Positions 1 to 64,000 of a stretch of 64,000 nt of DNA are shown piece after piece. Positions within the stretch are counted from its first letter, which is position 1; every line of letters starts with the position of its first letter. The stretch comes from Clostridiaceae bacterium. GTDB lineage: Bacteria; Bacillota; Clostridia; Oscillospirales; Acutalibacteraceae. The stretch covers positions 8,746 to 72,745 of the forward strand of contig JAEEWM010000005.1 of the NCBI GenBank assembly GCA_016287385.1, in the 5' to 3' direction. The notes beneath the pieces are model-generated. The model saw only the letters and a list, made by a program, of their open reading frames with translations, ran no database searches and had not been told where the DNA came from. The position numbers and the translations under genes are program-made.

Positions 1-41
1 ATACTGCCGAGATATATAAGACCGTATATCAGAAACTCCAT
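1..41 (-). CDS. 5' end of an unidentified leftward gene that runs off the window
   Basis: Minus strand reads AAGGAGAGG, 4 nt, ATG GAG TTT CTG ATA TAC... (MEFLIYGLIYLGS). Only 13 codons are visible. Confidence 0.25.
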   Translation of the reverse strand, partial: MEFLIYGLIYLGS

Positions 42-193
42 ATCGCCTCTCCTTTCGGTACGGTTGGCGGATTACTGAATAATTATATGCGTATTTCCCG
101 TTTTAGTCAATAAAGACTTTATACGGGCGGTTCCTCCCGTTTCGTCCGCATAACTTTTTCTTGTAATCGTAAAGATATTGGTATATAATAACT

Positions 194-919
194 GTGTATA
201 TTTATTTTGGAGTGATATGCGTGATTCTGAGTTTCATCGGCGGCGGTTTTGATATCTGGCAGGTGCTTGCGGCGCTTCTTTCCGCGGCGGCGGTAATATT
301 TCTTACCCTCCCGGTGCATGAGTTTGCTCACGGTTTTATCGCCGATAAGCTCGGCGACCCCACACCGCGCCGTCAGGGCAGGCTTACGCTCAACCCCCTT
401 GCGCACCTTGACCCGATAGGCTCGCTCGGCATACTGCTTTTCGGCATCGGCTGGGCAAAACCGGTAGGTATCAACGCGCGCTATTTCAGGAACCCTAAAC
501 GCGATATGGCTCTGACCGCGCTTGCGGGCCCTGTTTCAAACGTAATAATGGCGTTTATCGTGCTGTTTCTTACAAATCTTGTTTTTTTCTTTGCAAAAGA
601 CGGCGAAATAGGCTCTGTAACCGCCTTTATTATAATTGCGATGTATTATATCGCAAACATAAACGTTTATCTCGCGGTTTTTAATTTTATACCCGTGCCG
701 CCTTTTGACGGCTCGCGTGTGCTGTTTGCGTTTTTGCCGACGAGGTATTATTTCGCGATAATGCGGTACGAGCGGTACATTTTTATCGGAATACTCATTC
801 TTTTATATACCCGCGTGCTTGATTATCCGCTGTCGGTCGCTTCAAATTATATTATGAGCAGGCTTTCATATTTATCGGGTCTGCCGTTCGGAGTAAGCGT
901 ATTTAACCATATTATTTAA
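194..919 (+). CDS. site-2 protease family (peptidase M50) integral membrane metalloprotease
   Basis: Hydrophobic 241-aa ORF with HEFAHG (HExxH) and NFIPVPPFDG motifs typical of M50. Start is uncertain: GTG 194, or in-frame GTG 221 after GGAG. Confidence 0.85.
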   Translation: MYIYFGVICVILSFIGGGFDIWQVLAALLSAAAVIFLTLPVHEFAHGFIADKLGDPTPRRQGRLTLNPLAHLDPIGSLGILLFGIGWAKPVGINARYFRNPKRDMALTALAGPVSNVIMAFIVLFLTNLVFFFAKDGEIGSVTAFIIIAMYYIANINVYLAVFNFIPVPPFDGSRVLFAFLPTRYYFAIMRYERYIFIGILILLYTRVLDYPLSVASNYIMSRLSYLSGLPFGVSVFNHII

Positions 920-952
920 CAAAAATATTATTTTGCGAAAGGAGGCTCGCCG

Positions 953-1699
953 GTGCAAGCTGTACAAAACGCCGAATCAAAGCCGTTTTACAGGCTTGAT
1001 GATTTTGAAGGTCCGCTTGATTTGCTTCTTCAGTTGATTTCAAAAAACAAGCTTAATATTCACGATATCATGCTTTCGGTGCTTATCGACCAGTATCTTG
1101 AACAGATAGAATACTTCCGTCAGCAGGAAATGGATATCGCCAGCGAGTTTCTTGAAATGGCGTCGCGCCTTATCTATATGAAAACCGTAAGTCTGCTTCC
1201 GCGGCACGATGAGATAGAACGCTTGAAGGAAGAACTTACCGGCGAACTGCTTGAATACAGTATTTGCCGTGAAATGGCGGCAAAGCTTTCAACTATGACC
1301 GACGGTTTCGATAAATTCGTAAAACTGCCCGCGTCGTATGATTTCGACTCGGCGTACGAGCTTTCGCACGACAGCGAGGTATTGCTTTCCTCGTACCTTT
1401 CGGCGGTAAACCGAGCAAAGCGGCTCGCGCCGCCGAACGTCGCTCCGTTTACGCGGATAGTCGCCAAAAAAATAGTCGCGGTATCCACCAAAATCGTTTT
1501 CGTAATAAGAAAACTCGCGTTTACCGGTAAAACGAAGCTAAGCTCGCTTTATAAGACCGCGAAGAGCCGTTCGGAGCTTGTCGCCACATTTCTCGCGGTG
1601 CTTGAACTTTGCAAGGCAAACCGCGTGAAAATCGGCTCTGCCGACGCCGGCGACGCCGAAATTAAACTTGTTAAGGGGCATAAGAGAGATGAACAATAA
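953..1699 (+). CDS. scpA: segregation and condensation protein A (kleisin)
   Basis: GPLDLLLQLISKNKLNIHDI N-terminal signature. GTG start follows AGGAGG. scpB lies directly downstream. Confidence 0.9.
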   Translation: MQAVQNAESKPFYRLDDFEGPLDLLLQLISKNKLNIHDIMLSVLIDQYLEQIEYFRQQEMDIASEFLEMASRLIYMKTVSLLPRHDEIERLKEELTGELLEYSICREMAAKLSTMTDGFDKFVKLPASYDFDSAYELSHDSEVLLSSYLSAVNRAKRLAPPNVAPFTRIVAKKIVAVSTKIVFVIRKLAFTGKTKLSSLYKTAKSRSELVATFLAVLELCKANRVKIGSADAGDAEIKLVKGHKRDEQ

Positions 1700-2288
1700 A
1701 AAGACAGTTTCGGCGCTTGAAGCGGTGCTTTATGCCTCGGGCGACCCGATAGGAATTGACAGACTTTCGCAGGTTTTCGATATTAAGCCCGAGCAGGTCG
1801 AAAAGGCGGCGGAATCGCTTGCGGCGCGGCTCAACGAATCGGGAAGCGGGCTTGAACTTCTGCGGCTCGATAATTCTTATCAGCTTGCCACAAAGACTGA
1901 TTTTGCCGATTATATCAAAAAGGCGTTCGACTTAAAACGCAGGACCCCGCTCTCCGCGGCGGCGTTTGAGGTGCTTTCGGTAATCGCTTACAACCAGCCG
2001 GTAACGCGCGCGTTTGTCGAACAGGTGCGCGGCGTTGACTGCTCAGGCGTTATAACCACGCTTGTCGAAAAGGAGCTTATCGAGGAGCGCGGCAGACTTG
2101 AACTGCCGGGCAGGCCGCTTCTTTACGGCACTACAAAGAACTTTTTGCGTTGCTTCGGGCTTTCCGATTTATCCGATTTACCGCCGCTTCCCAAAGAGCA
2201 GAACGCGGTAAACGACGTGGGCGAGCAGCTTCCGATTTCCGAGGAGCTTGACGGCGCAGCCGATACCGACGGAGAGCTTGAACCGTGA
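1689..2288 (+). CDS. scpB: segregation and condensation protein B
   Basis: SALEAVLYASGDPI start and winged-helix ScpB pattern. ATG 1689 overlaps the scpA end; the ORF-track start 1668 is an upstream TTG. Confidence 0.9.
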   Translation: MNNKKTVSALEAVLYASGDPIGIDRLSQVFDIKPEQVEKAAESLAARLNESGSGLELLRLDNSYQLATKTDFADYIKKAFDLKRRTPLSAAAFEVLSVIAYNQPVTRAFVEQVRGVDCSGVITTLVEKELIEERGRLELPGRPLLYGTTKNFLRCFGLSDLSDLPPLPKEQNAVNDVGEQLPISEELDGAADTDGELEP

Positions 2289-2914
2289 TAGCGCTGTACG
2301 TTACAGGCGGAATACTTCTTCTGCTGTTTTGCATTTTGATTATCCCGATAAGCGTTGAGCTTCGCTTTCACGACGAAGTGTCCGCGCTCGTCAGATACGG
2401 CGGCATAAAGGTCTTTGATACTTCAAAGAACCCGGAAAAAACCGAAAAACTGGCGGCGGCGCACGGTAAAAAGAATACCGGGGACGGTAAGAAAGCAAAA
2501 AAACCGAAGAAGAAAAGCTTTATTGCCGAAATATTCGAGAAAAAAGGAAAAATAGAGGGGATAAAGTTTTGCGCGCGGCTTATAAAGGCGGTGCTGCTTA
2601 AAACCGTTTGGGTGATTAAGAAAATAAAATTCCGCAACCTCTTTCTTGATATATGCGTTTCAACCGGTGACGCGGCGAACACCGCTATTGTATACGGCGA
2701 GGTTTGCGCGGTCGTGTATCCGGTGATAAATCTTATCGATAACATGACGACTCTTACCGTGAAAAAGGTAAACGTCCGCACCGATTTTGATAAATTAAGC
2801 CCCGATATCGAGGCGGCGGTTCTGCTTAAAACCCGCCTTATCTACGGGCTTATCGCACTTATATCTTTGTATTTTACCTACCTTAAACTTAAAAAGGAAA
2901 GTGATAAAAAATGA
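2285..2914 (+). CDS. DUF2953/YtfI-like membrane protein
   Basis: N-terminal TM helix and Lys-rich linker. GTGA overlap with scpB and ATGA overlap with ytfJ, matching the Bacillus ytfI-ytfJ order. Family call is from memory only. Confidence 0.55.
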   Translation: MIALYVTGGILLLLFCILIIPISVELRFHDEVSALVRYGGIKVFDTSKNPEKTEKLAAAHGKKNTGDGKKAKKPKKKSFIAEIFEKKGKIEGIKFCARLIKAVLLKTVWVIKKIKFRNLFLDICVSTGDAANTAIVYGEVCAVVYPVINLIDNMTTLTVKKVNVRTDFDKLSPDIEAAVLLKTRLIYGLIALISLYFTYLKLKKESDKK

Positions 2915-3300
2915 GTGACAATAATCTTAGCAACCTTATGGAAATAGCGACCGAGAAACTGCGCGCGATGGTGGACGCCGATACCATTATCGGCACGCCG
3001 CTTTCGGTCGGTAAAATAACGCTCATTCCGGTATCTAAAATATCGTTCGGGCTTGCCACCGGCGGCAGTGATTTTCCCACAAAGAATTCCGGCACCGTTT
3101 TCGGCGGCGGGGGAGGAGCGGGTATGACGGTAAGCCCCGTTGCGTTTATAGCGGTGAACGGCGAAAACGTCCATATGCTCCCGGTGTATAATGAAATGGG
3201 CACTATGGATAAGGCGATAAATATGGCGCCCGAGCTTATCGATAAAGTCAAGAGCCTGTTTTCAAGGAAAAAGAATACCGATATCGATACATTTGAATAA
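2911..3300 (+). CDS. ytfJ: sporulation protein YtfJ (GerW family)
   Basis: GTPLSVGKITLIPVSKISFGLATGG and the GGGGGAG core are typical of YtfJ/GerW. Confidence 0.85.
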   Translation: MSDNNLSNLMEIATEKLRAMVDADTIIGTPLSVGKITLIPVSKISFGLATGGSDFPTKNSGTVFGGGGGAGMTVSPVAFIAVNGENVHMLPVYNEMGTMDKAINMAPELIDKVKSLFSRKKNTDIDTFE

Positions 3301-3341
3301 TTCCGACTGCTCACTCATATTAGTATTTATGGGTGTTCGGG

Positions 3342-4445
3342 ATGAAAAAAGTTTTTTGTGTGATTCTTGTTATCAGCGCTCTTTTCGCCGCGGGATGTCC
3401 GGTTTACGCCGTCTCGGCGAAAGCGGCGGTTGTCATAAACGGCGATACGGGTGATATCCTCTATTCAAATAACGCCGATGTGCGGCTGCCCATGGCGAGC
3501 ACGACTAAAATAATGACCGCCCTGATACTGCTTGAAAACTGCGCCGACCTTGACGGCGAGATAGTGACCGCAAAGGAAATGGTTACGGTAGAGGGCTCGT
3601 CAATGGGTCTGCTTGAAGGTGACAGGGTATCATATCGCGCTCTGCTTTACGGTATGATGCTTGCCTCCGGCAACGACGCCGCGAATACTGTGGCGATAGC
3701 TATCGGCGGCAGTGTTGAAAAATTTGTCGGTATGATGAACGCAAAAGCCGCCGAACTGAATCTGAAAAGCACTCATTTCGTGACGCCCTCCGGTCTTGAC
3801 GCCGAAGGGCATTATACAACGGCGTACGAGTTGGCGCTGATTACCCGCGAGGCGCTTAAAAATCCAGATTTCGCGCTTGCCGCCGCGGCAAAAAGCGCAA
3901 CGCTCTGCTACGGAAACCCGCCGTATCGCAGAACGCTTACAAATCATAACAGGCTCCTTTTTATGTATGACGACGTAATAGGCGTCAAAACCGGGTTTAC
4001 GAAGAAATCGGGCAGATGCCTTGTATCCGCCGCCAAAAAGGACGGCAAATACGTAATAGCCGTGACGCTTAACGACGGCGACGACTGGGCTGACCACCGC
4101 TTTTTGCTTGACGCGGGGCTCGGCGCCATAGAGGTTTACGATTATAAGCAGGAGAGCAAAACCTTATCCATCCCCGTGATAGGCGGCGAGTTTGAAGCGG
4201 TCGAAGGGGTCGCCGGCGCCGCCGGGTTTTCAATAACCAAGGGACAGGACGTAAAGATAGCGGTTTGCGCTCCGCGTTTTCTGTACGCGCCGGTTGAGGA
4301 AAACGCCGTCGTCGCAAGTATAGAGTATTACGGCGCCGGCAGACTTTTATATAAAAGCAATGTGACGGTAAAGCGCGTCGGTGAAAAAAAGATTTCAAAG
4401 CTCAATCTGTTTTTTGAAATATTCAAAATCATTCTCGGGAGTTAG
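3342..4445 (+). CDS. serine-type D-Ala-D-Ala carboxypeptidase (PBP5/DacB-DacF class)
   Basis: Signal peptide, then SxxK (ASTTK), SxN (SGN) and KTG motifs in canonical order. ATG 3342 chosen; the ORF-track start is 3333. Confidence 0.85.
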   Translation: MKKVFCVILVISALFAAGCPVYAVSAKAAVVINGDTGDILYSNNADVRLPMASTTKIMTALILLENCADLDGEIVTAKEMVTVEGSSMGLLEGDRVSYRALLYGMMLASGNDAANTVAIAIGGSVEKFVGMMNAKAAELNLKSTHFVTPSGLDAEGHYTTAYELALITREALKNPDFALAAAAKSATLCYGNPPYRRTLTNHNRLLFMYDDVIGVKTGFTKKSGRCLVSAAKKDGKYVIAVTLNDGDDWADHRFLLDAGLGAIEVYDYKQESKTLSIPVIGGEFEAVEGVAGAAGFSITKGQDVKIAVCAPRFLYAPVEENAVVASIEYYGAGRLLYKSNVTVKRVGEKKISKLNLFFEIFKIILGS

Positions 4446-4446
4446 T

Positions 4447-5187
4447 ATGAAGGATAATAAAATACGGCTTCAAAAGTTTTTGTCCGAGTGCGGTGTGGCT
4501 TCGCGCCGTAAGGCGGAGGAGCTTATAGCCGAAGGCAAAGTAAAGGTAAACGGACGCGTCGCCCTGATAGGCGACAGTGTGGACGCGAAACGCGACAAGG
4601 TGACCGTAAAGGGCAAAAGAGCGGTCCCGCAGAACAAAAAGGTCTATATAATGTTAAACAAGCCGCGCGGATACGTTACCACGTTAAAGGATGAGTTTGA
4701 CCGCAAAACCGTAAACGACCTCGTAAAGGACGCGGGCGTGCGTGTTTTTCCCGTGGGCAGACTGGACAAGGACTCAGAGGGACTTTTGTTTCTGACAAAC
4801 GACGGCGCCTTCGCCAACGGTATAACCCATCCGTCGCGTCACGTCAACAAGACTTACGACGTTACGGTAAGAGGCGCGGTCGATGACAAGCAAATCGAAG
4901 CGCTTATGTCCGGCGTGGAAATAGACGGCGGAAAAACGCTTCCCTGCGAGGTTTTCGTAACAGAGCGTAAAACCGACCGCACCGGTTTGAAGTTTATAAT
5001 AAGCGAGGGCAGAAACCGTCAGATAAGAAAAATGTGCGAGGCGGTAAGGCTTGAAGTTATAAGACTTAAACGGGTCGAGATAGCCGGAGTTAAGCTCGGC
5101 GGACTTAAACTCGGCGCGTGGCGTGAGCTTAACGAACGCGAAATGACAAGACTTACAAATATATCGAAGGAAAAGGAAGAATTATGA
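4447..5187 (+). CDS. rluB: 23S rRNA pseudouridine synthase, RsuA/RluB family
   Basis: S4 domain (LQKFLSECGVASRRKAEELI) plus catalytic GRLDKDSEGLL. ATG 4447 sits just after the dac stop; the ORF-track start 4381 overlaps dac. Confidence 0.85.
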   Translation: MKDNKIRLQKFLSECGVASRRKAEELIAEGKVKVNGRVALIGDSVDAKRDKVTVKGKRAVPQNKKVYIMLNKPRGYVTTLKDEFDRKTVNDLVKDAGVRVFPVGRLDKDSEGLLFLTNDGAFANGITHPSRHVNKTYDVTVRGAVDDKQIEALMSGVEIDGGKTLPCEVFVTERKTDRTGLKFIISEGRNRQIRKMCEAVRLEVIRLKRVEIAGVKLGGLKLGAWRELNEREMTRLTNISKEKEEL

Positions 5188-5555
5188 TAACGGTAGCGCC
5201 TGTCAAAGACAAAAACGAAATTAAAGAGTATTATAAAAAAGCCGGAATAAACGCGGACGATTGCGCCGGGTGCGTTGCGGCAAAATCGGGCGGGGCGGTG
5301 CTTGGATTCTGCCTTTACACACTTACCGAAAAGGGAATAACGGTTTTGTTTGTCGCACCCGACGACGATTTATCCCTTGCCGACGGTATTTTGCGCTCCG
5401 CGCTTCACGTCGCGGCTTCGCGCGGCGCCATGGACGCGCGATACGAAGGCGGGAAAACCGAGGTTCTCCTTTCAAAACTCGGTTTTATACTCGATAAAAA
5501 CAGTAAAAAAGTGGATATTGATAAACTGTTTCGCGGGTGCGGCGGCAACTGCTAA
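5184..5555 (+). CDS. small hypothetical protein, weak GNAT-like resemblance
   Basis: 123 aa with ATGA overlap with rluB. The acetyltransferase-core resemblance is loose. Function unknown. Confidence 0.5.
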   Translation: MITVAPVKDKNEIKEYYKKAGINADDCAGCVAAKSGGAVLGFCLYTLTEKGITVLFVAPDDDLSLADGILRSALHVAASRGAMDARYEGGKTEVLLSKLGFILDKNSKKVDIDKLFRGCGGNC

Positions 5556-5644
5556 AAAAGTTCTTGCAAATTCGGAAAAAGTGTGATATTATATCCTTTA
5601 CCGAAATATTGCGTGTTCCGCTTAATATACAGGAGGTTAAACAC

Positions 5645-5896
5645 ATGGGCGTTTGGAAAATCATTTTGGGAATATCGGTTATAATCCTTTCGTTGTTTAT
5701 AATCATCGTTATTCTGCTCCAGCAGGGTCACAGAGCCGGCATCACCGGCGCTATTTCCGGCGGTGCGGATACTTTCCTCTCGAAGAACAAGGCGCGTACT
5801 TTTGACGCGACTCTGGCGCGCTTTACAAAGTATATCGCAATACTGTTCTTCATTCTTGCCATAGTGGCAAACTACATCGCGCTTCGCGGTAAATAA
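5645..5896 (+). CDS. secG: preprotein translocase subunit SecG
   Basis: 83-aa two-TM protein with the QQG...GAISGGADTF motif. AGGAGG precedes ATG 5645 and a terminator follows. Confidence 0.85.
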   Translation: MGVWKIILGISVIILSLFIIIVILLQQGHRAGITGAISGGADTFLSKNKARTFDATLARFTKYIAILFFILAIVANYIALRGK

Positions 5897-5908
5897 TCCT
5901 TGCGGTTT

Positions 5909-5939
5909 GCGCCCCTCGTTCCGAGGGGCGCGTTTTTTT
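5909..5939 (+). terminator. rho-independent terminator after secG
   Basis: GCGCCCCTCG-ttc-CGAGGGGCGC followed by GTTTTTTT. Confidence 0.9.
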
Positions 5940-6026
5940 ATGTCCGCGCTTTAATACAGTAAAGTAAAGAACGGGCGGTCTTTTTTGTGCAAGTATACAA
6001 AACTGCCGGAAAAAGCAAAAAAACAC

Positions 6027-6055
6027 TTTACAACTTTAATGTGATAAAGTATAAT
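6027..6055 (+). promoter_or_regulatory. sigma-A type promoter of the amino-acid ABC operon
   Basis: TTTACA, 17 nt, TATAAT, about 45 nt upstream of ATG 6101. Confidence 0.6.
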
Positions 6056-6100
6056 TACAACATCAAAAAAACGGGTGAAATCCCAAAAGGAGTAATCAGA

Positions 6101-6934
6101 ATGAAAAAGATTATTGCAATTATGCTCGCACTGCTTATGCTTCTTGCTTTTGCGGGATGCGGCAAAAAGGAAAAGGCAAAGCTCAAAATCATAAACGAGG
6201 AGCTCGGCGCCGAACAGTACGGTATCGCTTTCAGAAGCGGCGATGAGGAAACCTGCAATTATATAGAAGCGGCGGTAGCGGAGCTTGTAAGGAGCGGCAA
6301 ATACAAAGAAATTGCCGATAAGTATCCCGATATAGTCAACAGTCTTTTGTTCCTGAACGGGACAGACGTCGCGAAGGATGACGGCGCGCTTGATTTATCA
6401 AAGGCCGGCAGCCGTACCTTCATTCAGGGTATAGACCCCGAATATCCGCCGTTCAGCTATGTTGGCGACGACGGAGAGTACGCCGGTTTTGACGTTGAAA
6501 TATGCAAAGCGGCATGCGACCTTCTCGGCTGGGAGCATAAGATTTTCGGCGTAAACTGGGATCAGAAGCTCATCCAGCTTGACGCGAAGGAATGCGACTG
6601 CGTATGGGCGGGTATGACGATACTTGACACTATGAAAGAGGCGGGTTACGTTATCTCCGCACCGTATTTTGACAATACTCAGGTTGTAGTCGTTAAGGAT
6701 GACAGCGGCATCAAATCCTCAAAGGACCTTAAAGGCAAGGTTGTCGCGGTTCAGCTCGGAACTTCGGGCGAAGCGCTGTTAAACGGCGATTTGAAGGACC
6801 TTAAAGATTCGTTCAAAGAACTTGTCACCTGCGACAGCTTCCTTAAATGCTTTACCGAGCTTGAAGGCGGCGCGGTTGACGCGGTGTTTGTAGACTACCC
6901 GGTCGCAAAATCGTACATTGCAGACAAGAAATAA
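6101..6934 (+). CDS. polar amino-acid ABC transporter substrate-binding lipoprotein, apparently circularly permuted
   Basis: Lipobox LLAFAGC. The SBP_bac_3 core (DPEYPPFSY...GFDVEICKA...WAGMTI...KGKVVAVQLGTSGE...VDAVFVDYPVAKSY) ends the protein. The segment that is normally C-terminal (LGAEQYGIAFRSGDEE...VAELVRSGKYKEIADKY) sits right after the lipobox. Confidence 0.85.
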   Translation: MKKIIAIMLALLMLLAFAGCGKKEKAKLKIINEELGAEQYGIAFRSGDEETCNYIEAAVAELVRSGKYKEIADKYPDIVNSLLFLNGTDVAKDDGALDLSKAGSRTFIQGIDPEYPPFSYVGDDGEYAGFDVEICKAACDLLGWEHKIFGVNWDQKLIQLDAKECDCVWAGMTILDTMKEAGYVISAPYFDNTQVVVVKDDSGIKSSKDLKGKVVAVQLGTSGEALLNGDLKDLKDSFKELVTCDSFLKCFTELEGGAVDAVFVDYPVAKSYIADKK

Positions 6935-7017
6935 AAAAGAGTTTATCCGGAATCAGTTAAGCCCTCCCGCCCGGGGGGCTTAAACTGCAATTTCAAGACG
7001 TGAAATGAGGTTTTATT

Positions 7018-7668
7018 TTGACCCTTACCACAATGATTCAGAAGATGAGCGAGGGACTCGGAAATACCTGCGCGATATTCTTTTACACCTTGCTTTTTGC
7101 TCTGCCGCTCGGCGTCGTTTTCGCACTGCTTCGTATGAGCAAAAACATCGTTATATCAAAGCTGACGCAGTTAATTGTTTCGGTGCTGCGCGGAACTCCG
7201 CTTATGCTGCAGCTCCTTGCGGTTACATACGGCCCGTATTACCTTTTCGGTATGAGTATTTCAAGAAACAAGCTGATACCGGTCGTAATTGCTTTTTCGA
7301 TAAACTACGCGGCGTATTTTTCCGAGATATACAGAGGCGGTATCGAATCGATTTCGGTAGGACAGTATGAGGCGGCGGCGATTCTCGGCTACTCGAAGGC
7401 GCAGACGTTTATAAAAATCATTCTTCCGCAGGTGATAAGAAGAATACTGCCGAGCGTTACAAACGAAATAGTCACTCTCGTAAAAGATACCTCTATCGCG
7501 TTTACGGTATCATATCAGGAGATGTTTACAATAGGTAAGCAGATAGCAAACTCACAGACCAGCTTTATGCCGTTTGTGGTGGCAGGTGTGTTCTATTACA
7601 TTTTCAACGCTCTGGTCGGCTTCGTTATGGGCAGAGCCGAAAAAGCAATGAGCTACTACAAGCAATAG
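7018..7668 (+). CDS. amino-acid ABC transporter permease (His/Glu/Gln/Arg/opine family)
   Basis: Multi-TM protein with EAA loop [21 protein letters not shown]. Start uncertain: TTG 7018 or ATG 7033. Confidence 0.85.
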
Positions 7669-7678
7669 GAGAATCGGT

Positions 7679-8434
7679 ATGAATGTTTTGAAAATGACGG
7701 ATATTAAAAAGTCGTTCGGCGATAACGAAGTGCTCAAAGGCGTTTCGCTGACCGTTGACGAGGGCGAGGTCGTTTCAATTATCGGTTCTTCGGGCGGCGG
7801 AAAATCAACGCTTCTTCGCTGTGCTACGTTGCTTGAAACCGTGGACGGCGGCATAATAACGTATATGGGCGACGACGTCACCTATTACAACGCGAAGGGT
7901 AAGCTTTGTTACAGTAAGGACCTCAAAAAATTCAAGCGGGTTTTCGGGCTCGTATTTCAGAATTTTAACCTGTTTCCGCATTTCAGCGTGCTTAAAAACG
8001 TGATGGACGCGCCTGTGTCGGTGCTCGGACGGGATAAAAAAGAAGTAAGGGAAGAGTGCCTTGCGCTTCTTAATAAAATGGGACTCGGCGATAAGGCAAA
8101 AGCATATCCGTGCGAGCTTTCGGGCGGTCAGCAGCAGCGCGTCTCGATAGTCAGGGCGCTTGCAATGAAGCCGGATATACTGTTTTTTGACGAGCCGACG
8201 AGCGCTCTTGACCCGGAGCTTACCGGCGAAGTGTTGAAAGTTATAAAAAGTCTTGCGGAAGAAAAAATGACAATGGTGATAGTAACGCATGAGATGGCGT
8301 TTGCAAGGGCTGTTTCAGACCGGGTTATTTTTATCGACAACGGTATAATCGTGGAAGAGGGAACGCCGGACGACATCTTCGGCAACACTAAAAACGAAAG
8401 GACAAGACAGTTCTTACAGAACTATAACAACTGA
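7679..8434 (+). CDS. amino-acid ABC transporter ATP-binding protein
   Basis: Walker [10 protein letters not shown], signature LSGGQQQR, Walker [13 protein letters not shown]. Confidence 0.92.
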
Positions 8435-9198
8435 TGAATATTGAGTATTATCTCGCCGACCCCGCCGGTAATATAACCGCGCTGGTGACGTCACCTGTTT
8501 TGCACGGCGATTATAAAACCGTTGCGAAAGTGATAATGGAAAGGCAAAAAAGCGTAGAGCAGGTCGGCTTTGTTACTTTCAGCGAAAAAGCGGTACATCT
8601 TAATATGTCCGGCGATGAGTTTTGCGGCAACGCCGCTATGTCCGCCGCCGCGCTTTACGGCGCTTTAAGCGGAAAAAGCGGCAGATTTCAAACCGGTGTT
8701 TACGTTTTCGGAACGGCAAATCCGGTGAAGACCGCGGTCACCGTAAAAGAGGGTTATTTTGCCTGCGAGTGTGAAATCGAAAAGCCGAAGTCATTAAGCG
8801 AGGTCACATTTTGCGCACAGGGAGGGCAATACCGTTTCCCGATAGTGCATTTTGAGGGAATATCTCATATTGTGGCGGACAGTTCGCTTTCGGAGAACGC
8901 CGCCGCGGGCGCCATAAAGGATATTGCCGGAAAACTCGGCGTAAAGGCCCTCGGTATAATGATTTTAAGCGGAGATAAAACCCGCATGAAGCCCATAGTG
9001 TACGTGCCCGGAGTTGATACGCTCTTTTACGAAAACTCATGCGCCAGCGGCACCTGTGCCGCGGCGGCGGTGCTGTGCCGCGCCGGCGAAAAAATAACGT
9101 TAAAGCAACCCGGCGGAGAAATATCCGCCGAAAACGCGGATAATATACGGCTTTTTTCAAAAGTAAAAATCAGTAAACTCTGTTCGGAGGAATTATAA
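8434..9198 (+). CDS. DapF-fold (PLP-independent) racemase/epimerase-like protein
   Basis: 254 aa with two Cys motifs placed as in diaminopimelate epimerase: DEFCGNAA (Cys64) and ENSCASGTCAAAA (Cys203). TGATG overlap with the ABC ATPase gene. Confidence 0.6.
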   Translation: MNIEYYLADPAGNITALVTSPVLHGDYKTVAKVIMERQKSVEQVGFVTFSEKAVHLNMSGDEFCGNAAMSAAALYGALSGKSGRFQTGVYVFGTANPVKTAVTVKEGYFACECEIEKPKSLSEVTFCAQGGQYRFPIVHFEGISHIVADSSLSENAAAGAIKDIAGKLGVKALGIMILSGDKTRMKPIVYVPGVDTLFYENSCASGTCAAAAVLCRAGEKITLKQPGGEISAENADNIRLFSKVKISKLCSEEL

Positions 9199-9199
9199 T

Positions 9200-9475
9200 A
9201 TGCAAAACAAGACGGTTTCAAAAAAAGATATTGATAATCTTTACGAGGTGATAATCAAACTCACCTCAAAAAAGGAATGCCGCGAACTCTTTGAAGATTT
9301 ATGCACCGATAAGGAAATAGAGCAGATGTCTCAGCGCATAAAAGCGGCAAAGCTGCTTATGGAAGGCAACACCTACAACCAGGTGATAAAGCAGACCGCG
9401 ATCTCTTCCGCGACGCTTTGCAGGGTATCCCGGTGCGTTCAATATGGCAAAGGTTACAGAAATTTCGTCGATTAA
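9200..9475 (+). CDS. TrpR-like YerC/YecD family DNA-binding protein
   Basis: 91 aa with the ...EIEQMSQRIKAAKLL..G.TY..V...T.IS.ATL.RVSR... pattern typical of YerC/YecD. Confidence 0.75.
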   Translation: MQNKTVSKKDIDNLYEVIIKLTSKKECRELFEDLCTDKEIEQMSQRIKAAKLLMEGNTYNQVIKQTAISSATLCRVSRCVQYGKGYRNFVD

Positions 9476-9506
9476 TGTCTAAAACTGTCAAATCGCATAA
9501 AAATGC

Positions 9507-9535
9507 TTGACATTTTTGGAAAAACAATGTATCAT
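9507..9535 (+). promoter_or_regulatory. sigma-A type promoter upstream of the sigma-factor gene
   Basis: TTGACA, 17 nt, TATCAT. Confidence 0.6.
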
Positions 9536-9576
9536 TAGTATAATTATTTTTACAAAATCGGCTTTGGTGTTTTTTT

Positions 9577-10146
9577 ATGGAAAAGAAATCGGTTGCCGGG
9601 AAGGAAGTTTTTTCGGACGAACAGCTGGTATCCCTGATAAAATCCGGTGAAAACGAAAGTATCGGTATCCTTTTGGGGCGCTATGCTCCGTACATAGAAA
9701 GCGCGGTTTCCGGATATAAAAAATACTGCGACCCGGATGATTTGGTTTCCGAGGGCGAGCTGGCTCTTTTTCTGGCGATTTATACGTTTGATGAAACCAG
9801 GGCGTCTTTTAAGACCTATGCCGTTTCCTGCATAAAAAAATCCGTTATGTCGCGCAGTCGCTATTTGCAGGCGAAGAGCCGAATTCCGCGAAATATGATT
9901 TCTCCGTTGGAGGAGGAAACGCTCGGATACGCGGATGACTGCGACCCGGAAAACCTGATTATAGTAAAAGAAAACTTTGATTCGCTTATGGCGAGCATGA
10001 GAAGCGTCCTTTCAAAATATGAGTATTCCGTTATCTGCGATTTCGCCGAGGGTCTCAGTTATAAGGAAATAGCCGCGAAGCGCGGCAAAAGCGAAAAATC
10101 GGTCGACAATGCGCTCAAACGCATCAGAGAAAAGATAAAAAGGTAG
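9577..10146 (+). CDS. small sigma-70 family RNA polymerase sigma factor (regions 2 and 4)
   Basis: Region 2-like DLVSEGELALFLAIYTFDE...FKTYAVSCIKKSV and region 4 HTH LSYKEIAAKRGKSEKSVDNALKRIREKI. Confidence 0.75.
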   Translation: MEKKSVAGKEVFSDEQLVSLIKSGENESIGILLGRYAPYIESAVSGYKKYCDPDDLVSEGELALFLAIYTFDETRASFKTYAVSCIKKSVMSRSRYLQAKSRIPRNMISPLEEETLGYADDCDPENLIIVKENFDSLMASMRSVLSKYEYSVICDFAEGLSYKEIAAKRGKSEKSVDNALKRIREKIKR

Positions 10147-10253
10147 TTTTCTGCCTTTATATATGCCCAAGTAGCTTAAATCAGAAAAGCGTTGTATTCA
10201 GAGATGTCGGTGCAATTCCGTCCGGGGCTACTAAAACAAGAGAGGTACAAAAC

Positions 10254-10604
10254 ATGTTTGAGGACAAGACTTTAGTCTGCAAAGATTGCGGAGAAGAGTT
10301 CGTTTTCACCGCCCGTGAACAGGAATTCTATGAATCCAAAGGCTTTGTAAACGAACCGCAGCGTTGTAAGCCCTGCCGTGACAAGAGAAAGAACGCGGCA
10401 AGAGGTCCGCGCGAAATGCACGAAGCAGTTTGCGCCGCATGCGGTGGCGTCGCTCGCGTTCCGTTCGCTCCCCGTGAGGATCGTCCGGTTTATTGCAGCG
10501 ATTGTTTCGCAAAAATGAGAGAGGAACAGGCTCCCGCGGCCGAGGCGGCTCCCGCCGAAGCGGCAGAGGAAGCTGTTGAATCCGCCGAGGAAACCGAGGC
10601 TTAA
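10254..10604 (+). CDS. double zinc-ribbon protein with acidic Ala/Glu tail
   Basis: CKDCG...CKPC and CAACG...CSDC modules, followed by an AE-rich tail. It has its own terminator. Confidence 0.75.
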   Translation: MFEDKTLVCKDCGEEFVFTAREQEFYESKGFVNEPQRCKPCRDKRKNAARGPREMHEAVCAACGGVARVPFAPREDRPVYCSDCFAKMREEQAPAAEAAPAEAAEEAVESAEETEA

Positions 10605-10620
10605 CAGTTTTTGCATTATG

Positions 10621-10652
10621 AGGCGCTCCGATTACGGGGCGCCTTGTTTTTT
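10621..10652 (+). terminator. rho-independent terminator
   Basis: AGGCGCTCCG-atta-CGGGGCGCCT followed by TGTTTTTT. Confidence 0.85.
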
Positions 10653-10746
10653 GATTCGTTTTATTTAATAAATTAAGCCGTAATTATTCATATTTTTGTA
10701 ATAATATTATTGTAGAATAATGTCGCAACATAATAAGAGGTGAAGT

Positions 10747-11436
10747 ATGGAAAACCGTAAAATCCTTATTGTAGACGATGATTCGAATATATGTGAATTA
10801 CTCAGGATGTATCTTGAAAAGGACGGGTTTGACACGAGTATCGCGTATGACGGCGAGCAGGCGATAGAGCTTGTCGGCAGGTATAACCCCGATTTGATAC
10901 TTCTTGATATCATGATGCCCCGGCTTGACGGATGGCAGGTATGCCGCGAGGTAAGGAAAAACAGCGAGATACCGATAATAATGCTCACGGCAAAGGGCGA
11001 GGTTTTTGATAAAATACTCGGTCTTGAGCTGGGCGCGGATGATTATATAAGCAAGCCGTTTGACGCGAAAGAGGTGCTTGCGCGTATTAAAGCGGTCCTC
11101 AGGCGCAGCAGTGAAAAATCAAAGAAAAACGCCGTAAAGGAAGTGCGCTTCGATAAGCTTATCATAAACCTTACCAATTACGAGCTGACGGTGGACGGCA
11201 AGCAGATAGATACCCCGCCGAAGGAGCTTGAACTTATTTTCCACCTTGCAAGCAATCCCAACCGCGTTTATACGCGGGACCAGCTTCTTGACGAGGTATG
11301 GGGCTTTGATTATTACGGCGATTCGCGTACCGTTGACGTTCATGTAAAAAGGCTGCGCGAAAAGCTTGAAAACGTATCCGATAAATGGTCGCTCAAAACG
11401 GTCTGGGGCGTAGGATACAAGTTTGAGGTCAAATAA
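10747..11436 (+). CDS. OmpR-family two-component response regulator
   Basis: Receiver domain (ILIVDDD...DLILLDIMMPRLDG...LTAKG) plus winged-helix output (VWGFDYYGDSRTVDVHVKRLREKL). Confidence 0.92.
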   Translation: MENRKILIVDDDSNICELLRMYLEKDGFDTSIAYDGEQAIELVGRYNPDLILLDIMMPRLDGWQVCREVRKNSEIPIIMLTAKGEVFDKILGLELGADDYISKPFDAKEVLARIKAVLRRSSEKSKKNAVKEVRFDKLIINLTNYELTVDGKQIDTPPKELELIFHLASNPNRVYTRDQLLDEVWGFDYYGDSRTVDVHVKRLREKLENVSDKWSLKTVWGVGYKFEVK

Positions 11437-12860
11437 TGAAACGCAGACTGTTCTTAAAATACTATTTCGGTACCGCCGTTATTGTAATACTCAGTCTCGG
11501 TATAATGCTCGGTCTTCTGGCGATAAGCTTTAACAGGCACATGTCCGCCGAAAAGCACAGAGAGCTTCAAAAGGCGAGCGACTCGGTCGCAAGGTTCTGT
11601 TCCGACCCCGGAAACAGCATTGAGGGCGACCTGCGCAGGTCGGCGTATTTTGTTATGTCAAGCAATGTTCAGATGCTTGACTGCGAGATTTACGTTACCG
11701 ATAAAAACGGTGCGGTCACCGTATGCTCCTGTAAAGAATGGGGCGAAAACGGCATCTGCGAGCATATAGGTACGTCTTTTGACGCGGACGTGCTTAAAAG
11801 CGCGGCGTCCGGCAAAGAAGAATTCTCAACCGTCGGCGTCTTCAAGGCGCCTCGCTATATCGCCGCAACGGCGATAAAATCCGGCGTAGAGACTACGGGA
11901 TACGTTCTTTCCTCCGCTTCCTCAGAATCGATAAAGTCACTTTTTACCGATTCGCTTAAAATATACGCGCTTTGCGCGGTGGTACCGCTTGCTTTGATGT
12001 TCGCGGCGCTTTATATAATGACTTACAGAATGAGCAAACCGTTAAAGCTTATGTCCGAGGCGGCGCACGCGATGGCAAGAGGCGATTTTTCAAAGCGTAT
12101 TCCGGTCACGAGCGACGATGAGATAGGCGAGCTTGCCGCCTCGTTCAATAAAATGACGAATTCGCTTGCCCGCCTTGAAGAGACCAGAAAGAACTTTGTC
12201 GCCAACGTATCGCACGAAATGCGAACGCCGATGACCACCATAGGCGGGTTTATAGACGGAATAATCGACGGAACGATAGAACCCGAAAAGCAGGATCATT
12301 ACCTCAATATCGTTTCGCAGGAAGTAAAGCGCCTCTCGCGTATGATACAGTCAATGCTCAGCCTTTCGCGGCTCGAATCGAGTGAATTTGTGCTTAAAAC
12401 CGCTGATTTTGATTTGCGCGAACAGATACTTGAAGTGGTCATAGGGCAGGAACAGCGAATAGAGGAAAAGAATATAGAAATAGCGGGGCTTGACGCGCTG
12501 CCTTCGGTGGTGGTGTGCGCCGATAAGGATTTGATTTACCAGGCGATATATAACCTTCTGGATAACGCCATTAAGTTTGTTGACGTCGGCGGAACCGTAT
12601 CCTTTACGCTCGGCGTTGATTCGGCGGGCGCAAAATTCAGCATTACCAACAGCGGCGCGGGAATACCGCGCGCCGACCTGCCTTATATATTTGACAGATT
12701 TTATAAGCTTGATAAGTCCCGGGCGGCAAATAAAAACAGCATGGGACTCGGACTTTATATAGTAAAAACCATAATCAAACATCACGGCGGAACGGTAAGC
12801 GTATCAAGTAAAGAAAATGAATTTACTCGCTTTGAATTTGTTTTGCCGCTTGGAAAGTAG
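11436..12860 (+). CDS. sensor histidine kinase (2 TM, HAMP, HisKA, HATPase_c)
   Basis: H-box FVANVSHEMRTPMT, N-box LLDNAIKF, G-boxes. ATGA overlap with the regulator gene. Confidence 0.92.
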   Translation: MKRRLFLKYYFGTAVIVILSLGIMLGLLAISFNRHMSAEKHRELQKASDSVARFCSDPGNSIEGDLRRSAYFVMSSNVQMLDCEIYVTDKNGAVTVCSCKEWGENGICEHIGTSFDADVLKSAASGKEEFSTVGVFKAPRYIAATAIKSGVETTGYVLSSASSESIKSLFTDSLKIYALCAVVPLALMFAALYIMTYRMSKPLKLMSEAAHAMARGDFSKRIPVTSDDEIGELAASFNKMTNSLARLEETRKNFVANVSHEMRTPMTTIGGFIDGIIDGTIEPEKQDHYLNIVSQEVKRLSRMIQSMLSLSRLESSEFVLKTADFDLREQILEVVIGQEQRIEEKNIEIAGLDALPSVVVCADKDLIYQAIYNLLDNAIKFVDVGGTVSFTLGVDSAGAKFSITNSGAGIPRADLPYIFDRFYKLDKSRAANKNSMGLGLYIVKTIIKHHGGTVSVSSKENEFTRFEFVLPLGK

Positions 12861-12868
12861 GTATAATA

Positions 12869-14410
12869 ATGGATAATTTTGAAGAAAACACCGGCTTTAA
12901 GAATGAAGACGCGGCCGATACCGCTGCCGGCGAAAACGTCGTAGTACAGCCGACCGCCGAGGTGAACGCACAACATGACGCGCAGCCGGAAATAACGCGC
13001 GTCACACCCGAAGCACAGGTTGACATAAACCCGAACCCGGTATGGGCAGAAACTGAAACCGCGGCGAAAGAGAGCATACCTGCAAGTGAGCCCGCGTTTA
13101 CCGCCCCCGCGGCGGACGCCGTAAATCAGGCGCCGCCCGTATCGCAAGGCGTACCGTATAACGCCGCGCCGGAGATGCGACCCGTCTTTAACAGGGTCGA
13201 ATATTCGGAACAAAAGCCGATAAAGAATTATTCGCCGTTCAGCCGCGGACTTAAAATTTTTTGCGGACTGCTTGCGGCGGTTATACTTGTGACCGGCGGG
13301 CTTTACACAGGTTACTATTTCGGTAAAAATAAAAGCAGAAATCTCTTCCGTGACGATGTAAAAATGGACCTTGCCGCGAAACCGAAGGATACCGAAGGCA
13401 TGACCGCCGCCGAGGTTTACGACACCGTCAATCCATCCATTGTCGGAGTGCGGGTCTATAATTCAAAGCGCGCGTTTGACGCTTCGGGCGTTATTTATAC
13501 AAAGGACGGATACGTTATAACCAACGACCATATTTACTCATCTGTCGGCGCGCCGAAATTCAAAATCTATACCTACGACGGCAAGGAGTATGACGCGGTT
13601 TACGTCGCCGGCGACGTGGTAAGCGACCTCGCGGTGCTTAAAATCGAGAACGGCAAAGATTTCAGCGTGCCGGTGTTCGGCGATTCCTCCGCGCTTATCT
13701 GCGGTGAAAACGTATACGCGATAGGCAGACCGAGCGACGCTTCGGACCCGACCTCCATAACCTCGGGTACGGTATCGCTTCCGAAGAGAAGGGTGCAGTC
13801 CTCAAAAACCAATTATTCCTCCAGTCTTATTCAGACCGACAGCGCGATCAACCCCGGTTCCTCCGGAGGCGCGCTTGCCAATATGTACGGTCAGGTAGTC
13901 GGTATTACTACTTCCAAGCTTTCGGGCGACGATTATGACCTTATGTGCTTTTCGGTACCCACGGTTACGGTAAAGCGCGTGGTCGATCAGCTTATATCAA
14001 AGGGCAAGGTTACCGACAGGGCAAAGCTCGGCATAACCTATACCGAAATAAACTCGGTGAGTAAAACCGCCGGCAATTATGCCGATACAGGACTTCTGAT
14101 AGTCTCCGTCAGCTCCGACAGCGACCTTTACGGCAAAGCCGATAAGGACGATATCATAACCCATGTTGAGGGCGTAAAAATCACAAAGGACGATATGATA
14201 CTCGATATTATCGAGTCCCGCAAGGCGGGGGATACCGTCACGATAACGGTGCTGACCTCGTCCGGAGACGAAAAAGAGCTTACGGTAAAGCTCGGCGCCA
14301 ACGTCGGCGAGTCAAGCTATAAGCAGAGCGAGGCGCAGACCGAGAGCTCTTCTGACAGCAGTTCCTCATCCGATGACGGCAAAACCTTTGATTTCCCGTT
14401 CGGCGAATAA
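12869..14410 (+). CDS. HtrA/DegP-family serine protease with PDZ domain
   Basis: Disordered N-terminus and a TM helix. Catalytic triad context is TNDH, DLAVLK, NPGSSGGAL. C-terminal PDZ and a Ser-rich tail. Confidence 0.88.
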   Translation: MDNFEENTGFKNEDAADTAAGENVVVQPTAEVNAQHDAQPEITRVTPEAQVDINPNPVWAETETAAKESIPASEPAFTAPAADAVNQAPPVSQGVPYNAAPEMRPVFNRVEYSEQKPIKNYSPFSRGLKIFCGLLAAVILVTGGLYTGYYFGKNKSRNLFRDDVKMDLAAKPKDTEGMTAAEVYDTVNPSIVGVRVYNSKRAFDASGVIYTKDGYVITNDHIYSSVGAPKFKIYTYDGKEYDAVYVAGDVVSDLAVLKIENGKDFSVPVFGDSSALICGENVYAIGRPSDASDPTSITSGTVSLPKRRVQSSKTNYSSSLIQTDSAINPGSSGGALANMYGQVVGITTSKLSGDDYDLMCFSVPTVTVKRVVDQLISKGKVTDRAKLGITYTEINSVSKTAGNYADTGLLIVSVSSDSDLYGKADKDDIITHVEGVKITKDDMILDIIESRKAGDTVTITVLTSSGDEKELTVKLGANVGESSYKQSEAQTESSSDSSSSSDDGKTFDFPFGE

Positions 14411-14426
14411 AATTTAATATCTTTTT

Positions 14427-14469
14427 CGGCTTGCGAGTGTCCGCGCGGACATTTGCAAGCCGTTTTTTT
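14427..14469 (+). terminator. rho-independent terminator after htrA-like gene
   Basis: CGGCTTGC..TGTCCG-cg-CGGACA..GCAAGCCG followed by TTTTTTT. Confidence 0.8.
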
Positions 14470-14541
14470 ACATTTCTTTGCAAGACATTTTTTTGAATTT
14501 TCAGGGAAGAATTATTATTAAGAAAAAACAGAGGTGAAAAA

Positions 14542-15783
14542 ATGCGATATGTTAAACTGATTTTCAGGATATTGTTTTTTACGGCGCTGCTGTTCTGCGT
14601 TACGGTGTTTACCGCTGTTATAGTTATGAACAAAACGGTCAGCCGCGAGTACAAAATAAACCGCGGCGACACCTTCAGAATCGAGTCATCCATACCGGTA
14701 ACGGTGGATTTCAAAGGGGCGAAAGCCTCGATAGAGGATTACTGTAACGTAGGCGACGTATTTGACGTGGATTTGAAAATTCTCGGTGTAATACCGTTCA
14801 GTAAGGCGAGCGTCACGGTGGTGGATGAAACCTACGTTTCTGTGCTCGGTACGCCGTTCGGTATGAAAATATACACCGACGGTCTGCTTGTGATATCTAC
14901 CGGCAGGGTCGAAACGAAATCCGGCGCGGTAAACCCCGCCGAAGACGCGGGCGTTAAGGTCGGCGATTATATAAAGAGCGTAAACGGCGAGCGGATAAAC
15001 TGTAACGAGGACCTGGTGACCGCGGTCATAGAAAGCGGCGGCGAAACACTCAAACTCGAAATAACGCGGGAGGGTAAAGCGCGTGAAGTGTCGGTAACTC
15101 CCGCGCTTGATAAGGACGATAACCTCTACCGTATAGGAGTGTGGGTGCGCGACAGCTCCGCGGGCGTCGGAACGCTCACCTTTTACAGCCCGGTAAGCGA
15201 CGTGGTGTGCGGACTCGGTCACGGTATATGCGACCGTGACACGGGCAAACTGCTCGTGCCCGAGCGCGGCGAGCTGGTCGGTGCGGAAATAATATCGGTC
15301 ATAAAGGGCAACGCGGGTGAACCGGGCGAGCTTAAAGGCAGATTCACGGGGGAGAGAATATCCGATATGGCTCTTAATTCGGATAACGGCGTTTACGGTA
15401 ATCCTTATGAACCGCTTGATACCTCGAAGCTCACGAAAGTCGCGTATAAACAGGATATCAAAAACGGCGACGCGCAGATACTTTGTACCGTTTCGGGCGG
15501 TAAGCCGAAGCTTTACTCCTGCCGCGTTCAGAAGCGCGCGGGCGCTTACGATTATGAAACGCAAAACATGATAGTCACCGTGACCGATAAGGAGCTTATC
15601 GCCGCCACGGGCGGAATAATACAGGGTATGTCGGGCAGTCCGGTACTTCAAAACGGCGAGCTTATAGGCGCCGTGACCCACGTTTTTGTCGACGACCCCA
15701 AAAGGGGCTACGCCGTCTTTGCCGAAAATATGCTCGACACCGCGGCGGGCGTCGCGAAAAGACGCCTTAAAAAGGCGTCCTGA
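14542..15783 (+). CDS. spoIVB: stage IV sporulation protein B, SpoIVB peptidase (S55)
   Basis: N-terminal TM, PDZ region, and the S55 catalytic region GGIIQGMSGSPV. Confidence 0.9.
   Translation: MRYVKLIFRILFFTALLFCVTVFTAVIVMNKTVSREYKINRGDTFRIESSIPVTVDFKGAKASIEDYCNVGDVFDVDLKILGVIPFSKASVTVVDETYVSVLGTPFGMKIYTDGLLVISTGRVETKSGAVNPAEDAGVKVGDYIKSVNGERINCNEDLVTAVIESGGETLKLEITREGKAREVSVTPALDKDDNLYRIGVWVRDSSAGVGTLTFYSPVSDVVCGLGHGICDRDTGKLLVPERGELVGAEIISVIKGNAGEPGELKGRFTGERISDMALNSDNGVYGNPYEPLDTSKLTKVAYKQDIKNGDAQILCTVSGGKPKLYSCRVQKRAGAYDYETQNMIVTVTDKELIAATGGIIQGMSGSPVLQNGELIGAVTHVFVDDPKRGYAVFAENMLDTAAGVAKRRLKKAS
15759..15779. repeat. left copy of the 21-bp direct duplication flanking element copy A
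   Basis: AAGACGCCTTAAAAAGGCGTC, identical to 16085-16105. It is itself a hairpin and lies inside the last codons of spoIVB. Confidence 0.95.
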
Positions 15784-16084
15784 GCGTGTCGAAAAAGTCG
15801 ACACGCTCTCGGACGGGAATTCCGTTCGCCGAAAATTGAAAATTTTCGGACTGCACTCCACTCCCGCCAATACCACCCACGCCCCTTGAAAATCGCCTTT
15901 TCGTGTTTTTTGCTTATCAGAAGCAATTATTCAAGGAACGGAAATGATTTGTTTTTTCGTTTACCGCAATCATGAAAATGCGATTTTCGCCTATAAGGTG
16001 TTTTTCCGCCGCGCATGTCACCGGAAAAACAAAATGCGCAGCTCACGCCGCGCGGATCTCAACAACAGGTTTTCAGGCATACTG
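15780..16084 (+). mobile_element. structured ~305-bp non-coding repeat element, copy A
   Basis: Aligns along nearly its whole length with the reverse complement of 25124-25425. It is a chain of hairpins with no ORF conserved between copies, and is bounded by a 21-bp direct duplication. Confidence 0.7.
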
Positions 16085-16105
16085 AAGACGCCTTAAAAAG
16101 GCGTC
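16085..16105. repeat. right copy of the 21-bp direct duplication (ghost spoIVB 3' end)
   Basis: Same 21-mer. Read in the spoIVB frame it continues TCT TAA, reproducing the ...KKAS-stop ending. Confidence 0.95.
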
Positions 16106-16148
16106 TTAAACGTGCGCCCGGATTTTTGCGAAATACAGCTTTTTGCCC

Positions 16149-16177
16149 TTTACAAACACGGCGTTTCGTGGTATATT
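16149..16177 (+). promoter_or_regulatory. sigma-A type promoter of the beta-helix gene
   Basis: TTTACA, 17 nt, TATATT, with TGg immediately upstream of the -10. Confidence 0.55.
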
Positions 16178-16206
16178 TCATTTGAGAAATTTCGGAGGGC
16201 GATTCT

Positions 16207-17565
16207 ATGAAATTTAATGTAAACAGTTCCGGGTACGATTGTACAAAGAAATATACCGGCGGTTTTGACGCCGGCGCAAACCGGCGCAGAGAGGCGATAC
16301 TCGCCTCAAAAAACACGGAGGAAATATACGATATAAAGGGTAAAAAGTATTATATCAGCCGCGATATGCAGCTTACCGATATACCCGAAAATCTTTTGCC
16401 GGGCGACGCGGTGCTTTTTGAGCGCGGCGGACTCTGGCGCGTCGGCGACCGCGAAAAGTTTTTTGTGCCCGAGGGCGTTATTTTCGGCGCTTACGGCGAA
16501 GGCGACAAGCCGAAGTTTTACGGCTCTTATCATAATTACGCGGATAAGAAATTCTGGGAAAAGGAAGCGGAGAATATTTGGCGCGTTCAGCTTTACGGCA
16601 GAAACGTCGGTTGTATCGCCTTTAATGAAACCGCGCTTATGGGCGTAAAAAAATGGCATTTTGAAGACCTTAAAGAAAACTACGATTTTTACTATAACGG
16701 CGAATCGGAGCAAGTGTGGCTTTACTATGAGGGCGAGCCGTGGAGCGATTTTTACGATATCGAAATATGCCAGCGCGGCAGCGTTTTACAGCTTTTGGAT
16801 AACGCCACGGCGGATAACCTTTTTGTAGGTTACACCGGCTCGCACGCAATAGTCGCCGGCTACCAGAGAGACGGCGTAACGGTAACAAACTGCGAGGTCG
16901 CTTACGTCGGCGGAGCAATGCAGTTCGGCGAGACCCGCTTCGGCAACGGTATAGAGCTTCAACTCGGCGCGACTAACGCGAAGCTTTGCTCCAATTACGT
17001 CCACCAGTGCTATGACGCGGGGATCACATTCCAGAGCTGGTCAAGCGCGAAGCTCGATTCGCATTATCACAATATTGATATCTCGGATAACCTTATCGAG
17101 TTTTGCACCTACGGCATAGAATACTTCACCACCGAGTTTGAAAGAAACGGGCTTTACAGCGATTATAAGGACATAGCGATAAAGAATAACATTATACGCT
17201 TTTCGGGTTACGAGTGGTCGTATAATCAGCGCCCCGATAAATGGATGATATCCCATATCCGCGGGGGACAGTGGGCGTGGGTCAAAGACTGCAGCGGCTT
17301 CGAGATATCCGGCAACGTTTTCGATTGCTCCCGCGCCTCGATAATATTCTGGTGGTGGCACGATGAGGAGAAAAACTATATCCGCCCCGAAGCGCACCCC
17401 GGTCTTACGGTAAGGAACAACACCTACTATCAGGGGATAACCGCCGATAAGCGCTGTATGAATTATCATATCAATAAGCCGGTGTACGCCGAAGACGAGG
17501 CAGGGCTTAAAGCCGCCGTCGCGCTCTTCGATAAAGACCCGGCAAAAGTCGTCTGGCTCGGGTAG
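16207..17565 (+). CDS. right-handed parallel beta-helix repeat protein (pectate-lyase fold), no signal peptide
   Basis: Repeated ...N..V....G.HAIV.G...GVTVTNCEV.Y.GG...GNGIEL...NAKLCSNYVHQCYDAGITFQSW pattern. GGAGGG RBS. Confidence 0.7.
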   Translation: MKFNVNSSGYDCTKKYTGGFDAGANRRREAILASKNTEEIYDIKGKKYYISRDMQLTDIPENLLPGDAVLFERGGLWRVGDREKFFVPEGVIFGAYGEGDKPKFYGSYHNYADKKFWEKEAENIWRVQLYGRNVGCIAFNETALMGVKKWHFEDLKENYDFYYNGESEQVWLYYEGEPWSDFYDIEICQRGSVLQLLDNATADNLFVGYTGSHAIVAGYQRDGVTVTNCEVAYVGGAMQFGETRFGNGIELQLGATNAKLCSNYVHQCYDAGITFQSWSSAKLDSHYHNIDISDNLIEFCTYGIEYFTTEFERNGLYSDYKDIAIKNNIIRFSGYEWSYNQRPDKWMISHIRGGQWAWVKDCSGFEISGNVFDCSRASIIFWWWHDEEKNYIRPEAHPGLTVRNNTYYQGITADKRCMNYHINKPVYAEDEAGLKAAVALFDKDPAKVVWLG

Positions 17566-17596
17566 ATACATATTAAATCGGAGCGGAATATAAAGC

Positions 17597-17840
17597 GGGC
17601 GGATGATATCCGCCCCTACGTTTTGCGTATCAATTAAATTGATGTTTTGTAGGGGCGATTCACGAATCGCCCGTAAGACATATATCAGACGCATTATACG
17701 GACAGCCGGGGACGTCTGTCCCTACGAAATGTAAATTAAATTGATACGCCGTAGGGGTCGATGCCCACATCGACCCGGTTTTTCCGTTTCGGGATGTGTC
17801 AATACGTTTTAATCGTGGGGTCGGGCGCGTTGTGCCTGAC
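17597..17840. repeat. REP-like cluster: two ~77-nt modules plus an extra hairpin
   Basis: Module 1 (17597-17672) and module 2 (17700-17776) share one layout: GC hairpin, CCTACG, AT-rich core AATTAAATTGAT, GTAGGGG, GC hairpin. Stems include GGGCGGAT/ATCCGCCC, GGGCGATTC/GAATCGCCC and GGGTCGATG/CATCGACCC. An extra hairpin lies at 17820-17840. Confidence 0.8.
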
Positions 17841-17859
17841 GCATGAAACTCCAACCTGG

Positions 17860-17897
17860 TTTTGATATCTTGATATCATGATATCAAGATATCAAAA
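17860..17897. repeat. perfect 38-bp palindrome, candidate operator
   Basis: TTTTGATATCTTGATATCATGATATCAAGATATCAAAA equals its own reverse complement. It contains four TGATATC(A) units and lies 45 nt upstream of the -35 of the ydjG-like operon promoter. Confidence 0.9.
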
Positions 17898-17941
17898 TTC
17901 GCGCCGCATATCCGTTTCGACGCCGCTTTACAAAATATTCA

Positions 17942-17970
17942 TTGATATTTTGAATTTTTAATGTTATTAT
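17942..17970 (+). promoter_or_regulatory. sigma-A type promoter of the ydjG/H/I-like operon
   Basis: TTGATA, 17 nt, TATTAT. It covers the ORF-track ATG 17961, which favours the downstream TTG 18006 start. Confidence 0.5.
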
Positions 17971-18005
17971 ATAATAAAATGAATTGTACGAAAGGAGGCA
18001 GCGTT

Positions 18006-19088
18006 TTGCCTGAGGAAAACCTTTTATCATATAAATGTCCCGCGTGCGGGTCGCCGCTTAGGTACAATCCTGACGGCAAGCTGGTTTGTGACTCATGCTC
18101 AAACGAATTTGAGGTTGACGCCGTAAAAAAATTCAATGAGGAGGGCGCCGGCGAGCAGGGCTTTGACTGGGGCGATTACAAAGAAAAGTTTGAGGCGGGG
18201 AGTGAAAAACTCGAAAACACCCGCGTTTACGTTTGCCGTTTCTGCGGCGCGGCTATCGAGACCGACGGAACCACCGCCGCAACGCACTGCCCTTATTGCG
18301 ACAACGAGGTAATTATGAGCGATCAGCTCTCCGGCTCGATAAAACCGAACGCCGTAATACCGTTTTCGGTCGATAAAAAGGCGGCGATAGCGGCGATAAA
18401 GAATCATTTTAAGGGCAAGAAATTACTTCCGAAAGATTTTTACGAGGAGCACCGGCTCGGCAAAATTCAGGGAATATACGTGCCGTTCTGGCTCTTTGAT
18501 TCGGGGATCGACGGCAACACCAACATAAACGCCGAAAACCGCCGCTTCTATTCCGATTCGGATTATGACTACACCGAAACCAAGCACTATCTGGTGGCTC
18601 TTGACGGGTCTATGCAGTTTGAACGCATCCCGGTTGACGGCAGCGAAAAAATGGATAACGACCTTATGGACGCGCTCGAACCGTTTGACTATTCCGGGCT
18701 TAAAAAATTTGACCCGGCGTATCTTTCCGGCTTTTTGGCGGACAGGTTTGACGATGACCCCGACGAAAGTCTGCCGCGAGCGTCGTCGCGTATGGCCAAC
18801 AGCGCGGAGGATATATTCCTTGAATGCGCTTCGGAATTTGATACCGCCTCCATAAAGAACTCCAATTATCATCTTGTAGACCCGGCGGTCAAATACGTGC
18901 TTTTGCCGGTTTACCTTCTCAATATGCAGTACAAAGAGAAAAATTACCGGTTTGCGGTAAACGGACAGACGGGCAAGGTCGTCGGCGAGCTGCCGATAAG
19001 CAAGCTCAAATCGTTCTTGCAGTTCTGTCTTTTCGGTATACCGGCGGCGGCGATAGTATCCACCATCGCGTATTTTATTATTAAGTGA
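18006..19088 (+). CDS. double zinc-ribbon membrane-anchored protein, YdjG-like
   Basis: CPACG...CDSC and CRFCG...CPYC ribbons with a C-terminal TM helix. TTG 18006 lies 7 nt after AGGAGG; the ORF-track start 17961 falls inside the predicted promoter. Confidence 0.7.
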   Translation: MPEENLLSYKCPACGSPLRYNPDGKLVCDSCSNEFEVDAVKKFNEEGAGEQGFDWGDYKEKFEAGSEKLENTRVYVCRFCGAAIETDGTTAATHCPYCDNEVIMSDQLSGSIKPNAVIPFSVDKKAAIAAIKNHFKGKKLLPKDFYEEHRLGKIQGIYVPFWLFDSGIDGNTNINAENRRFYSDSDYDYTETKHYLVALDGSMQFERIPVDGSEKMDNDLMDALEPFDYSGLKKFDPAYLSGFLADRFDDDPDESLPRASSRMANSAEDIFLECASEFDTASIKNSNYHLVDPAVKYVLLPVYLLNMQYKEKNYRFAVNGQTGKVVGELPISKLKSFLQFCLFGIPAAAIVSTIAYFIIK

Positions 19089-19097
19089 GGTGGCGGT

Positions 19098-20357
19098 ATG
19101 AAAAAAGTATTAAGCATTTTATTTGCCGCGTTTTTGATTTTTGCCGTTTCTCTGCCGGTACTTGCCGATGATTACAAGGATGACGTTTACCGCTTTAACG
19201 ATTTCACCGGAACTTTCAGCGATAACGACGCAAAACGCCTCAACGCCGCCGTTGATGAAATGATACCGGGGCTTAAAACCGATTTGCCGGTTTACGTTTT
19301 TGACAGTCTCGGTGAAGAGAGCTTTGATGAAAAAGCAAACTATTTTTACGAGCACAACGGCTTCGGCTACGGCGACGATAAAAGCGGTATACTGCTGGCA
19401 ATTTGCTTAGGCGACAAACCGACTTTTAACCTATACCGTTTCGGTACGGCGAAAACGCTTATTGACGATAAGGAAGAACAGGCGATAGGCGACGCGTTCG
19501 TTTCCGATTTTGCTTCCGTTTCATATTATACGGTAATTGACAGGTATCTCGGCAACGTATCATTCGCTGTAAAAGGCAACTTTACCGCGGCGGACGCGGA
19601 CAGTACGAAGGACGCCGAAAAAGATACCGCTGCCTCGGGTGAAGAGAACGCCGGGGATTTACCGACGGTCGTAGATAACGCGGATGTACTTACCGAAGAC
19701 GAAGAGGAAGAGCTTTCCTCGCGTATCGAGGAAATCAGGGATAAATACGACGTCAATTACGTTATCCTGACCGGCGACGATAACGAAGGTCTTTCGGCTG
19801 ACGGTTACGCTTTCGAGTTTTTGAAGGAGAACGGATACGACAGCAACGGTCAGAGCGCGGTGGTCTTTTATATCTGCTTCGAGCCTGGAAACAGGTGCTG
19901 GCGTACCGCCACAAGAAATTCCGTATATAAAAAGTTTACCGAAGACGTAATAAACGATATCGACGATCACATAGAGCCGGATATGAAGGCGGGCGATTAC
20001 TTTGACGCGTGCCTTACACACGCCAAATATGTAAAGAATATAGTTTCGGGCAAATACCGCAAGCCGGTTGACCGGACTCCCGTTATTATAAGCTTGCTGG
20101 TGGGCGCCTTTGTGGGGCTGATAGTCGGACTGATGCGCCTTGCAAGCTGTAAAAAGGCGATGAGGGTCGTAGCGCCGGTCGACGCGCACGAGTATCTCGT
20201 AAAGGACAGCTTTAATCTGCGCGACAAGCAGGTATACTACCTCTATACCACGGTGACTAAAACCGCCAAACCCAAGTCAAGCAGTTCTTCCGGCGGATCG
20301 TCGTATTCAAGCAGTTCTTCGGGCGGCGGAAGCTCATCCGGAGGCAGAAGCTTTTAA
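19098..20357 (+). CDS. TPM-domain protein (YgcG/YdjH-like) with two TPM domains
   Basis: Signal peptide. TPM-type starts FNDFTGTFSDNDAKRLN and VVDNADVLTEDEEEELSSRIEEI. TM helix, then a Ser/Gly tail SSSSSGGSSYSSSSSGGGSSSGGRSF. Confidence 0.75.
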   Translation: MKKVLSILFAAFLIFAVSLPVLADDYKDDVYRFNDFTGTFSDNDAKRLNAAVDEMIPGLKTDLPVYVFDSLGEESFDEKANYFYEHNGFGYGDDKSGILLAICLGDKPTFNLYRFGTAKTLIDDKEEQAIGDAFVSDFASVSYYTVIDRYLGNVSFAVKGNFTAADADSTKDAEKDTAASGEENAGDLPTVVDNADVLTEDEEEELSSRIEEIRDKYDVNYVILTGDDNEGLSADGYAFEFLKENGYDSNGQSAVVFYICFEPGNRCWRTATRNSVYKKFTEDVINDIDDHIEPDMKAGDYFDACLTHAKYVKNIVSGKYRKPVDRTPVIISLLVGAFVGLIVGLMRLASCKKAMRVVAPVDAHEYLVKDSFNLRDKQVYYLYTTVTKTAKPKSSSSSGGSSYSSSSSGGGSSSGGRSF

Positions 20358-20402
20358 GTAAAAAACAATTTTTGTTAATATAATTTTTATGGAGGAATAA
20401 TT

Positions 20403-21608
20403 ATGGGACTTATTAAAGCAGGCATTGGCGCGCTCGGAGGCACTCTTGCCGATCAGTGGAAAGAATTTTTCTACTGCGATTCCCTCGACGCCGACGTAAT
20501 GGTGGTTAAAGGGCAGAAGCGTATCTCTTCGCGTTCGTCCAATACAAAGGCAAACGACAACATCATTTCAAACGGCTCCGGCATTGCCGTTGCCGACGGT
20601 CAGTGTATGATAATCGTCGAGCAGGGCAAGGTCGTTGAGGTTTGCGCGGAACCCGGACAGTTCACCTACGATACCTCTACCGAGCCGAGTATTTTTACCG
20701 GCAAGCTTTCCACAAGCATTAAGGAATCGTTCAAGACCATAGGTAAGCGTTTTACCTACGGCGGCGATACCGGTAAGGATCAGCGCGTTTATTATTTCAA
20801 TACCAAGGAGCTTATCGATAACAAATTCGGTACGCCTAATCCGATACCGTTCCGCGTTGTAGATAAAAACATAAATCTCGATATCGACGTATCGGTACGC
20901 GCTTCCGGCGTTTATTCTTATAAAATAGCCGACCCGCTGCTGTTTTACGCAAACGTTTGCGGCAACGTTGAGGAAGAGTATTTAAGAGAAAACATCGATA
21001 CTCAGCTTAAAACCGAATTTGTAAGCGCGCTTCAGCCGGCGTTCGGCAAGCTTTCTGCTCTGGGACTTCGTCCTAACGAGATAGTCACACACAATACCGA
21101 GCTTGAAAGCGCCATGAACGAAGCGCTCTCATCCAAATGGCGCGAGCTTCGCGGTCTTGAAGTCGTTACGGTAGCTCTCGGCAGCGTTACGCTTCCCGAA
21201 GAGGATCAGGAGCTTATCAAGAATGCTCAGCGCGCGGCTATACTCCGCGACCCGACCATGGCGGCGGCAACTCTTACCGGCGCTACCGCGGACGCGATGC
21301 GTACGGCGGCGGGCAACCAGAACGGAGCTATGGCAGGCTTTATGGGTATGGGCATGGCAATGAACGCGGCAGGCACCATGGGTACGCAGAACCTCTACGC
21401 CATGGGCGCTCAGCAAAACGCGCAGAACGCGCAAAACGCTCCGGCGGCAGGCGCTGTCGCGGGCGGCTGGGTATGCGAGTGCGGTGCTCAGAATACCGGC
21501 AATTTCTGCACCAACTGCGGCAAGCAGAAGGCGACAGGCTGGGTATGCGAGTGCGGCGCGCAGAACACCGGCAATTTCTGCACCAACTGCGGTAAGGCGA
21601 AGCCGTAA
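20403..21608 (+). CDS. SPFH/band-7 family protein with tandem C-terminal zinc ribbons (COG4260, YdjI-like)
   Basis: MGLIKAGIGALGG start, SPFH-like core, a Gln/Ala/Met-rich linker, and two GWVCECGAQNTGNFCTNCGK ribbons. Confidence 0.7.
   Translation: MGLIKAGIGALGGTLADQWKEFFYCDSLDADVMVVKGQKRISSRSSNTKANDNIISNGSGIAVADGQCMIIVEQGKVVEVCAEPGQFTYDTSTEPSIFTGKLSTSIKESFKTIGKRFTYGGDTGKDQRVYYFNTKELIDNKFGTPNPIPFRVVDKNINLDIDVSVRASGVYSYKIADPLLFYANVCGNVEEEYLRENIDTQLKTEFVSALQPAFGKLSALGLRPNEIVTHNTELESAMNEALSSKWRELRGLEVVTVALGSVTLPEEDQELIKNAQRAAILRDPTMAAATLTGATADAMRTAAGNQNGAMAGFMGMGMAMNAAGTMGTQNLYAMGAQQNAQNAQNAPAAGAVAGGWVCECGAQNTGNFCTNCGKQKATGWVCECGAQNTGNFCTNCGKAKP
21465..21605 (+). repeat. in-frame 72-bp tandem duplication encoding the zinc ribbon
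   Basis: Units 21465-21536 and 21537-21605 are near-identical at the DNA level: GWVCECGAQNTGNFCTNCGKQKAT and GWVCECGAQNTGNFCTNCGKAKP. Confidence 0.9.
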
Positions 21609-21625
21609 TCTAAAAGGAGAAAGTA

Positions 21626-22249
21626 ATGGGACTTTTTGATTCTATAAAGCGTCAGGCGGAAAGCCTTTTGAGAAACGAGGTCGCGCCGGCGGCAAAAACC
21701 GCCTTAAACAACGCGGGGCAGAAGGCGGCGAACGCTCCGTCTTCCGCAAAAACAACGGTGATAACCCTTTCATCCCTGCCTCAAAACGCCGATGAAATGC
21801 GCGCAATGCCGGAGTTTACCCTGGGTGACCCGTTTACGGTGCTCGCTTTCAGCGTGGCTGCGATGAACCGCTATCCCACCGACCGCGAGGCGTGCAGGGA
21901 AATGCTTAACGTTCTCAAAGGACCCGAGCCGCTTACTCAGCGTGAGCTGCAATTCATAAACGACAGGTTTATGGACGGCAGAGATTACGTTGCGCGTTCA
22001 TACTTCGGCGGCACTTCGCCGGAAAATGATTATACCCCGTCGCAGCCGTACACGGTTAAGATAACCGAACAGTTCAACAGCCGCGAAAACGAGGGTTATA
22101 TAAAGCTGTTTCTGACTTCTTCGGGGGCTGACAGCATAAGACCTGTTACGCTCAGAAACAAAGCGTCCACCGGCGAGTGGTTCTTATGGGAGTTCGACGG
22201 TATGCTTTCAAGCATACGCATTCCGAAATCCGCCGACAAATGGGCATAA
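21626..22249 (+). CDS. hypothetical protein, last gene of the operon, with a PspA/Vipp1-like N-terminal helix
   Basis: 207 aa. Starts MGLFDSIKRQAESLLRNEV, then a low-complexity linker and a ~150-aa globular part. AGGAGA RBS. Confidence 0.65.
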   Translation: MGLFDSIKRQAESLLRNEVAPAAKTALNNAGQKAANAPSSAKTTVITLSSLPQNADEMRAMPEFTLGDPFTVLAFSVAAMNRYPTDREACREMLNVLKGPEPLTQRELQFINDRFMDGRDYVARSYFGGTSPENDYTPSQPYTVKITEQFNSRENEGYIKLFLTSSGADSIRPVTLRNKASTGEWFLWEFDGMLSSIRIPKSADKWA

Positions 22250-22258
22250 TCGCTTAAA

Positions 22259-22291
22259 ATACCGCGCCCGGCTTTATGCCGGGCGCGGTAT
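22259..22291. terminator. bidirectional terminator between convergent genes
   Basis: ATACCGCGCCCGGC-tttat-GCCGGGCGCGGTAT, flanked by A and T runs. Confidence 0.85.
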
Positions 22292-22303
22292 TTCATATCG
22301 GGT

Positions 22304-23137
22304 TTATTTTGATTTTTCTCTTATGTAATAGAAAATATACTGCTGAGCGATACCCGCCGCGCCTTTCGCGCAGGCGGGTATTTCACCGCCGAAATAATCG
22401 CTTAACGCTCTTTTTATCCAAACGTCCTTCGGAAACGCCTCTATATGACCGCAGCCGTAAAGCAGCGCGCAGTCGGCAACCTTAGGACCGACGCCCTTGA
22501 TTTTAAGCAGTATTTCGCGTGCTTCGTCATAACCTAGTTTGCAAAGAGAGTTTAGGTCTATTTCACCGCCTGCCACCCTGCGCGCCGCGTCGATAATATA
22601 CTTTGCGCGAAAGCCGCTTCTTATGGGCGCGAGGTCATCCGGCGTCAGTCGGGCGAGGACTTCGGCTTCCGGGAAAGCATACGCTTTTTCCTTTTTCTCG
22701 CCGAAGTTTTCGCAAAGCCGTTCTATTATTCCCTTTATGCGCGGAATGTTGTTGTTCTGCGAAATTATAAACGAGCAAAGAGCCTCGAACGGCTCCTGCC
22801 GCAGTATTCTTATGCCGCTTGAAGCGTTGGCGGCGGCGAAAAGGGTTTTATCGGCGGAGAACTGCTTTATGACCGCGGCGTAATCGCGGCCCAAATCAAA
22901 ATAATCAAACCAGAATTCTTCAAAATCACGCTTTGAAGCGCCCGATATCACTATATCGCCGTTCTGTTCTTTAAGCTCGATATATTTGCCGCCGGCTATT
23001 CCCGACCATACGCCGTCGCCGCCCGCTTTCCAGCGAAAAGCCTGACCGCAGTCAAGCGTTTGAGCAAGGCTGAAGTTTTTTGCGTTCTTTATATAAACTT
23101 TGTCTTTTTCAAAGAAAACGTCATTCATTTCAAGCAC
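22304..23137 (-). CDS. ogg: 8-oxoguanine DNA glycosylase / DNA-(apurinic site) lyase
   Basis: HhH-GPD motif LLKIKGVGPKVADCALLYG and the downstream FPKDVW Asp. N-terminal OGG-like domain. Confidence 0.85.
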   Translation of the reverse strand: MLEMNDVFFEKDKVYIKNAKNFSLAQTLDCGQAFRWKAGGDGVWSGIAGGKYIELKEQNGDIVISGASKRDFEEFWFDYFDLGRDYAAVIKQFSADKTLFAAANASSGIRILRQEPFEALCSFIISQNNNIPRIKGIIERLCENFGEKKEKAYAFPEAEVLARLTPDDLAPIRSGFRAKYIIDAARRVAGGEIDLNSLCKLGYDEAREILLKIKGVGPKVADCALLYGCGHIEAFPKDVWIKRALSDYFGGEIPACAKGAAGIAQQYIFYYIREKSK

Positions 23138-23421
23138 CCCGTATCGTATTTATTATACAGTTTTTATTTTTCCATTACAAGACAAATTTCGCCGCCCCGT
23201 TCCCGGATTTGACAAAAAATGTATACCGTTTTTCATTTTTCGAGTTCACATAAAACTGTAAAATGCAACCTGTGTTAAGAAAAAAAGTGCCGATATTCCG
23301 CACTTTTTCAACTTTTCCACCGAGTTATCCACATTTTTATGTAAACTTTGAAAACCGGAATAAAGCCAATAAAAATTGCCAAAAATACACTATATAATAT
23401 TTGAAAGGCGGAATTGGTTTG

Positions 23422-23706
23422 GTGAAAGGTGTAAATAAGACGGTTATCGAGGTCAACAACACGGGAAGTAAGGTTTTTGACAGAATAGTCTTTTACGTTA
23501 CCGCGCAGTACGGTAATCTTTCGGCAAAAGAGCTGATGAAAGCTACCGAAAGCTTTACGTTTCAGTTTGATAAACGCTCCGGGCGCGGATATAAAAAACT
23601 GCGCCGCAGAATGGTAAGAAAAAGAGTAGTGCGGGCGGCGCTGATATCGGCGGTATCGGTTTTGGTGCTCGCGGCGGCGTTCTTTTTATTCAGAAAAATA
23701 ATATAA
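23422..23706 (+). CDS. small C-terminally membrane-anchored hypothetical protein
   Basis: The ORF-track frame begins at 23401; GTG 23422 follows AAAGGCGGA. Basic stretch KKLRRRMVRKR, then a TM helix. Confidence 0.5.
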   Translation: MKGVNKTVIEVNNTGSKVFDRIVFYVTAQYGNLSAKELMKATESFTFQFDKRSGRGYKKLRRRMVRKRVVRAALISAVSVLVLAAAFFLFRKII

Positions 23707-23715
23707 TCATATTTC

Positions 23716-23744
23716 TTGCATTTGACCGGGGTTTATTGTATAAT
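23716..23744 (+). promoter_or_regulatory. sigma-A type promoter
   Basis: TTGCAT, 17 nt, TATAAT, upstream of ATG 23760. Confidence 0.55.
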
Positions 23745-23759
23745 AGCCTCGGTGATTTT

Positions 23760-24308
23760 ATGAAAAAGAACATATCGCTTGCACTTAAGCTGTTTTTGTT
23801 TCTGCTTTTTTCCGAATTTGCCGCGTTGATGGTAACGATTTCGTTTTCCGTTATTTTTCAGAAGGTAAGCCCGGTGGCATATACCTTTTCACAGGCTTTT
23901 TCCCTTGTTATTCTTGTTGTTTCGGTATGGCAGTGCACCTATATGCCGGGGTTTAAGGACAGCAACATGGTAAGAACCGGTCACATGCAGGAGGATATAT
24001 GGCGCGGCTTTAAGATCGGTGCTCTTTCGCAGATACCGTTTGTTCTTTTCTTTGCGGCGGCGGTGATTTTCAACTTTAATTATTCGGTTTATATTGTCGT
24101 CAACAGCGTATACTGGTCGTTTTTGACAATGTTTTCCGGTTCCGACGGTACCGCGGAGGTATGTATGCGTGATTTAGGCGCAATAAAGCTTATCTGTATC
24201 GCGCTTTTCACGGTGATAGTACCTGCGATAGCGGGCGGAGTGTACATTATGGGTTATAAGGGGATAGATCTCCACACAAAGCTATTCTACAAGAAGAGGG
24301 AGAAATAA
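23760..24308 (+). CDS. multi-pass membrane protein, function unknown
   Basis: 182 aa from ATG 23760 (MKKNISLALK...) with 4-5 hydrophobic helices. Confidence 0.6.
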   Translation: MKKNISLALKLFLFLLFSEFAALMVTISFSVIFQKVSPVAYTFSQAFSLVILVVSVWQCTYMPGFKDSNMVRTGHMQEDIWRGFKIGALSQIPFVLFFAAAVIFNFNYSVYIVVNSVYWSFLTMFSGSDGTAEVCMRDLGAIKLICIALFTVIVPAIAGGVYIMGYKGIDLHTKLFYKKREK

Positions 24309-24311
24309 TAT

Positions 24312-25091
24312 ATGGCTGGCTTTTTCGGTCTTTTTAATTACGAAAAGGAAGGACCCGGTATTGATAAGGACGCGCCGAAGAAAAAAACCTTCGTTGTGTT
24401 TTTTGAAATGTTCAAAATAAACTTTTGGAAGTTTATCCCGATAAATCTCGTTTTTTTGCTTTTGAACGTGCCGCTTTTAACCGGCGGTCTTGCAAACGCG
24501 GGTATCACGCATGTTGTAAGGAACACGGCGAGGGATAAGCATTCCTTCGGTATGAGCGATTTTTTCGAGACAATAAAGAAAAACTGGAAGCAGTCGCTTA
24601 TAGCCGGCATAATCAATATTGTAATACTGTTTCTTGCGACCTCCGCGGCGTGGTTCTATTTTAAGGAGTACAGCGCAACGGGTCGGATCATATGGCTTGT
24701 CGGTTTAAGCGTTACGCTTTCGCTTCTTATGATATTTACCTTTGCTAAGTTTTATATCTGGACTATGCTTATCACCTTTAACCTGCCGCTTTCCGCAATA
24801 TATAAAAACGGCTTCAGGTTTGCGTTTATAAATCTTTTCCGTAATATTCTGGTCGGTCTGCTTTTGCTTGTCACCTATGCGATTTACGGCGTTCTTATCT
24901 GGTTTTTGCCCGGACCGCTCAGACTTATTGTGATACTTCTCGCCGTATGTACTCTGCCGGCTTACAGATATCTTATGATACAGTTTGCGGCTTTCCCGGC
25001 TATAAAGAAGTATATGATAGACCCGTATTACGAGGAGCACCCGGATATGGATATTGAAAAACGCAGGAATTTAGGACTTTTAGACGAATGA
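24312..25091 (+). CDS. YesL family (DUF624) membrane protein
   Basis: MAGFFGLFNYEKEGPGIDKD...F..F..F..NFWKFI start is typical of DUF624, followed by multiple TM helices. Confidence 0.7.
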   Translation: MAGFFGLFNYEKEGPGIDKDAPKKKTFVVFFEMFKINFWKFIPINLVFLLLNVPLLTGGLANAGITHVVRNTARDKHSFGMSDFFETIKKNWKQSLIAGIINIVILFLATSAAWFYFKEYSATGRIIWLVGLSVTLSLLMIFTFAKFYIWTMLITFNLPLSAIYKNGFRFAFINLFRNILVGLLLLVTYAIYGVLIWFLPGPLRLIVILLAVCTLPAYRYLMIQFAAFPAIKKYMIDPYYEEHPDMDIEKRRNLGLLDE

Positions 25092-25094
25092 GAT

Positions 25095-25123
25095 CATCCG
25101 GCAGGATCACCCTGCCGGATATT
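25095..25123. repeat. left copy of the 29-bp direct duplication flanking element copy B
   Basis: CATCCGGCAGGATCACCCTGCCGGATATT, identical to 25426-25454. Contains the hairpin ATCCGGCAGG/CCTGCCGGAT. Confidence 0.95.
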
Positions 25124-25425
25124 GCTGTTAAAAGCCCGTTTTCAACTATTTGCGCAGCGTGAGCTGCGCATTTTGTTTTTCCGGTGACATGTGCGGCGGA
25201 AAAACACCTTATGAGCGAAAACTGCCTTTTTATGATTACGGTAAACAGAAAAACGGAATAATCTATGCTTCTTTAATAATTGCTTCTGATAAGCAAAAAA
25301 TACGAAAAGGCAGTTTTCAAGGGGCGTGGGTGGTATTGGCGGGAGTGGAGTGCAGTCCGAAAATTTTCATAATTTTCGGCGAACGGAATTCCCGTCCAAG
25401 AGCGTGGCGGCATTTTCGACACGCG
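25124..25425 (-). mobile_element. structured ~302-bp non-coding repeat element, copy B (inverted relative to copy A)
   Basis: Its reverse complement aligns with 15780-16084. On the plus strand it begins with the terminator-like TGCGCAGC-gtga-GCTGCGCA plus TTTTGTTTTT (25151-25180). Confidence 0.7.
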
Positions 25426-25454
25426 CATCCGGCAGGATCACCCTGCCGGATATT
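25426..25454. repeat. right copy of the 29-bp direct duplication
   Basis: Identical 29-mer, 331 bp from the left copy. Confidence 0.95.
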
Positions 25455-25495
25455 TCTATACCCCTTTGTCATAAAATTATGACGGAGGGGTTTTT

Positions 25496-25783
25496 ATGAT
25501 ATGCAGAATTGACGAAATGAAGGATAAACAGGTCGTCTGTGTAAACGACGGCTGCGTTCTCGGTTACGTTTCGGATATTGAGCTTGATACCGAAAAAGGC
25601 GTGCTGACCTCTGTTGTTATCTACGGCAGACTTCGGTTTTTCGGTCTTCTCGGCAGGGACGAGGATATTGTTATACCGTTTGAGGATATTAAGGTCATCG
25701 GGGAGGAGACCGTGCTCGTTTCAACACAATGCGGCGCCGGTTTTGCCGGAACCGGGACTAAGAGGCGCTTTACTACCTTGTAA
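25496..25783 (+). CDS. ylmC: YlmC/YmxH family sporulation protein (PRC-barrel)
   Basis: ICRIDEMKDKQVVCVNDGCVLGYVSDIELD...GRDEDIVIPFEDIKVIGEETVLV pattern. Confidence 0.85.
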   Translation: MICRIDEMKDKQVVCVNDGCVLGYVSDIELDTEKGVLTSVVIYGRLRFFGLLGRDEDIVIPFEDIKVIGEETVLVSTQCGAGFAGTGTKRRFTTL

Positions 25784-25852
25784 TTTTGTACAAAGTACAC
25801 AAAAATTAAAACAAATTATCTCTGTTCGTTTCGAAAAATAAACAAAAAACGG

Positions 25853-25881
25853 TTGAAAACAGAGCATAACGGTGATATAAT
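25853..25881 (+). promoter_or_regulatory. sigma-A type promoter of the glg operon
   Basis: TTGAAA, 17 nt, TATAAT. Confidence 0.6.
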
Positions 25882-25918
25882 AATTAAGATAATATACAAG
25901 CTTGAAAGGAATTGAAAA

Positions 25919-27793
25919 ATGAGCGATTATTTTATCGGCTTTGACCGTTCGGTCAGAAATGACGCATATGAGCACCTCGGCTCGTTTCTTTCGGATGACC
26001 GCGCGGTTTTTCGCGTCTGGGCGCCGTGCGCGGAAGCGGTCAGCGTCGTCGGCGATTTCAACGGCTGGAACGAAAACGCCAACTTTATGAGCAAAACTCA
26101 TTGCGGCGTCTGGGAAACCGAGATTTCCGGGCTTAAGGAGTATGACGTCTACAAGTATGCTATACGTGCGCCCGGCGGTAAAGTAACGCTTAAAAGCGAC
26201 CCTTACGCGCGCCATTTTGAGACTTCGCCCGCGAACGCCTCAAAGCTTTATGCTTCGCACGCTTTCGTGTGGACTGACGGCGAGTGGCGCGAAAACACCG
26301 CAAACGGTAATATATATGAGTCGCCCGTAAATATATACGAGGTGCACCTCGGCTCGTGGCAGCGTTTCGACGACGGCAACACCTACGATTACGTCACCGC
26401 CGCTAAAAAGCTTTCGGCTTACGTCAAAAAAATGGGATATACGCACGTTGAGCTGATGCCCGTGACCGAGCATCCGTTCGAGGGCTCGTGGGGCTATCAG
26501 GTGACCGGGTATTTTGCGCCCACTTCGCGCTACGGTACGCCCGATGATTTCAAAAGGTTTGTGGATATAATGCATAACAGCGGTATCGGCGTTATTCTTG
26601 ACTGGGTACCGGCGCATATGCCTAAGGATGAGTTCGGACTTTACCGGTTTGACGGTACGCCCTGCTATGAATATTCCGACCCGCGTAAGGGTGAGCATAA
26701 GGAGTGGGGGACGGCGGTTTTCGATTACGGCAAACCGCAGGTCATGAGCTTTCTTATTTCCAGCGCCTGCTTCTGGCTTAAAGAGTTTCATATTGACGGA
26801 CTCCGCGTCGACGCGGTCGCCTCAATGCTTTATCTCGATTACGGCAGAAAAGACGGCGAATGGATACCCAATTCCTACGGCGGCAGGGAAAATCTCGACG
26901 CGGTGGAACTGCTCCGGCAGATAAACCGCGCCGCTTTCGGCGTAAACCCGAATGTTCTTATGATAGCCGAAGAGTCTACCGCGTGGCCGCTCGTTACCAA
27001 GCCGGCGGAGGACGGCGGACTCGGCTTTAACTTCAAATGGAATATGGGCTGGATGAACGATATGCTCCGCTATATGTCGCTTGACCCGCTTTTCAGGAAG
27101 GACAACCACGACTGCCTGACCTTCTCGTTTTTCTATGCCTTTTCGGAAAACTTCATTCTCCCCATATCGCACGATGAGGTAGTGCACGGCAAGTGCTCGA
27201 TGATAAACAAAATGCCGGGCGGTTATGAGGATAAGTTTTCAAATCTGAAAGCGTTTTACGCATATATGATGGGTCATCCCGGCAAAAAGCTTCTCTTTAT
27301 GGGTCAGGAGTACGCGCAGTTTATCGAATGGCGGTACGATGAGCCGCTTGAATGGTTTATGCTCGACTATCCGGCGCATAAGAATATGCAGAATTTTGTA
27401 AAGGATCTTAATAAATTTTACAAAAAGAACAGTCCGCTTTGGGAAATAGACTGTTCGTGGGGCGGCTTCAAGTGGATATCCAACGATGATAACGCGCAGA
27501 GCATAATTTCGTTTTTGCGCACCGATAAATCGGGCAAACAGATGCTTTGCGTCTGCAATTTCGTGCCGGTCGCGCGTGAGAATTACCGTATAGGCGCGCC
27601 GGTATCCGGCGTCTACAAGCCGGTCTTCTGCAGCGACGACGCGAAATACGGCGGCAATACCGCGCAGCTGCCGGATGTTTTGAGTGAAAATGTACCCATG
27701 CACGGCTTTGAAAATTCAATATCAGTCGATCTGCCGGCAATGTCGGTAACGTTTTATAAGTTTACGAAGACAAAAAAGAAAGAAGCGAAATAA
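25919..27793 (+). CDS. glgB: 1,4-alpha-glucan branching enzyme
   Basis: CBM48 plus GH13 catalytic core: GVILDWVPAH, IDGLRVDAVASMLY, MIAEESTAWP, ISHDEVVHGK. Confidence 0.95.
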   Translation: MSDYFIGFDRSVRNDAYEHLGSFLSDDRAVFRVWAPCAEAVSVVGDFNGWNENANFMSKTHCGVWETEISGLKEYDVYKYAIRAPGGKVTLKSDPYARHFETSPANASKLYASHAFVWTDGEWRENTANGNIYESPVNIYEVHLGSWQRFDDGNTYDYVTAAKKLSAYVKKMGYTHVELMPVTEHPFEGSWGYQVTGYFAPTSRYGTPDDFKRFVDIMHNSGIGVILDWVPAHMPKDEFGLYRFDGTPCYEYSDPRKGEHKEWGTAVFDYGKPQVMSFLISSACFWLKEFHIDGLRVDAVASMLYLDYGRKDGEWIPNSYGGRENLDAVELLRQINRAAFGVNPNVLMIAEESTAWPLVTKPAEDGGLGFNFKWNMGWMNDMLRYMSLDPLFRKDNHDCLTFSFFYAFSENFILPISHDEVVHGKCSMINKMPGGYEDKFSNLKAFYAYMMGHPGKKLLFMGQEYAQFIEWRYDEPLEWFMLDYPAHKNMQNFVKDLNKFYKKNSPLWEIDCSWGGFKWISNDDNAQSIISFLRTDKSGKQMLCVCNFVPVARENYRIGAPVSGVYKPVFCSDDAKYGGNTAQLPDVLSENVPMHGFENSISVDLPAMSVTFYKFTKTKKKEAK

Positions 27794-27795
27794 AA

Positions 27796-28641
27796 ATGAA
27801 AGTTTCAAGAATTCATCTTAAAGATTTTTATCCGTTTTTGGGTGAGGAGGGAAGAGATCCTTTTGTTGATTTATATCTTCCTTATAACCTGGCGGAAATG
27901 GGGAGGCAGGATCAAAAGCGGGCGGCAATGGTGGTATGCCCGGGCGGCGGCTACTGGATATGCAGTGAGCGGGAAGCCGAACCGATAGCTCTTAAATTTC
28001 TTGATATGGGGTTAAACGTTTTCGTGCTGAATTACAGCGCGGCGCATTGCAGATATCCCTCTCAACTTATCGAGGTGGCGGCGCTTTTTGATTATATAAA
28101 CAAAAACGCCGGTGAGTTTCATTGCGATACCGAAAAGATAGGCATTATCGGCTTTTCCGCCGGCGGTCATCTTGCGGCGCATTATTCAAACCTCTGGGAC
28201 GATGAATTGCTCAAAAACCGCTTTGACGCGACCTATAAACCGGCGGCGAGCATTCTTTGCTATCCGGTTATTTCAACCAGAAATGCCCATAGGGGCAGTT
28301 TTGAGAATCTTTTAGGCCATTTCCCCGAGACCGAGGATGAAATAAACCGTTTCTCATGCGAAAAGCTCGTGGGTAAGCAAACGCCGCCGACCTTTTTGTT
28401 CCATACCTTTGAGGACCAGACCGTACCGGTTCAGAACAGTATTTATTACGCGGAAGCGCTTGCCGATAAAGGTATCCCGTTTGAGATGCATATATATCCT
28501 TACGGGTGGCACGGTATTTCCACTTCGGACTCCTTAACGCTGGATAGCAATAACGATAAACTGCCTTATATAAGCGACTGGGTAATTAAGGTAAAGCGCT
28601 GGTTGAACGTTTTATTTGACCTTAAACTCGGCGGAATATAA
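27796..28641 (+). CDS. alpha/beta hydrolase (esterase/lipase fold)
   Basis: CPGGGY oxyanion region, GFSAGGHLA nucleophile elbow, late His (GWHG). Confidence 0.8.
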   Translation: MKVSRIHLKDFYPFLGEEGRDPFVDLYLPYNLAEMGRQDQKRAAMVVCPGGGYWICSEREAEPIALKFLDMGLNVFVLNYSAAHCRYPSQLIEVAALFDYINKNAGEFHCDTEKIGIIGFSAGGHLAAHYSNLWDDELLKNRFDATYKPAASILCYPVISTRNAHRGSFENLLGHFPETEDEINRFSCEKLVGKQTPPTFLFHTFEDQTVPVQNSIYYAEALADKGIPFEMHIYPYGWHGISTSDSLTLDSNNDKLPYISDWVIKVKRWLNVLFDLKLGGI

Positions 28642-28665
28642 GCTGAAAAAATAGGAGATGTTTGT

Positions 28666-29880
28666 GTGATCAGGAAAAAATGTGTTGCTATGTTGCTGGC
28701 GGGAGGTCAGGGCAGCCGCCTTGGCGTACTGACCGCTAAAATAGCGAAGCCGGCAGTCCCCTACGGCGGGAAATACAGAATTATCGATTTTCCGCTTTCC
28801 AACTGCATTAACTCCGGAATAGACACCGTGGGTATACTCACGCAGTACAAACCGCTCGAGCTTAACGATTATGTCGGCTCGGGCAAGGCGTGGGACCTCG
28901 ACCGTCTTTCCGGCGGCGTGCATATACTGCCGCCGTATCAGGGGCAGAAGGGAGGCGACTGGTACAAGGGAACCGCTAACGCAATTTACCAGAATATCGG
29001 TTTTATCGAGCGTTACGACCCTGAATACGTGCTTATCCTTTCGGGTGACCATATTTATAAAATGGATTATTCCAAAATGATAAATCAGCACGTTGAAACC
29101 GGCGCCGCCTGCACTATCGCGGTGCTCGAGGTCTCAAAGGAAGAGGCTTCGCGCTTCGGCATAATGAACACCAATCCGGACGGCAGCATTTACGAGTTTG
29201 AGGAAAAACCGGCAAATCCGAAAAGCAATCTCGCCTCGATGGGAATATACGTTTTCTCGTGGGATAAGCTTAAAAAGTATCTTACGGAAGACGAGGCGAA
29301 CCGGGATTCTTCAAACGATTTCGGCAAAAACATTATTCCCGCAATGCTTAATAAGGGTGAAAGCCTGCGCGTATACCGCTTCGGCGATTACTGGAAAGAC
29401 GTCGGCACGGTCGATTCGCTGTGGGAAGCGAATCTCGACCTATTAAATCCGCGTATAGACCTTAATCTTTCCGATCCGAACTGGCGCATTTATTCCCGCG
29501 CGGGCGAATTTCCGCCGCATTTTATATCCGATAAGGCAAAGGTGGAAAACTCGCTTATAACCGACGGCTGTGAGGTGTACGGCAACCTTGATTACTCAAT
29601 ACTGTTTGAGAACGTGACGGTCGAGGAGGGCGCTTCGGTTGAGTATTCGCTCGTAATGCCGGGCGCCGTAATCAAGAAGGGTGCGAAGGTGCGCTATTCG
29701 ATTATCGCGGAAGACGCCGTGATAGGTGAAAACGCGGCGGTCGGCGCGCCGCCCGAAAGCGTTTCTCCCGAGCAGTTCGGCATATCGGTAGTCGGCGATA
29801 ATCTCACCGTAGGCAAGAACGCGAAGATAGGACCGAAAACGGTGATAACCGAGAATGTGGAAGAGGGGGCGAGCATATGA
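28666..29880 (+). CDS. glgC: glucose-1-phosphate adenylyltransferase
   Basis: [15 protein letters not shown]...[14 protein letters not shown] signature with a C-terminal left-handed beta-helix. GTG start. Confidence 0.93.
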
Positions 29881-30995
29881 TAGCTACGGCAGTATCGGGC
29901 ATCATTTTTGCCAATTCACGCGATGAGGCTATTGAAAAGATGACGAAGGTCCGCTCAATGGCGTCACTTCCGTTCGGCGGCAGATACCGCGTAATCGATT
30001 TTTGCCTTTCAAATCTCGTGAACGCCGGTATTACAAGCGTAGGCGTCATAACCAAATCGAATTACCGCTCGCTTATGGACCATATAGGCAGCGGCGCTTT
30101 CTGGGACCTCGACCGCAAGCGTGGCGGCGTCCATATTCTGCCGCCGTTTAACATTAGCGGCGCGAGGCGCTATCACGGCTATGTTGAGGCGCTTTACGGC
30201 GCTATGGATTTCCTCAACAGGTGCAATTCCGATTACGTTGTTTTGTGTGACGGCTGCGTAGTGGCAAACGTCGATATAGCGGCGGCGGTCGATTTTCATA
30301 TTAAAAAGAACGCCGATATTACGGTGGTTTACAGAAGCGGCGTGCAGGTCAAAGACGTTAAGAATATGATGACGATGAAGCTTGACAGCGACGACCGCCT
30401 TGTTTCGGTCAATTTTCCGCGCAGCATCGCGGCTGACGACCTCGCAAGCCTCGGAATACTCGTTTTCCGCCGCGACCTGCTTATAGAGCTTGTAAATAAC
30501 GCCTATGAAAACGGCGGCAGGAATATCGACGTCGATATAATAGCCGACCGCGTAGGCGATTTAAGAATATGCGGTTACGCGCATAACGGCTTTTCCGCCG
30601 TTATGACCGATATGAAGGCGTATACCGAGGCGAATATGCGCCTGCTCGATAAAGAAGTAAGAGCGGATCTCTTTAACCCGAAACGCAGGATAATGACCAA
30701 GAACCGCGACGATATGCCCACGCGCTACGGTACTAAAGCCGAAGTCAAAAACTCCTTTGTCGCGGACGGCTGTGTTATCGACGGTGAGGTTTCAAACAGT
30801 ATCCTTTTCCGCGGCGTCACGGTCAGAAGAGGCGCCAAGGTCGTCGATTCGATAATAATGCAGGACTGCGTTATAGGTGAAAACGCCATAGTCAGCGACG
30901 TGATACTGGATAAGAAAGTCGGCGTCAACAGCAACACGGTATTAAAGGGAACCGCGGACTGTGCGCTTTACGTGGAAAAGAATCAAAAGCTTTAG
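29877..30995 (+). CDS. glgD: glucose-1-phosphate adenylyltransferase subunit GlgD
   Basis: Degenerate GlgC paralog ([12 protein letters not shown]). ATGA overlap with glgC, the typical Firmicute glgCD pair. Confidence 0.9.
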
Positions 30996-31006
30996 GAGAA
31001 AAGAGT

Positions 31007-32434
31007 ATGAAAGTATTATTTGCCGCAAGCGAGGCATTGCCCTTTGCTATGTCAGGCGGACTTGCCGACGTGGCGGGCGCGCTCCCGAAGGCGCTCAGGC
31101 GACGGCTTATTGGATGCAGGGTAATAATGCCGCTTTACAGCACCATAAGCGAAGAGTTGAAATCGGGAATGAAGTTTTTATGTCACATAACCGTGCCGGT
31201 TTCGTGGCGGCGGCAGTATTGCGGCGTCTTTGAAGCACACGTTGACGGCGTCATATATTACCTTATCGATAATCAGTATTATTTTAAGCGCGACGGGCTT
31301 TACGGATATTATGACGACGCCGAGCGTTACGCCTTTTTCTCACGCGCCGTACTTGAAGTGATACCGTATATTGATTTTGTGCCGGATATTATTCACTGCA
31401 ACGACTGGCAAACCGCCATGATACCGGTTTACCTCAATGAAATGTACAGGGCAAACCCGCTTTACGGCAATATAAAAACCGTATTTACGATACATAATAT
31501 TCAGTATCAGGGCAAGTACGGTATGGAACTTTACGGTGATGTTTTAGGACTTCCCGAGGGCAGGGAGAGCATCGTTGAGTACGATTCCTGCGTAAATCTC
31601 ATGAAGGGCGCCATACAGTGCGCGGATAAGGTTACCACCGTGTCGCCGACCTACGCAAACGAGATTCTGACGCCCTATTATTCGCACGGACTCGATGAGA
31701 TTCTCAAAAAATTCACCTATAAACTGACCGGTATAGTAAACGGCATAGACGTTGACGTCTACAACCCGGAAACCGACGGCATGATATTCAAAAACTTCTC
31801 CGTCGATACGGTGGCTGATAAGGCGGAAAACAAAAAACAGCTTCAAAAGCAGATGAATCTGCCGCAAAGGGATGTGCCGCTTATCGGCATAGTCAGCCGC
31901 CTTGTCAAGCATAAGGGCTTCGACCTCGTAAAATGCGTCTTTGAAGAGCTGCTTAAAGCCGATATTCAGTTCGTTATTCTGGGTTCCGGTGAATGGGAGT
32001 TTGAGACGTTCTTTTATGATATGGCGGGCAAATATAAGGATAAAGTCGCATTGAAGCTCGGCTTTGACGCGACGCTCGCGCACCGTATTTATGCCGGCGC
32101 GGATATATTCCTTATGCCGAGCCTCAGCGAGCCGTGCGGACTTGCGCAAATGGTGGCGCTCCGTTACGGTACCGTGCCGATAGTCAGAAAAACGGGCGGG
32201 CTTAACGATACCATAACCGACAGCGGCGACGGCAAGGGCAACGGCTTTACATTTGCGGATTTCAACGCGCACGATATGCAAAACGCCGTTTGGCGCGCCG
32301 TGGGCGGATACGCTGACAAAAAGGGCTGGAACCTGCTTCGCACGCGCTGTATGAAGTGCGATAACAGCTGGGGCGCTTCCGCAAGGATGTATATAGGACT
32401 TTACAGAGAGCTTTGTCCTCCCAAAGCAAAATAA
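31007..32434 (+). CDS. glgA: glycogen synthase
   Basis: KVLFAASEALPFAMSGGLADV start and the C-terminal PSLSEPCGLAQMVALRYGT motif. Confidence 0.95.
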   Translation: MKVLFAASEALPFAMSGGLADVAGALPKALRRRLIGCRVIMPLYSTISEELKSGMKFLCHITVPVSWRRQYCGVFEAHVDGVIYYLIDNQYYFKRDGLYGYYDDAERYAFFSRAVLEVIPYIDFVPDIIHCNDWQTAMIPVYLNEMYRANPLYGNIKTVFTIHNIQYQGKYGMELYGDVLGLPEGRESIVEYDSCVNLMKGAIQCADKVTTVSPTYANEILTPYYSHGLDEILKKFTYKLTGIVNGIDVDVYNPETDGMIFKNFSVDTVADKAENKKQLQKQMNLPQRDVPLIGIVSRLVKHKGFDLVKCVFEELLKADIQFVILGSGEWEFETFFYDMAGKYKDKVALKLGFDATLAHRIYAGADIFLMPSLSEPCGLAQMVALRYGTVPIVRKTGGLNDTITDSGDGKGNGFTFADFNAHDMQNAVWRAVGGYADKKGWNLLRTRCMKCDNSWGASARMYIGLYRELCPPKAK

Positions 32435-32442
32435 ACCGTTTA

Positions 32443-32479
32443 ACGCGGCGTTCACCCGGTGAACGCCGCGTATTGTTTT
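32443..32479 (+). terminator. rho-independent terminator after glgA
   Basis: ACGCGGCGTTCAC-ccg-GTGAACGCCGCGT followed by ATTGTTTT. Confidence 0.85.
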
Positions 32480-32570
32480 CACATAGACTGTAATAAAAGA
32501 TTTTTATCGTGTTTAGAAATCAAAAAAACGGGTAAAAATATGGATAGAACAGTTCGGAGTGTGAAAGAAA

Positions 32571-32915
32571 ATGAACATAAAACGCGGAGATATATATTAT
32601 GCCGATTTAAGTCCGGTGGTAGGGTCCGAGCAGGGCGGGGTGCGCCCCGTGCTGATAGTGCAGAACGACGTCGGCAATAAATACAGTCCGACGGTAATAG
32701 CCGCCGCCATAACGAGTCAGCAGGATAAAAGCAGCCTGCCTACGCACATAAACTTAAGCGCAGCGGGCAGCGGACTGCAAAAGGACTCGATAGTTTTACT
32801 TGAACAGGTGCGAACGATTGATAAAACCCGCCTGCGAGAAAAAATGGGCGCGCTTGACAACAGGTCCATGAATATGGTGGACAAGGCGATTTCGGTAAGC
32901 TTCGGGCTTAATTAA
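32571..32915 (+). CDS. mazF: MazF/PemK/EndoA family type II toxin endoribonuclease
   Basis: IKRGDIYYADLSPVVGSEQGGVRPVLIVQNDVGNKYSPTVI is close to Bacillus EndoA/NdoA. Confidence 0.9.
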   Translation: MNIKRGDIYYADLSPVVGSEQGGVRPVLIVQNDVGNKYSPTVIAAAITSQQDKSSLPTHINLSAAGSGLQKDSIVLLEQVRTIDKTRLREKMGALDNRSMNMVDKAISVSFGLN

Positions 32916-32919
32916 CCGC

Positions 32920-32948
32920 TTGACAATATGCTCGCGTTAAAGTAAAAT
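32920..32948 (+). promoter_or_regulatory. sigma-A type promoter of tRNA-Leu
   Basis: TTGACA, 17 nt, TAAAAT, 21 nt upstream of the tRNA 5' end. Confidence 0.65.
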
Positions 32949-32969
32949 AGACTGGTCGAAAGACCTGCC

Positions 32970-33053
32970 GCGGGTGTGGCGGAATTGGCAGACGCGCCAG
33001 ACTTAGGATCTGGTGTCACCGACATGCAGGTTCGATCCCTGTCACCCGCACCA
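32970..33053 (+). tRNA. tRNA-Leu(TAG): tRNA-Leu (anticodon TAG)
   Basis: Acceptor GCGGGTG/CACCCGC, anticodon arm CCAGA-CTTAGGA-TCTGG, long variable arm, T-arm GGTTCGATCC, encoded CCA. Confidence 0.9.
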
Positions 33054-33056
33054 TGA

Positions 33057-33092
33057 AAAAAGTCTCTTTTGTTTACCAAAAGAGACTTTTTT
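33057..33092 (+). terminator. rho-independent terminator after tRNA-Leu
   Basis: AAAAAGTCTCTTTTG-tttac-CAAAAGAGACTTTTT plus T. Confidence 0.85.
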
Positions 33093-33094
33093 CA

Positions 33095-33267
33095 ATGATA
33101 TCCGTTCCTTATCGGAACGGATGATATACCTTCGGTATGATATCCATAAAGGATGATATATGCCTCCGGCATATGAAGGAACGGATATTATATCATATTG
33201 CGACGAAGGAGCAATATATCACGCCGCGCTTAAACGCGGTATATCATGCGGCGAAGCCGTATATCAT
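33095..33267. repeat. array of short hairpins punctuated by the 7-mer ATGATAT and its complement ATATCAT
   Basis: ATGATAT at 33095, 33121, 33137 and 33153, with degenerate ATGAAGG at 33173. Then ATATCAT/C at 33190, 33216, 33241 and 33261. Intervening 9-19 nt segments are each self-complementary, e.g. CCGTTCC-ttatc-GGAACGG, ATGCC-tcc-GGCAT, ATTGC-N9-GCAAT, GCGGC-gaa-GCCGT. Confidence 0.85.
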
Positions 33268-33420
33268 TAAATGCATTATTCATTAAATCAAGCGTGTGGG
33301 GTTTTCTGCCGGACGAGATTCGCCCGCCGCAACGCGGCGGCACGCACGCGGGCTTTGCGACCGTTCGCTGAAAGGTCGCAATTTGCTCCGCAAACCGCCC
33401 TGTTCGAATCTCTGCCTTAT

Positions 33421-33459
33421 AAGAAATATCCCCATACCGCAAAAGCGGTATGGGGATAT
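33421..33459 (-). terminator. rho-independent terminator of the tRNA-Met/tRNA-Glu unit
   Basis: ATATCCCCATACCGC-aaaa-GCGGTATGGGGATAT. On the minus strand it is followed by TTCTT. Confidence 0.75.
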
Positions 33460-33460
33460 T

Positions 33461-33536
33461 TGGTGACCCGGACGAGATTCGAACTCGTGTTACCGCCGTG
33501 AAAGGGCGGTGTCTTAGGCCTCTTGACCACCGGGCC
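33461..33536 (-). tRNA. tRNA-Glu(TTC): tRNA-Glu (anticodon TTC)
   Basis: Minus strand reads GGCCCGGTGGTCAAGAGGCCTAAGACACCGCCCTTTCACGGCGGTAACACGAGTTCGAATCTCGTCCGGGTCACCA. Cloverleaf is intact and CCA is encoded. Confidence 0.9.
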
Positions 33537-33538
33537 GG

Positions 33539-33615
33539 TGGTGGCTGTAATTGGATTCGAACCAATGACACTCCGGGTATGAACCGAATGCTCTAGCCAA
33601 CTGAGCTATACAGCC
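33539..33615 (-). tRNA. tRNA-Met(CAT): tRNA-Met, elongator type (anticodon CAT; Ile2-lysidine not excluded)
   Basis: Minus strand reads GGCTGTATAGCTCAGTTGGCTAGAGCATTCGGTTCATACCCGGAGTGTCATTGGTTCGAATCCAATTACAGCCACCA. G1-C72 pair and no GGG/CCC anticodon stem, so it is not an initiator. Confidence 0.85.
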
Positions 33616-33637
33616 GTATAAATTGGGCGACCTACAT

Positions 33638-33666
33638 ATTATATAAGTTATTATCGTATTTGTCAA
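33638..33666 (-). promoter_or_regulatory. sigma-A consensus promoter of the tRNA-Met/tRNA-Glu unit
   Basis: Minus strand TTGACA, 17 nt, TATAAT. Confidence 0.75.
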
Positions 33667-33672
33667 GGAAAA

Positions 33673-33704
33673 AATACAAAAAAGGCGGCGCATCGCGCCG
33701 CCTT
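33673..33704 (-). terminator. rho-independent terminator of the 33716-34288 gene
   Basis: AAGGCGGCGC-atc-GCGCCGCCTT. On the minus strand it is followed by TTTTTTGTATTTTTT. Confidence 0.85.
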
Positions 33705-33715
33705 ACCGTTAAATA

Positions 33716-34288
33716 TTATATTCCGCTCGAAATACCCTTTAATTCCGAATAAATGATGTTAAACCCGAAAGCCGAAGCTTCATTCGGCACGAAGAGCGTT
33801 TTTGCCTCGGTTATAAAATCATCGTCATCGTGCGGACTTACCGTTACCGAAGAATAAACCGTAAAACTGCCGTCCTCGTTTTCATCTATTCCTGTTATTC
33901 TATGGCTGTATGCCGTGTAACCCCTCGGGTTGATGTAGACGTATCCGTCTCTGTGCACGCTTGCATCCTCGCTTATATCGGTTATCTCAATGCCGTACAT
34001 ATCGTTTACAAAGCCGGTTACCACCGCTTCCGGCAGGTACTGCGAGTTGCTGTCCTCTCGCTTATCGAGTATGGCAAGCAGGGAATTCTGCGTTACCGTA
34101 TCGGCGCACTCAAAATCCGAATTATAGCAGAAATTGCGGTTAAGCATATTGAGAAAACGCGCTTCCGACGGGTTTTGCGCGGGCTCGCTTTGCGGCGTTG
34201 CCACATTGGCGGAGGCGGGGGTGAACGCACAGGCGAGAAGCACTAAAACGCATACCGAGAGAGCCAGTATTACAAGACCTTTTTTCAT
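33716..34288 (-). CDS. secreted/lipoprotein-like hypothetical protein
   Basis: ATG 34288 gives MKKGLVILALSVCVLVLLACAF signal/lipobox; the ORF-track start is 34336. No recognised domain. Confidence 0.65.
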   Translation of the reverse strand: MKKGLVILALSVCVLVLLACAFTPASANVATPQSEPAQNPSEARFLNMLNRNFCYNSDFECADTVTQNSLLAILDKREDSNSQYLPEAVVTGFVNDMYGIEITDISEDASVHRDGYVYINPRGYTAYSHRITGIDENEDGSFTVYSSVTVSPHDDDDFITEAKTLFVPNEASAFGFNIIYSELKGISSGI

Positions 34289-34460
34289 ATGCGACACCTC
34301 CCGGAATTTCTTTATCTTATTATACTTGTAAATCACGGAAAAGTAAGCAACAATTCAGTTACAAATAATTTCAATTTTGTTACATATTGAGGAAATTTTT
34401 GCAAAAATTTAACTATTGTGACAAATTAACAATTTTAATTATCATTTTGAAAAAAATCAG

Positions 34461-34489
34461 TTGTAATTGCATAAATATTATGGTATACT
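34461..34489 (+). promoter_or_regulatory. sigma-A type promoter of the EF-G paralog
   Basis: TTGTAA, 17 nt, TATACT, with TGg immediately upstream of the -10. Confidence 0.55.
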
Positions 34490-34546
34490 CGTATTATCGT
34501 GAAAAAAGCGTAACAACGCTTAAAATCATTAAAGGAGTGCTTTATT

Positions 34547-36556
34547 TTGAAAGTTTACGAACCGGACCAGATTAAAAACATTGCTTTTTTAGGTCACTCA
34601 AACGCAGGCAAGACCACTCTTGCCGATGCGATTATTTATTGCGGCGGTGAGGCGGACAGAATCGGCAAAACCGCGGACGGTACCGCGGTGCTTGATTTCG
34701 ACCCGGAGGAGAAAAAACGGGGCTGCTCGGTTTCTACCTCGGTGTACTCTCTTGAAAACGGCGGTCAGAAGATAAATCTTATCGACGCGCCGGGACTTTT
34801 TGACTTTGCTTCCGGTATCAGCGAGGCGCTTACGGCGGCGGATACCGCGATAATTACCGTTTCCGGCAAGTCCGGTATTACGGTCGGCGCGAAGCAGTGC
34901 TACGACAAGGCGCGCGCCGCGAAGAAGGCGGTAGCCTTTTTTATCGGAAAGCTCGATTCCTCACACGCGCATTTTTACCGTGTGGTATCGTCGCTTGTGG
35001 CAAGCTACGGCGCGGTCATCTGCCCGGTTATTGTTCCTTACGTTGAGGAGGACGCCGTAAAATGTTACGTTAATCTTGTTGAAAATCAGGCGTACACCTT
35101 TAACGGTATAAAGCCGGTCAAGTGTGATATGCCGTCAAGCACTGATATTGACGGTATGCGCGATATGCTCCTCGAAGCGGTGGCTTCCGCTGATGAGGCG
35201 CTTATGGAAAAATACTTTGAGGGTGAAGCATTCACTCCCGAGGAAATCGCCGCCGGACTGCGCGCGGGCACCCGTTCGGGTGATATTTGCCCGGTATACT
35301 GCGGCGTTCAGCAGACGGGCGAGGGCATATCTTTCCTTATAGACGGTATTCTCAGCGTATTCCCGTCCGCCGCGGACGCCAACAAAGCGGAAGCGGAAAA
35401 CAGCGCGCTGGTCTTCAAGACCATTGCCGACCCGTTCGTAGGTAAGCTTTCGTACTTCAAGGTCATCGGCGGCGAGGTCAAGGGCGATATGCGCCTTAAA
35501 AACAACCGTACCGGTGAGGAAGAGCGCATAGCCAAGGTTATGATACTCAAAGCCGGCAAGCAGGAAGACGCCGCCAGGATACCCTTCGGCGATATCGGAT
35601 GCGTTTCCAAGCTTTCGGCAACCGTTACCGGCGATACGCTTTCCGCTTCGGGTAAAATCGAGGTTAAAGCGGTCGATTTCCCGAAACCGACCCTTAAAGC
35701 CGCCATTTACCCCATCAAGAAGGGCGACGAGGAAAAGATAAGCTCCGGTCTCGCCCGTATTTGTGAAGAGGATCCTTCGCTGGAGGTTTATACCGATCCC
35801 GAGACTCACGAGCAGATAATCGTTACTCTCGGCGACCAGCATACAGATATCGTGCTCAGCAAGCTGAAAGCCAAGTTCGGCTGCGAGGCGAAGCTTGAAG
35901 AGCCGAAGATAGCATACAGAGAAACCATTAAAAAAGCGGTCAAGGCGCAGGGCAGACATAAGAAACAGTCGGGCGGCCACGGTCAGTTCGGCGACGTCTG
36001 GATAGAGTTTGAACCGTGCGACAGCGACGAGCTCGTATTTGAAGAAAAGGTATTCGGCGGCGCCGTACCGAAAAACTTCTTCCCCGCGGTTGAAAAGGGA
36101 CTGCGTGACAGCGCGCAGACGGGCGTGCTTGCCGGCTTCAAGATGGTGGGCATCAAGGCGACGCTGGTCGACGGCTCCTATCACCCGGTAGACTCTTCCG
36201 AAATGGCGTTTAAGACCGCCGCGTCCTTAGCTTTCAAAGAGGGCATCTCAAACGCCAATCCCGTACTGCTTGAACCGATATACACCCTGAACGTAGTCGT
36301 TCCCGATGAAATGCTCGGCGACGTTATCGGCGATATCAACAAGCGCCGCGGCAGAATAATCGGCATGGAGCCGGGCGAGAACAAATTGCAGAATGTTACA
36401 GCCGAGGTGCCGATAGCCGAAATGAGCGATTTTTCAACCGCCATGCGCGCTATATCTCAGGGTATGGCGACCTTTACGACGGAGTTCGCCCGCTATGAGG
36501 AAGTCCCCGCGGCGATAATGCAAAAGGTTATCGAAAAGGTTAAAAGTGAACAATAA
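34547..36556 (+). CDS. elongation factor G family GTPase (EF-G paralog)
   Basis: G1 GHSNAGKTT, G3 DAPG, domains II-V recognisable. The G4 position reads GKLD instead of NKxD. TTG start. Confidence 0.85.
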   Translation: MKVYEPDQIKNIAFLGHSNAGKTTLADAIIYCGGEADRIGKTADGTAVLDFDPEEKKRGCSVSTSVYSLENGGQKINLIDAPGLFDFASGISEALTAADTAIITVSGKSGITVGAKQCYDKARAAKKAVAFFIGKLDSSHAHFYRVVSSLVASYGAVICPVIVPYVEEDAVKCYVNLVENQAYTFNGIKPVKCDMPSSTDIDGMRDMLLEAVASADEALMEKYFEGEAFTPEEIAAGLRAGTRSGDICPVYCGVQQTGEGISFLIDGILSVFPSAADANKAEAENSALVFKTIADPFVGKLSYFKVIGGEVKGDMRLKNNRTGEEERIAKVMILKAGKQEDAARIPFGDIGCVSKLSATVTGDTLSASGKIEVKAVDFPKPTLKAAIYPIKKGDEEKISSGLARICEEDPSLEVYTDPETHEQIIVTLGDQHTDIVLSKLKAKFGCEAKLEEPKIAYRETIKKAVKAQGRHKKQSGGHGQFGDVWIEFEPCDSDELVFEEKVFGGAVPKNFFPAVEKGLRDSAQTGVLAGFKMVGIKATLVDGSYHPVDSSEMAFKTAASLAFKEGISNANPVLLEPIYTLNVVVPDEMLGDVIGDINKRRGRIIGMEPGENKLQNVTAEVPIAEMSDFSTAMRAISQGMATFTTEFARYEEVPAAIMQKVIEKVKSEQ

Positions 36557-36561
36557 ATAAC

Positions 36562-36601
36562 AAAAAAGATTCCGCGGAGAATTCCGCGGAATCTTTTTTT
36601 T
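36562..36601. terminator. bidirectional terminator between convergent genes
   Basis: AAAAAA-GATTCCGCGGA-gaat-TCCGCGGAATC-TTTTTTTT. Confidence 0.9.
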
Positions 36602-36634
36602 GGCGTATTGTAAAATCATAAATCCGCCGTGCCG

Positions 36635-38008
36635 TCAGCGGTCGTTACGTTTATCCTCTTTGTAGGGTACATATCTGATTTTGCGGGCGCTTCGCGTTTT
36701 CTTTTTGCGGTTGAGGAGCAATATCCATACTATAAGAAGCAGGATAAGCCCGCAAACGACCACATATACGGTTTTCATGAATTTTGAAGTAAAGAAATTG
36801 GCGGTGGCGTCGATCGCGGCGAGTACCGTGCTTTTTTCGATATCGTCATGCGATACGAGATTTACTGTACCTATCACCTTGTTTGCGTAGATGATATCCG
36901 CCGTTCCGAGCACCTGACCCTTTGATATCGGCGCGTTAACGGTCTTGTTGTTAAGATGCGGCTCTATCCTTACCGTGGAATCGTCCGCGTCCTTCGGAAG
37001 CAGTGACTGAAAGCCGCTTTCAAGATACACCGTGGCAAATTCCGCTTTTGAGGAAAGCTTTACATTCACCTCGTCCACCGGGTTTTTGGTATCGCCGATG
37101 GTTTTAATGACAAAATTGCCGAACACCCAGTTGAAAAGATTTTTGCTTTCCGTAAACTCGTAGCGTTTAACGGTCGGTTTATTTTCACATCCGAAAAGGA
37201 TACACATATAACTGTAATCCACGCCGTCGTTTCCGCGGCGAACGGCGGTGCTTACAAGACATCTGCCCGCCTCGGTGGTAAAGCCGGTTTTAACGCCGGT
37301 CGCGTAGGAATAAAAATAGTTTGTCGAAGTATCAAGCAGGAAGTTGGTGGTGGAAAGTCTGCGGGTGCGGTTATACATATTTGTCTCGGGGACTTCGTAT
37401 CTCGATTTGCCGCAAACCGTCCTGAACGTTTCGTTTTTAAGCGCGTAAGTCGCAAGAGTATAGGTATCGCGCGCGGTGGTGTAATGGTTTTCGTCGTGAA
37501 GACCGACGGGGTTTACGTAGTGTGTGTTTTCAAGACCGAGTTCCTGCGCTTTCTTATTCATCATATCCACGAAGTTTTCTACCGTTTCGCCGTAGGTCAG
37601 CGCGGCGAGATACGCGCAGTCGCCGCAGGAGGACATCAGCACGTAATACACTAAATCTATTTGCCTTATTTCCTCACCGACCTTAAGATTTGAGCAAACG
37701 CTGCCGGTGCCGAGGATGAGCTTCTGCGCCTCCTCGCTCATGGCGACCTTTGCCTCGGGGTCGTAAATCGGGCTTTCAAGCATAAGCGTTACAACCATTA
37801 TTTTGGTTATTGAGGCGGGAAATACCCGTTCGTTTTCGCCTTTTGCGTATACCGTTTCGCCGGTGTTAAGGCAAACGAGCAGTACGTTTTTCGCGGTCAG
37901 GTCTATACCGGTCGGCTCATAAGCCGAAACGGCAAATATCGGGGATATCAGTAAAAAAAACGATAAAATTACAGAAAATATTCTTTTAGGCATAGAAATC
38001 TTCCTCAA
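36635..38008 (-). CDS. D-Ala-D-Ala carboxypeptidase-like PBP with C-terminal TM and basic tail
   Basis: SxxK (ASITK) and KTG present. The SxN position reads S-C-G when aligned to the 3342-4445 paralog. Start ATG 38008 or 37993. Confidence 0.8.
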   Translation of the reverse strand: MRKISMPKRIFSVILSFFLLISPIFAVSAYEPTGIDLTAKNVLLVCLNTGETVYAKGENERVFPASITKIMVVTLMLESPIYDPEAKVAMSEEAQKLILGTGSVCSNLKVGEEIRQIDLVYYVLMSSCGDCAYLAALTYGETVENFVDMMNKKAQELGLENTHYVNPVGLHDENHYTTARDTYTLATYALKNETFRTVCGKSRYEVPETNMYNRTRRLSTTNFLLDTSTNYFYSYATGVKTGFTTEAGRCLVSTAVRRGNDGVDYSYMCILFGCENKPTVKRYEFTESKNLFNWVFGNFVIKTIGDTKNPVDEVNVKLSSKAEFATVYLESGFQSLLPKDADDSTVRIEPHLNNKTVNAPISKGQVLGTADIIYANKVIGTVNLVSHDDIEKSTVLAAIDATANFFTSKFMKTVYVVVCGLILLLIVWILLLNRKKKTRSARKIRYVPYKEDKRNDR

Positions 38009-38077
38009 TATGTGTTAGAATATATTTACAAAGTTATTATACAACACTTTTTCAAAAAAAATCAAGCATAAAAAGCG

Positions 38078-38809
38078 GTGAGAAAATTGGTCTATATAAC
38101 CGGTGATATGCACGGCGACCTGAGCCGTCTTTACGATAAAGAATTCAGAAAACTGCGCGCCGGCGACGTGCTCATTGTCTGCGGTGATTTCGGATATATT
38201 TTTTCCGGCGGTAAAACCGAAAAGCAGGCTATAAACTTTTTTGCCAAACGTAAATTCGTAACCGCGTTTATCGACGGCACACACGATAATCTCGAAAGGA
38301 TTAAGGCGACGCGCTCGACCGTATGGCACGGCGGTATGGTACACAGAATTAAAGGAAATCTGCTTTATCTCTGCCGCGGTCAGATATTCAGAATAGAGGG
38401 CAGTACCTTTTTTGCCTTCGGCGGGGGCGAGAGCACCGATAAGGATATGCGTATAGCGGCGGGCAACTGGTGGCGCGAAGAGGAGCCGACTCCTGCCGAA
38501 ATGGCGGACGGCGCCCGCGTTCTTGACGAGGCGGGACTGAAAGTCGATTATATCGTCACTCACGAGCCGCCCTCACTTGTTAAAAGCTCAATATTGCTCA
38601 GAAGAGGCGAAAACGATAACACAAACAAAATAAACGGTTATTTCGAGGAAATAGGCAGGTCGTGCGAGTTTCGCCGCTGGTATTTCGGCTCGCTTCACGA
38701 GGACAGGGTGATTACCGACAGATACACCTGCGTTTTCAAAAAGCTTCTCCCCGTGTCAGGCGCCGCGGGTGAAGATGAATTTAATAATGACTTGACAATG
38801 GTAGTATAA
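38078..38809 (+). CDS. metallophosphoesterase (calcineurin-like)
   Basis: GDMHGD, CGDFGY and GTHDN motifs. GTG start. Confidence 0.8.
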   Translation: MRKLVYITGDMHGDLSRLYDKEFRKLRAGDVLIVCGDFGYIFSGGKTEKQAINFFAKRKFVTAFIDGTHDNLERIKATRSTVWHGGMVHRIKGNLLYLCRGQIFRIEGSTFFAFGGGESTDKDMRIAAGNWWREEEPTPAEMADGARVLDEAGLKVDYIVTHEPPSLVKSSILLRRGENDNTNKINGYFEEIGRSCEFRRWYFGSLHEDRVITDRYTCVFKKLLPVSGAAGEDEFNNDLTMVV

Positions 38810-38837
38810 TTGTTATAGAAAAAGTTGGAGGGGTTCT

Positions 38838-40544
38838 ATGCTGAACATAAACAGACTGTGTCCCGGATGTATGAAGGATAACGGAGGAGAGAGCGTTTGC
38901 AGTATCTGCGGTTACGATTCCTCAAACAATAATCCGCCGGATAAGCTTCCGGCAAGGTTCATTATACGCGACAGGTATTACGTCGGTAAGGTGCTGTTTT
39001 CAAACTCGGAAAGTACCGTGTATCTCGGATTTGACACCGTAGAGAACAAGGCGGTCAACATAAGAGAGTTTTTCCCGTACGGTCTTGCGGAAAGAAATCC
39101 GGATAAAACGGTATTCGTTTCCCGTCAGGCGCAATACGCTTTTAACGAAGGACTTATGAGTTTCCTTGATATAAACCGCAGGTTTATCGGTTTTCCGCTC
39201 GCAAGTCTGCCTTCGACCTACTCGGTGTTTGAGGAAAACTCCACCGGCTACGCGATTTGCGAAACGGTATCCGGCATAACGCTTAAAAGCTTCCTTGCCC
39301 GCAACGGCGGAAGACTGCGCTGGGAGCAGGCGCGTTCGCTGTTTTTGCCCCTTATAGATACCGTAAAAGCCATAAACGACGCCGGCGTAGTTCACGGCGG
39401 TATTTCGCCCGAATCGATACTCGTTTGCCGCGACGGCAAGCTGCGGCTCCTTTTCGTGCCGGTGCCCGTTTCAAAGCAGAACCGTGAAGGCGTACCGGCG
39501 ATGACCCCTTTGATTTACGACGGGTACAGCGCGCTTGAAAAGTATACCGGCGACGCCGCGCCCGGCAATTATACCGACGTTTACTCCATATCCGCCACTC
39601 TGTTCAACGTTCTTATCGGAACCGTGCCGCCTCCCGCGAACGAGCGCCTTAAAAAGGACAGTCTGTCCATACCCTCTCATTTTGCCGATGAATTGCCGCG
39701 CCAGGTTCTTGTTTCACTTGCAAACGGTATGCAGGTAAAGCCGGAGGCGCGTACAAAAGATGTTGAAACACTCAAAAACGAGCTTATATACGGCGAGACA
39801 AAGGAAAATTTAAGAAAGGCGCAGCGTTCCGCGGAGAGCCCGAAAGCGGCAACTGCCGGACGCGCGGCGCCCGTGAATACGGAAGAAAAGAAGGTCTCCG
39901 GCGTTAAATACGCGCTTGCCGCAGCCGGCATCACCGCCTTGGTCTTTTTGGTGTTAGGCGCCCTTTTTTACTTCAGGATTTACAAGCCCAACGAAGCGAA
40001 AAAGAACGCGAACGGCTCTAAAACGGATACCTCTTCGGTGCAAAGCGAGCCGGTTTCCTCCGAAGAAACGCCGAGCGATGAAAGCTCCTCAAAGCCCAAC
40101 GTTCCGACCTATACCGTTCCCCGGCTGGTAGGCAAAAAATACGCGGATATCATTGATTCAAAGGATATCGCGCATTTCAAGATAATCATAAAGGGCAAAG
40201 AGTTTTCAAACGATCAGCCGGCGGGCGTTATTTGCTCGCAGTCGATACAGCCGGGCGAAAAGAAAGAACACGATACTCAGATCGAGATAACGATAAGTCT
40301 CGGAAAGTCCGAGTTCAACATGCCCAACGTCCTGTCAATGAACGAAAACGAGGCGATAATCGAACTGTTAAAGCGCGGTTTGCTTTTTGATAACATCGAG
40401 ATAGTGCCGGCGTACGATTCGGATTTCGGCTCGGGAGTTGTTATAAAGCAGGAGCCCGAGGCCAACCGCAAAATCAACACCGAAACGAAGGTAAAGGTGC
40501 ATATAAATAAGTACGAGGATCCGTCGGACGGCGGCGATAACTAA
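38838..40544 (+). CDS. zinc-ribbon / degenerate Ser-Thr kinase-like domain / TM / two PASTA domains (predicted pseudokinase)
   Basis: CPGC...CSIC ribbon and a kinase-like fold with DVYSISATLFNVLIG. The catalytic loop is VHGGISPESI instead of HRDxKxxN, VAIK is VNIR, and there is no DFG. A TM helix and two C-terminal PASTA repeats follow. Confidence 0.75.
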   Translation: MLNINRLCPGCMKDNGGESVCSICGYDSSNNNPPDKLPARFIIRDRYYVGKVLFSNSESTVYLGFDTVENKAVNIREFFPYGLAERNPDKTVFVSRQAQYAFNEGLMSFLDINRRFIGFPLASLPSTYSVFEENSTGYAICETVSGITLKSFLARNGGRLRWEQARSLFLPLIDTVKAINDAGVVHGGISPESILVCRDGKLRLLFVPVPVSKQNREGVPAMTPLIYDGYSALEKYTGDAAPGNYTDVYSISATLFNVLIGTVPPPANERLKKDSLSIPSHFADELPRQVLVSLANGMQVKPEARTKDVETLKNELIYGETKENLRKAQRSAESPKAATAGRAAPVNTEEKKVSGVKYALAAAGITALVFLVLGALFYFRIYKPNEAKKNANGSKTDTSSVQSEPVSSEETPSDESSSKPNVPTYTVPRLVGKKYADIIDSKDIAHFKIIIKGKEFSNDQPAGVICSQSIQPGEKKEHDTQIEITISLGKSEFNMPNVLSMNENEAIIELLKRGLLFDNIEIVPAYDSDFGSGVVIKQEPEANRKINTETKVKVHINKYEDPSDGGDN

Positions 40545-40552
40545 AAAAACAC

Positions 40553-40580
40553 TTGATTTTATTATAATATGTGTTATAAT
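40553..40580 (+). promoter_or_regulatory. candidate promoter of the rimP-nusA-infB operon
   Basis: TTGATT, 16 nt, TATAAT, preceded by TGt (extended -10). Confidence 0.5.
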
Positions 40581-40601
40581 GTCTGTGTAGTTTGAAGAAA
40601 G

Positions 40602-40631
40602 GTGAGTGGGTTGACCCACTCACTTTTGTTT
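40602..40631 (+). terminator. intrinsic terminator in the rimP leader (or terminator of the upstream pseudokinase gene)
   Basis: GTGAGTGGG-ttga-CCCACTCAC followed by TTTTGTTT, 59 nt before the rimP ATG. Confidence 0.75.
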
Positions 40632-40689
40632 AGCGCGCAGGGTTTCCCCGCGTAAGCGCGGATCCCGCAAAGATATAACGGAGGTAAAT

Positions 40690-41142
40690 ATGGCAAAAAC
40701 GGAAGACGTCGTTTACGGCCTGATAGAGCCGGTTGTGCAGTCTCTCGGTGTAACGCTTTGGGACGTCCGCTTTGTAAAAGAGGGCGCGTCGTACTATCTT
40801 CGGGTCTATATAGACAAGGAAGGCGGCGTGGGTATTGACGACTGCGTGGCTGTATCCCATGCTATCGACCCGGTAATAGACGGGGCGGACCCGATAGATA
40901 AGCAGTATTATCTTGAAGTTTGCTCGCCGGGTATCGAACGCGAGCTTACGCGGGACCGGCACTTTCTTATGGCGAACGGCTGTAACGTAACGGTAAAGCT
41001 TTTCAGCGCCATAGACGGCAAAAAAGAACTTACCGGCACGCTTAAAGCGGACGAAGGCGGTATATCCGTCGTGACAGGGCAGGGAGAGATCGCTCTTACG
41101 CGGTCGCAGATATCAAAAGCGTATATTAAATCGGAAGATTGA
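40690..41142 (+). CDS. rimP: ribosome maturation factor RimP
   Basis: LWDVRFVKEG...YLRVYIDKEGGVGIDDC...YLEVCSPGIEREL pattern. Confidence 0.92.
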   Translation: MAKTEDVVYGLIEPVVQSLGVTLWDVRFVKEGASYYLRVYIDKEGGVGIDDCVAVSHAIDPVIDGADPIDKQYYLEVCSPGIERELTRDRHFLMANGCNVTVKLFSAIDGKKELTGTLKADEGGISVVTGQGEIALTRSQISKAYIKSED

Positions 41143-41163
41143 TTTTCGGAGGTATATAAAAAA

Positions 41164-42249
41164 ATGGCTAAAACAAGAATTACGGCAAAAGAAAAAAAGG
41201 ATATGAAGGAGTTTTTCGAGGCTCTGCGCGAAATGGAAAGGGAGCGCGGTATACCGCGCGAGGAAATCGCGCAGAATTTTGCGGAGGCAATAACCGTTGC
41301 TTGCCGTAAGGATTACGGCGGCAACGATATCGTGGTATGCGATATCGATACCGGTAACGAAACCTTTGAGGTGTTCGCTAAAAAGGAAATCGTAAAAGAG
41401 GTTGAAAATCCGTTTACCCAGATTTCCGAGGAGGAAGCGAAGAAAATAGACTCCAAATCTCTTAAAGACGGTTTTATCAAAATAAAGATAGACCCCAAAA
41501 AGTTCGGCAGAATAATTGCGCAGAATTCAAAAAACAACTTCCGCCAGGGCGTTCGCGCGGCGGAGAAAAATCAGATACTCGCGGATTTCCAGAGCAAGAA
41601 CCGCGAGCTTGTTTCCGCGCTTATAGAGCGTATTGACCCGAAGACCGGCAACGCGATACTGACAATCGGTCACAACGAGGCGACCCTCCCGAAAATCGAG
41701 CAGGTGCCCGATGAACAGCTTCACGAGGGCGACCACATCAAGGTTTACGTTGTAAACGTAAAAGAGACCGAGCGCGGACCGCGCATAATGCTTTCGCGCA
41801 CCCATCCGGGCCTCGTAAAGCGCCTTTTTGAAACCGAAGTGCCCGAGATATTCGACGGTATTATCGAAATAAAGGGAATTGCGCGTCAGGCGGGTTCGCG
41901 CACCAAGATAGCCGTTTATTCGGAAAACCCCGAAATCGACGCTATCGGCGCGTGTATCGGTCCTAAGGGAACGAGAGTAAACAACATTGTTGACGAGCTT
42001 GCCGGCGAGAAAATAGATATTATCAAATACAGCGAAGACCCGGTTGAGTTTATCGGCGGCGCTCTGTCGCCCGCAAAGGTCGTATCGGTCGAGATAACCG
42101 ACCCCGAGGAGAAGAAATGCAAGGTCAGCGTTCCCGAGTCACAGCTGTCGCTCGCCATAGGCAATAAGGGACAAAACGTGCGCCTTGCCGCCAACCTTAC
42201 CGGTTGGAAGATAGATATTCATCCCGAAAGCGGATTTTTCGGTGAATAA
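41164..42249 (+). CDS. nusA: transcription termination/antitermination factor NusA
   Basis: N-terminal domain, S1 and two KH domains (IGACIGPKGTRV..., LAIGNKGQNVRLA). Confidence 0.95.
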   Translation: MAKTRITAKEKKDMKEFFEALREMERERGIPREEIAQNFAEAITVACRKDYGGNDIVVCDIDTGNETFEVFAKKEIVKEVENPFTQISEEEAKKIDSKSLKDGFIKIKIDPKKFGRIIAQNSKNNFRQGVRAAEKNQILADFQSKNRELVSALIERIDPKTGNAILTIGHNEATLPKIEQVPDEQLHEGDHIKVYVVNVKETERGPRIMLSRTHPGLVKRLFETEVPEIFDGIIEIKGIARQAGSRTKIAVYSENPEIDAIGACIGPKGTRVNNIVDELAGEKIDIIKYSEDPVEFIGGALSPAKVVSVEITDPEEKKCKVSVPESQLSLAIGNKGQNVRLAANLTGWKIDIHPESGFFGE

Positions 42250-42304
42250 CCGGAAACGGCGATGAAAACTGGGCGTTTTGCCCTGTGGCTTAAAAGGAGA
42301 GATT

Positions 42305-42577
42305 TTGTTGGCAAAAAAAATACCGATGAGAATGTGCGTTGCCTGCAGGCAGATGAAGCCGAAGCCGGAGCTTATACGCGTCGTAAGAACTCCCGAGGGT
42401 GAAGTTCACGCGGGTGTCGGCGGCAAAATAAACGGCAGGGGCGCATATATCTGTAACGATATCGCCTGCGTTGAAAAAGCGGAAAAGACGGGGGCGCTTG
42501 CCCGCGCTCTTGATACCGCGGTGGATAAGGCGGTGTACGAAAGTCTTAAAAAAGGGTGTGAGAGCCTTGAAAAGTAA
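42305..42577 (+). CDS. ylxR: YlxR family (DUF448) RNA-binding protein
   Basis: RMCVACRQMKPKPELIRVV and GRGAYIC motifs. TTG 42305/42308 after AGGAGAG; the ORF-track start is 42278. Confidence 0.85.
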   Translation: MLAKKIPMRMCVACRQMKPKPELIRVVRTPEGEVHAGVGGKINGRGAYICNDIACVEKAEKTGALARALDTAVDKAVYESLKKGCESLEK

Positions 42578-42878
42578 GGTGCTTACCCTTTTGGGATTTG
42601 CTTCAAGAGCGGGAGCGCTTTGTTACGGTTTTGCCGCGACCGTCGCCGCAATAAAGGCGGGCAAGGCAAAAGGTGTTTTTTTCGCCGTGGATATTTCGGC
42701 GAAGAGCCGCAAGGAAGTAATGTTTTATTGCGATAAGTTCGGCGTCGGTGCGTATGAGCTTAAAGGTATCAATATGGAGGAATTGTCACACGCGGTCGGC
42801 AGAAAATGTGCCGTAACGGCGGTTAAAGATGATTCTTTTACAAATTCGGTTATATCAAATCTGACGCTTGACGGCTGA
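42567..42878 (+). CDS. ylxQ: L7Ae/L30e-family ribosomal-protein-like YlxQ
   Basis: [37 protein letters not shown] pattern. Start TTG 42567 or GTG 42579; the ORF-track start 42471 overlaps ylxR. Confidence 0.8.
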
Positions 42879-42906
42879 TATCCGCTATCTGATTCTGGGA
42901 GGTAAT

Positions 42907-45453
42907 ATGATGACAAATAAATATAAAGTCAGCGAATTCGCAAAAGATTTCGCCATGACTTCAAAGGAAATAACCGCGATAATCAAGGATTTGACCGGTG
43001 AAGAGAAAAAATCCGCTGCCGTGCTCGCCGAAAGCGAGATCGCGCTGCTTTTCGATTTTATCACTAAGAAAAACTCGGTGAAAAGCTTCGAGGAATATTT
43101 CGCCACCGGTGAGGAAAGCAGAGCGGCGGCGGCAAAACGCCGCAAGGAAGAGCGGGATAAGAAACTCGCCGACCAGCTTGCCATACTTGAACAGTTAAAA
43201 GCCGCGGCGGAAGCGGCACAGCGCGGCGAAGAGACGCCGGCACAGGAAAAGAAGCCGGCACAGGAAAAGAAGCCGGCCGGGAAAACCGCCGCTAAAAAGG
43301 TGAAGACGGATGATACCGCCAAGGCAGCCGAGGCGCCTAAGGAAACAAAGAAACCCGAAAAGAAGGCCGCCGCAAAGAAAACGGAGAAGAAAGCGGTCGA
43401 GGAAGAGGCGCCGTACGACGGTCCGCTGGTGGCTCCGCCCAAGAAGGAGAAGAAGCCGGGTGTGGCTCCCAATCGCGGCCCCGCGCAGCTTCGCCACGTC
43501 GATACCCGCGTTTCAAACGTAAACATTGATAAATATAACGAAAAATATGAGACTATCGCGCCGGCAAACACCATGCGCGACAACTTCACGCGCAAGCAGA
43601 AGATAAAGCAGAAATCTCAGGATTACCGCCGCCCGCAGGGCGCCAAGCGCGAGACCGAGGCGGATAAACTCAGGCGTATGCAGCTTGAGCGTATCAAGAA
43701 AACGCCCATTACCGTAACCGTCGGAGAAGAGATAACCGTCGGCGAGCTTGCCGCCGCGCTTAAAAAGACCGCGGCAGAGGTCATCAAGGAGCTTATGAAG
43801 CTCGGTATGATGGCGTCGGTAAATCAGGTGATAGATTACGATACCGCAGAAATAGTAGTGACCGAAATGGGCGCGAAGATACAAAAGGCGGTCGTAGTAA
43901 CCATTGAAGAGCAGATCATGGATATAACCGAGGATAAAGAGGAAGACCTCAAACCGAGAAGTCCTGTAGTCGTGGTAATGGGTCACGTTGACCACGGCAA
44001 AACCTCGCTTCTCGACGCCATACGCAATACCGCCGTTACCGATACCGAGGCGGGCGGAATAACCCAGCACATAGGCGCGTACCGCGTTAAATGCAAGGGC
44101 GAGGATATAACCTTCCTCGATACTCCGGGTCACGCCGCGTTTACGGCGATGCGCCAGCGCGGAGCGATGGCGACGGATATCGCAATACTTGTGGTCGCGG
44201 CGGACGACGGTATCATGCCGCAGACAATAGAGGCTATAAACCACGCAAAAGCGGCGAACGTTCAGATAATCGTCGCCATAAACAAAATGGATAAGCCGGA
44301 CGCTAATCCGGACAGGATATTACAGCAGCTCACCGAGCATTCGCTGGTCCCCGAGGAATGGGGCGGCGACGTTATATGCGTTCCGGTTTCCGCGAAAACG
44401 CACGAAGGCATCGATAAACTGCTTGAAAGCGTATTGCTCGTAGCCGAAATGCTTGAACTCAAAGCCAACCCCGACCGTAAGGCGAAGGGCGTTGTCATCG
44501 AGGCGCGCCTTGATAAAGGCAGAGGTCCGGTCGCTACGCTTCTTGTTCAGAACGGTACGCTTAATTCCGGCGATATAATCGTTGCCGGTACATCTGTCGG
44601 CAGAGTAAGAATGATGACCGATGAAAACGGCAAGCAGGTAAAGAGCGCCGGTCCGTCGGTACCGGTCGAAATAACCGGTCTTGCCGAGACGCCGGCGGCG
44701 GGCGACAGCTTCGACGCGGTATCGGATGAGCGCCTTGCCCGCGAGCTTGTTGAACAGCGTAAGGATAAGGCAAAGAAAGAACTCTTCGAGGCAAAAGAGA
44801 AGGTTACGCTTGATAACCTGTTCAGCCATATCGGCGAGGGCGACCTTAAACAGCTCAACATAATAGTTAAAGCCGACGTTCAGGGCAGTGTTGAAGCGGT
44901 TAAGTCCAGTCTTGAAAAGCTTTCCAACGAGGAAGTCAAGGTTGTCGCCATTCACGGCGGCGTGGGCGCGATAAACGAGTCCGATGTTATGCTTGCACAG
45001 ACTTCGGGCGCCATAATAGTCGGCTTCAACGTAAGACCCGACAGCGTCGCGAAGGCCGCCGCGGAGCGTGACGGCGTTGATATCCGTACCTATCGCGTTA
45101 TCTATGACTGTATTGAGGAAATAGAAGCGGCGATGAAGGGAATGCTTGCGCCTAAATTCCGCGAGAGCATTCTCGGCACGGTAGAGGTAAGAGATACCTA
45201 CAAGATTTCCAACGTCGGCACTATTGCGGGTTGCTATGTAACAAACGGCAAGGTCACCCGCGCGTGTCAGATAAGGGTTATACGCGACGGTATAGTTATC
45301 GCCGAGGACGCGATATCCTCGCTTCGCAGATTTAAGGACGACGTCAAAGAAGTGGCGCAGGGCTATGAGTGCGGTATAGGACTTGATAAGTTCGCCGATA
45401 TCAAGCTCGGCGACCAGTTTGAGGCGTTCATTATGGAGGAATACGCAGACTGA
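42907..45453 (+). CDS. infB: translation initiation factor IF-2
   Basis: GGGAGG then ATG 42907. Lys/Ala/Glu-rich N-terminus and G domain [21 protein letters not shown]. Confidence 0.95.
43237..43272 (+). repeat. 18-bp in-frame tandem repeat in the infB linker
   Basis: CCGGCACAGGAAAAGAAG twice ([12 protein letters not shown]). Confidence 0.9.
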
Positions 45454-45845
45454 TGGCAGGATATAAATTAAACCGTGTTACTTCCGATATAAAAATATGT
45501 ATGAGCGAGCTTCTCCGCGAAGTCAAGGATCCGAGGGTCAGTAAGCTTATAAGTATAGTCAAGCTTGACGTTTCGGGCGATATGTCTTACGCCACGGTTT
45601 ACGTCAGCGCGATAGAGGGCGCCGAAGCCACAAAAGAATCGGTAAAGGCGCTTAATAAAAGCGCGTGCGGTTTTCTGCGGCGGGAGCTCGGGGCGCGGAT
45701 GAAGCTGCGCAAGGTGCCGGAGCTTCGCTTTGTCGCGGATAATTCCATTGAGATAAGCAGCGAAATACTCGGCATTATCAAATCGTTTGAAAAAGAAACG
45801 GATAAAGGCACCGAAGGTGATATAAATGAGCAAAAAACAGTGTAA
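45453..45845 (+). CDS. rbfA: ribosome-binding factor A
   Basis: R..R....I...L.E.L...KDPRV pattern. TGATG overlap with infB. Confidence 0.9.
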   Translation: MAGYKLNRVTSDIKICMSELLREVKDPRVSKLISIVKLDVSGDMSYATVYVSAIEGAEATKESVKALNKSACGFLRRELGARMKLRKVPELRFVADNSIEISSEILGIIKSFEKETDKGTEGDINEQKTV

Positions 45846-46821
45846 AGAATTGAATCTTCGCGCGGCGGCAAAATTTTTCAAAAAACGTAACAATTTTGCC
45901 ATTCTGACCCATTCTTCGCCCGACGGTGACACATTAGGCGCGGCGTACGCGCTTTACTACGGGCTTAAAGAAATGGGAAAAACCGCCGAGGTTTTATGTC
46001 CCGATATAATACCGTCCAAGTATTCGTATTTCGCGGTCACGACCGACCATATCAAAAGCGACGATCTTACGGTCGTTGCGGTGGACGTCGCGGATAATAA
46101 GCTGTTCGGTGCGTTGGATGCTGAATTCGGCGGCAGGGTGGAGCTTTGTATCGACCACCACGTCAGCAATGTCCGGTACGCGGATAATTTACTGCTTGAC
46201 AGTAAGGCGTCCGCCGCCTGTGAGATAATATACGAATTACTGAAAAAGCTTAAAGTCAATATAAACGACGTTACGGCGAAAGCGCTTTATACGGGTATCG
46301 CTACCGATACCGGCTGTTTCAAGTATTCGAATGTGACGGCGAAAACGCACCTTATTGCTTCAGAACTTATCAAATACGATATCAACGCGGCGGAAATAAA
46401 CCGGATTATGTTTGATACCAAATCCAAGCGGCTTTTACAGCTTGAAAGAATGGTGCTCGATACCGCGGAATATCATTTTGACGATAAGTGTATATTGCTT
46501 TGCGTTACCGCCGCCATGCAGGAAAAAACCGGCTGTTCCGGTCCCGACCTCGAAGGTATCGCGGTGATATCAAGAAGCGTTGAAGGCGTGCTTGCGGGAA
46601 TAACCGTTAAGCAGACCGGCGACCGCGAATTCAAAATTTCGCTTCGTACCTTCGAACCGCTTGACGGCGCCGCTATCTGCGGCAGCTTAGGCGGCGGCGG
46701 ACACAAGGCGGCGGCGGGCGTAACTCTTGAAGGTACGCTCGAAGAGGTGAAGGCAAAAATACTTGCCGCCGTGGGCGAAGGTATGGAGAAAGCAAATGTC
46801 TGGTCTTCTGCTGATAAATAA
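45826..46821 (+). CDS. nrnA: DHH/DHHA1 phosphoesterase (NrnA-type oligoribonuclease / pAp phosphatase)
   Basis: HSSPDGD, CIDHH, and GGGGHKAAAG (DHHA1). Confidence 0.85.
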   Translation: MSKKQCKELNLRAAAKFFKKRNNFAILTHSSPDGDTLGAAYALYYGLKEMGKTAEVLCPDIIPSKYSYFAVTTDHIKSDDLTVVAVDVADNKLFGALDAEFGGRVELCIDHHVSNVRYADNLLLDSKASAACEIIYELLKKLKVNINDVTAKALYTGIATDTGCFKYSNVTAKTHLIASELIKYDINAAEINRIMFDTKSKRLLQLERMVLDTAEYHFDDKCILLCVTAAMQEKTGCSGPDLEGIAVISRSVEGVLAGITVKQTGDREFKISLRTFEPLDGAAICGSLGGGGHKAAAGVTLEGTLEEVKAKILAAVGEGMEKANVWSSADK

Positions 46822-47695
46822 GCCGCAGGGAATGACTTCTTTCGGCGTTGTCGCAAAGGTGAAGCGTCTTACCGGGGAACGGCACGTCGGTCATACCGGC
46901 ACGCTTGACCCCATGGCAACCGGCGTTTTGCCGGTCTTTACAGGCAGAGCGACCAAGCTTTGCGATTTTATGCTTTGCGCCGATAAAAGCTATACGGCAG
47001 GAATACGGCTCGGCGTAGTTACCGATACTCTGGATATTACGGGTAAGGTTATATCCCGCGCCGATGTTTCGGTTTCCGTGCGCGAAATTGACGGTGTGCT
47101 CGCGGGTTTTCTCGGCGACGGTAAACAGACGCCGCCGATGTTCAGCGCTATCAAAAAAGACGGCGTTCGGCTTTACCGCCTTGCCCGCGAGGGGAAGACG
47201 GCGGATGTACCGGCGCGCGATATAACCGTTTTTTCACTTGTTCGTGAAAGCGAACCGGATGAAAACGGTGAGTTTACCGTATCGTGCAGTGTGTCAAAGG
47301 GTACGTATATACGCTCGCTTGTACGCGATATAGGTGAAAAACTCGGCTGCGGGGCGACTCTTTCGGCGCTCGTTCGCACAAAGACGGCGGGATTCGGTAT
47401 AGAGCAGTGCGTACCGCTCGATACGCTTACGGCGGAGAATATAAACGATTATATTCTGCCGGCTGATACGGCTGTAAGCGGATTTCCGCGGGTTTTTGTG
47501 ACCGCGCCGCAGGCGTTTCGTTTTTCAAACGGCGGAGCGCTGTGCCTTGACCGTCTGCCGCGCGTCGATTTTGCCGACGGTGAAATAATAAGAGTATATT
47601 CAAAAGATTTGTTCATAGGACTCGGCGCTGTTTCGCTTTGTGAAAACGAGCTTAAATTCAAGTGTCTGATAAATCCGTCAAAAGAGGTAAGTTAA
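46796..47695 (+). CDS. truB: tRNA pseudouridine(55) synthase
   Basis: GLLLINKPQGMTSF and GHTGTLDPMATGVLPV. ATG 46796; the ORF-track start is 46763. Confidence 0.93.
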   Translation: MSGLLLINKPQGMTSFGVVAKVKRLTGERHVGHTGTLDPMATGVLPVFTGRATKLCDFMLCADKSYTAGIRLGVVTDTLDITGKVISRADVSVSVREIDGVLAGFLGDGKQTPPMFSAIKKDGVRLYRLAREGKTADVPARDITVFSLVRESEPDENGEFTVSCSVSKGTYIRSLVRDIGEKLGCGATLSALVRTKTAGFGIEQCVPLDTLTAENINDYILPADTAVSGFPRVFVTAPQAFRFSNGGALCLDRLPRVDFADGEIIRVYSKDLFIGLGAVSLCENELKFKCLINPSKEVS

Positions 47696-48543
47696 TGAAA
47701 ACCGCAATAGTTTTAGGCACGTTTGACGGGCTTCACGAAGGTCACCGTGCGGTTATTGAAGCCACCCTCGGCTATAATACCGTGGCGGTCACGTTTGATA
47801 TACCGCCGAAGGCGTTTTTCGGGGGTTCAGCCGAACTGCTCATGCTGCCTGAGGATAAGGCGCGCGGGCTTAAAGCGCTCGGCGTCGGCGAGATACTGAC
47901 TCTTGATTTCAAAGCGGTATCTGAATTGAGTGAATACGAATTCTTCGATTTTCTCAAAAAAAAGTATTCGCCCTCACTTATCGCCTGCGGCTTCAATTAC
48001 CGCTTCGGCAAAGGCGCGAAGGGCGACGTGCGGACTCTCGCGGCGCTTTGCGGTGAAAACGGCGTCGCGTTCAGGTGCGTTGACAGTGTGGGCGGCGAAC
48101 AGCCGATATCGTCAAGCGCGCTTCGCACAATGGTATCAAACGGAGAGGTGGAGCGGGCAAACAGCCAGATATTCGGCGGATTCGGCTTTACCGCGCCTGT
48201 TCTTCACGGCGATTCACGCGGCAGGATATTCGGCTTTCCCACCGCCAATCAGGAGTTTCCGGATAAACTTGTAAAGCCGAAATTCGGCGTTTATGCGAGT
48301 AAAACCGTTATTGACGGCATAGAATATGAAAGTATTACCAATTTAGGGGTAAGACCCACGTACATGACCGATTTTATAGGCACGGAAACGTTTATAGGCG
48401 GGCTTGAGGGTGAGATTTACGGCAAACAGGCAACGCTCAAGCTTTTGCGGTTTGTACGTCCCGAGGAAAAATTTTCCTCCTCCGAGGCGCTTAAAAACGC
48501 GGTAAAAGCGGATATAAAATCCGTTCTCGGAATAGAATTGTAA
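47695..48543 (+). CDS. ribF: bifunctional riboflavin kinase / FMN adenylyltransferase
   Basis: GTFDGLHEGH, and the kinase part GFPTAN...GVRPT. TAATG overlap with truB. Confidence 0.92.
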   Translation: MKTAIVLGTFDGLHEGHRAVIEATLGYNTVAVTFDIPPKAFFGGSAELLMLPEDKARGLKALGVGEILTLDFKAVSELSEYEFFDFLKKKYSPSLIACGFNYRFGKGAKGDVRTLAALCGENGVAFRCVDSVGGEQPISSSALRTMVSNGEVERANSQIFGGFGFTAPVLHGDSRGRIFGFPTANQEFPDKLVKPKFGVYASKTVIDGIEYESITNLGVRPTYMTDFIGTETFIGGLEGEIYGKQATLKLLRFVRPEEKFSSSEALKNAVKADIKSVLGIEL

Positions 48544-48569
48544 AGAACTGATGAAGGAAGGTTTATTTT

Positions 48570-49310
48570 ATGAAAAAAGTTTTATCCGCCTGTCTTATGC
48601 TCGCACTGGTCGCGTTATTATGCCTTGCGGGTTGTGACAGCATCGAAAGGGAATACGATACCTCCGAGGCTATGACGTCCTCCGGCGGTAAGAACGGCGG
48701 CGCTAAAACCGACGTAAACATTCCGGAAATCAAATCGACCGACCGCGTGATGTCCACATTTTTTGATATAAGCCTTTACGATGAGGAGAACTACGCGAAT
48801 ATATACCTGCCTAAGGATTTTGAGTATAAAGCGACCTATTCGGGCACGAGCATCGATATGCCTTCAAGCTACAAGGATATGGTTAAAAACAACTGGACGC
48901 TTGTTGAAACGGCGGAAATCAAGTCCGATTCCAAAATAATGGCGGGCGAAGCGGCTTCGGCGGCATTTACCGATTCCTACGGCAAACTGATAACCGCCGT
49001 ATTCTTCAATAAATCCACCCGTTCGCAGGCGCTCATTTCCTGCCCGATAGTAAAATTTGTGGTTGAAGAGAACTATAAATATAAAAACGGCTCGCGGTAC
49101 GGTCAGTTCTGGGTGAACGGCGTAACAAACGATTCCGCGATAACCGACGTAGTTGACTGCCTCGGCGCTCCGTCGCATTTCTACGCGGTGAACGAAAACG
49201 AATATTATCTCGATTATTTTCTTACCGAAAGCGACAGGCGCAGTAAAATAACCGTATATATCGACGTTGCAAACGATGGAGTGACTAAAATTGAGTTTTC
49301 AAAATACTGA
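48570..49310 (+). CDS. lipoprotein, function unknown
   Basis: Lipobox LCLAGC. No recognised domain. Confidence 0.7.
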   Translation: MKKVLSACLMLALVALLCLAGCDSIEREYDTSEAMTSSGGKNGGAKTDVNIPEIKSTDRVMSTFFDISLYDEENYANIYLPKDFEYKATYSGTSIDMPSSYKDMVKNNWTLVETAEIKSDSKIMAGEAASAAFTDSYGKLITAVFFNKSTRSQALISCPIVKFVVEENYKYKNGSRYGQFWVNGVTNDSAITDVVDCLGAPSHFYAVNENEYYLDYFLTESDRRSKITVYIDVANDGVTKIEFSKY

Positions 49311-50514
49311 CAGGGAAAACGCGCTTTGTTTCAGCGAAGCGGATATACTGCTTCCGAAACAGAATATGGAGAAATTCGCGGTCATAGCCTGCGACCAGTT
49401 CACAAGCGAACCCGGATACTGGGAAAAAGTCCGCGATTTTACGGCAGGATACAATACCGCCTATGAGCTGATATTGCCCGAAATCTATCTTAAAGACGAT
49501 AACCGCGACGCGATAAGGCGCATAAATTCCAATATGGAAAAATACCTGCGCGAGGGCGCGTTCAACGAAATCAAGGATTCTTTTATTTTTGTAAGGCGCC
49601 TGCAAAGCGACGGTATTATACGCGAGGGTCTTATAGGTAAAATCGACCTGCGCGAGTATTCCTATTTGCCGGGCGGCTCCGGAAAAATACGTTCGACCGA
49701 GAAGACCGTTATCGAGCGTATACCTCCCCGTGCCGAAATAAGGCGGGGCGCGCCTATCGAGCTTCCGCACGTTATGCTTTTGTTTGATGACGAAAGCGAC
49801 GGCGTAATGAAATATCTTGAAGGCAGAAAAGAAGAGTTTGAAAAGCTCTACGGTTTTGAGCTCTTCGGCGGTTCAGGCAGTATTGAGGGCTACCGCCTTG
49901 ACGTTTCCGCAAAAGAGCAGGTAAAAAAACTGCTGAAAGAAACCGAACAAAAGAATGACGGATTGCTTTTCTGCGTAGGCGACGGAAACCATTCGCTTGC
50001 CGCGGCAAAAAGCATATATGAGCAGTCGAAAAGTGAGTGCGACCGCTACGCGCTGGTTGAAATCGTGAATATCCACTCGCCCGCCATAAACTTCGAGCCG
50101 ATTTACAGGGTGCTTTTTGATGTTGACCCCGATAAAACGGCGGACGGTTTTATACGCTATTGCGAAAAAAAAGGCGGCAGGTACAGGCACGATTTTTCGT
50201 GCGTTTATAAGGGCGGGAAAAGAGAATTTTCGGTGCTTTCCGATTTTTCTTTGCCGGTGGCGGCGCTGCAGGATTTTCTCGACAGCGAAATGCCGAAGGT
50301 TAAAATCGACTATATCCACGGTATAGATTCTACGGTGAATATAGCGACCAGCGCGGAAAACCGCGTCGGCTTCATTTTTGACGGAATGAAGAAAAGCGAG
50401 CTGTTTTCCGCCGTGATAAAGGACGGCGCGCTTCCGCGCAAGACATTTTCAATGGGACATGCTCTCGATAAGCGTTTTTACCTTGAAGGCAGAAAAATAG
50501 GAAACAGGGGATAA
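49291..50514 (+). CDS. DUF1015 family protein
   Basis: VIACDQFTSEPGYW and VGDGNHSLAAAK resemble the DUF1015 PPYD / DGHHR regions. Start uncertain (TTG 49291). Confidence 0.6.
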   Translation: MSFQNTDRENALCFSEADILLPKQNMEKFAVIACDQFTSEPGYWEKVRDFTAGYNTAYELILPEIYLKDDNRDAIRRINSNMEKYLREGAFNEIKDSFIFVRRLQSDGIIREGLIGKIDLREYSYLPGGSGKIRSTEKTVIERIPPRAEIRRGAPIELPHVMLLFDDESDGVMKYLEGRKEEFEKLYGFELFGGSGSIEGYRLDVSAKEQVKKLLKETEQKNDGLLFCVGDGNHSLAAAKSIYEQSKSECDRYALVEIVNIHSPAINFEPIYRVLFDVDPDKTADGFIRYCEKKGGRYRHDFSCVYKGGKREFSVLSDFSLPVAALQDFLDSEMPKVKIDYIHGIDSTVNIATSAENRVGFIFDGMKKSELFSAVIKDGALPRKTFSMGHALDKRFYLEGRKIGNRG

Positions 50515-50551
50515 AAGGTTTACATAAAACATAATACAAGGGGGAGTTAAC

Positions 50552-52069
50552 GTGCATAATAAAAACAGATTTTTAAGTGTGTTTTTGTGCGTGACTCTTC
50601 TTTTTTTGTCGGTTTTTACGCAAAAAACGTCGGCTTTGGCACAAACCGGTCGAATAACGGGCGACGGCGTTAATATGCGAAACAAACCCGATTCCGGCAA
50701 TTCCGAAATAATAACCACGCTCAGTAAGGATACGGTGGTGCAGATAGATGAAAAGGTCACCGGCAACGAGGCGGAAAGCGGAAGCGGTAATATCTGGTAT
50801 AAGGTGACGGCGGCGGGTAAAACCGGTTATGTTTACGGTAAGTATGTTCAGCTTATCAATTCGCCGGATTACGACGGAAATTTTGAAAAAAATCTTCTTA
50901 ATTTCCCCGAAAGCTACCGGGCGGCGCTTCGTGAAATACACGCGGCGTATCCCAACTGGGTATTTATCGCGGATAACGTGGATATCAGTCTTGACGCCGC
51001 GATAAATCTTGAATACGGCGGCGATAATATCTTTGCCACAAAAAAGCGCGTTGAACTTACCTACGGTATCGAATGGTATGACAGCCGCGTGGTCGCAAAT
51101 GACGGTAAATATATTGACGAGGGCAGGTGGACGTATCCGTCGAAGCAGGCGATAGCCTTCTTTATGGACCCCCGAAACGCGCTTAAAATATCCGGCGATA
51201 AAGGTTCTTTTCCGAATATATTTACTTTTATGCAGCAGTCATACGACGCGGGTGTTCAAACCGCAGAGGGACTCAGAACGGTTGTAAAAAACACTTTTCT
51301 TGAAAACGGCTACGGCGGTGTTAAAGACGCCTATATAACGGATATTATGAACGCGGCGAGAGAATCGGGAGTAAGCCCCTATATAATAGCCGCGACCATA
51401 ATAACCGAGCAGGGTACAAACGGAACAAGCTCGCTTATCAGCGGTACGTATAAGGGATACGAAGGTTATTATAACTTCTTTAACTACGGCGCGACGGGTG
51501 ATAACGTCATTAAAAACGGTCTTGAATACGCGAAAACGAACGGCTGGAACAGCCGCGCCGCGTCGATAACCGGCGGTGCCGTTAAATACGGTTCCGGTTA
51601 CATAAGCAAAGGGCAGGATACTTATTATTATATGGATTTCAACGTTAAAACGCCCTCTAAAATATCGCACCAGTACGCCACAAGTCTTTATGACCAGTGC
51701 GTAAAGGCGTCGAGCGCGAAAAAAGCTTATATTTCAAATACAAGCGGCGCGCTTACCTTCAAAATACCGGTTTACAGCAGTATGCCGGAAAAGGTTTACG
51801 CCGCTCCGAGCATAGCGGATATGGCAAGCTCCGGCGGAAGTCAGAATCAAGGCGGGCAGACGGGTCAGACTGAAAGAAAAAAAGGTGACATCAGCGGTGA
51901 CGGTATAATAAACGGTAAAGACCTTGCAATGCTGAAATCCTATCTTTTAGGGCTCAGAACACTTACCACAGAGGAAAAAACCTATGCCGAAGTAAGCGGG
52001 GATAATCAGCTCAACGGAAAAGACCTCGCAATTATAAAAATGTATCTTTTAGGGAACAGGACGCTGTGA
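50552..52069 (+). CDS. secreted SH3b + glucosaminidase-type peptidoglycan hydrolase with C-terminal dockerin
   Basis: Signal peptide and SH3b (GRITGDGVNMRNKPDSG...WYKV...GYVYGKYV). Glucosaminidase core (VSPYIIAATIITEQG...YNFFNYGA). Two dockerin Ca-loops, DISGDGIINGKDLAMLKSYLLG and VSGDNQLNGKDLAIIKMYLLG. Confidence 0.8.
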   Translation: MHNKNRFLSVFLCVTLLFLSVFTQKTSALAQTGRITGDGVNMRNKPDSGNSEIITTLSKDTVVQIDEKVTGNEAESGSGNIWYKVTAAGKTGYVYGKYVQLINSPDYDGNFEKNLLNFPESYRAALREIHAAYPNWVFIADNVDISLDAAINLEYGGDNIFATKKRVELTYGIEWYDSRVVANDGKYIDEGRWTYPSKQAIAFFMDPRNALKISGDKGSFPNIFTFMQQSYDAGVQTAEGLRTVVKNTFLENGYGGVKDAYITDIMNAARESGVSPYIIAATIITEQGTNGTSSLISGTYKGYEGYYNFFNYGATGDNVIKNGLEYAKTNGWNSRAASITGGAVKYGSGYISKGQDTYYYMDFNVKTPSKISHQYATSLYDQCVKASSAKKAYISNTSGALTFKIPVYSSMPEKVYAAPSIADMASSGGSQNQGGQTGQTERKKGDISGDGIINGKDLAMLKSYLLGLRTLTTEEKTYAEVSGDNQLNGKDLAIIKMYLLGNRTL

Positions 52070-52087
52070 TTAACGGGAGGTAGTTTT

Positions 52088-53626
52088 GTGAAAAAAGCCG
52101 TAAGTGTTTTTATCGCGGTCGTGTTTACGCTTTGCATGATAAGCGTGCAGGCAAACGCCGCGGTGTATAAAGACAGTCTTTCAATTTCTTTAAGTAAAAA
52201 GGAGGTTACGGTAGGCGGTACGGTTACCGTAACGCTCACATATAACGCAAAATACGATATGACGGTGGTTACCGGTCAGCTTAAATATAACCGGGCGGTG
52301 CTGCAGCTCGCGTCGTCGAGCGAAGACTATAACGATACCGGCTCGGTGATAAACATTGCCGCGGATTTCAACAGGACGAGAAGTAAAAGCATACAGTTGA
52401 AGTTTAAGGCGACAGCGGCGGGCGAGGGCTCTCTTTCGTGCAGTATGCAGGGCTTCTCGGGCGGCACCGACGACAGCGAGGGGAGCGCGGCCGCGGGCAC
52501 TGCGATCACCGTGGCAGAGGCAAAGCCGTCAAGCAACAATAATCTTTCTTCAATAAAGCTCAGCGAGGGCAGCCTCAATCCGGAATTTCGCCAGGGTACT
52601 TTGAATTACACCGTAACTGTTAAAAATTCGGTTGAAAAAATTACTCTCGGTGCAAACGCGGTGGCGGGCGATTCGGTTGTGGACGGACTCGGTACCTTTG
52701 ACCTTTCGGTGGGCGAAAACAAGTTGAGTATTACGGTAAAAGCGGCTTCGGGCGACAGAAAAACCTATACCGTAACCGTAAAGCGTATGACCGAGGAGGA
52801 AACGCGCGAAGCCGAGATAGCCGAAAGGGAGAATAATCCGCTTTTGTTTGTTACAGGCGGTGAGGACCGTTACCTTGTGTCCGATATTTCGGCGCTGGCG
52901 GTGCCGGAAGGGTATAAGCTTTCCTCGGCGGAGCGCAAGGGTGCCGAGATAGGCGTGCTTGAAGATAACGCCGGTAAATATAAACTTTTCTGGGCGACCG
53001 ATGCAAGCGGCGGCGACGGCGCTTTCTATACAGAGGGTGAGGACGGCGCTTTTGTCCGCGTAAACGCGATACTTACCGGCGGCAGAATTTATATTATAGA
53101 GCCGTTCGGGGAGGAACTCGCCGTAAACGAAATGTTCGTGCCCGGTAAATATGAAGCGGACGGCGTTTCGATAGACTGCTATAAATACGCCGAAGAAGAG
53201 TTTTCGGATTTTTACGTCTTTTATTGCTATGTAAACGGCGAAAACGGTTACTATATTTTTGACGCGGCGCAAAACACAATGCAGCGCGAGCCGCTTCTGT
53301 TATACAAACCGCCGAAAGCCGTTGAAAGCAAAAACGAGGCTTCAAAAGAATCGTATATTGACCGGTTCCTCGAGCTTGACGCCACCGCGAAAACGGTCGT
53401 TTTGCTGCTTGCTTTTGCGGCGGTGATGATAATTACGCTGATAGTTCTGCTTATAGTAAAGGCGCATATCAGGCGAAAGGGTGTAAGCGGCGACGGTATA
53501 TCGGATGAGTTTGATTTTTCATCAATACAAGACGAATACGCGGACGAAGACGGAGCGCGGGACGCGGCGCAGACGTCCGCCCCGGTCGGCGGCGAAAACG
53601 CGAAGTCCGACGAAGACGGGTTTTAA
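52088..53626 (+). CDS. membrane-anchored cohesin-like + cadherin-like beta-sandwich protein
   Basis: Signal peptide and a cohesin-like module (VTVGGTVTVTLTYNAKYDMTVVTGQLKYNRAVLQL...LKFKATAAGEGSL). Cadherin-like module (LSSIKLSEGSLNPEFRQGTLNYTVTV...YTVTVKR). Late TM helix and acidic tail. Confidence 0.65.
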   Translation: MKKAVSVFIAVVFTLCMISVQANAAVYKDSLSISLSKKEVTVGGTVTVTLTYNAKYDMTVVTGQLKYNRAVLQLASSSEDYNDTGSVINIAADFNRTRSKSIQLKFKATAAGEGSLSCSMQGFSGGTDDSEGSAAAGTAITVAEAKPSSNNNLSSIKLSEGSLNPEFRQGTLNYTVTVKNSVEKITLGANAVAGDSVVDGLGTFDLSVGENKLSITVKAASGDRKTYTVTVKRMTEEETREAEIAERENNPLLFVTGGEDRYLVSDISALAVPEGYKLSSAERKGAEIGVLEDNAGKYKLFWATDASGGDGAFYTEGEDGAFVRVNAILTGGRIYIIEPFGEELAVNEMFVPGKYEADGVSIDCYKYAEEEFSDFYVFYCYVNGENGYYIFDAAQNTMQREPLLLYKPPKAVESKNEASKESYIDRFLELDATAKTVVLLLAFAAVMIITLIVLLIVKAHIRRKGVSGDGISDEFDFSSIQDEYADEDGARDAAQTSAPVGGENAKSDEDGF

Positions 53627-53650
53627 GCCGCCCGCGGCGTGTAAAAGATA

Positions 53651-53680
53651 TTGACAACGATATTTGCCTTGTGATATAAT
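53651..53680 (+). promoter_or_regulatory. sigma-A type promoter
   Basis: TTGACA, 18 nt, TATAAT, with TGa extended -10. Confidence 0.6.
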
Positions 53681-53727
53681 ACGCGTGTGTTTTTACACGA
53701 ATAATTTTAATTATCAGGAGGAAAACC

Positions 53728-54441
53728 ATGAAAAAGAAATTAGCAGTTCTGCTTGCTTTGTTGCTCGCATTTGTTATGGTGTTTATGGCCGGCTGCGGCG
53801 ATGACGATGACAGCGGCAGCAGCAAGAAAAAGTCAAAGGGCAATGATGATATCAGCGACGTTGACGACAGCGATATAGAGCTTGAGGATATCATTGAAGG
53901 CGAATGGACCGCTGAATTTGATCTTTCAAAATTCATCGCGGCGAAACTGAAGGAAGATGACGAAGCCGCCGAGATGCTCGAGTATTTCGATTTTGACGGC
54001 GTGAAGATGAATATGATATTCGAGTTTGACGACGGCGAAGTCAACATATCCATTGATAAGGATTCACTTACAGAAAAGTTCGCCGAAATTATGAAGAACG
54101 GACTTAAAAAGTATTTTGACGCTCACGCGGATGAGCTCGGCGGGTCGCTTGACGATATTCTTGAACAAAGCGGTATGAGCCTTGACGATCTTATCGATTC
54201 CATGATGGGTGAAGTGGATCTTTTTGCGGAGCTTGACGATATCGAGCGGGACGGCTACTATGAAGTCGATGACGATTTGATCTATCTCGCGGATGACGAG
54301 GACGAACTCGGCGATGAAGAGGACTATATCAAGTGCACCGTACAGGGCAAGAAAAAGATCAAGATAGTCGAATGGGTTGACGACGGTGACGAAATTAAAA
54401 AGCTCTCCGATTTCCTGCCTGTTATAATGAAGAAAAACTGA
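53728..54441 (+). CDS. acidic lipoprotein, function unknown (paralog of 54613-55305)
   Basis: Lipobox FMAGC, very Asp/Glu rich. Shares G.W....D.S, FEF..DG and the C-terminal LP.I.KK with the next gene. Confidence 0.7.
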   Translation: MKKKLAVLLALLLAFVMVFMAGCGDDDDSGSSKKKSKGNDDISDVDDSDIELEDIIEGEWTAEFDLSKFIAAKLKEDDEAAEMLEYFDFDGVKMNMIFEFDDGEVNISIDKDSLTEKFAEIMKNGLKKYFDAHADELGGSLDDILEQSGMSLDDLIDSMMGEVDLFAELDDIERDGYYEVDDDLIYLADDEDELGDEEDYIKCTVQGKKKIKIVEWVDDGDEIKKLSDFLPVIMKKN

Positions 54442-54473
54442 TGCTTTAATTCAGTCGGTTCTGTAGATTTTCG

Positions 54474-54504
54474 CGCCCGACCGCTTTTGCGGCCGGGCGT
54501 TTTT
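54474..54504 (+). terminator. rho-independent terminator
   Basis: CGCCCGACCGC-tttt-GCGGCCGGGCG (one mismatch) followed by TTTTT. Confidence 0.75.
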
Positions 54505-54550
54505 GTATATCCCGGCAATTTATAAGTAATAATAATCTAAAAGCGAACGT

Positions 54551-54579
54551 TTGACAAACGACTTGTATCATGCTATATT
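54551..54579 (+). promoter_or_regulatory. sigma-A type promoter
   Basis: TTGACA, 17 nt, TATATT. Confidence 0.6.
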
Positions 54580-54612
54580 ATTCCTTGATAAATGCTGATC
54601 CGGAGGTATAAA

Positions 54613-55305
54613 ATGCTTAAAAGGTTTTTGCCGTTTTTCGCGGTTGTCGCCGCCCTTGCCGTTCTGGCCGGCTGCGGTTCTGTCAATACTTCCTCAAAAT
54701 CGAAAACCGAGGCTCCCGAAAAAGAGATAACGGCACAGGAAATCATAGTCGGCTCCTGGGAAGGCGTGCTCGACGTTTCGTACCTTGAAGAAAAGATTTT
54801 TGAAAATGAAAAAGAGCTTACGGGGTATTTTACTCCCGGAAGCTTTGAGCTTCCCGTGGTGTTTGAATTCTCCGCGGACGGCGGTTATGCCGTTTCGGTA
54901 AAGACGGAGGAAACCGATGCGCGAATCGCCGAGTTGTCCGAAAAGCTGAAAGCTGCTTTGAAACTTTATTTTACCGATGCGTTTTCGCTTGAAAACTCCG
55001 GCGAAGCTCTCGATAAATTTCTTAAAGAGCAAAGAATATCGATAGACGAGGCGGCGCAGGATATAATAACCAAAAACGCCTTGAAAGGGACGCTTTACGC
55101 CGTTCAGTACGCGGGCAGATATCTGCCGGAGGGTGATAAATGCTTTTTCGGCGAGGACGACGCGCAGGTCGCCGCGCGCGAAAGGTATACGGCTTTTGAA
55201 ATCAAAAGCGAAACCGAAATGAGCATCGTGGAAATTGCCGTGCCGGACGATAAGGAAATGCAGCTGCTTAAAAAAGCGCTGCCGATAACAATTAAAAAGC
55301 GATAA
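54613..55305 (+). CDS. lipoprotein, function unknown (paralog of 53728-54441)
   Basis: GGAGG then ATG 54613. Lipobox VLAGC and the same architecture as the preceding gene. Confidence 0.7.
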   Translation: MLKRFLPFFAVVAALAVLAGCGSVNTSSKSKTEAPEKEITAQEIIVGSWEGVLDVSYLEEKIFENEKELTGYFTPGSFELPVVFEFSADGGYAVSVKTEETDARIAELSEKLKAALKLYFTDAFSLENSGEALDKFLKEQRISIDEAAQDIITKNALKGTLYAVQYAGRYLPEGDKCFFGEDDAQVAARERYTAFEIKSETEMSIVEIAVPDDKEMQLLKKALPITIKKR

Positions 55306-55345
55306 AAAAACAAACCCGGTCACAGTGTGACCGGGTTTGTAATTT
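55304..55345. terminator. bidirectional terminator between convergent genes
   Basis: AAAAAAA-CAAACCCGGTCAC-agt-GTGACCGGGTTTG-TAATTT. Confidence 0.85.
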
Positions 55346-55350
55346 GCGGT

Positions 55351-56508
55351 TTATTCCGTAAAGAACTGTTTAAGCTTATCGAGAAAGCTTTTTTGTTTTT
55401 TGTAGTTTTTCTCGCCTGTTAAGGCCTCAAATTCTTTGATTTTCGCCTTTTGTTCCTTTGAAAGGTCCTTCGGCACCTCGACCGTTATTTTTACGTACTG
55501 GTCGCCCTTGCCGGGGTAGTTCAGCCGCTGTATTCCTTTGCCGCGAAGCTTGAATTCATCGCCGGGCTGTGTACCCTCGTGTATCTGGAATTTGACCTTG
55601 CCGTCAAGCGTCGGTACGGTTATTTCGTCGCCGAGCGCCGCCTGGGTAAAGGTTATCGGTATATCGCAGTAAACGTCATAACCCTGCCGCTCGAATATCG
55701 GGTGAGGTCTTACGTTGACGCTTACGTGCAGGTCGCCGGAGGGACCGCCGTTTACGCCGGCGTCACCGCCCGAGCGAACGTTCAGTACCTGACCGTCGTC
55801 AATTCCCGCCGGAATATTTATCTCGCGCTCTACGGTATGCCGTATTCTGCCCTTGCCGGCGCACTTTTTGCAGGGCTTATCGATTATTCTGCCGGAGCCG
55901 TGGCAGTTACTGCATACGGTTTGCGTCTGCATTTGCCCGAACGGCGTACGCTGAACGGTGGTCACTCTGCCGGAGCCGTGACAAACGGGACAGGTCTTCG
56001 CCGTGCTGCCCGCCTCGCAGCCGGAGCCGTGACAAACGTCACAGGTATCGATTTTAGGCACCTTAACGGTCTTTTTGCAGCCCTTTGCCGCCTCTTCGAA
56101 AGAAAGGTTTACGTTGGCGCTTACGTCACCGCCGCGACGGGGCGCGTTGGGATTCTGCTGCCTGCCGCCGAAACCGCCGCCGAAGCCGCCGCCGAAAATC
56201 GAACCGAAAATATCGCCGAGGTCGCCGAAATCCCCGAAACCGCCGCCGAAACCGCCGCCGCCGGGGTTAAAGTTCGGGTCTACACCGGCGTGACCGAACT
56301 GGTCGTACCGTGCGCGCTTTTCTTTGTTTGAGAGCACTTCGTATGCCTCGTTTACCTCTTTGAAGTTCTTTTCGGCTTCCTTATCGCCCGGATGCAGGTC
56401 GGGGTGATATTTTTTAGCCGCTTTTCTGTATGCTTTTTTGAGGTCGTCGTCGTTTACGTCTCTGTCTACGCCGAGGACGCTGTAATAATCTCTTTTTTCG
56501 TCAGCCAC
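55351..56508 (-). CDS. dnaJ: molecular chaperone DnaJ
   Basis: J domain with HPD, G/F-rich region, and four CxxCxGxG zinc-finger repeats. Confidence 0.96.
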
Positions 56509-56582
56509 GACACTTAACTCCTAAAAATTTATGTACGGCAAAACGGGCGTAAAAGCCCGTTTTGCCTTTTGGAAAAGTACGG

Positions 56583-58418
56583 TTATTCTTTCTTGTCGTC
56601 AACGTCGGTATAATCGGCTTCGTATACGTTATCGCCCTGAGGCGCCGCGCCCGGCTGTGCCGCGCCCGCCGCGTTCTGCGCTTCCGCCGCCGCTTTATAT
56701 ACCTTTTCGCTTACGGCATACAATTCTTTTTGCAGTTCTTCCTGCTTTGCCTTTATCGCTTCGGTGTCCTCGCCTTTGAGGGCTTCTTTGAGGGCGTCCT
56801 TGGCGGTGTTGATTTTCGCCTTTTCGTCGTCACTCAGTTTGTCGCCGAGCTCGCTTACCGTCTTTTCGGTCTGATAAATCATCTGATCGGCGCCGTTTCT
56901 GATGTCTACGGCTTCACGGCGCTTCTTATCCTCGGCCGCGTAGGCTTCCGCCTCTTTAACCGCCTTGTCGATATCCTCTTTTGACATATTGGTGTTGGAG
57001 GTGATCGTAATATTGTTCTCCTTGCCGGTGCCGAGGTCTTTTGCCGAAACGTGAACGATACCGTTCGCGTCTATATCAAAGGTTACCTCTATCTGAGGAA
57101 TACCGCGGGGAGCCGGGGCTATGCCGTCAAGATGGAATACGCCGAGGGTCTTGTTATCTTTTGCAAATTCTCTTTCGCCCTGTAAAACGTGAACCTCAAC
57201 CGAAGTCTGACCGTCCGCGGCGGTAGAGAATATCTGACTCTTCTTCGTAGGTATGGTGGTGTTGCGTTCTATAACCTTGGTGGAAACTCCGCCCATAGTC
57301 TCAATTCCGAGTGAGAGCGGTGTAACGTCGAGCAGTAAGAGCCCTTTGACGTCGCCGCCGAGAACACCCGCCTGCAAAGCGGCGCCCAGCGCCACGCACT
57401 CATCCGGGTTAATGCCCTTGAACGGCTCTTTGCCCATAAAGTTTTTTATAGCTTCCTGAACGGCGGGTATACGTGAGGAACCGCCGACCATAAGAACTTT
57501 GTTTATCTCATCCTTTGAAAGACCGGAGTCTGAAAGCGCCTGACGTACCGGTCCCATAGTGGATTCAACCAGGTCCGCGGTAAGCTCGTTGAACTTTGCG
57601 CGGGTGAGGGTGGTCTCAAAGTGCTTGGGGCCGCTTGTGTCGGCTGTGATAAAGGGCAGGTTGATATTTGCAGTGGTCATGCCGGAAAGGTCGATTTTCG
57701 CCTTTTCCGCCGCTTCCTTAACGCGCTGCATAGCCATTTTATCGCCCGAAAGGTCAATACCCTGTTCCGCCTTGAAGGTGGAAACGATATAGTCCATAAT
57801 GCGCTTGTCGAAATCGTCGCCGCCGAGACGGTTGTTACCGGCGGTTGCGAGAACTTCCTGAACGCCGTCGCCCATTTCGATTATTGATACGTCGAAGGTG
57901 CCGCCGCCGAGGTCGTAAACCATGACCTTCTGGTCGTCTTCCTTATCAATACTGTAAGCGAGCGCCGCCGCCGTCGGCTCGTTGATTATTCTCTTTACGT
58001 CAAGACCGGCTATTTTGCCCGCGTCTTTTGTCGCCTGGCGCTGTGCGTCGGTAAAGTATGCGGGAACGGTGATGACCGCTTCGCTTACCGGCTGACCGAG
58101 ATAGCTTTCCGCGTCGGCTTTAAGCTTCTGTAAAATGATGGCGGAAACTTCCTGCGGGGTGTACTTTTTAGAGTCTATCTCGACAGTATAGTTACTGCCC
58201 ATTTCGCGCTTTATAGAGCTTATGGTTCTTTCGGGGTTGGTTATCGCCTGGCGCTTTGCCACCTGACCTACCATACGTTCGCCGGTTTTTGAAAAAGCAA
58301 CTACCGACGGAGTTGTTCTCGCGCCCTCGGCGTTAGCTATAACTACCGCCTCGCCGCCTTCCATAACGGCAACGCAAGAGTTTGTTGTTCCTAAGTCAAT
58401 ACCTATGATTTTTCCCAT
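56583..58418 (-). CDS. dnaK: molecular chaperone DnaK (Hsp70)
   Basis: [23 protein letters not shown] and other Hsp70 signatures. Confidence 0.97.
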
Positions 58419-58486
58419 GATAAATATCCTCCTTAAAAGATATGTTTTTGTTTATTATTCGCTTAAAACGCGATTTATAACCTTTT

Positions 58487-59005
58487 TTAGTTTGCCACTT
58501 TTACCATTGCGGCGCGTATTACCGTATCGCCGAGCCGGTATCCTTTTTGCAGTACCTGCGCTACCGTGTTTTCGCCGAAGGACTCGTCCTCGATGTGCAT
58601 TACCGCCTCGTGAAGGTTGGGGTCGAACCCGTCGCCGGGAGCGCCTATCTCCTCAATGCCGAGCGCGGCAGATAAATCGGTGAACTGCTTGACTATCATT
58701 TCGATACCTTTTATATAATCGTCGCCCGAAGCGTCAACAGCGGCGGCGCGGTCAATGTTATCGAGTATCGGAAGCAGTTTTTTTATAACTTCGCATTTTG
58801 CGTATTCCGCGATACCCGCGCGCTCGCGGTCGGTGCGCTTTTTATAATTGTCGAATTCAGCCGCGGTGCGAAGCAGTTGCTCCTTGCTCTTTTCGAGGTC
58901 GCTTTTAAGCTGCTCGATTTCGCTGTCCTTTTTGCTCTTTTTCGGTTTTTTTTCGGGAGCGGGCTGTTCCTCGGCTACGTTTTCGTTTTTCTTTTCGTCT
59001 TCCAT
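58487..59005 (-). CDS. grpE: nucleotide exchange factor GrpE
   Basis: Coiled-coil N-terminus, RTAAEFDNYKKR, and C-terminal beta-domain GYRLGDTVIRAAMVKV. Confidence 0.93.
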   Translation of the reverse strand: MEDEKKNENVAEEQPAPEKKPKKSKKDSEIEQLKSDLEKSKEQLLRTAAEFDNYKKRTDRERAGIAEYAKCEVIKKLLPILDNIDRAAAVDASGDDYIKGIEMIVKQFTDLSAALGIEEIGAPGDGFDPNLHEAVMHIEDESFGENTVAQVLQKGYRLGDTVIRAAMVKVAN

Positions 59006-59071
59006 ACTTTGCCTCCGTATTCCACGAAAACACCGATTATTTCAGGCGTTTTCGCTTTTTGAGTACCCGGG

Positions 59072-59087
59072 TTTGACTTTCCCTGAC
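59072..59087 (-). promoter_or_regulatory. CtsR-box-like direct repeat, proximal copy (overlaps predicted TSS)
   Basis: Minus strand GTCAGGGAAAGTCAAA. Compare the CtsR operator (A/G)GTCAAA-NAN-(A/G)GTCAAA. Identical 16-mer at 59140-59155. Confidence 0.45.
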
Positions 59088-59093
59088 ATATAC

Positions 59094-59121
59094 AGTATAC
59101 CAGCATTTTTCAAAAAGTCAA
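59094..59121 (-). promoter_or_regulatory. sigma-A type promoter of grpE-dnaK-dnaJ
   Basis: Minus strand TTGACT, 16 nt, TATACT, with TGg extended -10. Confidence 0.6.
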
Positions 59122-59139
59122 GTAAAATTTGAAAAAATT

Positions 59140-59155
59140 TTTGACTTTCCCTGAC
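59140..59155 (-). promoter_or_regulatory. CtsR-box-like direct repeat, distal copy (upstream of -35)
   Basis: Minus strand (G)GTCAGGGAAAGTCAAA(AA), the same 16-mer as the proximal copy, 68 bp away. Confidence 0.45.
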
Positions 59156-59219
59156 CTTTTACAATTTGTTAATAATTACCGTACTTGTTAAAATGCGGAA
59201 AATATTGTATAATCGGGTT

Positions 59220-60248
59220 ATGAACGATATCTGGAATTATTTGAGAAAACTTAAAAAACCGATAGTTCTTTACGGCACCGGCAACGGCGCGGATAAAATG
59301 CTTTCGGTTTGTGAAAAATACGGTATCCGCGTTTCGGGCGTTTTTTCGTCCGATTCTTTCGTGCGCAAAAAAATCTTTCACAGCATGCCGGTCACCGATT
59401 ATAAAACCGCGTGCGATAAATTCGGCGATATGGCGGTACTTCTGTGCTTCGGCACGGCTTTGCCCGAAGTGACGGCGAATATAAGGCGAATAGCCGCCGT
59501 GCACGAGCTTTACGCGCCGGAGGTGCCGGTCCGCGGCGAGGCGGTCTTTAACTTTGAATATTATAAAAAAAGACAGGCCGAGTTTTTATCGGTGCGTGAA
59601 AAGCTTGCGGATGAGATTTCAAAACGCACCTTTGACTGCATAGTTAAATATAAGCTTACCGGCGATATAAACCTGCTTTTCGATTGCGAAACCGACCGCG
59701 AAGAGCCGTACAAAAGCTTTTTGCACTTTACGGATAACGAAACATATCTCGACCTCGGCGCCTACCGTGGCGATACTGTTCTTTCGTTTTGCAAACGGGC
59801 GAAAGGTTGGAAAAGTATAATTGCCGTCGAGCCGGACGTGAAAACCTACGCAAAGCTTAAAGCCGCGACCGCGGACATTGAAAATATAACAAATATAAAC
59901 GCTTTTGCCGGTGCAAAAAGCGGAGTTAAAACGGTAAACATGAACGGCTCGCGCGGCGCGGGGCAGGGCGGCGCACCGGGTGAAGTCAGGGTCATCACGG
60001 TTGATTCGCTCGGTATCGCTCCCACATTTATAAAAATGGATATTGAAGGCGATGAGAGCGAAGCAATATCCGGCGCGAGCGAAACGATACGAACGTATCG
60101 TCCGAAAATGAAAATATCCGCCTATCACCGAATCGGCGATATAATCGATATACCGAAAGCGGTGCAGGCGGTATATCCCGATTATAAGATTTATTTACGC
60201 CATAACCCCTGCCTACCCGCGTGGGACACGGATTATTTCTTTATATAG
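59220..60248 (+). CDS. FkbM family methyltransferase
   Basis: YLDLGAYRGDT (SAM-binding loop) and IKMDIEGDE motifs. ATG 59220; the ORF-track start is 59166. Confidence 0.75.
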   Translation: MNDIWNYLRKLKKPIVLYGTGNGADKMLSVCEKYGIRVSGVFSSDSFVRKKIFHSMPVTDYKTACDKFGDMAVLLCFGTALPEVTANIRRIAAVHELYAPEVPVRGEAVFNFEYYKKRQAEFLSVREKLADEISKRTFDCIVKYKLTGDINLLFDCETDREEPYKSFLHFTDNETYLDLGAYRGDTVLSFCKRAKGWKSIIAVEPDVKTYAKLKAATADIENITNINAFAGAKSGVKTVNMNGSRGAGQGGAPGEVRVITVDSLGIAPTFIKMDIEGDESEAISGASETIRTYRPKMKISAYHRIGDIIDIPKAVQAVYPDYKIYLRHNPCLPAWDTDYFFI

Positions 60249-60259
60249 TATTTTACACC

Positions 60260-60288
60260 TTGACAGTTTGCCTATATAGTGGTAAAAT
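60260..60288 (+). promoter_or_regulatory. sigma-A type promoter of rny
   Basis: TTGACA, 17 nt, TAAAAT, with TGg extended -10. It implies a ~165-nt leader. Confidence 0.6.
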
Positions 60289-60455
60289 TGTTAAGATGAG
60301 TTAGTCTTGTCTTTTGGTTTTACAAGGCGGTACATTGTAAGACTTAAAAATAAAACTTCTGTCGCGGGGTGTAAACAGCGGTCCCCGGCGAATATTCATA
60401 TGTTAAAAAACGTTATATATTTGCAAAACCGCTTTATTATATAAGGAGGGTTACT

Positions 60456-62012
60456 ATGCCACCTAAAACTTTAGAGATTATAGTTTTTATCGGCGCGTGT
60501 CTGGCGCTTGCGATAATCGGCTTTTTTGTGGGCTCGGCGTACCGTCGCCGCTCGGCGGAAAAAACCATAGGTTCCGCCGAGGAAGAGGCAAAGCGCATTC
60601 TGAACGACGCTATGAAAACGGCAGAAACAAAGAAAAAAGAAACTTTGATTGAAGCAAAGGAGGAAATCCACCAGCTCCGTCAGGATACCGAACGCGACCT
60701 GCGCGAACGCAGGGCGGAGGTTCAGCGTCAGGAGCACAGGATACAGCAGAAAGAAGAGAGTCTCGACAGGAAAACCGATAACATCGAGGCGAAAGAGGAA
60801 AAATTAGCCCAACGTGCGAAGGAAATCGAATCGAAGCTTGAGGAGTGTGAACAGTTAAAACGCGGTCAGCTTGAAATGCTTGAAAAGATTTCGGGTCTTT
60901 CAAAGGAGCAGGCGAGAGCCCAGCTTCTGAGTATGCTCGAAGGCGACCTCACGCATGAAAAAGCCGTTCGCATTAAGGACTTTGAACAGCGCGTCAAGGA
61001 TGATTCCGACAGACTCGCACGCGAGGTGTTAAGCAGCGCCATTCAACGCTGTGCCGCTGATCATTCATCCGAAATAACCGTTTCGGTAGTACCGCTTCCG
61101 AACGATGAAATGAAGGGCAGAATCATCGGCCGCGAGGGCAGAAACATCCGCGCTATCGAAAACGCCACCGGCGTCGACCTTATTATCGACGACACACCGG
61201 AGGCGATAACCGTTTCAAGCTTTGAGCCGATACGCCGCGAAATAGCGAGGCGTACTCTTGAAAAGCTCATTGCGGACGGGCGCATTCACCCGGCAAGAAT
61301 AGAAGAATCGGTCGCCAAGGCGACAGCCGAGGTCGACGCGGTGATCAAGCAGGAGGGCGAGCGCGCCATGATAGAATCGGGCGTGCATAACATCCACCCC
61401 GAGCTTATCAAGCTGCTCGGAAGACTGCATTACCGCACCAGCTACGGTCAGAACGTGCTTAACCACTCGCTTGAGGTTTGCCATATCGCCGGTCTTATAG
61501 CCGCGGAGCTCGGTGCCGACGTTACGCTTGCCAAGCGCGCGGGACTGCTTCACGATATCGGTAAGGCGATAGACCATGAGCAGGAGGGCTCGCATATTCA
61601 GCTCGGTGTTGAAGCCGCCAAGAAGTATAAAGAGAGCGAAGCGGTCGTTCACGCCATTCACGCCCACCACGGCGACGTTGAGGCGAAAACCGTCGTTGCC
61701 TGCATAGTTCAGGCGGCGGACGCTATTTCGGCGGCGCGTCCCGGAGCAAGGCGCGAGAATATCGAAAACTATATCAAGCGTCTTGAAAAGCTTGAAGAAA
61801 TCGCGAATTCCTTTACCGGCGTTGACAGCTCCTACGCCATCCAGGCGGGCAGAGAGGTAAGAATTCTCGTTAAGCCCGAGGTTATCAGCGACGACCAGAT
61901 GGTAATTATGGCTCACGATATCGCACAGAAAATAGAGAGTGAGCTTGAATATCCCGGTCAGATAAAGGTCAACGTTATAAGAGAAAACCGCGCCGCGGAT
62001 TATGCGAAATAA
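60456..62012 (+). CDS. rny: ribonuclease Y
   Basis: N-terminal TM, coiled coil, KH domain ([13 protein letters not shown]) and HD domain (HSLEV...LLHDIGK). Confidence 0.96.
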
Positions 62013-62028
62013 TATTCTTAACAGACCG

Positions 62029-62062
62029 AAACAGGCGACTGCGTTTGCAGCCGCCTGTTTAT
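62029..62062 (+). terminator. rho-independent terminator after rny
   Basis: AAACAGGCGACTGC-gttt-GCAGCCGCCTGTTT followed by AT. Confidence 0.75.
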
Positions 62063-62135
62063 CGCTTACTTCAAAGGATAATTACTTCTTGAATAAATCT
62101 TTGCGGTATGTTAATATTATTCAGGTGATTGAAAA

Positions 62136-62729
62136 ATGTTTTTTCGTTCTAAATCGGGCTCGTTCGATTATCTTATCGTAGGGCTCGGAAACCCCGGTAT
62201 GACCTATGAAAACACACGCCATAACGCAGGATATATGGCGCTTGACGCGTTTTTGAAGAAGCACGGCGTTGTGCTCAAAAAGCATAAATTCGAGTCGCTT
62301 TACGGTGACGCCGTTATTTCCGGCAAGCGCTTGCTTATTCAAAAGCCGGAAACGTTTATGAATAATTCCGGCCGCGCGGTGGCGGCGATTTCAAGGTTTT
62401 ATAAGATTCCCGCAGACAGAATAATCGTGCTTTTTGACGATATTTCTCTGCCGGTGGGCAATATCCGGATACGCCGGAAGGGAAGCGCCGGCGGACATAA
62501 CGGTATAAAGGATATAATCGAGATTCTCGGTACGGAGGATATTATGCGCATAAAAATCGGCGTGGGCGAAAAACCTAACCCCGATTACGACCTTAAAGAC
62601 TGGGTTCTCGGTAAAATCCCGAAAAGCGATGAGGAGGCGTTCGGCGCCGCCTGCGAGCATGCCGCCGCCGCGATAGATGAGATATTCATCCGCGGTATAG
62701 ACAGCGCGATGAACAAATACAGCAAATAG
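62136..62729 (+). CDS. pth: peptidyl-tRNA hydrolase
   Basis: YLIVGLGNPGMTYENTRHNAG and GSAGGHNG motifs. Confidence 0.95.
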   Translation: MFFRSKSGSFDYLIVGLGNPGMTYENTRHNAGYMALDAFLKKHGVVLKKHKFESLYGDAVISGKRLLIQKPETFMNNSGRAVAAISRFYKIPADRIIVLFDDISLPVGNIRIRRKGSAGGHNGIKDIIEILGTEDIMRIKIGVGEKPNPDYDLKDWVLGKIPKSDEEAFGAACEHAAAAIDEIFIRGIDSAMNKYSK

Positions 62730-62735
62730 CTTATT

Positions 62736-64000
62736 ATGAAATTTCTGAATAGATTTTTGGAGGATGAGAGAGATTATAACCGGCTTAAAGCGTGCGTTAA
62801 GGAGGGACGGCTTCCGGTCGCCGCGGCGGGACTTACCGGTATTCACAAGGCGGTAATTGCCGACGCGCTTTGTTGCTCGCTTGAAAGGAAAATACTCATG
62901 ATAACCGATACCGAAGCGGCGGCGTCCGCTCTGCGTGACGACCTTGTGTCGCTCGGCGTATCGGCGGGGTATTTGCCTGTAAGAGATTATAATTTCGCAT
63001 CTGCCGACGGCTACTCGAAAGAGTACGAAATAATGAGGATAGATACCCTGTCAAGGTTGCTTGACGGGGATTTTGCCGTTGTGTGCGCCGGTATTGAGAG
63101 CGCGACCCAGTATACGGTTTTGCCTTCTGTTCTTGCGCGGGGCACTTTTACGGTAAACACGGCGGATACGGTCAGTATAGAGGAACTTGCCGACCGTCTT
63201 GTCGCGTTCGGCTATAAGCGCGCCGATATATGCGAGGGAGCGGGTCAGTTTTCGGTGCGCGGCGGCATAATCGATATTTTTTCAGCCGGTCAGGATAATC
63301 CGGTAAGAATAGAGCTTTGGGGCGACGAGGTAGACGGCATTTCGTTTTTTGACGTGACTTCACAGCGCCGCACCGAAAAGACCGACAGCATCAGGATACG
63401 CCCCGCCTGCGAGCTGCCTTATGACGCGCGGGGGCTCAAAGCAAAGCTTGAAGCGTACCTTGCCGATAAAAAGCTTACCGACCCGCAAAGGCAGAATATT
63501 GAGCGCGATATAGATAAGCTTGAAAACGGCTTTCCGGTAAACGCCGATTTGTATATACCCCTGCTTTACGACGGCACCGCCACACTTTTCGATTACACGA
63601 AGGATTTTTACGTCGCGGTTTGCGAGAGCGCGAATGTGCTCGGCAAGCTTAAAAGCGTGCTTCAAAGCGAAGCGGGGGATATTGCGGAACTGCTTGCTTC
63701 CGGCTTTATGTCTTACAAAACAGCCAAAGTGCGACTCGACGGGGGCGAGTATTTAAGCCGTATTTCAAAAGCGATATATCTTGAAAATTTCGCCCGTGTT
63801 TCCTACGACAGCGACGTTTACGATACCGTAACCTTTGATTTTAAGCGCTTTTCCGCGTGGGGCGGCAACCTTCAAACGCTTATAGACGACATAACCGCGA
63901 TACGTGATATATCCGGTACGGTCGCCGTGTTCGCGGGCGGTGAAAAGGCGGCGAGACTGCTTGCCGATTCACTCTGTGAGAACGGTGTTCCGGCGCAGTT
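62736..64000 (+). CDS. mfd: transcription-repair coupling factor Mfd, N-terminal part (continues beyond window)
   Basis: Open frame from ATG 62736 to the window end; it is absent from the ORF track because no stop is reached. UvrB-homology region AGQFSVRGGIIDIFSAGQDNPVRIELWGDEVDGISFFD. Canonical pth-mfd order. Confidence 0.9.
   Translation, partial: MKFLNRFLEDERDYNRLKACVKEGRLPVAAAGLTGIHKAVIADALCCSLERKILMITDTEAAASALRDDLVSLGVSAGYLPVRDYNFASADGYSKEYEIMRIDTLSRLLDGDFAVVCAGIESATQYTVLPSVLARGTFTVNTADTVSIEELADRLVAFGYKRADICEGAGQFSVRGGIIDIFSAGQDNPVRIELWGDEVDGISFFDVTSQRRTEKTDSIRIRPACELPYDARGLKAKLEAYLADKKLTDPQRQNIERDIDKLENGFPVNADLYIPLLYDGTATLFDYTKDFYVAVCESANVLGKLKSVLQSEAGDIAELLASGFMSYKTAKVRLDGGEYLSRISKAIYLENFARVSYDSDVYDTVTFDFKRFSAWGGNLQTLIDDITAIRDISGTVAVFAGGEKAARLLADSLCENGVPAQ

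Follow-up and report, generated by a model that had tools for sequence, protein, structure and literature searches.

Gene-less, probably MITE-like elements between duplicated palindromes in uncultured Clostridia

Results

A structured insert lies behind spoIVB

The window, by which we mean the whole stretch of 64,000 nucleotides analysed here, contains an ORF at 14542-15783 that is identified as SpoIVB because of its PDZ and Peptidase_S55 domains. Its final seven codons lie inside one copy of the 21-mer AAGACGCCTTAAAAAGGCGTC, which occurs exactly twice, at 15759-15779 and 16085-16105 on the plus strand, with 0 mismatches. This exact repeat had been pointed out in a previous sequence-only reading of the DNA, and the number expected by chance is 0 (no match in 100 shuffles). 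The features of this locus, and of a second one with a related insert, are as follows.

14542-15783, plus strand: spoIVB, 413 aa, PDZ and Peptidase_S55 domains
15759-15781, plus strand: left copy of the target duplication, exact over 15759-15779 (21 nt); taken as 23 nt, the full palindrome with one T>C at 15780
15782-16084, plus strand: element copy A, long form (303 bp), from GAGCGTGTCGA to CATACTG
16085-16107, plus strand: right copy of the target duplication, the complete 23-nt palindrome and ancestral spoIVB 3' end (…GCG TCT TAA)
25095-25123, minus strand: copy of the target duplication of copy B that adjoins the stop of a DUF624 gene; on the plus strand, a terminator hairpin ATCCGGCAGG-atcac-CCTGCCGGAT
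25124-25426, minus strand: element copy B, long form (303 bp), the second window copy of the insert
25427-25454, minus strand: second copy of the target duplication of copy B, upstream of a PRC-barrel (ylmC-like) gene

The right copy is a 23-nt palindrome, AAGACGCCTT-AAA-AAGGCGTCTT, in agreement with the earlier suggestion that the duplicated target is itself a hairpin. In the window spoIVB ends in GCG TCC TGA, and the downstream repeat copy reads GCG TCT TAA in the same frame. The latter had been taken for a 'ghost' of the original stop region, and relatives with an empty site do end in TCT TAA. We prefer to read the duplication as spanning all 23 nt of the palindrome, position 15780 having changed from T to C. 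On a length of 23 nt, the TGA stop (15781-15783) combines the duplication's final T with the initial GA of the element. The insert originally delimited as 305 bp (15780-16084) stands as an insertion, with its limits refined to 15782-16084, or 303 bp. The best explanation of the junction is that the palindrome overlapped the last codons of spoIVB, that its duplication kept the protein, and that the junction gave a new TGA stop.

Copy B is antisense to both of its flanking genes and is bracketed by a duplicated hairpin of 28-29 nt that differs from that of copy A. The two copies share 85-89% identity, varying with the stretch aligned. No ORF is common to both, as had been claimed from the sequence: a 50-aa ORF in copy A (15944-16096) is broken by indels in copy B. 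Among element copies, loop lengths vary out of frame.

Empty sites and population alleles

The interpretation of the insert as a mobile element, already put forward in the sequence-only reading, is supported by locus-specific flanking repeats and by orthologous empty sites, which were found for both window insertions; neither of the two outcomes that had been named in advance as refuting it was seen. The empty-site relatives have a single hairpin, and their flanking proteins are 82-85% identical to those in the window. At site A, two relatives (L032 and L035) have SpoIVB orthologues with 84-85% identity and the same gene order; spoIVB ends in ...TCT TAA A.. and just 84 nt separate it from the next gene. 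At site B, three relatives (L036-L038) have a single terminator hairpin.

A different allele is seen in L006, a conspecific contig with 99.3% identical flanks, which is missing 328 bp but retains the junction and the first 5 nt of the element. We considered and rejected this as a virgin site: it carries the junction-specific TCC TGA GCG, where outgroups have TCT TAA, and is therefore a secondary deletion. This deletion allele indicates that the insertion site is polymorphic in the population. Divergence from a conspecific strain amounts to 3.6% in the element and to 0.6-1.0% in its flanks.

Most complete copies are flanked by their own duplicated palindromes

Besides the second window copy, 24 further copies were found in public genomes and metagenomes: 2 come from genome MAGs and 22 from metagenome contigs, with a single assembly (QZLN01) accounting for 11. 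The more than 20 copies occupy unrelated gene contexts with differing flanking genes, and the family is spread in uncultured Clostridia. Probable hosts are Oscillospirales resembling Acutalibacteraceae, in samples from gut, rumen or digester. No match to the element was obtained by BLAST in plasmids and phages, or in viral contigs using exact words from the core and left end.

A clear flanking duplication of its own, 21-33 bp in length, was found for 13 of the 17 complete copies, and in a fourteenth (L022) the duplication is degenerate and AT-rich. The unusual length noted at spoIVB is thus a property of the whole family. Individual lengths are 21/23 bp (copy A), 28-29 (copy B), 27 (L009), 31 (L012), 26 (L014), 32 (L016), 25 (L017), 27 (L018), 22 (L019), 29 (L020), 24 (L023), 33 (L028) and 21 (L029). 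The sequences are unrelated between loci, yet each is palindromic, usually a terminator stem-loop with a few T. In 8 of the 13, the outermost bases of the duplication pair with one another, giving an exact foot-to-foot palindrome, and the other five are off by 1-4 nt. The three remaining complete copies (L011, L025 and L030) have no matching flanks; in a divergent relative, L002, there is an 18-nt flanking repeat that is not palindromic. The flanking repeats could in principle have been an internal part of the element in every copy, as the sequence-only reading had allowed, but they differ from locus to locus, are directly abutted by the element, and surround ends that are constant.

In 13 of 17 copies, a co-oriented ORF ends 30-60 nt upstream of the element (once 193 nt; for copy A, the ORF runs into the start of the element). 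Relative to the upstream gene, 13/17 copies are in sense orientation (two-sided binomial p about 0.05) and four, including copy B, in antisense. As a rule, a T run follows the right hairpin copy only, the left copy keeping just 1-5 T.

Two other candidates from the metagenome scan, L008 and L031, were rejected as chance 20-mer matches within coding DNA.

Anatomy and folding of the element

Most copies are 229-231 bp long. The 303-bp long form of the window is seen in three distinct copies (A, B and L009), and also in further assemblies of the A locus. The conserved ends are GAGAGTGTCGAC...CGACAGGCTG, and they form a weak terminal inverted repeat: GAGAGTGTCGAC matches CAGCCTGTCGAT at 8-9 of 12 positions, with TGTCGA as the common core. 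The parts of copy A are listed below.

15782-15808, plus strand: terminal hairpin H1, GAGCGTGTCGA-aaaag-TCGACACGCTC, holding the left terminal repeat; helix 1, with five pairs changed on both sides
15829-15849, plus strand: hairpin H3, CCGAAAATT-gaa-AATTTTCGG; helix 4 of the covariation analysis
15850-15887, plus strand: C-rich conserved core ACTGCACTCCACTCCCGCCAATACCACCCACGCCCCTT
15888-15988, plus strand: hairpin H4, GAAAATCGC...GCGATTTTC; helix 5, carrying the extra ~75 nt of the long form relative to the 229-231-bp short form
16000-16030, plus strand: hairpin H5, GTTTTTCCG-13 nt-CGGAAAAAC; helix 6
16036-16053, minus strand: hairpin H6, GCGCAGC-tcac-GCCGCGC, followed by a T run on the minus strand

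That minus-strand T run gives H6 the look of a terminator on the right side that points into the element. The CCGCCAA of the core can pair with TCGGACGG at 15809-15816, where most copies have TTGGCGG. All four internal hairpins described in the earlier reading are present, and other copies conserve them with compensatory changes, there being five or six such hairpins per element.

This interior raises the main competing explanation, that of a mobile gene for a structured RNA. Here, since the left hairpin copy has just 1-5 T, transcripts of the upstream gene would pass through it into the element and stop at the intact right terminator; the product, a C-rich unpaired segment with five or six helices, would be an sRNA, a 3'UTR module or a mobility cofactor. 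We regard this as possible but doubtful, and it can be compatible with DNA transposition. In its favour, 13 base pairs have changed on both sides with pairing kept, a number reached in 0/500 shuffles, and the fold is much more stable than those of shuffled sequence (z = -6.8 and -7.4). The sense bias of 13/17 copies and the restriction of the full T run to the right hairpin also agree with it, as does conservation of the core beyond the 20-mer used as a search word, although core invariance is partly forced by the search itself, which found copies using exact core words.

Several observations speak against an RNA product. Covariation is expected equally of DNA hairpins. Those helices that are predicted on both strands have as many G-U as A-C cells (3 vs 3) and so give no pointer to either strand as the one transcribed, if there is one. 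Folding energies favour the antisense over the sense strand (-96 vs -83 kcal/mol), the four antisense copies include copy B, and the greater divergence of the element than of its flanks in the conspecific strain is likewise unfavourable. No promoter signal was found inside the element. Rfam 15 covariance models gave no family for the element, either for the region at E up to 10 or for three short-form loci; these scans, together with one of the whole window at gathering scores, returned only chance matches and 3 tRNAs. A mobile ncRNA gene, as suggested earlier, is a possible reading: hairpin covariation agrees with it, and no strand signal, promoter or Rfam family was found.

Search for the mobilising enzyme

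With Pfam, 50 of the 59 window ORFs of at least 110 aa gave housekeeping families only and no transposase, integrase or reverse transcriptase, as had been stated from the sequence. Neither Cas proteins (cas1 included) among the 50 ORFs nor a CRISPR array was seen in the window. A search with the end motifs across the window and about 200 kb of loci revealed no autonomous partner. For 61 large ORFs around metagenome copies, there was no transposase among the PHROGs matches listed (25 of 56 families), and the neighbourhoods of the copies yielded no transposase of IS1182 type. We infer that the best candidate enzyme may be one like those of the hairpin-targeting IS1182/IS1272 group.

Proposed mechanism of insertion

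We consider it likely that the insert is a copy of a non-autonomous, MITE-like DNA transposon, inserted by the joining of its ends to both feet of a palindrome that served as target. The targets are best explained as being chosen by shape, not sequence: a palindrome, and mostly an intrinsic terminator's stem-loop close behind a gene. Mobility, target type, duplication geometry and the absence of coding capacity are shown by the copies themselves, whereas the enzyme class and the cruciform are proposals. A transposase acting in trans would attach each of the element's two 3' ends to a different strand, one at either foot of the palindrome, the palindrome probably being extruded as a cruciform. 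Gap repair would then copy the entire palindrome, leaving the element between two identical hairpins; since the whole palindrome would be copied, the length of the duplication (21-33 bp) would be set by the target hairpin, not by the enzyme.

Counted against this reading are the negative outcome of the above searches for an autonomous partner, the weak terminal inverted repeat, the three complete copies without matching flanks and the non-palindromic repeat of L002. The sense bias is not predicted by a perfectly symmetric cruciform target, a plain MITE model needs no covariation of internal hairpins, and the closest precedent, IS1272/TnSha1, deletes the hairpin without duplication.

A bolder version, which we think unlikely, is that an integrase or transposase recognising DNA shape (the extruded terminator cruciform), with a stagger set by stem length, moves the family, and that the conserved, covarying interior may also encode an RNA, made only when the disabled left terminator is read through, that is needed for mobility or good for the host. 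If true, this combination would define a new class of structure-guided, terminator-parasitising element, not a decayed IS.

Comparison with known systems

The closest precedent for the target choice is offered by IS1272 and TnSha1 (IS1182 family) of staphylococci, which insert in either orientation into terminator hairpins downstream of genes, selecting them by structure and not sequence; many of the targets are confirmed transcription terminators (PMC4923244; PMC5678879). Certain IS1182-family elements are said to target palindromes, and targeting of palindromes or terminator hairpins is what we observe here. The likeness described here is one of target choice. IS1272/TnSha1 are 1.9-3 kb long, encode a transposase and delete part or all of the stem-loop with no duplication, whereas the present element is 230-303 bp, gene-less, and duplicates the whole palindrome. 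In the 'pathway b' that they drew, Wan et al. predict that the whole stem-loop would be duplicated when the hairpin's 5' feet are the joining site (PMC5678879).

With bacterial MITEs (RUP, Correia, Chunjie, MITEPye1), the element shares small size, absence of genes, multiple intergenic copies and target duplications. It is small and without coding capacity, its copies are dispersed, and the duplications are locus-specific with matching empty sites. Known MITEs have terminal inverted repeats, which in this element are weak. Their duplications are short and fixed, at 2-10 bp (4 bp in MITEPye1); here the duplications are 21-33 bp, variable, and equal to the target palindrome. Bacterial MITEs form stable stem-loops and are often co-transcribed with their neighbours (PMC10969869; PMC11578231), and a 2024 review of them has no description of such targeting (PMC10969869).

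Duplications reach tens of bp in the IS1202 group and in IS1634/IS1549, but there the length is enzyme-set or unrelated to target structure, and here it follows the palindrome.

In geometry alone, the element also resembles the products of CRISPR spacer integration and casposons, in which new DNA lies between two copies of a once-single, often palindromic sequence of ~20-35 bp. A Cas1-type integrase (casposase-like, or off-target Cas1-Cas2) attacking both palindrome ends on opposite strands would duplicate the palindrome in just this way. Cas1 systems differ, however, in having a fixed duplication length and other substrate sizes and targets. Casposon duplications are fixed at 14-15 bp, where ours vary with hairpin size, and Cas1-Cas2 measures substrates of ~33 bp, not 230-300 bp. 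With neither cas1 nor a CRISPR array seen in the window, we find such an enzyme very unlikely. Casposon integration is reported to recapitulate protospacer integration (PMC5137440), which speaks for it.

Insertion directly after a terminator stem, in the T tract and mostly in sense orientation, also recalls class C group II introns. These home behind intrinsic terminator stem-loops with a T tract, prefer the sense orientation and leave no target duplication. That the element is a retroelement relic, or uses this intron route, is exceedingly improbable and already contradicted by the duplications. Moreover, it has no ribozyme, reverse transcriptase or Rfam match, the window gave no intron or reverse-transcriptase signals with Rfam and Pfam, a group II ribozyme would not fit into 230 bp, and antisense copies occur.

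Virtually no weight is left for an immobile arrangement, be it a resident small-RNA or regulatory locus between two terminators, to which the transcript-ending type of hairpin would be suited, or the product of a site-specific integrase with att repeats, direct repeats being typical flanks of integrated elements: two empty sites, one deletion allele, more than 20 copies in unrelated contexts and locus-specific duplications refute it, there is no integrase among the 50 window ORFs searched with Pfam, and repeats that differ at every locus leave no shared att core. A palindrome-associated element derived from IS200/IS605, which would show no duplication and a specific tetra- or pentanucleotide, was also rejected, given the long duplications and targets without common sequence.

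Significance of terminator targeting

For the transposon that we favour, duplicating a whole terminator hairpin on both sides is an unusual target choice and mark. With their empty sites, the copies described here amount to more than a dozen naturally occurring cases of a product earlier drawn only as a hypothetical pathway (joining at the stem-loop foot). They also suggest that terminators are a safe landing place: the gene end is kept, with the stop codon replaced at spoIVB, and the terminator is rebuilt downstream. Twin hairpins around about 230 bp in Clostridia MAGs should be taken as an insertion mark, not as regulatory design, and they cause contigs to break. Should the enzyme be found, DNA integration guided by shape could gain a tool or a model.

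Breaks in the contigs collected here often coincide with the element, falling within it or at it (L007, L039 and L040).

Duplication of a palindromic target at spoIVB

As the sequence-only reading had reported, the 21-mer AAGACGCCTTAAAAAGGCGTC occurs twice in the window, exact at both 15759-15779 and 16085-16105; there is no third exact copy, and 100 shuffles gave 0 matches. The product of the ORF at 14542-15783 is SpoIVB; its domains are PDZ and Peptidase_S55, and thousands of its homologues bear the name SpoIVB peptidase. The 3' end of the gene in the window reads GCG TCC TGA. At the 16085 copy the sequence continues in the spoIVB frame with TCT TAA, the 'ghost' stop described earlier, and this downstream copy forms a complete 23-nt palindrome, AAGACGCCTT-AAA-AAGGCGTCTT.

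The site is empty in two public loci from relatives, L032 and L035 (SpoIVB 84% and 85% identical), where gene order is as in the window (histidine kinase, HtrA-like protease, spoIVB, 452/465-aa protein) and only 84 nt lie 3' of spoIVB. There, spoIVB ends in ...CTTAAAAACGCTTCTTAAAT and ...CTGAAAAAGGCGTCTTAAAGGT, followed by a conserved promoter-like box of the next gene, TTTACA-17-TATATT. As these ends match the 'ghost' end, carried here without the insert, the downstream copy is the ancestral one. In the window the box, with a TG extension, lies at 16149-16177 (+) and precedes the gene for a 452-aa beta-helix protein; its retention in the empty-site relatives indicates that the insertion left the downstream promoter intact.

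In the simplest reading of these events, the target would have been a 23-nt palindrome overlapping the last spoIVB codons and the TAA stop, and would then have been duplicated. A synonymous T to C change at 15780 in the left copy (TCT to TCC) probably followed, and the current TGA stop at 15781-15783 would comprise the last T of the duplication and the first GA of the element. The SpoIVB protein is unaltered.

A conspecific contig, L006, matches the window at 99.3% identity over 5 kb and has the same SpoIVB protein sequence, with 328 bp missing. Its junction reads ...GGCGTCCTGAGCG followed by CGCCCGG. The TCC TGA specific to the junction is kept, as are the element's first 5 nt; missing are the right copy of the hairpin and a further 9 nt (TTAAACGTG) past the right 21-mer (7 nt past the full 23-nt palindrome). 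We rejected L006 as a virgin site and regard it as a secondary loss, because it keeps TCC TGA and the outgroups have TCT TAA. The allele demonstrates natural polymorphism at this site.

A second copy with its own flanking repeat

A BLAST search of the window with this region gave a further element copy at 25427-25152 (-), with 89% identity over 276 nt; in a global alignment of the full 303-bp units, copies A (after spoIVB) and B are 85% identical. Copy B is bracketed by two copies of a different hairpin, AATATCCGGCAGGGTGATCCTGCCGGATG (28-29 nt), which on the + strand is a terminator-like stem-loop 3 nt past the stop of a DUF624 gene. The flanking repeat is therefore a property of the locus and not of the element; the opposite outcome, a repeat internal to the element, had been given in the sequence-only reading as one that would refute its interpretation. 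Site B is empty in L036-L038 (including GCA_017554125.1; DUF624 protein 82% identical), which have 77 nt with a single terminator hairpin, compared to 404 nt in the window.

Nearby, a 14-bp stem at 25460-25491 (+), ACCCCTTTGTCATAaaatTATGACGGAGGGGT then TTTTATG, sequesters a GGAGGGG ribosome-binding site just 5' of the start of a PRC-barrel (ylmC-like) gene, and may exert translational or attenuation control. An equivalent stem is found in the 82% relative L036.

The element family

Exact-word scans with the conserved core were used to find copies outside the window. These gave two genome matches, L001 (an Acutalibacteraceae MAG) and L002 (a Clostridia MAG from buffalo reticulum), and 24 metagenome matches, of which 22 are real copies (11 in the single assembly QZLN01) and two were rejected as chance word matches within coding DNA. 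No match was seen in viral contigs, plasmids or phages. Alignment of copies with their flanks defined a constant unit, GAGAGTGTCGAC...CGACAGGCTG, of 229-231 bp in most copies. Window copies A and B, L009 and the further assemblies of the A locus (L003-L005) carry a long form of 303 bp, in which one hairpin has ~75 additional nt. As an inverted repeat the two ends are weak, matching at 8-9 of 12 positions with TGTCGA in common. An nhmmer profile matched only copies A and B in the window, and found no element in the empty-site loci.

Some short metagenome contigs break in or at the element: L007 ends inside it, and L039 and L040 end 15-26 nt past the DUF624 stop. Such breaks are expected of a multi-copy repeat, and limit assembly of host genomes. 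A divergent relative at L002:5030-5290 (-), differing in its first hairpin and ends, lies between two copies of an 18-nt direct repeat, AGTGTTTTTTCTT(T/G)ACTT. This repeat is not palindromic, and its right copy overlaps a promoter-like TTGACT-17-TAAAAT; this suggests that a long stagger is possible without a hairpin target.

Targets are palindromes, mostly terminators

Of the 17 complete copies, 13 have an exact or near-exact direct repeat of 21-33 bp immediately outside both ends.

Flanking duplications by copy
winA: 21/23 bp
winB: 28-29 bp
L009: 27 bp
L012: 31 bp
L014: 26 bp
L016: 32 bp
L017: 25 bp
L018: 27 bp
L019: 22 bp
L020: 29 bp
L023: 24 bp
L028: 33 bp
L029: 21 bp

All of the flanking duplications are themselves palindromes. 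The first base pairs with the last in 8 of 13, so the duplication spans the hairpin from foot to foot; the remaining five are off by 1-4 nt. As is typical of intrinsic terminators, the duplicated palindromes carry A and T extensions, with the full T run only 3' of the right-hand hairpin copy. We see a co-oriented ORF ending 30-60 nt before the element in 13 of the 17 copies (one at 193 nt; in copy A the ORF overlaps the element start), while four copies (window B, L011, L016 and L028) are inserted at the terminator of a gene to which they are antisense. Selection or the asymmetry of the T tract may account for this moderate sense bias (13:4).

L010, truncated by the locus end, is still consistent with duplication. 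The repeat flanking L022 is degenerate and AT-rich: this copy (L022:1409-1604) has lost hairpin H3 through an internal deletion of 34 nt, but is nonetheless flanked by the palindromic AAACAAATTT(T/A)AAATTTG. Matching flanks are absent at three complete copies, L011:8258-8485, L025:1705-1935 and L030:9195-9423; these may have arisen by deletion, by copies recombining with one another, or by an insertion that is neighbouring or nested. L025 is flanked by two different hairpins, L011 adjoins a convergent gene, and L030 is followed by ~170 bp of other sequence. A second short repeat, CTCTTTGTCAATAGTTGGGGTAAAGAG(T/A)TAAAATGAAAATTTGA, occurs at L030:9530-9600 and in the right flank of the L029 copy, both on QZLN01 contigs; it resembles a promoter with leader and is unrelated to the element.

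Mechanism and classification

Overall, these data show that the element is mobile, that its targets are palindromes, mostly terminators, and that it duplicates the whole palindrome, so that the stagger follows stem length. The mobile-element interpretation of the sequence-only reading is supported, and the element and its behaviour are well documented here. A transposase acting in trans may join the 3' ends of the element at the two 5' feet of an extruded palindrome, after which gap repair would duplicate the target. This corresponds to pathway b in Fig. 13 of Wan et al. 2017 (PMC5678879), proposed there as a possibility for the hairpin-targeting IS1272; IS1272 in fact deletes the stem-loop, without duplication (PMC4923244). 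The likeness to the IS1182/IS1272 group is one of targeting behaviour, the choice of hairpins, with the opposite outcome: deletion there, duplication here. No mobilising enzyme was found among 50 of the 59 window ORFs of at least 110 aa, in which Pfam scans gave only housekeeping families (including scpAB, a two-component system, glycogen genes, EF-G, nusA-infB, dnaK-dnaJ-grpE and RNase Y), and ORFs adjoining metagenome copies include no transposase among the families listed (25 of 56).

The element is a MITE by operational definition, except for its weak terminal repeats and lack of a known parent IS. Terminator-palindrome duplications are unmentioned in a 2024 prokaryotic MITE review, and ISfinder-based listings of long direct repeats in the IS1182 family could hold a prior description. 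A group II intron, an IS200/IS605 derivative, a casposon and an att-flanked island were each rejected, as their defining features were sought and not found.

Internal hairpins and the question of an RNA

A mobile ncRNA gene had been the alternative offered earlier. The four internal hairpins named then are all found in copy A, and the hairpins are real constraints. In the helices 98% of cells are paired, compared to 42-53% in slid controls, and 13 pairs changed on both sides, a number reached by 0 of 500 shuffles. Other tests gave no sign of an RNA, with no Rfam family matching the element and no promoter found within it by scanning. Within the helices predicted on both strands, G-U and A-C cells are equal (3 and 3) and so favour neither strand as the transcribed one, if either is. 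Folding is more stable for the antisense strand than for the sense strand, and on the antisense strand the terminator-like hairpin H6 precedes a T run. The left hairpin retains only 1-5 T, and sense copies may be transcribed by read-through of it.

The element of strain variant L003 shares 96.4% identity with that of the window, compared to 99.4% for spoIVB and 99.0% for the downstream kilobase, which argues against strong constraint on the copy as a whole. Since copies were found with exact core words, the invariance of the C-rich core is in part imposed by the search.

Other features of the window

Two adjacent ORFs at 53728-54441 and 54592-55305 (+) each encode exactly 237 aa, with no Pfam match. 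At gathering score, Rfam matched the window only at three tRNA genes, all within 32970-33615:
32970-33050, + strand, tRNA gene
33464-33536, - strand, tRNA gene
33542-33615, - strand, tRNA gene

Follow-up and report, generated by a model that had tools for sequence, protein, structure and literature searches.

A covarying intergenic repeat of uncultured Clostridia is probably a miniature transposon that duplicates terminator hairpins

Two intergenic repeats in a 64,000-nt stretch of a Clostridiaceae bacterium genome (contig JAEEWM010000005.1; the whole stretch is hereafter called the window) share a helix whose two arms have changed together. The original prediction read this as selection on secondary structure, either of RNA or of single-stranded DNA, and the locus thus raises two questions: what kind of element carries such a helix, and what keeps its arms complementary. 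The parts of the two repeats, copy A and copy B, and of their immediate surroundings are as follows.

15760-15780, plus strand: left copy of a duplicated terminator stem-loop (AGACGCC-TTAAAAA-GGCGTCC), a 21-nt direct repeat with 16086-16106.
15781-16085, plus strand: element copy A, 305 nt, long form, from TGAGCGTGTCGAAAAAG to GGCATACTGA, recognised by alignment with copy B and 12 further copies (nhmmer E=4e-66), with boundaries set by the flanking repeats.
15782-15808, plus strand: P1, terminal palindrome GAGCGTGTCGA-AAAAG-TCGACACGCTC, whose 5′ arm is the left terminal inverted repeat.
15829-15849, plus strand: P3, hairpin CCGAAAATT-GAA-AATTTTCGG, with three pairs altered on both arms across copies.
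15850-15887, plus strand: C-rich core ACTGCACTCCACTCCCGCCAATACCACCCACGCCCCTT, predicted to be mostly unpaired, 100% identical between copies A and B.
15888-15896, plus strand: 5′ arm of P4, GAAAATCGC, from complementarity, covariation and fold.
15897-15979, plus strand: lineage-specific expansion of ~83 nt in the P4 loop; 10 of 14 copies, including the short L014, are without it.
15980-15988, plus strand: 3′ arm of P4, GCGATTTTC, from complementarity, covariation and fold.
16000-16030, plus strand: P5, hairpin GTTTTTCCG-13-nt loop-CGGAAAAAC, with conserved GCAC/GCGC-ATGTC in the loop.
16036-16053, no strand assigned: P6, hairpin GCGCAGC-TCAC-GCCGCGC, from a terminator scan.
16086-16106, plus strand: right copy of the duplicated terminator stem-loop (AGACGCC-TTAAAAA-GGCGTCT), repeating 15760-15780.
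25096-25120, plus strand: terminator stem-loop of the DUF624 gene (24312-25091), first target copy at site B.
25121-25426, minus strand: element copy B, ~306 nt, long form, inverted relative to copy A, from alignment and nhmmer.
25217-25226, minus strand: 3′ arm of P4 in copy B, GGCAGTTTTC.
25309-25318, minus strand: 5′ arm of P4 in copy B, GAAAACTGCC.
25427-25451, plus strand: second target copy of the terminator stem-loop at site B, an exact repeat of 28-29 nt including 3-4 flanking bases.

The arms of P4 lie where the original prediction had placed them and are complementary in both copies, GAAAATCGC (15888-15896, plus strand) with GCGATTTTC (15980-15988) in copy A and, on the minus strand, GAAAACTGCC (25309-25318) with GGCAGTTTTC (25217-25226) in copy B. 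Two adjacent pairs of the helix are altered on both arms between the copies (T-A/C-G in A, C-G/T-A in B), and a pairwise alignment of A and B adds a tenth pair, formed in copy B only. The same alignment confirmed that copy B has its 2-nt insertion in the loop between CCGAAAATT and AATTTTCGG, with the 9-bp stem intact. The proposal that the ~83 nt enclosed by P4 are the least conserved part of the element did not stand, as this segment is 82% identical between A and B and the 3′ tail is lower, at 65.5%. The element ends range from 65 to 86% identity, and both ends of copy B are more decayed than those of copy A. A single 9-bp repeat proves nothing alone, because an inverted repeat of this length within 120 nt was seen in 22% of composition-matched shuffles of copy A; the eight 9-mer inverted-repeat matches present in copy A were reached by only 0.05% of composition-matched shuffles. 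Coding capacity had been discounted as the conserved property, and we likewise found no conserved reading frame: no frame survives the differences in loop length and the 1-2-nt indels that separate the clades, and the copies have no conserved start codon.

We gathered 14 copies of the element from at least three genomes. A search of species-representative genomes with an exact 22-mer from the core gave ten loci, nine of them on different contigs of one Acutalibacteraceae MAG (JAZNOA01) and the tenth in a Clostridia MAG from buffalo reticulum. A gapped-pattern search gave three metagenome loci (L013, L014 and L015). L013 and L015 are one locus in two assemblies, and this copy is 97% identical to copy A and sits elsewhere in its genome, in a different context from copy A; L014 belongs to the window clade and is of the short form. 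The genomic contexts of the dispersed copies are unrelated, and copy lengths run from 174 to 307 nt, with short forms of ~190-230 nt and a window lineage of ~305 nt. A blastn search of plasmid and phage collections with copy A gave no match, and scans of viral contigs with two core patterns and a terminus pattern gave none, or only chance matches in coding sequence. An nhmmer profile and terminus patterns, applied to the window and all fetched loci, found no more diverged copies and no full-length insertion sequence (IS), and turned up only the known copies and fragments of a second family, which is described below.

P4 recurs and covaries in the 12 further copies, in keeping with the claim that it is conserved. 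Its description as a long-range helix holds in the window lineage only, whereas in the short members, L014 included, it closes a loop of 4-7 nt. Outside the window lineage P4 is the stem of a simple hairpin, for example GAAAACCGCC-TTATTT-GGTGGTTTTC; the short relatives follow the pattern GAAAACCGCY...RGCGGTTTTC, L014 has the hairpin GAAAATCGCC-TTATAAG-GGCGATTTTC, and L008 has a longer, extended P4 stem. The ~83 nt in the window copies, L013 and L015 are a lineage-specific loop expansion, or else L014 lost them, and the long-range character of P4 is a product of this expansion in the window lineage. In the fold of copy A the expansion contains P4b (TTTTCGTG/CATGAAAA) and a local hairpin, TTGCTT-ATCAG-AAGCAA; the stem extension that P4b makes there is not kept in copy B. 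The P6 hairpin, when read on the minus strand, is followed by ATTTTGTTTT and is terminator-like in the scan, which covered copies A and B, and several clades have a hairpin at this position, of sequence that is not conserved.

RNAalifold, applied to the 14-copy alignment (A2), returned four helices: CGGGA/UCCCG, P3, P4 and P5. The first is a long-range pairing that encloses P3 and is nearly invariant and therefore uninformative. Over P3, P4 and P5 together, in this sample of 14 related copies, 96.8% of cells hold a standard pair (94.0% in shuffles, with 0 of 500 reaching the observed value; 35-65% in slid controls), and seven pairs are altered on both arms (3.0±1.0 in shuffles, with 0 of 500 reaching seven; 0-2 in slid controls). 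Within P4, column pair 116/207 is C-G in ten copies and U-A in four, 117/206 is C-G in 13 and U-A in one, and 118/205 includes one G-U; in P5, column pair 231/247 is C-G in eight copies, U-A in five and U-G in one. Measured against the CC/GG state of the other genomes, the lineage of copy A altered one P4 pair and copy B its neighbor, and since these are different adjacent pairs, P4 must have changed on both arms on no fewer than two separate occasions. The predicted folding of either strand is much stronger than that of shuffles (z of −4.7 to −5.6). In the core, CCCGCC(AA) is able to pair with an upstream GG(A)CGGG, and across the 14 copies the first 34 nt hold two variable sites, while the last few nucleotides differ between clades.

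Four further structural ideas were rejected. A pseudoknot between the P5 loop (GCGCAT) and a downstream ATGCGC is perfect in copy A and L013 only and is mismatched or bulged elsewhere, and an outer extension of P4 (CCTT/AAGG) is broken by variants in L002, L013, L008 and L009. The core has no CCUCC motif that would mimic an anti-Shine-Dalgarno sequence. P1 resembles a 27-nt dif-like recombination site (11+5+11) in shape alone, with nothing further in favor of that assignment.

What the original prediction had missed is that the copies are mobile-element insertions, flanked by duplicated terminator hairpins and absent from the corresponding sites of related strains. Wherever a copy is well preserved, direct repeats of 17-29 nt lie on either side of it, and the repeated unit is a complete G+C-rich stem-loop. 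The repeat is AGACGCCTTAAAAAGGCGTC(C/T) at copy A (21 nt; 15760-15780 and 16086-16106) and ATCCGGCAGGATCACCCTGCCGGAT plus 3-4 flanking bases at copy B (28-29 nt; 25096-25120 and 25427-25451). At the other loci it is 27 nt long in L013/L015 (AGCGGCAGGGATTTGACCCTGCCGCT in L013), ~18 nt in L005 (AGCRCCGTTATGGTGCT), ~20 nt in L009 and 26-27 nt in L014 (GCGCGGCGGTGTAATTCACCGCCGCG). The sequence of the hairpin varies by locus. Because a stop codon lies upstream and the downstream copy keeps a T-tract, we identify these hairpins as the intrinsic terminators of the host genes. At site A, the left hairpin copy overlaps the final codons of a SpoIVB-like gene (14542-15783; Peptidase_S55/PDZ domains). Insertion at this 3′ end preserved the frame, such that the ORF now ends in TCC TGA, with the TGA supplied by the TGAG of the element, and the right-hand hairpin copy reads TCT TAA. 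Insertions were found in both orientations.

Site B provides the comparison with unoccupied DNA. The gap between the DUF624 gene and ylmC reads hairpin-element-hairpin in the window, L018 and L023, whereas seven same-species contigs that encode an identical 95-aa YlmC-like protein have an empty site there, consisting of the one hairpin ATCCGGCAGGYATCACCCTGYCGGAT followed by ATTTTTG. Insertion B is polymorphic in the population. One contig, ERZ27279995:k141_94491, has element A and an empty site B, and the insertions at A and B were therefore independent events.

The element ends are imperfect inverted repeats of each other (TGAGAGTGTCGACAAAG versus TCAGACTGTAGACAAAT), matching at 14 of 22 positions in the full-length MAG copies and at 11-12 of 22 in the window clade, where they are weak; random 22-mers average 5.5 matches (P(≥13)=0.005). 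The same two termini bound a second element family with an unrelated interior, found in L009 (5268-5600) and in L006 (338 to 1, the end of the locus). The target that this second family duplicated in L009 is the terminator hairpin of thrS, AAGGATGCCAAACGGCATCCTT. L006 carries members of both families, arranged head to tail in tandem with a single hairpin between them, from which we conclude that insertion has occurred repeatedly at the same hairpin. An odd 66-nt exact repeat in L014, comprising element tail and hairpin, is explained by tandem insertion followed by deletion. A second non-autonomous family with the same ends implies that a common enzyme probably acts on both. Between such termini we found no transposase gene, either in the window or in the 41 loci fetched.

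We conclude, with a probability of roughly 80%, that copies A and B are independent insertions of a miniature, non-coding, non-autonomous transposon of the MITE (miniature inverted-repeat transposable element) type that is moved in trans. The element is small and non-coding, has inverted repeats and a target duplication, is multicopy, and corresponds to a single hairpin at empty sites. A transposase encoded elsewhere would recognize the ends 5′ TGAG[C/A]GTGTCGA[A/C]AAAG ... CTACAGTCTGA 3′. This enzyme, perhaps of the DDE type, would make staggered cuts at the two bases of the terminator hairpin, which may be extruded as a cruciform, and repair of the gaps would then leave a complete hairpin on each side of the element. 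Transposase type, mobilization in trans and staggered cutting are what we infer from the ends and the duplications. After a co-oriented insertion, the upstream hairpin would be followed by TGAGCG instead of a T-tract, and transcription would read through into the element, which would become a 3′-UTR extension, and stop at the downstream hairpin. P1, P3, P4 and P5 are internal hairpins of the conserved design of the element, with P4 one among several. The core is far more conserved than the ends, a pattern not usually seen in a MITE that is purely selfish and one that may point to an additional function.

With the MITE-like reading of the element preferred, there is still the matter of why its hairpins persist. 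It is established that the structure has been maintained through changes on both arms; that selection on an RNA maintained it is unproven. The earlier conclusion that selection acts on structure is upheld to the extent that pairing was kept through two-sided changes, but selection is not the sole route to concerted changes of the arms. Selection on a folded RNA or single strand is possible, as are palindrome and repeat processes at the level of DNA. According to the explanation of the latter kind, which we hold as a serious possibility at somewhat worse than even odds, no selection is needed: template switching (quasipalindrome mutation) would correct the arms and gene conversion would homogenize the copies. 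Orthologous copies of element A differ by 4.3%, compared with ~1% in the flanks, and their differences are clustered. In P3, four differences convert CCGAAAATTGAAAATTTTCGG to CCGAAATTTTGAAAATTTCGG with the palindrome still perfect, both arms being altered (CCGAAAATT-GAA-AATTTTCGG to CCGAAATTTT-G-AAAATTTCGG); five adjacent differences lie in the P5 loop; and three of four differences in the tail make the L026-type copy match L013, which is another locus. Changes of several bases in concert, between sequences that have diverged so little, suggest arm-templated repair or gene conversion between copies rather than independent substitutions in pairs. However, templating within the hairpin is less likely for P4 of the window copies, where the arms are 83 nt apart, and P1 of copy B has three uncompensated mismatches, which shows that repair of palindromes is not automatic. 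Conservation also extends to the single-stranded core, a fact that arm-templated repair does not explain, although gene conversion between copies could.

A second explanation, which we entertain only tentatively, is that P2-P5 and the core form a structured RNA gene or module, such as an sRNA or a 3′-UTR element, that is under RNA-level selection, with mobility as its means of spread. This explanation is compatible with the MITE-like reading, and both can hold. Three helices covary, and the 38-nt core is fully conserved while the ends decay. On the plus strand of the element, G-U pairs (four cells, to which 13 of the 14 copies add a closing U-G pair) outnumber A-C pairs (two cells), an excess that leans weakly toward an RNA of that strand, and a change from G-U to A-U in L004 and L008 fits the GGCGGR/TTCGCC pairing. 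As read from the T-tract, ~8 of the 10 insertions that could be scored point in the same direction as the gene that supplied the terminator, and the upstream hairpin is without its T-tract, so read-through would express the plus strand. However, the 8:2 bias in orientation is not significant, and copy B and L007 are antisense to the neighboring gene. A scan of copies A and B found no promoter-like site inside the element. A search of Rfam 15 with the whole window at the gathering threshold returned three tRNAs only, and at E≤10 the best matches of 15700-16200 (E of 2-6) were far below threshold and included no group II intron and no TnpB/IscB guide-RNA family; the second element family gave only noise. 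The conservation of the core is also partly an artefact of the exact-match searches that found the copies, but nearly invariant stretches exist outside each search pattern as well, so search bias does not account for all of it. Lastly, concerted arm changes separate near-identical strains, which is faster than selection on independent substitutions predicts.

A further reading, which we judge improbable, would make the element a mobile RNA module rather than plain selfish DNA. Through duplication of the terminator hairpin and loss of the T-tract from the upstream copy, it would install a covarying fold (P2-P5 around the 38-nt C-rich strand) in the 3′ UTRs behind its target genes. If this were true, the product might be a regulatory or stabilizing RNA or an RNA cofactor of the element's own transposase. 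This reading explains a core that is conserved above the transposon ends, which a plain MITE does not.

Other classes of mobile DNA fit far less well. We think it very unlikely that the element derives from a single-stranded DNA transposon of the IS200/IS605 type or of an IS91/Helitron-like type, with hairpins recognized by an HUH transposase. Several stable hairpins, one of them at the very left end, and the strong folding of both strands would suit such an origin, but the copies have long target duplications, which IS200/IS605 and IS91 do not make. They also have terminal inverted repeats, no conserved tetra- or pentanucleotide or other common motif before the left end, and no match to a TnpB/IscB guide-RNA family in Rfam. 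Descent from a retroelement, such as a group II intron of the terminator-targeting class C, as a fragment or ORF-less derivative, has next to nothing to recommend it beyond insertion beside intrinsic terminator hairpins and several copies without a 5′ end, given that the element is only 190-305 nt long and matches no Rfam intron, that duplication of the flanking hairpin is not an outcome of retrohoming, and that the 5′-less copies all start at one point rather than at random positions.

We know of no description of a MITE with a whole terminator hairpin as its target duplication, and to our knowledge the only insertion sequences documented to target and duplicate whole terminator hairpins are a few from Mollicutes. 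The closest precedent for the MITE-like element is found in IS1630 and ISMhom-1, of the IS30 family. The title of Calcutt's 1999 paper on IS1630, as relayed by a citing paper, reportedly gives duplication of a whole inverted repeat. IS1630 of Mycoplasma fermentans inserts at inverted repeats or terminators of variable sequence and duplicates 16-26 bp (PMC3317919), and ISMhom-1 of M. hominis inserts at the 3′ ends of genes and leaves the ORFs intact (PMC7648426). Here too, a whole hairpin of variable length and sequence is duplicated, and the spoIVB ORF is likewise intact after insertion at its 3′ end. The likeness is one of behavior: IS1630 and ISMhom-1 are autonomous insertion sequences of 1.2-1.4 kb from Mollicutes, with a transposase gene and 27-bp inverted repeats, whereas the element described here is non-coding, 190-305 nt long, resident in Clostridia and bounded by weak inverted repeats of ~16-22 nt.

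Two other groups invite comparison. IS1202 itself comes from a Firmicute. The IS1202 group, a long-TSD subgroup, has target duplications of 16-28 bp, ends of the form 5′-TGT...ACA-3′ and no known target preference (PMC10132070). The element has a TGTCGA/TGTAGA motif 6 nt inside both ends, which resembles this group, but its outermost bases are TGAG.../...CTGA and not TGT/ACA. Among bacterial MITEs (Correia/CREE, ERIC, BOX/RUP/SPRITE, QMITE and bcr1), transcripts are predicted to fold stably and some yield sRNAs (reviewed in PMC10969869). The element resembles them in being small, non-coding, multicopy and intergenic and in having inverted repeats and target duplications. However, typical MITE duplications are 2-9 bp and A+T-rich, compared with a whole G+C-rich terminator hairpin of 17-29 nt here, and in contrast to single-foldback MITEs the interior consists of several independent covarying hairpins and a conserved unpaired core. 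Class C group II introns also use intrinsic terminator stem-loops, as their homing signal; unlike the element, they leave the hairpin unduplicated, measure at least 600 nt and are ribozymes that carry an ORF for a reverse transcriptase.

The element is a new family of MITE-like non-autonomous transposons with a rarely documented, hairpin-duplicating choice of target. That makes it mobile DNA of an uncommon type and, so far, no more than a candidate functional RNA. It extends hairpin-duplicating insertion to uncultured gut and rumen Clostridia, with at least two miniature families and presence/absence polymorphism between strains, and this pattern suggests a transposase that may still be active and would choose its targets by structure. 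Such elements rewrite the 3′ ends of genes without destroying termination or reading frames, and their insertion creates tandem arrays of hairpins and elements. Inverted 300-nt repeats 9 kb apart, as in the window, could also drive inversions. For annotation, the lesson is that covarying helices in intergenic repeats may be mobile DNA and are not necessarily functional RNA.

Two kinds of atypical locus remain to be described. L029 is without element A and has the sequence GGCGTC-CTGAGCG-CGCCCGG, in which 7 nt (CTGAGCG) are the same as at the left junction of an occupied site; the right hairpin copy and 9 nt more are missing. We considered this locus as the ancestral empty site for A and rejected the idea, because CTGAGCG is a remnant of the element 5′ end and the SNPs of L029 group it next to the window strain, within the insertion-bearing clade. 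We read it instead as a probable secondary, imprecise deletion of 328 nt (window 15787-16114), with end points that have no clean microhomology and a left break exactly at the internal TGT.

Six or seven copies have no left end, and their flanking repeats are truncated or unclear; these are not intact MITEs, an observation that sits uneasily with a plain MITE. P1 is absent from all of them, and they share a single start point (..TTGGCGGG), with the left flanking repeat cut inside the hairpin, a pattern that suggests recurrent deletion, presumably between the two adjacent palindromes.

The SpoIVB-like open reading frame (ORF) now ends in TCC TGA (window 15778-15783), with the stop codon contributed by the terminal TGAG of the inserted family-1 element (element A), and the downstream copy of the duplicated terminator hairpin carries TCT TAA (window 16104-16109), presumably the original end of this ORF. 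The SpoIVB-like protein is unaltered by the insertion of element A. An allele without element A was found at L029, a locus of a strain that adjoins the window strain by SNPs (L029 3689-3939, compared with window 15787-16114). This allele retains CTGAGCG from the left junction of the occupied site; the right copy of the hairpin is missing, together with 9 nt. It looks like either an imprecise secondary deletion or an excision footprint.

The orthologous copies of element A in other strains (L026-L028, L030 and L031) showed clustered, multi-base differences from the window, including a change in both arms of the internal hairpin P3 (window 15829-15849) and 5 nt in the loop of hairpin P5 (window 16009-16021). 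Divergence between the window and these orthologues was 4.3% for element A, compared with ∼1% for the flanking genes.

Two further structures were identified in loci from other genomes or metagenomes:

L009 5268-5600 (+) and L006 338 to 1 (-): second miniature element family, ∼333 nt, with G+C-rich hairpins
L014 12038-12103 and 12296-12361: 66-nt exact direct repeat, comprising 39 nt of element tail and a 27-nt terminator hairpin

The interior of the second family is unrelated to family 1, but its termini are the same (TGAGCGTGTCGATAAAG ... TTTTAGACAGACTGA), and it lies between duplicate copies of the thrS terminator hairpin AAGGATGCCAAACGGCATCCTT. At L006, a family-1 copy is followed by one hairpin and then by the second-family element; pieces of the second-family interior also occur at L005 ∼820-904 and L006 ∼3443-3549. 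We interpret the repeat at L014 as a tandem insertion at the same hairpin, after which most of the first copy was deleted.

The two ∼305-nt family-1 copies in the window (15781-16085, +, and 25121-25426, -) lie in opposite orientation with ∼9 kb of housekeeping genes between them and could support inversion by homologous recombination; the related contigs examined showed no such inversion. On the antisense strand of the element, hairpin P6 (window 16036-16053, -; 25151-25170, +) is followed by ATTTTGTTTTT and has an intrinsic-terminator-like score, and therefore the element could stop transcription arriving from its 3′ side.

Rfam matches across the window comprised only the three tRNA genes listed here with two other features:

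32970-33050 (+), 33464-33536 (-) and 33542-33615 (-): tRNA genes (Rfam)
21465-21533 and 21537-21605 (+): tandem pair of 69-nt repeats with 90% identity, at 72-nt spacing, within ORF 20403-21608
25460-25495 (+): 14-bp hairpin ACCCCTTTGTCATAAAATTATGACGGAGGGGT followed by TTTTT, immediately ahead of the start codon (25496) of the ylmC-like gene

In the encoded protein, the 69-nt repeats correspond to a repeated segment that is Cys-rich and zinc-ribbon-like (GWVCECG..NFCTNCG). The hairpin upstream of the ylmC-like gene, which holds a GGAGGGG ribosome-binding site within its 3′ arm and is free of differences among all nine aligned strain sequences (9/9), could serve in translational control or attenuation.

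Follow-up and report, generated by a model that had tools for sequence, protein, structure and literature searches.

Transposition aimed at DNA hairpins has so far been documented mainly for the IS1182/IS1272 group. IS1272 and TnSha1, members of the IS1182 family from staphylococci, insert into stem-loops of 21–38 bp that are often confirmed terminators situated just 3′ of genes, and they do so without primary-sequence specificity and in both orientations (PMC4923244, PMC5678879). In these insertions IS1272 deletes the stem-loop wholly or in part, without leaving a target-site duplication (TSD). Wan et al. 2017 additionally drew a 'pathway b' (their Fig. 13), in which a cruciform is attacked at its 5′ feet by the 3′ ends of the transposon, with the result that the whole stem-loop becomes duplicated; this hypothetical branch of their model, for which no natural examples are given there, predicts exactly the product seen at the locus described here (PMC5678879).

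The element reported here belongs to a family from uncultured ruminant and gut Clostridia, which is also represented at additional loci in metagenomes and MAGs. The original prediction, made from the sequence of one locus, had proposed an undescribed mechanism of hairpin-targeted insertion, whereas structure-directed, sequence-independent insertion into terminator hairpins is already published for IS1272/TnSha1 (PMC4923244, PMC5678879). The element resembles these transposons in choosing terminator hairpins independently of sequence and in either orientation. Unlike IS1272, an autonomous element of ~1.9 kb encoding a 548–569-aa transposase, it measures 220–340 bp across the family, is non-coding and duplicates the whole stem-loop instead of deleting it. 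A dispersed, multi-copy, short non-coding element that shows insertion polymorphism with a TSD is in line with a MITE, and our preferred reading, held with moderate confidence, is that the feature is a copy of such a non-autonomous DNA transposon, moved by an IS1182/IS1272-type DDE transposase acting at the feet of palindromes.

IS1397, ISKpn1 and the IS110-family REP hunters also insert in extragenic palindromes, recognising a specific repeat family and leaving short TSDs or none; the element shares the palindrome targeting of these REP/BIME-targeting insertion sequences, but each of its targets is a different single-copy hairpin, unrelated to the others. Class C group II introns find intrinsic terminators by the structure of the stem-loop and insert after the hairpin, without duplicating it; they are ribozymes of at least 600 nt, usually accompanied by a reverse transcriptase. 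This class was rejected, as the element spans only 220–340 nt, has no Rfam intron match and is flanked by a duplication. An IS200/IS605 PATE, which would insert 3′ of a conserved 4–5-nt target without TSD and carry subterminal hairpins, was likewise rejected, since TSDs are present and the preceding bases vary.

Copies A and B in the window

The window, i.e. the whole stretch of 64,000 nucleotides analysed here, contains two copies of the element (Table 1), and no further copies or solo ends were found within it. Copy B is inverted relative to copy A and lies in the intergenic region between a DUF624 gene and a PRC-barrel gene. Its reverse complement is 89.4 % identical to positions 15782–16053 over 273 nt, bearing out the match of about nine in ten positions that had been estimated by eye for the two conserved arms, and it fits the family profile with an nhmmer E value of 8e-65. 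A 38-nt core is the same in both copies and was found only in those two. The boundary of copy B is uncertain by ≤2 nt, as the target also reads CA at 25426–25427.

Table 1. Positions of copies A and B, their parts and their surroundings in the window
Feature	Position	Strand	Remarks
Copy A, left TSD copy, 21 bp, AAGACGCCTTAAAAAGGCGTC	15759..15779	+	hairpin overlaps last spoIVB codons
Copy A of the element	15780..16084	+	305 nt
Copy A, right TSD copy, 21 bp	16085..16105	+	followed by fossil spoIVB end GCG TCT TAA
DUF624 (YesL-like) gene, upstream of copy B	24312..25091	+	Pfam PF04854, E=1.2e-8
Copy B, left TSD copy, 29 bp, with whole DUF624 terminator-like hairpin inside	25095..25123	+	exact repeat
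Copy B of the element	25124..25425	-	302 nt
Right-end tail of copy B, ...AATAGTTGAAAACGGGCTTTTAACAGC on element strand	25124..25150	-	short variant of the family's TTTTTTGACAGACTG(A)
Hairpin H5 with T-run (TGCGCAGCGTGAGCTGCGCA TTTTGTTTTT)	25151..25180	+	terminator-like on + strand
Conserved block 2, hairpin with 9-bp stem, GTTTTTCCG-CCGCACATGTCAC-CGGAAAAAC on element strand	25175..25205	-	most conserved part of the family
Long central hairpin H3	25217..25318	-	length and sequence vary in the family
Conserved block 1, GGACTGCACTCCACTCCCGCCAATACCACCCACGCCCC on element strand	25321..25358	-	same in copies A and B
Left end of copy B, degenerate terminal hairpin H1 with inverted repeat, TGCGCGTGTCGAAAATGCCGCCACGC	25402..25427	-	family consensus TGAGCGTGTCGAAAAAGTCGACACGC
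Copy B, right TSD copy, 29 bp	25426..25454	+	hairpin still precedes original T-rich tract
PRC-barrel (YlmC/YmxH-like) gene, downstream of copy B	25496..25783	+	Pfam PF05239

Both sides of copy B carry the 29-mer CATCCGGCAGGATCACCCTGCCGGATATT, which occurs exactly twice in the window, without a third copy there even at ≤3 mismatches (chance expectation 0). It contains a hairpin at 25096–25120 whose 10-bp stem is formed by the arms 25096–25105 and 25111–25120 and which begins 4 nt past the DUF624 stop codon, confirming the perfect hairpin repeat that had been described behind the yesL-like gene. With a folding energy of −20 kcal/mol it is equalled in stability by none of 2782 background windows, and this terminator-like hairpin of the DUF624 gene is the target of the copy B insertion. 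That the flanking hairpins are REP/BIME repeats, abundant enough to lie on both sides of the element by chance, was considered and rejected: across ~600 kb of window and retrieved loci neither the 29-mer nor the 21-mer around copy A was found outside its own locus, and each is present only once in empty alleles.

The element is bounded by TGAGCGTGTCGAAAAAG and TTTTTTGACAGACTGA, the right end also being given as CTTTTTTGACAGACTGA (variants occur) and the left-end sequence as GAGCGTGTCGAAAAAGTCGACACGC. The same left end, TGAGCGTG, was found at loci whose flanks are unrelated, and the bases before it differ at each locus. At the right terminus the last 2–5 nt vary by copy (ACTG, ATTG, ACCG, ATG, C, CC), which is unusual for the end of a DDE transposon. 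What had been taken for a gap of 1–4 nt between the repeat and GCGTGTCGA turned out to belong to the element itself, as its conserved terminus (C)TGA, and the 31-nt tail regarded as non-conserved is conserved across the family (...GGTTTTTTGACAGACTG), though less well. Candidate inverted repeats of 16 bp, imperfect and reading TGAGCGTGTCGAAAAA and TCAGTCTGTCAAAAAA, lie at the two ends; they match in constant register at 12/16 positions in L004 and at 10–11/16 in wA, L010, L011 and L012 (P ~0.003–0.03, for copies that are not independent owing to shared descent), and at only 5/16 in copy B.

Hairpin H1 (TGAGCGTGTCGA-AAAAG-TCGACACGCTC) occupies the left end with the inverted repeat as its outer arm, and such a terminal hairpin is not evident at the right end of the element. 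Further inside, block 1 is conserved in the copies retrieved by the block 2 pattern, and the loop of H3 is inverted in some copies (TGAATAA vs TTATTCA). H5, which has an equivalent site in copy A, follows the first TSD hairpin downstream at a distance of 27 nt and could re-establish termination behind the DUF624 gene. As terminator-like hairpins with T-runs occur inside the element on both strands, a full-length RNA is unlikely, and insertion behind a gene would be nearly neutral. No promoter-like site was seen within either window copy. Public assemblies call no genes inside the element, which holds short chance ORFs only. A search of the window against Rfam yielded only three tRNAs at gathering score and no element match at gathering score or E≤10, and nothing better than E=2 was obtained over 15700–16200.

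Empty sites, outgroups and the wider family

Empty and filled alleles of the copy B site were fetched with the exact protein of the PRC-barrel gene as query. Seven same-species metagenome contigs (L032, L033, L035–L038, L041) carry the empty site with the hairpin present once, while two (L034 and L039) are filled, the flanks of these alleles being ~98–99.98 % identical. Both contig k141_94491 (ERZ27279995), in which copy A is present and copy B absent, and JAEEGJ010047605 (GCA_016295205.1) belong to the same species as the window. The seven empty and two filled alleles establish that copy B is a true, strain-variable insertion with a TSD of 27–29 bp that holds the complete hairpin.

The same alleles bear on the idea that the feature is a structured small-RNA gene which merely happens to have a common REP-like hairpin on either side. 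As would suit an RNA, the folds of both strands are significantly more stable than those of shuffled sequences (z = −3.9 and −4.3), conservation of block 2 is strong and some compensatory changes occur, e.g. from TTGG/CCAA to CCGG/CCGG in L020. DNA palindromes are, however, expected to fold on both strands, as the element does (−39.7 vs −59.3 kcal/mol), covariation contributes almost nothing (−0.26 and −1.76 kcal/mol), no Rfam family applies, members of a single species differ in whether they carry the element, and the flanking hairpins are locus-unique and single-copy in the empty alleles. The empty sites thus refute this reading as a full explanation and leave it hardly any probability; an RNA function besides mobility is possible.

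At site A, the terminal (C)TGA of the element (15780–15783) now provides the stop codon of spoIVB. In outgroups from two species (L079 and L082) spoIVB ends in ...TCT TAA, as do the right repeat copy and flank of copy A, whereby the ancestral state of the site is recovered. L045 and L077, which had been candidates for ancestral empty sites of copy A, were rejected as such because the outgroups reveal them as secondary deletions; they are imprecise deletion alleles with 1-nt microhomology. Together with the empty sites of copy B and the family census described below, the outgroups bear out the central proposal of the original prediction, namely two independent insertions that each duplicated a terminator-like stem-loop of variable length.

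Nine loci of the family have readable junctions, and all of them are flanked by a duplication of their own local sequence, with TSD lengths of 17, 18, 21, 27, 29, 29, 30, about 29 and 66 bp. At seven of them the duplicated sequence forms an extreme hairpin (≤0.5th percentile of background). The TSD length equals the hairpin plus 0–3 nt; at L021 and L005 the TSD spans one hairpin arm only. The targets are intergenic palindromes, mostly intrinsic-terminator hairpins right after stop codons, which are unrelated in sequence from locus to locus and are entered in both orientations. Five copies (L012, L013, L015, L016, L018) show no flanking repeats and have shared right flanks and differing left flanks; these are probably chimeric joins across the repeat in low-coverage short-read assemblies, and hence count neither for nor against the TSD rule.

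Could the segment and its hairpin have been copied without any transposon, by template switching or microhomology-mediated repair at replication forks stalled on hairpins? Hairpins do stall replication, and the loop inversions, which also distinguish the two TSD hairpins of L020, together with the deletion alleles L045 and L077 show that template switching or illegitimate recombination takes place at these loci. We nevertheless regard this origin as extremely improbable, as the same left end and a near-same right end recur on unrelated targets in several host lineages, the junctions need no microhomology, and copies at different loci can be 97 % identical (L011 vs copy A).

Candidate enzymes

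If the element is a MITE, as we prefer to read it, a transposase encoded elsewhere would bind the imperfect 16-bp repeats and the terminal hairpin, and would join the two 3′ ends to the 5′ foot that the target palindrome has on each strand, the target being either an extruded cruciform or a hairpin formed within single-stranded DNA. The points of attack would then be a few nt apart in space, but one full palindrome apart in sequence, and gap repair would copy the palindrome to both sides, giving a TSD as long as the palindrome. This favoured mechanism, which we infer, corresponds to the staggered nicking around a stem-loop already suggested in the original prediction. The enzyme would most likely be an IS1182/IS1272-type DDE transposase, since this family picks hairpins by structure and has terminal repeats that resemble the ends of the element.

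This resemblance is confined to the termini, as IS1272 and the element show no sequence similarity except for a weak likeness of their ends. The inverted repeats of IS1272 are likewise 16 bp long and variable, and its terminal sequences are sometimes tandemly duplicated, comparable to the tail-plus-hairpin duplications in the element copies L017 and L021. By position count, the left end of the element matches the inverted repeat of ISBce1 at 12/17 positions, compared with 13/19 by the same count among IS1182-family repeats themselves. A PWM built from IS1182 inverted repeats alone has its maximum precisely at the left terminus in 8/15 copies, although weakly at 4–5 bits with a background tail of ~0.1–0.2 %; the right end of the element was not recovered with this PWM. 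The inverted repeats of ISClbu1 and ISBce1, GGGGCTGTATCAAAAC and AAAGAGGTTGTCCCAAAAG, have the pattern G-R-G-N-N-TGT-...-AAAA(G/C) in common with the element ends GAGCGTGTCGAAAAAG and (G)GCTGTCAAAAAG, and the ends of both insertion sequences form hairpins with the inverted repeat as outer arm, just as H1 does. From the flanks of two ISClbu1 copies at different loci, both were found to lie inside interrupted palindromes, but without duplication of the hairpin, which is what the element produces. The characterised IS1182 members thus delete (IS1272) or interrupt (the two ISClbu1 copies) the hairpin, and duplication is shown for none. Transposases of the family carry the domains DUF772 / DDE_Tnp_1_6, and its direct repeats range from 0 to 60 bp according to ISfinder. 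To our knowledge, no IS1182-type element has ends identical to those described here.

A Pfam analysis of the 40 window ORFs detected no transposase, cas gene or reverse transcriptase, and tblastn with the IS1272 transposase gave no match in the window or any retrieved locus. Neither did we find an autonomous element sharing the ends in the window or retrieved loci. The missing IS1182-type transposase gene is expected for a non-autonomous element, and mobilisation in trans is still allowed. Besides this family, no other hairpin-repeat-flanked inserts of 100–4000 bp, and no larger hairpin-flanked insert, were present in the ~600 kb of window and loci. Blastn with the element against plasmid and phage collections gave no match. 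Four patterns run on viral contigs detected no element, as all chance 16-mer matches were rejected by nhmmer; one solitary H1-like hairpin was seen there behind a phage gene (L031).

An integrase of another kind may be considered in place of an IS1182-type DDE enzyme. In its general form, the mover would be a structure-reading integrase without fixed stagger that cuts both feet of any extruded palindrome, leaving the host hairpin to set the length of the duplication (17–30 bp, up to 66 bp), and is perhaps Cas1/casposase-like or otherwise unknown, a reading that we consider improbable; quite improbable, in our estimate, is that the same mobile element is inserted specifically by a structure-measuring non-DDE integrase such as a Cas1/casposase-like one. 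CRISPR spacer integration by Cas1-Cas2 has formally the same outcome as seen here, since staggered attacks at the borders of the palindromic repeat duplicate the palindrome on both sides (PMC4940900). The variable, palindrome-set TSD length would agree with such an enzyme, as would the ragged right terminus, which is less typical of DDE elements, and the missing DDE partner in the window and the retrieved loci. Spacer integration is, however, directed by sequence and leader and builds arrays from inserts of ~30–40 bp, whereas the 220–340-bp element enters a new host hairpin each time with no cas gene nearby. Casposons, too, integrate in a sequence-directed manner, with TSDs of ~14–15 bp. The window contains neither cas1 nor a CRISPR array or leader, no data point specifically to Cas1, and the element ends resemble IS1182-type inverted repeats including their terminal hairpin architecture. 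The simpler assignment of the feature as a CRISPR repeat-spacer unit was rejected, given a different hairpin at each locus and the lack of cas genes in the Pfam results for the 40 window ORFs.

Target-primed copying, the other possibility raised in the original prediction, would make the element SINE-like: a reverse transcriptase supplied by the host or by an intron would copy the element's transcript into a hairpin that has been nicked in staggered fashion. A precise left end next to a ragged right end, variable TSD lengths, conserved internal blocks between variable hairpins and the copies L001 and L005, which are devoid of the left 30 nt, would all fit a retroelement. We still judge this route very unlikely: the termini are defined, the terminator-like hairpins and T-runs on both strands disfavour a full-length transcript, and neither a promoter-like site in the two window copies nor a reverse transcriptase in the window was detected. 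Moreover, the element shows neither an A-tail nor a comparable 3′ signature, the TSDs follow palindrome boundaries rather than being of random length, and the inversion of hairpin loops between copies is the behaviour of DNA palindromes.

Meaning of whole-hairpin duplication

Natural duplication of a whole stem-loop target by transposition is undocumented in the literature searched and was only predicted, in the IS1272 model. The evidence presented here comprises nine loci with a flanking duplication, seven of them with the whole hairpin, empty-site proof at one locus and outgroup support at a second. A palindrome repeated in direct orientation is at the same time an inverted repeat, so that TSDs made of hairpins can be mistaken for the terminal repeats of an element, and such misreading is a possible reason for the variable-looking 'IRs' of the IS1182 family.

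Should the mover prove to be an integrase other than an IS1182-type DDE enzyme, the family would represent a free-living analogue of CRISPR repeat duplication and a natural system that places cargo at terminators while regenerating them. Insertion at terminators in either orientation with a regenerated hairpin would be near-neutral for the flanking genes, and could serve as an insertion tool given the transposase. For mobile elements of this type, the findings mean that TSD length can be set by the secondary structure of the target and not by the transpososome, which bears on the recognition of cruciforms by IS1182-type enzymes.

Empty and filled alleles at the site of copy B

Copy B lies between two perfect copies of a 29-mer that occurs exactly twice in the window; no further copies with up to three mismatches were found there, in line with a chance expectation of none. 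As described in the original prediction, this repeat is a hairpin just past the stop codon of the DUF624 (YesL-like) gene, and copy B is an inverted second copy of copy A. The hairpin has a 10-bp stem and starts 4 nt past the stop, and the reverse complement of copy B shows 89.4 % identity over 273 nt to 15782-16053. Both share an identical 38-nt core that is absent from the rest of the window.

Same-species metagenome contigs (L numbers) were retrieved by exact sequence search with the PRC-barrel protein encoded downstream and proved 98-99.98 % identical to the window. Seven of them (L032, L033, L035-L038, L041) carry an empty B site with a DUF624-PRC spacer of 74 bp, a single hairpin and no element, while L034 and L039 are filled, with a hairpin on either side of the element between it and the respective flank. 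Alignment of five empty sites with the filled allele revealed a duplicated segment of 27-29 bp including the whole stem-loop. Both repeat copies differ from the empty alleles by the same 1-nt loop change, as expected if one target gave rise to both. A chance pair of REP sequences flanking an RNA gene, for which the 29-mer would have to be simply abundant, is excluded, as the flanking hairpins are unique to their loci and single in the empty B sites. Copy B is a MITE-like element, truly inserted and polymorphic, with the whole terminator hairpin as its target-site duplication (TSD), and it is the younger of the two insertions, since contig k141_94491 carries copy A together with an empty B site.

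A second hairpin, kept in all strains, overlaps the Shine-Dalgarno sequence and start codon of the PRC-barrel gene and may serve as RBS occlusion or attenuator.

Coordinates of the features discussed (window positions unless a contig is named)
Feature	Location	Detail
Copy A (+)	15780-16084	
Repeats around copy A	15759-15779; 16085-16105	AAGACGCCTTAAAAAGGCGTC
Copy B (-)	25124-25425	
Repeats around copy B	25095-25123; 25426-25454	CATCCGGCAGGATCACCCTGCCGGATATT
Hairpin at PRC-barrel gene start	25460-25491	ACCCCTTTGTCATAAAATTATGACGGAGGGGT, 14-bp stem, then TTTTATG
Element TGA at spoIVB	15780-15783	
Deletion alleles, site A	L045 3718-3760; L077 1381-1420	
H2 and block 2 loop changes	L042 ~3810-3830, 3990-4010	versus window 15829-15849, 16000-16030
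Hairpins with inverted loops	L020 1870-2140	GGTTTC versus GAAACC
Diverged tail before hairpin	L017 12038-12103; L021 ~1270-1318	left flank
Copy without block 1	L025 1820-2030	block 2 and tail TTTTTTGACAAAC
Insert in block 1	L015 ~870-985; L018 ~540-655; L024 ~1215-1330 (minus strand)	~110 nt
Solitary H1 hairpin	L031 923-947	GCGTGTCGAAAAAGTCGACACGC; IMG/VR UViG_3300035512_000922
IS end hairpins and loci examined	L084 583-603 / 2405-2425; L085 561-600 / 2329-2369; L090 versus L093	ISClbu1, ISBce1
Three tRNA genes (one +, two -)	32970-33615	
SH3_3 and type I dockerin protein	50552-52069	

Site A and the stop codon of spoIVB

Copy A, bracketed by a 21-mer, is present in five of the six contigs retrieved with SpoIVB, and two more that were found through the downstream protein (L076, L078) extend into it. 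L045 and L077 lack the element and read hairpin-CTGAGCG-CGCCCGG, where CTGAGCG is the left terminus of the element itself. In two outgroup species (SpoIVB 84-85 % identical) the gene ends ...TCT TAA A, which exactly matches the right-hand repeat copy and its flank in the filled allele. Hence, spoIVB originally terminated in TCT TAA; duplication of the 21-bp hairpin accompanied the insertion, and the gene has since used the element's TGA as its stop codon. In L045 and L077, copy A was later deleted imprecisely: 7 nt of the element remain, and the right repeat is gone together with 9 nt of flank, with the SpoIVB protein unchanged; as pre-insertion sites these two are ruled out by the retained element terminus and the outgroup gene ends.

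Anatomy of the element family and its duplications

Scanning for exact patterns from two different conserved blocks brought up related copies in MAGs and metagenomes of ruminant and gut Clostridia, several of them truncated by contig ends, as expected of a repeat. The element measures 220-340 bp, has no coding capacity and gave no Rfam match. It comprises a left terminus (TGAGCGTGTCGAAAAAG) within hairpin H1 (arms GAGCGTGTCGA / TCGACACGCTC), a second hairpin H2, the conserved, C-rich block 1, a variable central hairpin H3 that is long in the window copies, the invariant hairpin of block 2 (GTTTTTCCG...CGGAAAAAC), the GC-rich hairpin H5 and the right terminus TTTTTTGACAGACTG(A). The 1-4 nt formerly read as a spacer between repeat and core belong to the element, being its conserved terminus (C)TGA, and the 31-nt tail, originally called non-conserved, shows conservation throughout the family. 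Together, both ends make up an imperfect 16-bp inverted repeat (IR), matching at 12/16 positions in L004, 10-11/16 in four others in constant register and 5/16 in copy B.

H3 and, on the opposite strand, H5 precede T-runs and resemble terminators. Folding is strong for both strands (z ~ -4) and the covariation signal almost nil. The H3 loop is inverted between copies (L010, L012 and L021 versus L013 and L016), with TGAATAA in some and TTATTCA in others, a property of a DNA palindrome rather than of a selected RNA. The two TSD hairpins of L020 likewise differ only in reverse-complemented loops, which, together with H3, suggests palindrome flipping at the DNA level.

Flanking duplications span 29 bp (L004), 30 bp (L010), 27 bp (L011, L028), ~29 bp (L020) and 66 bp (L017, hairpin plus remnant of an earlier copy's tail), next to 17 bp in L021 and L029 and 18 bp in L005. 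Every duplicated unit is confined to its own locus within the ~600 kb of sequence covered, and seven of nine are extreme hairpins, ranking no higher than the 0.5th percentile of windows of equal length. L021 and L029 repeat only a terminator's left arm, and L005 repeats the loop and right arm. The boundary adjoining the element's left end is the hairpin 3' foot, the other lying 0-3 nt beyond the 5' foot. L012, L013, L015, L016 and L018 have no flanking repeats, their right flanks being common and their left flanks different; they are likely chimeric joins, as they stem from low-coverage short-read assemblies.

Several variants were seen besides. The diverged copies of the element's 3' tail that precede the hairpin in the left flanks of L017 and L021 suggest repeated insertion into one hairpin followed by deletion, comparable to the tandem duplications of an end in IS1272. 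L025, without flanking duplication, lies between a putative formate-tetrahydrofolate-ligase operon and a putative SLH-domain gene (translations judged by eye) and represents a degenerate copy or else a related family. The block 1 insert has a 21-aa ORF on its opposite strand (MAPRSKKIRAPSDYFLWAPQE; MAPRSKKIRAPGDRFLWTPQE in L024), together with a strong ribosome-binding site, and may derive from the gene start of a parent element. In the copy A orthologue of a strain ~1.3 % diverged (L042), a compensatory double change in H2 (CCGAAAAT.. to CCGAAATTT..) and a scrambled loop in block 2, which is invariant elsewhere, may reflect decay or assembly error. The exact H1 hairpin of L031 stands just past a phage gene stop codon. 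The next ~330 nt there are structured and non-coding and contain CTCGGACGGG, which the element has too; this may be a remote relative, or the origin of the element's terminal hairpin.

Proposed mechanism and possible relation to the IS1182 family

Constant termini on unrelated targets, insertion in either orientation and duplications tracking palindrome boundaries point to a transposase acting in trans on targets chosen by structure. In the simplest geometry, the target palindrome would be extruded as a cruciform and receive both element 3' ends by strand transfer at its 5' feet; the duplication left by gap repair would then comprise the palindrome and a small stagger intrinsic to the enzyme, which equals pathway b of the IS1272 model by Wan et al. 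(PMC5678879). A Cas1-like integrase would yield the same product, CRISPR repeat duplication being the formal analogue (PMC4940900), but no specific evidence favours it. Terminators inside the element on both strands, duplications bounded by palindromes, hairpin loop inversions and the lack of a promoter-like site in either window copy speak against target-primed reverse transcription, and the constant termini against template switching.

IS1272 and TnSha1 of the IS1182 family insert into terminator hairpins (21-38 bp) irrespective of their sequence, but remove the stem-loop and leave no duplication behind (PMC4923244, PMC5678879), whereas the present element duplicates it. The IRs of IS1272, taken from a staphylococcal plasmid, and of relatives from Clostridium, Bacillus, Enterococcus and Kurthia plasmids (GGGGCTGTATCAAAAC, AAAGAGGTTGTCCCAAAAG, AAAGGGACTGTGACATAAG, AAGAGGCTGGGACAAAA) share a G-R-G-N-N-TGT...AAAA pattern with the element ends GAGCGTGTCGAAAAAG and (G)GCTGTCAAAAAG. 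ISBce1 and ISClbu1 carry a hairpin at each end with the IR as outer arm, the layout of H1. ISClbu1 was read at two different loci and in both cases splits a palindrome; comparison of the two assigned 7 bp earlier counted as IR (AAAATAA/TTATTTT) to the target, so that palindromic targets can inflate annotated IRs. A matrix built from IS repeats alone has its maximum precisely at the left terminus of the element in 8 of 15 copies, at a low score and without recovering the right end. No IS1272 transposase match was found in the window or any retrieved locus. Altogether, the IS1182 link is suggestive rather than proven.

The window is core chromosome throughout. Its three tRNA genes lie between a glycogen operon and an EF-G-like gene; the dockerin protein and the ruminant gut origin of the source samples suggest cellulosome-bearing rumen Clostridia as host.

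We consider a hairpin-duplicating mobile element very probable, and give an IS1182-type DDE mechanism even or slightly better than even chances. While natural examples of structure-defined, variable-length duplication by a non-autonomous element were not found documented in the literature searched, hairpin-targeting transposition is a kind already known, here probably of the IS1182 type.
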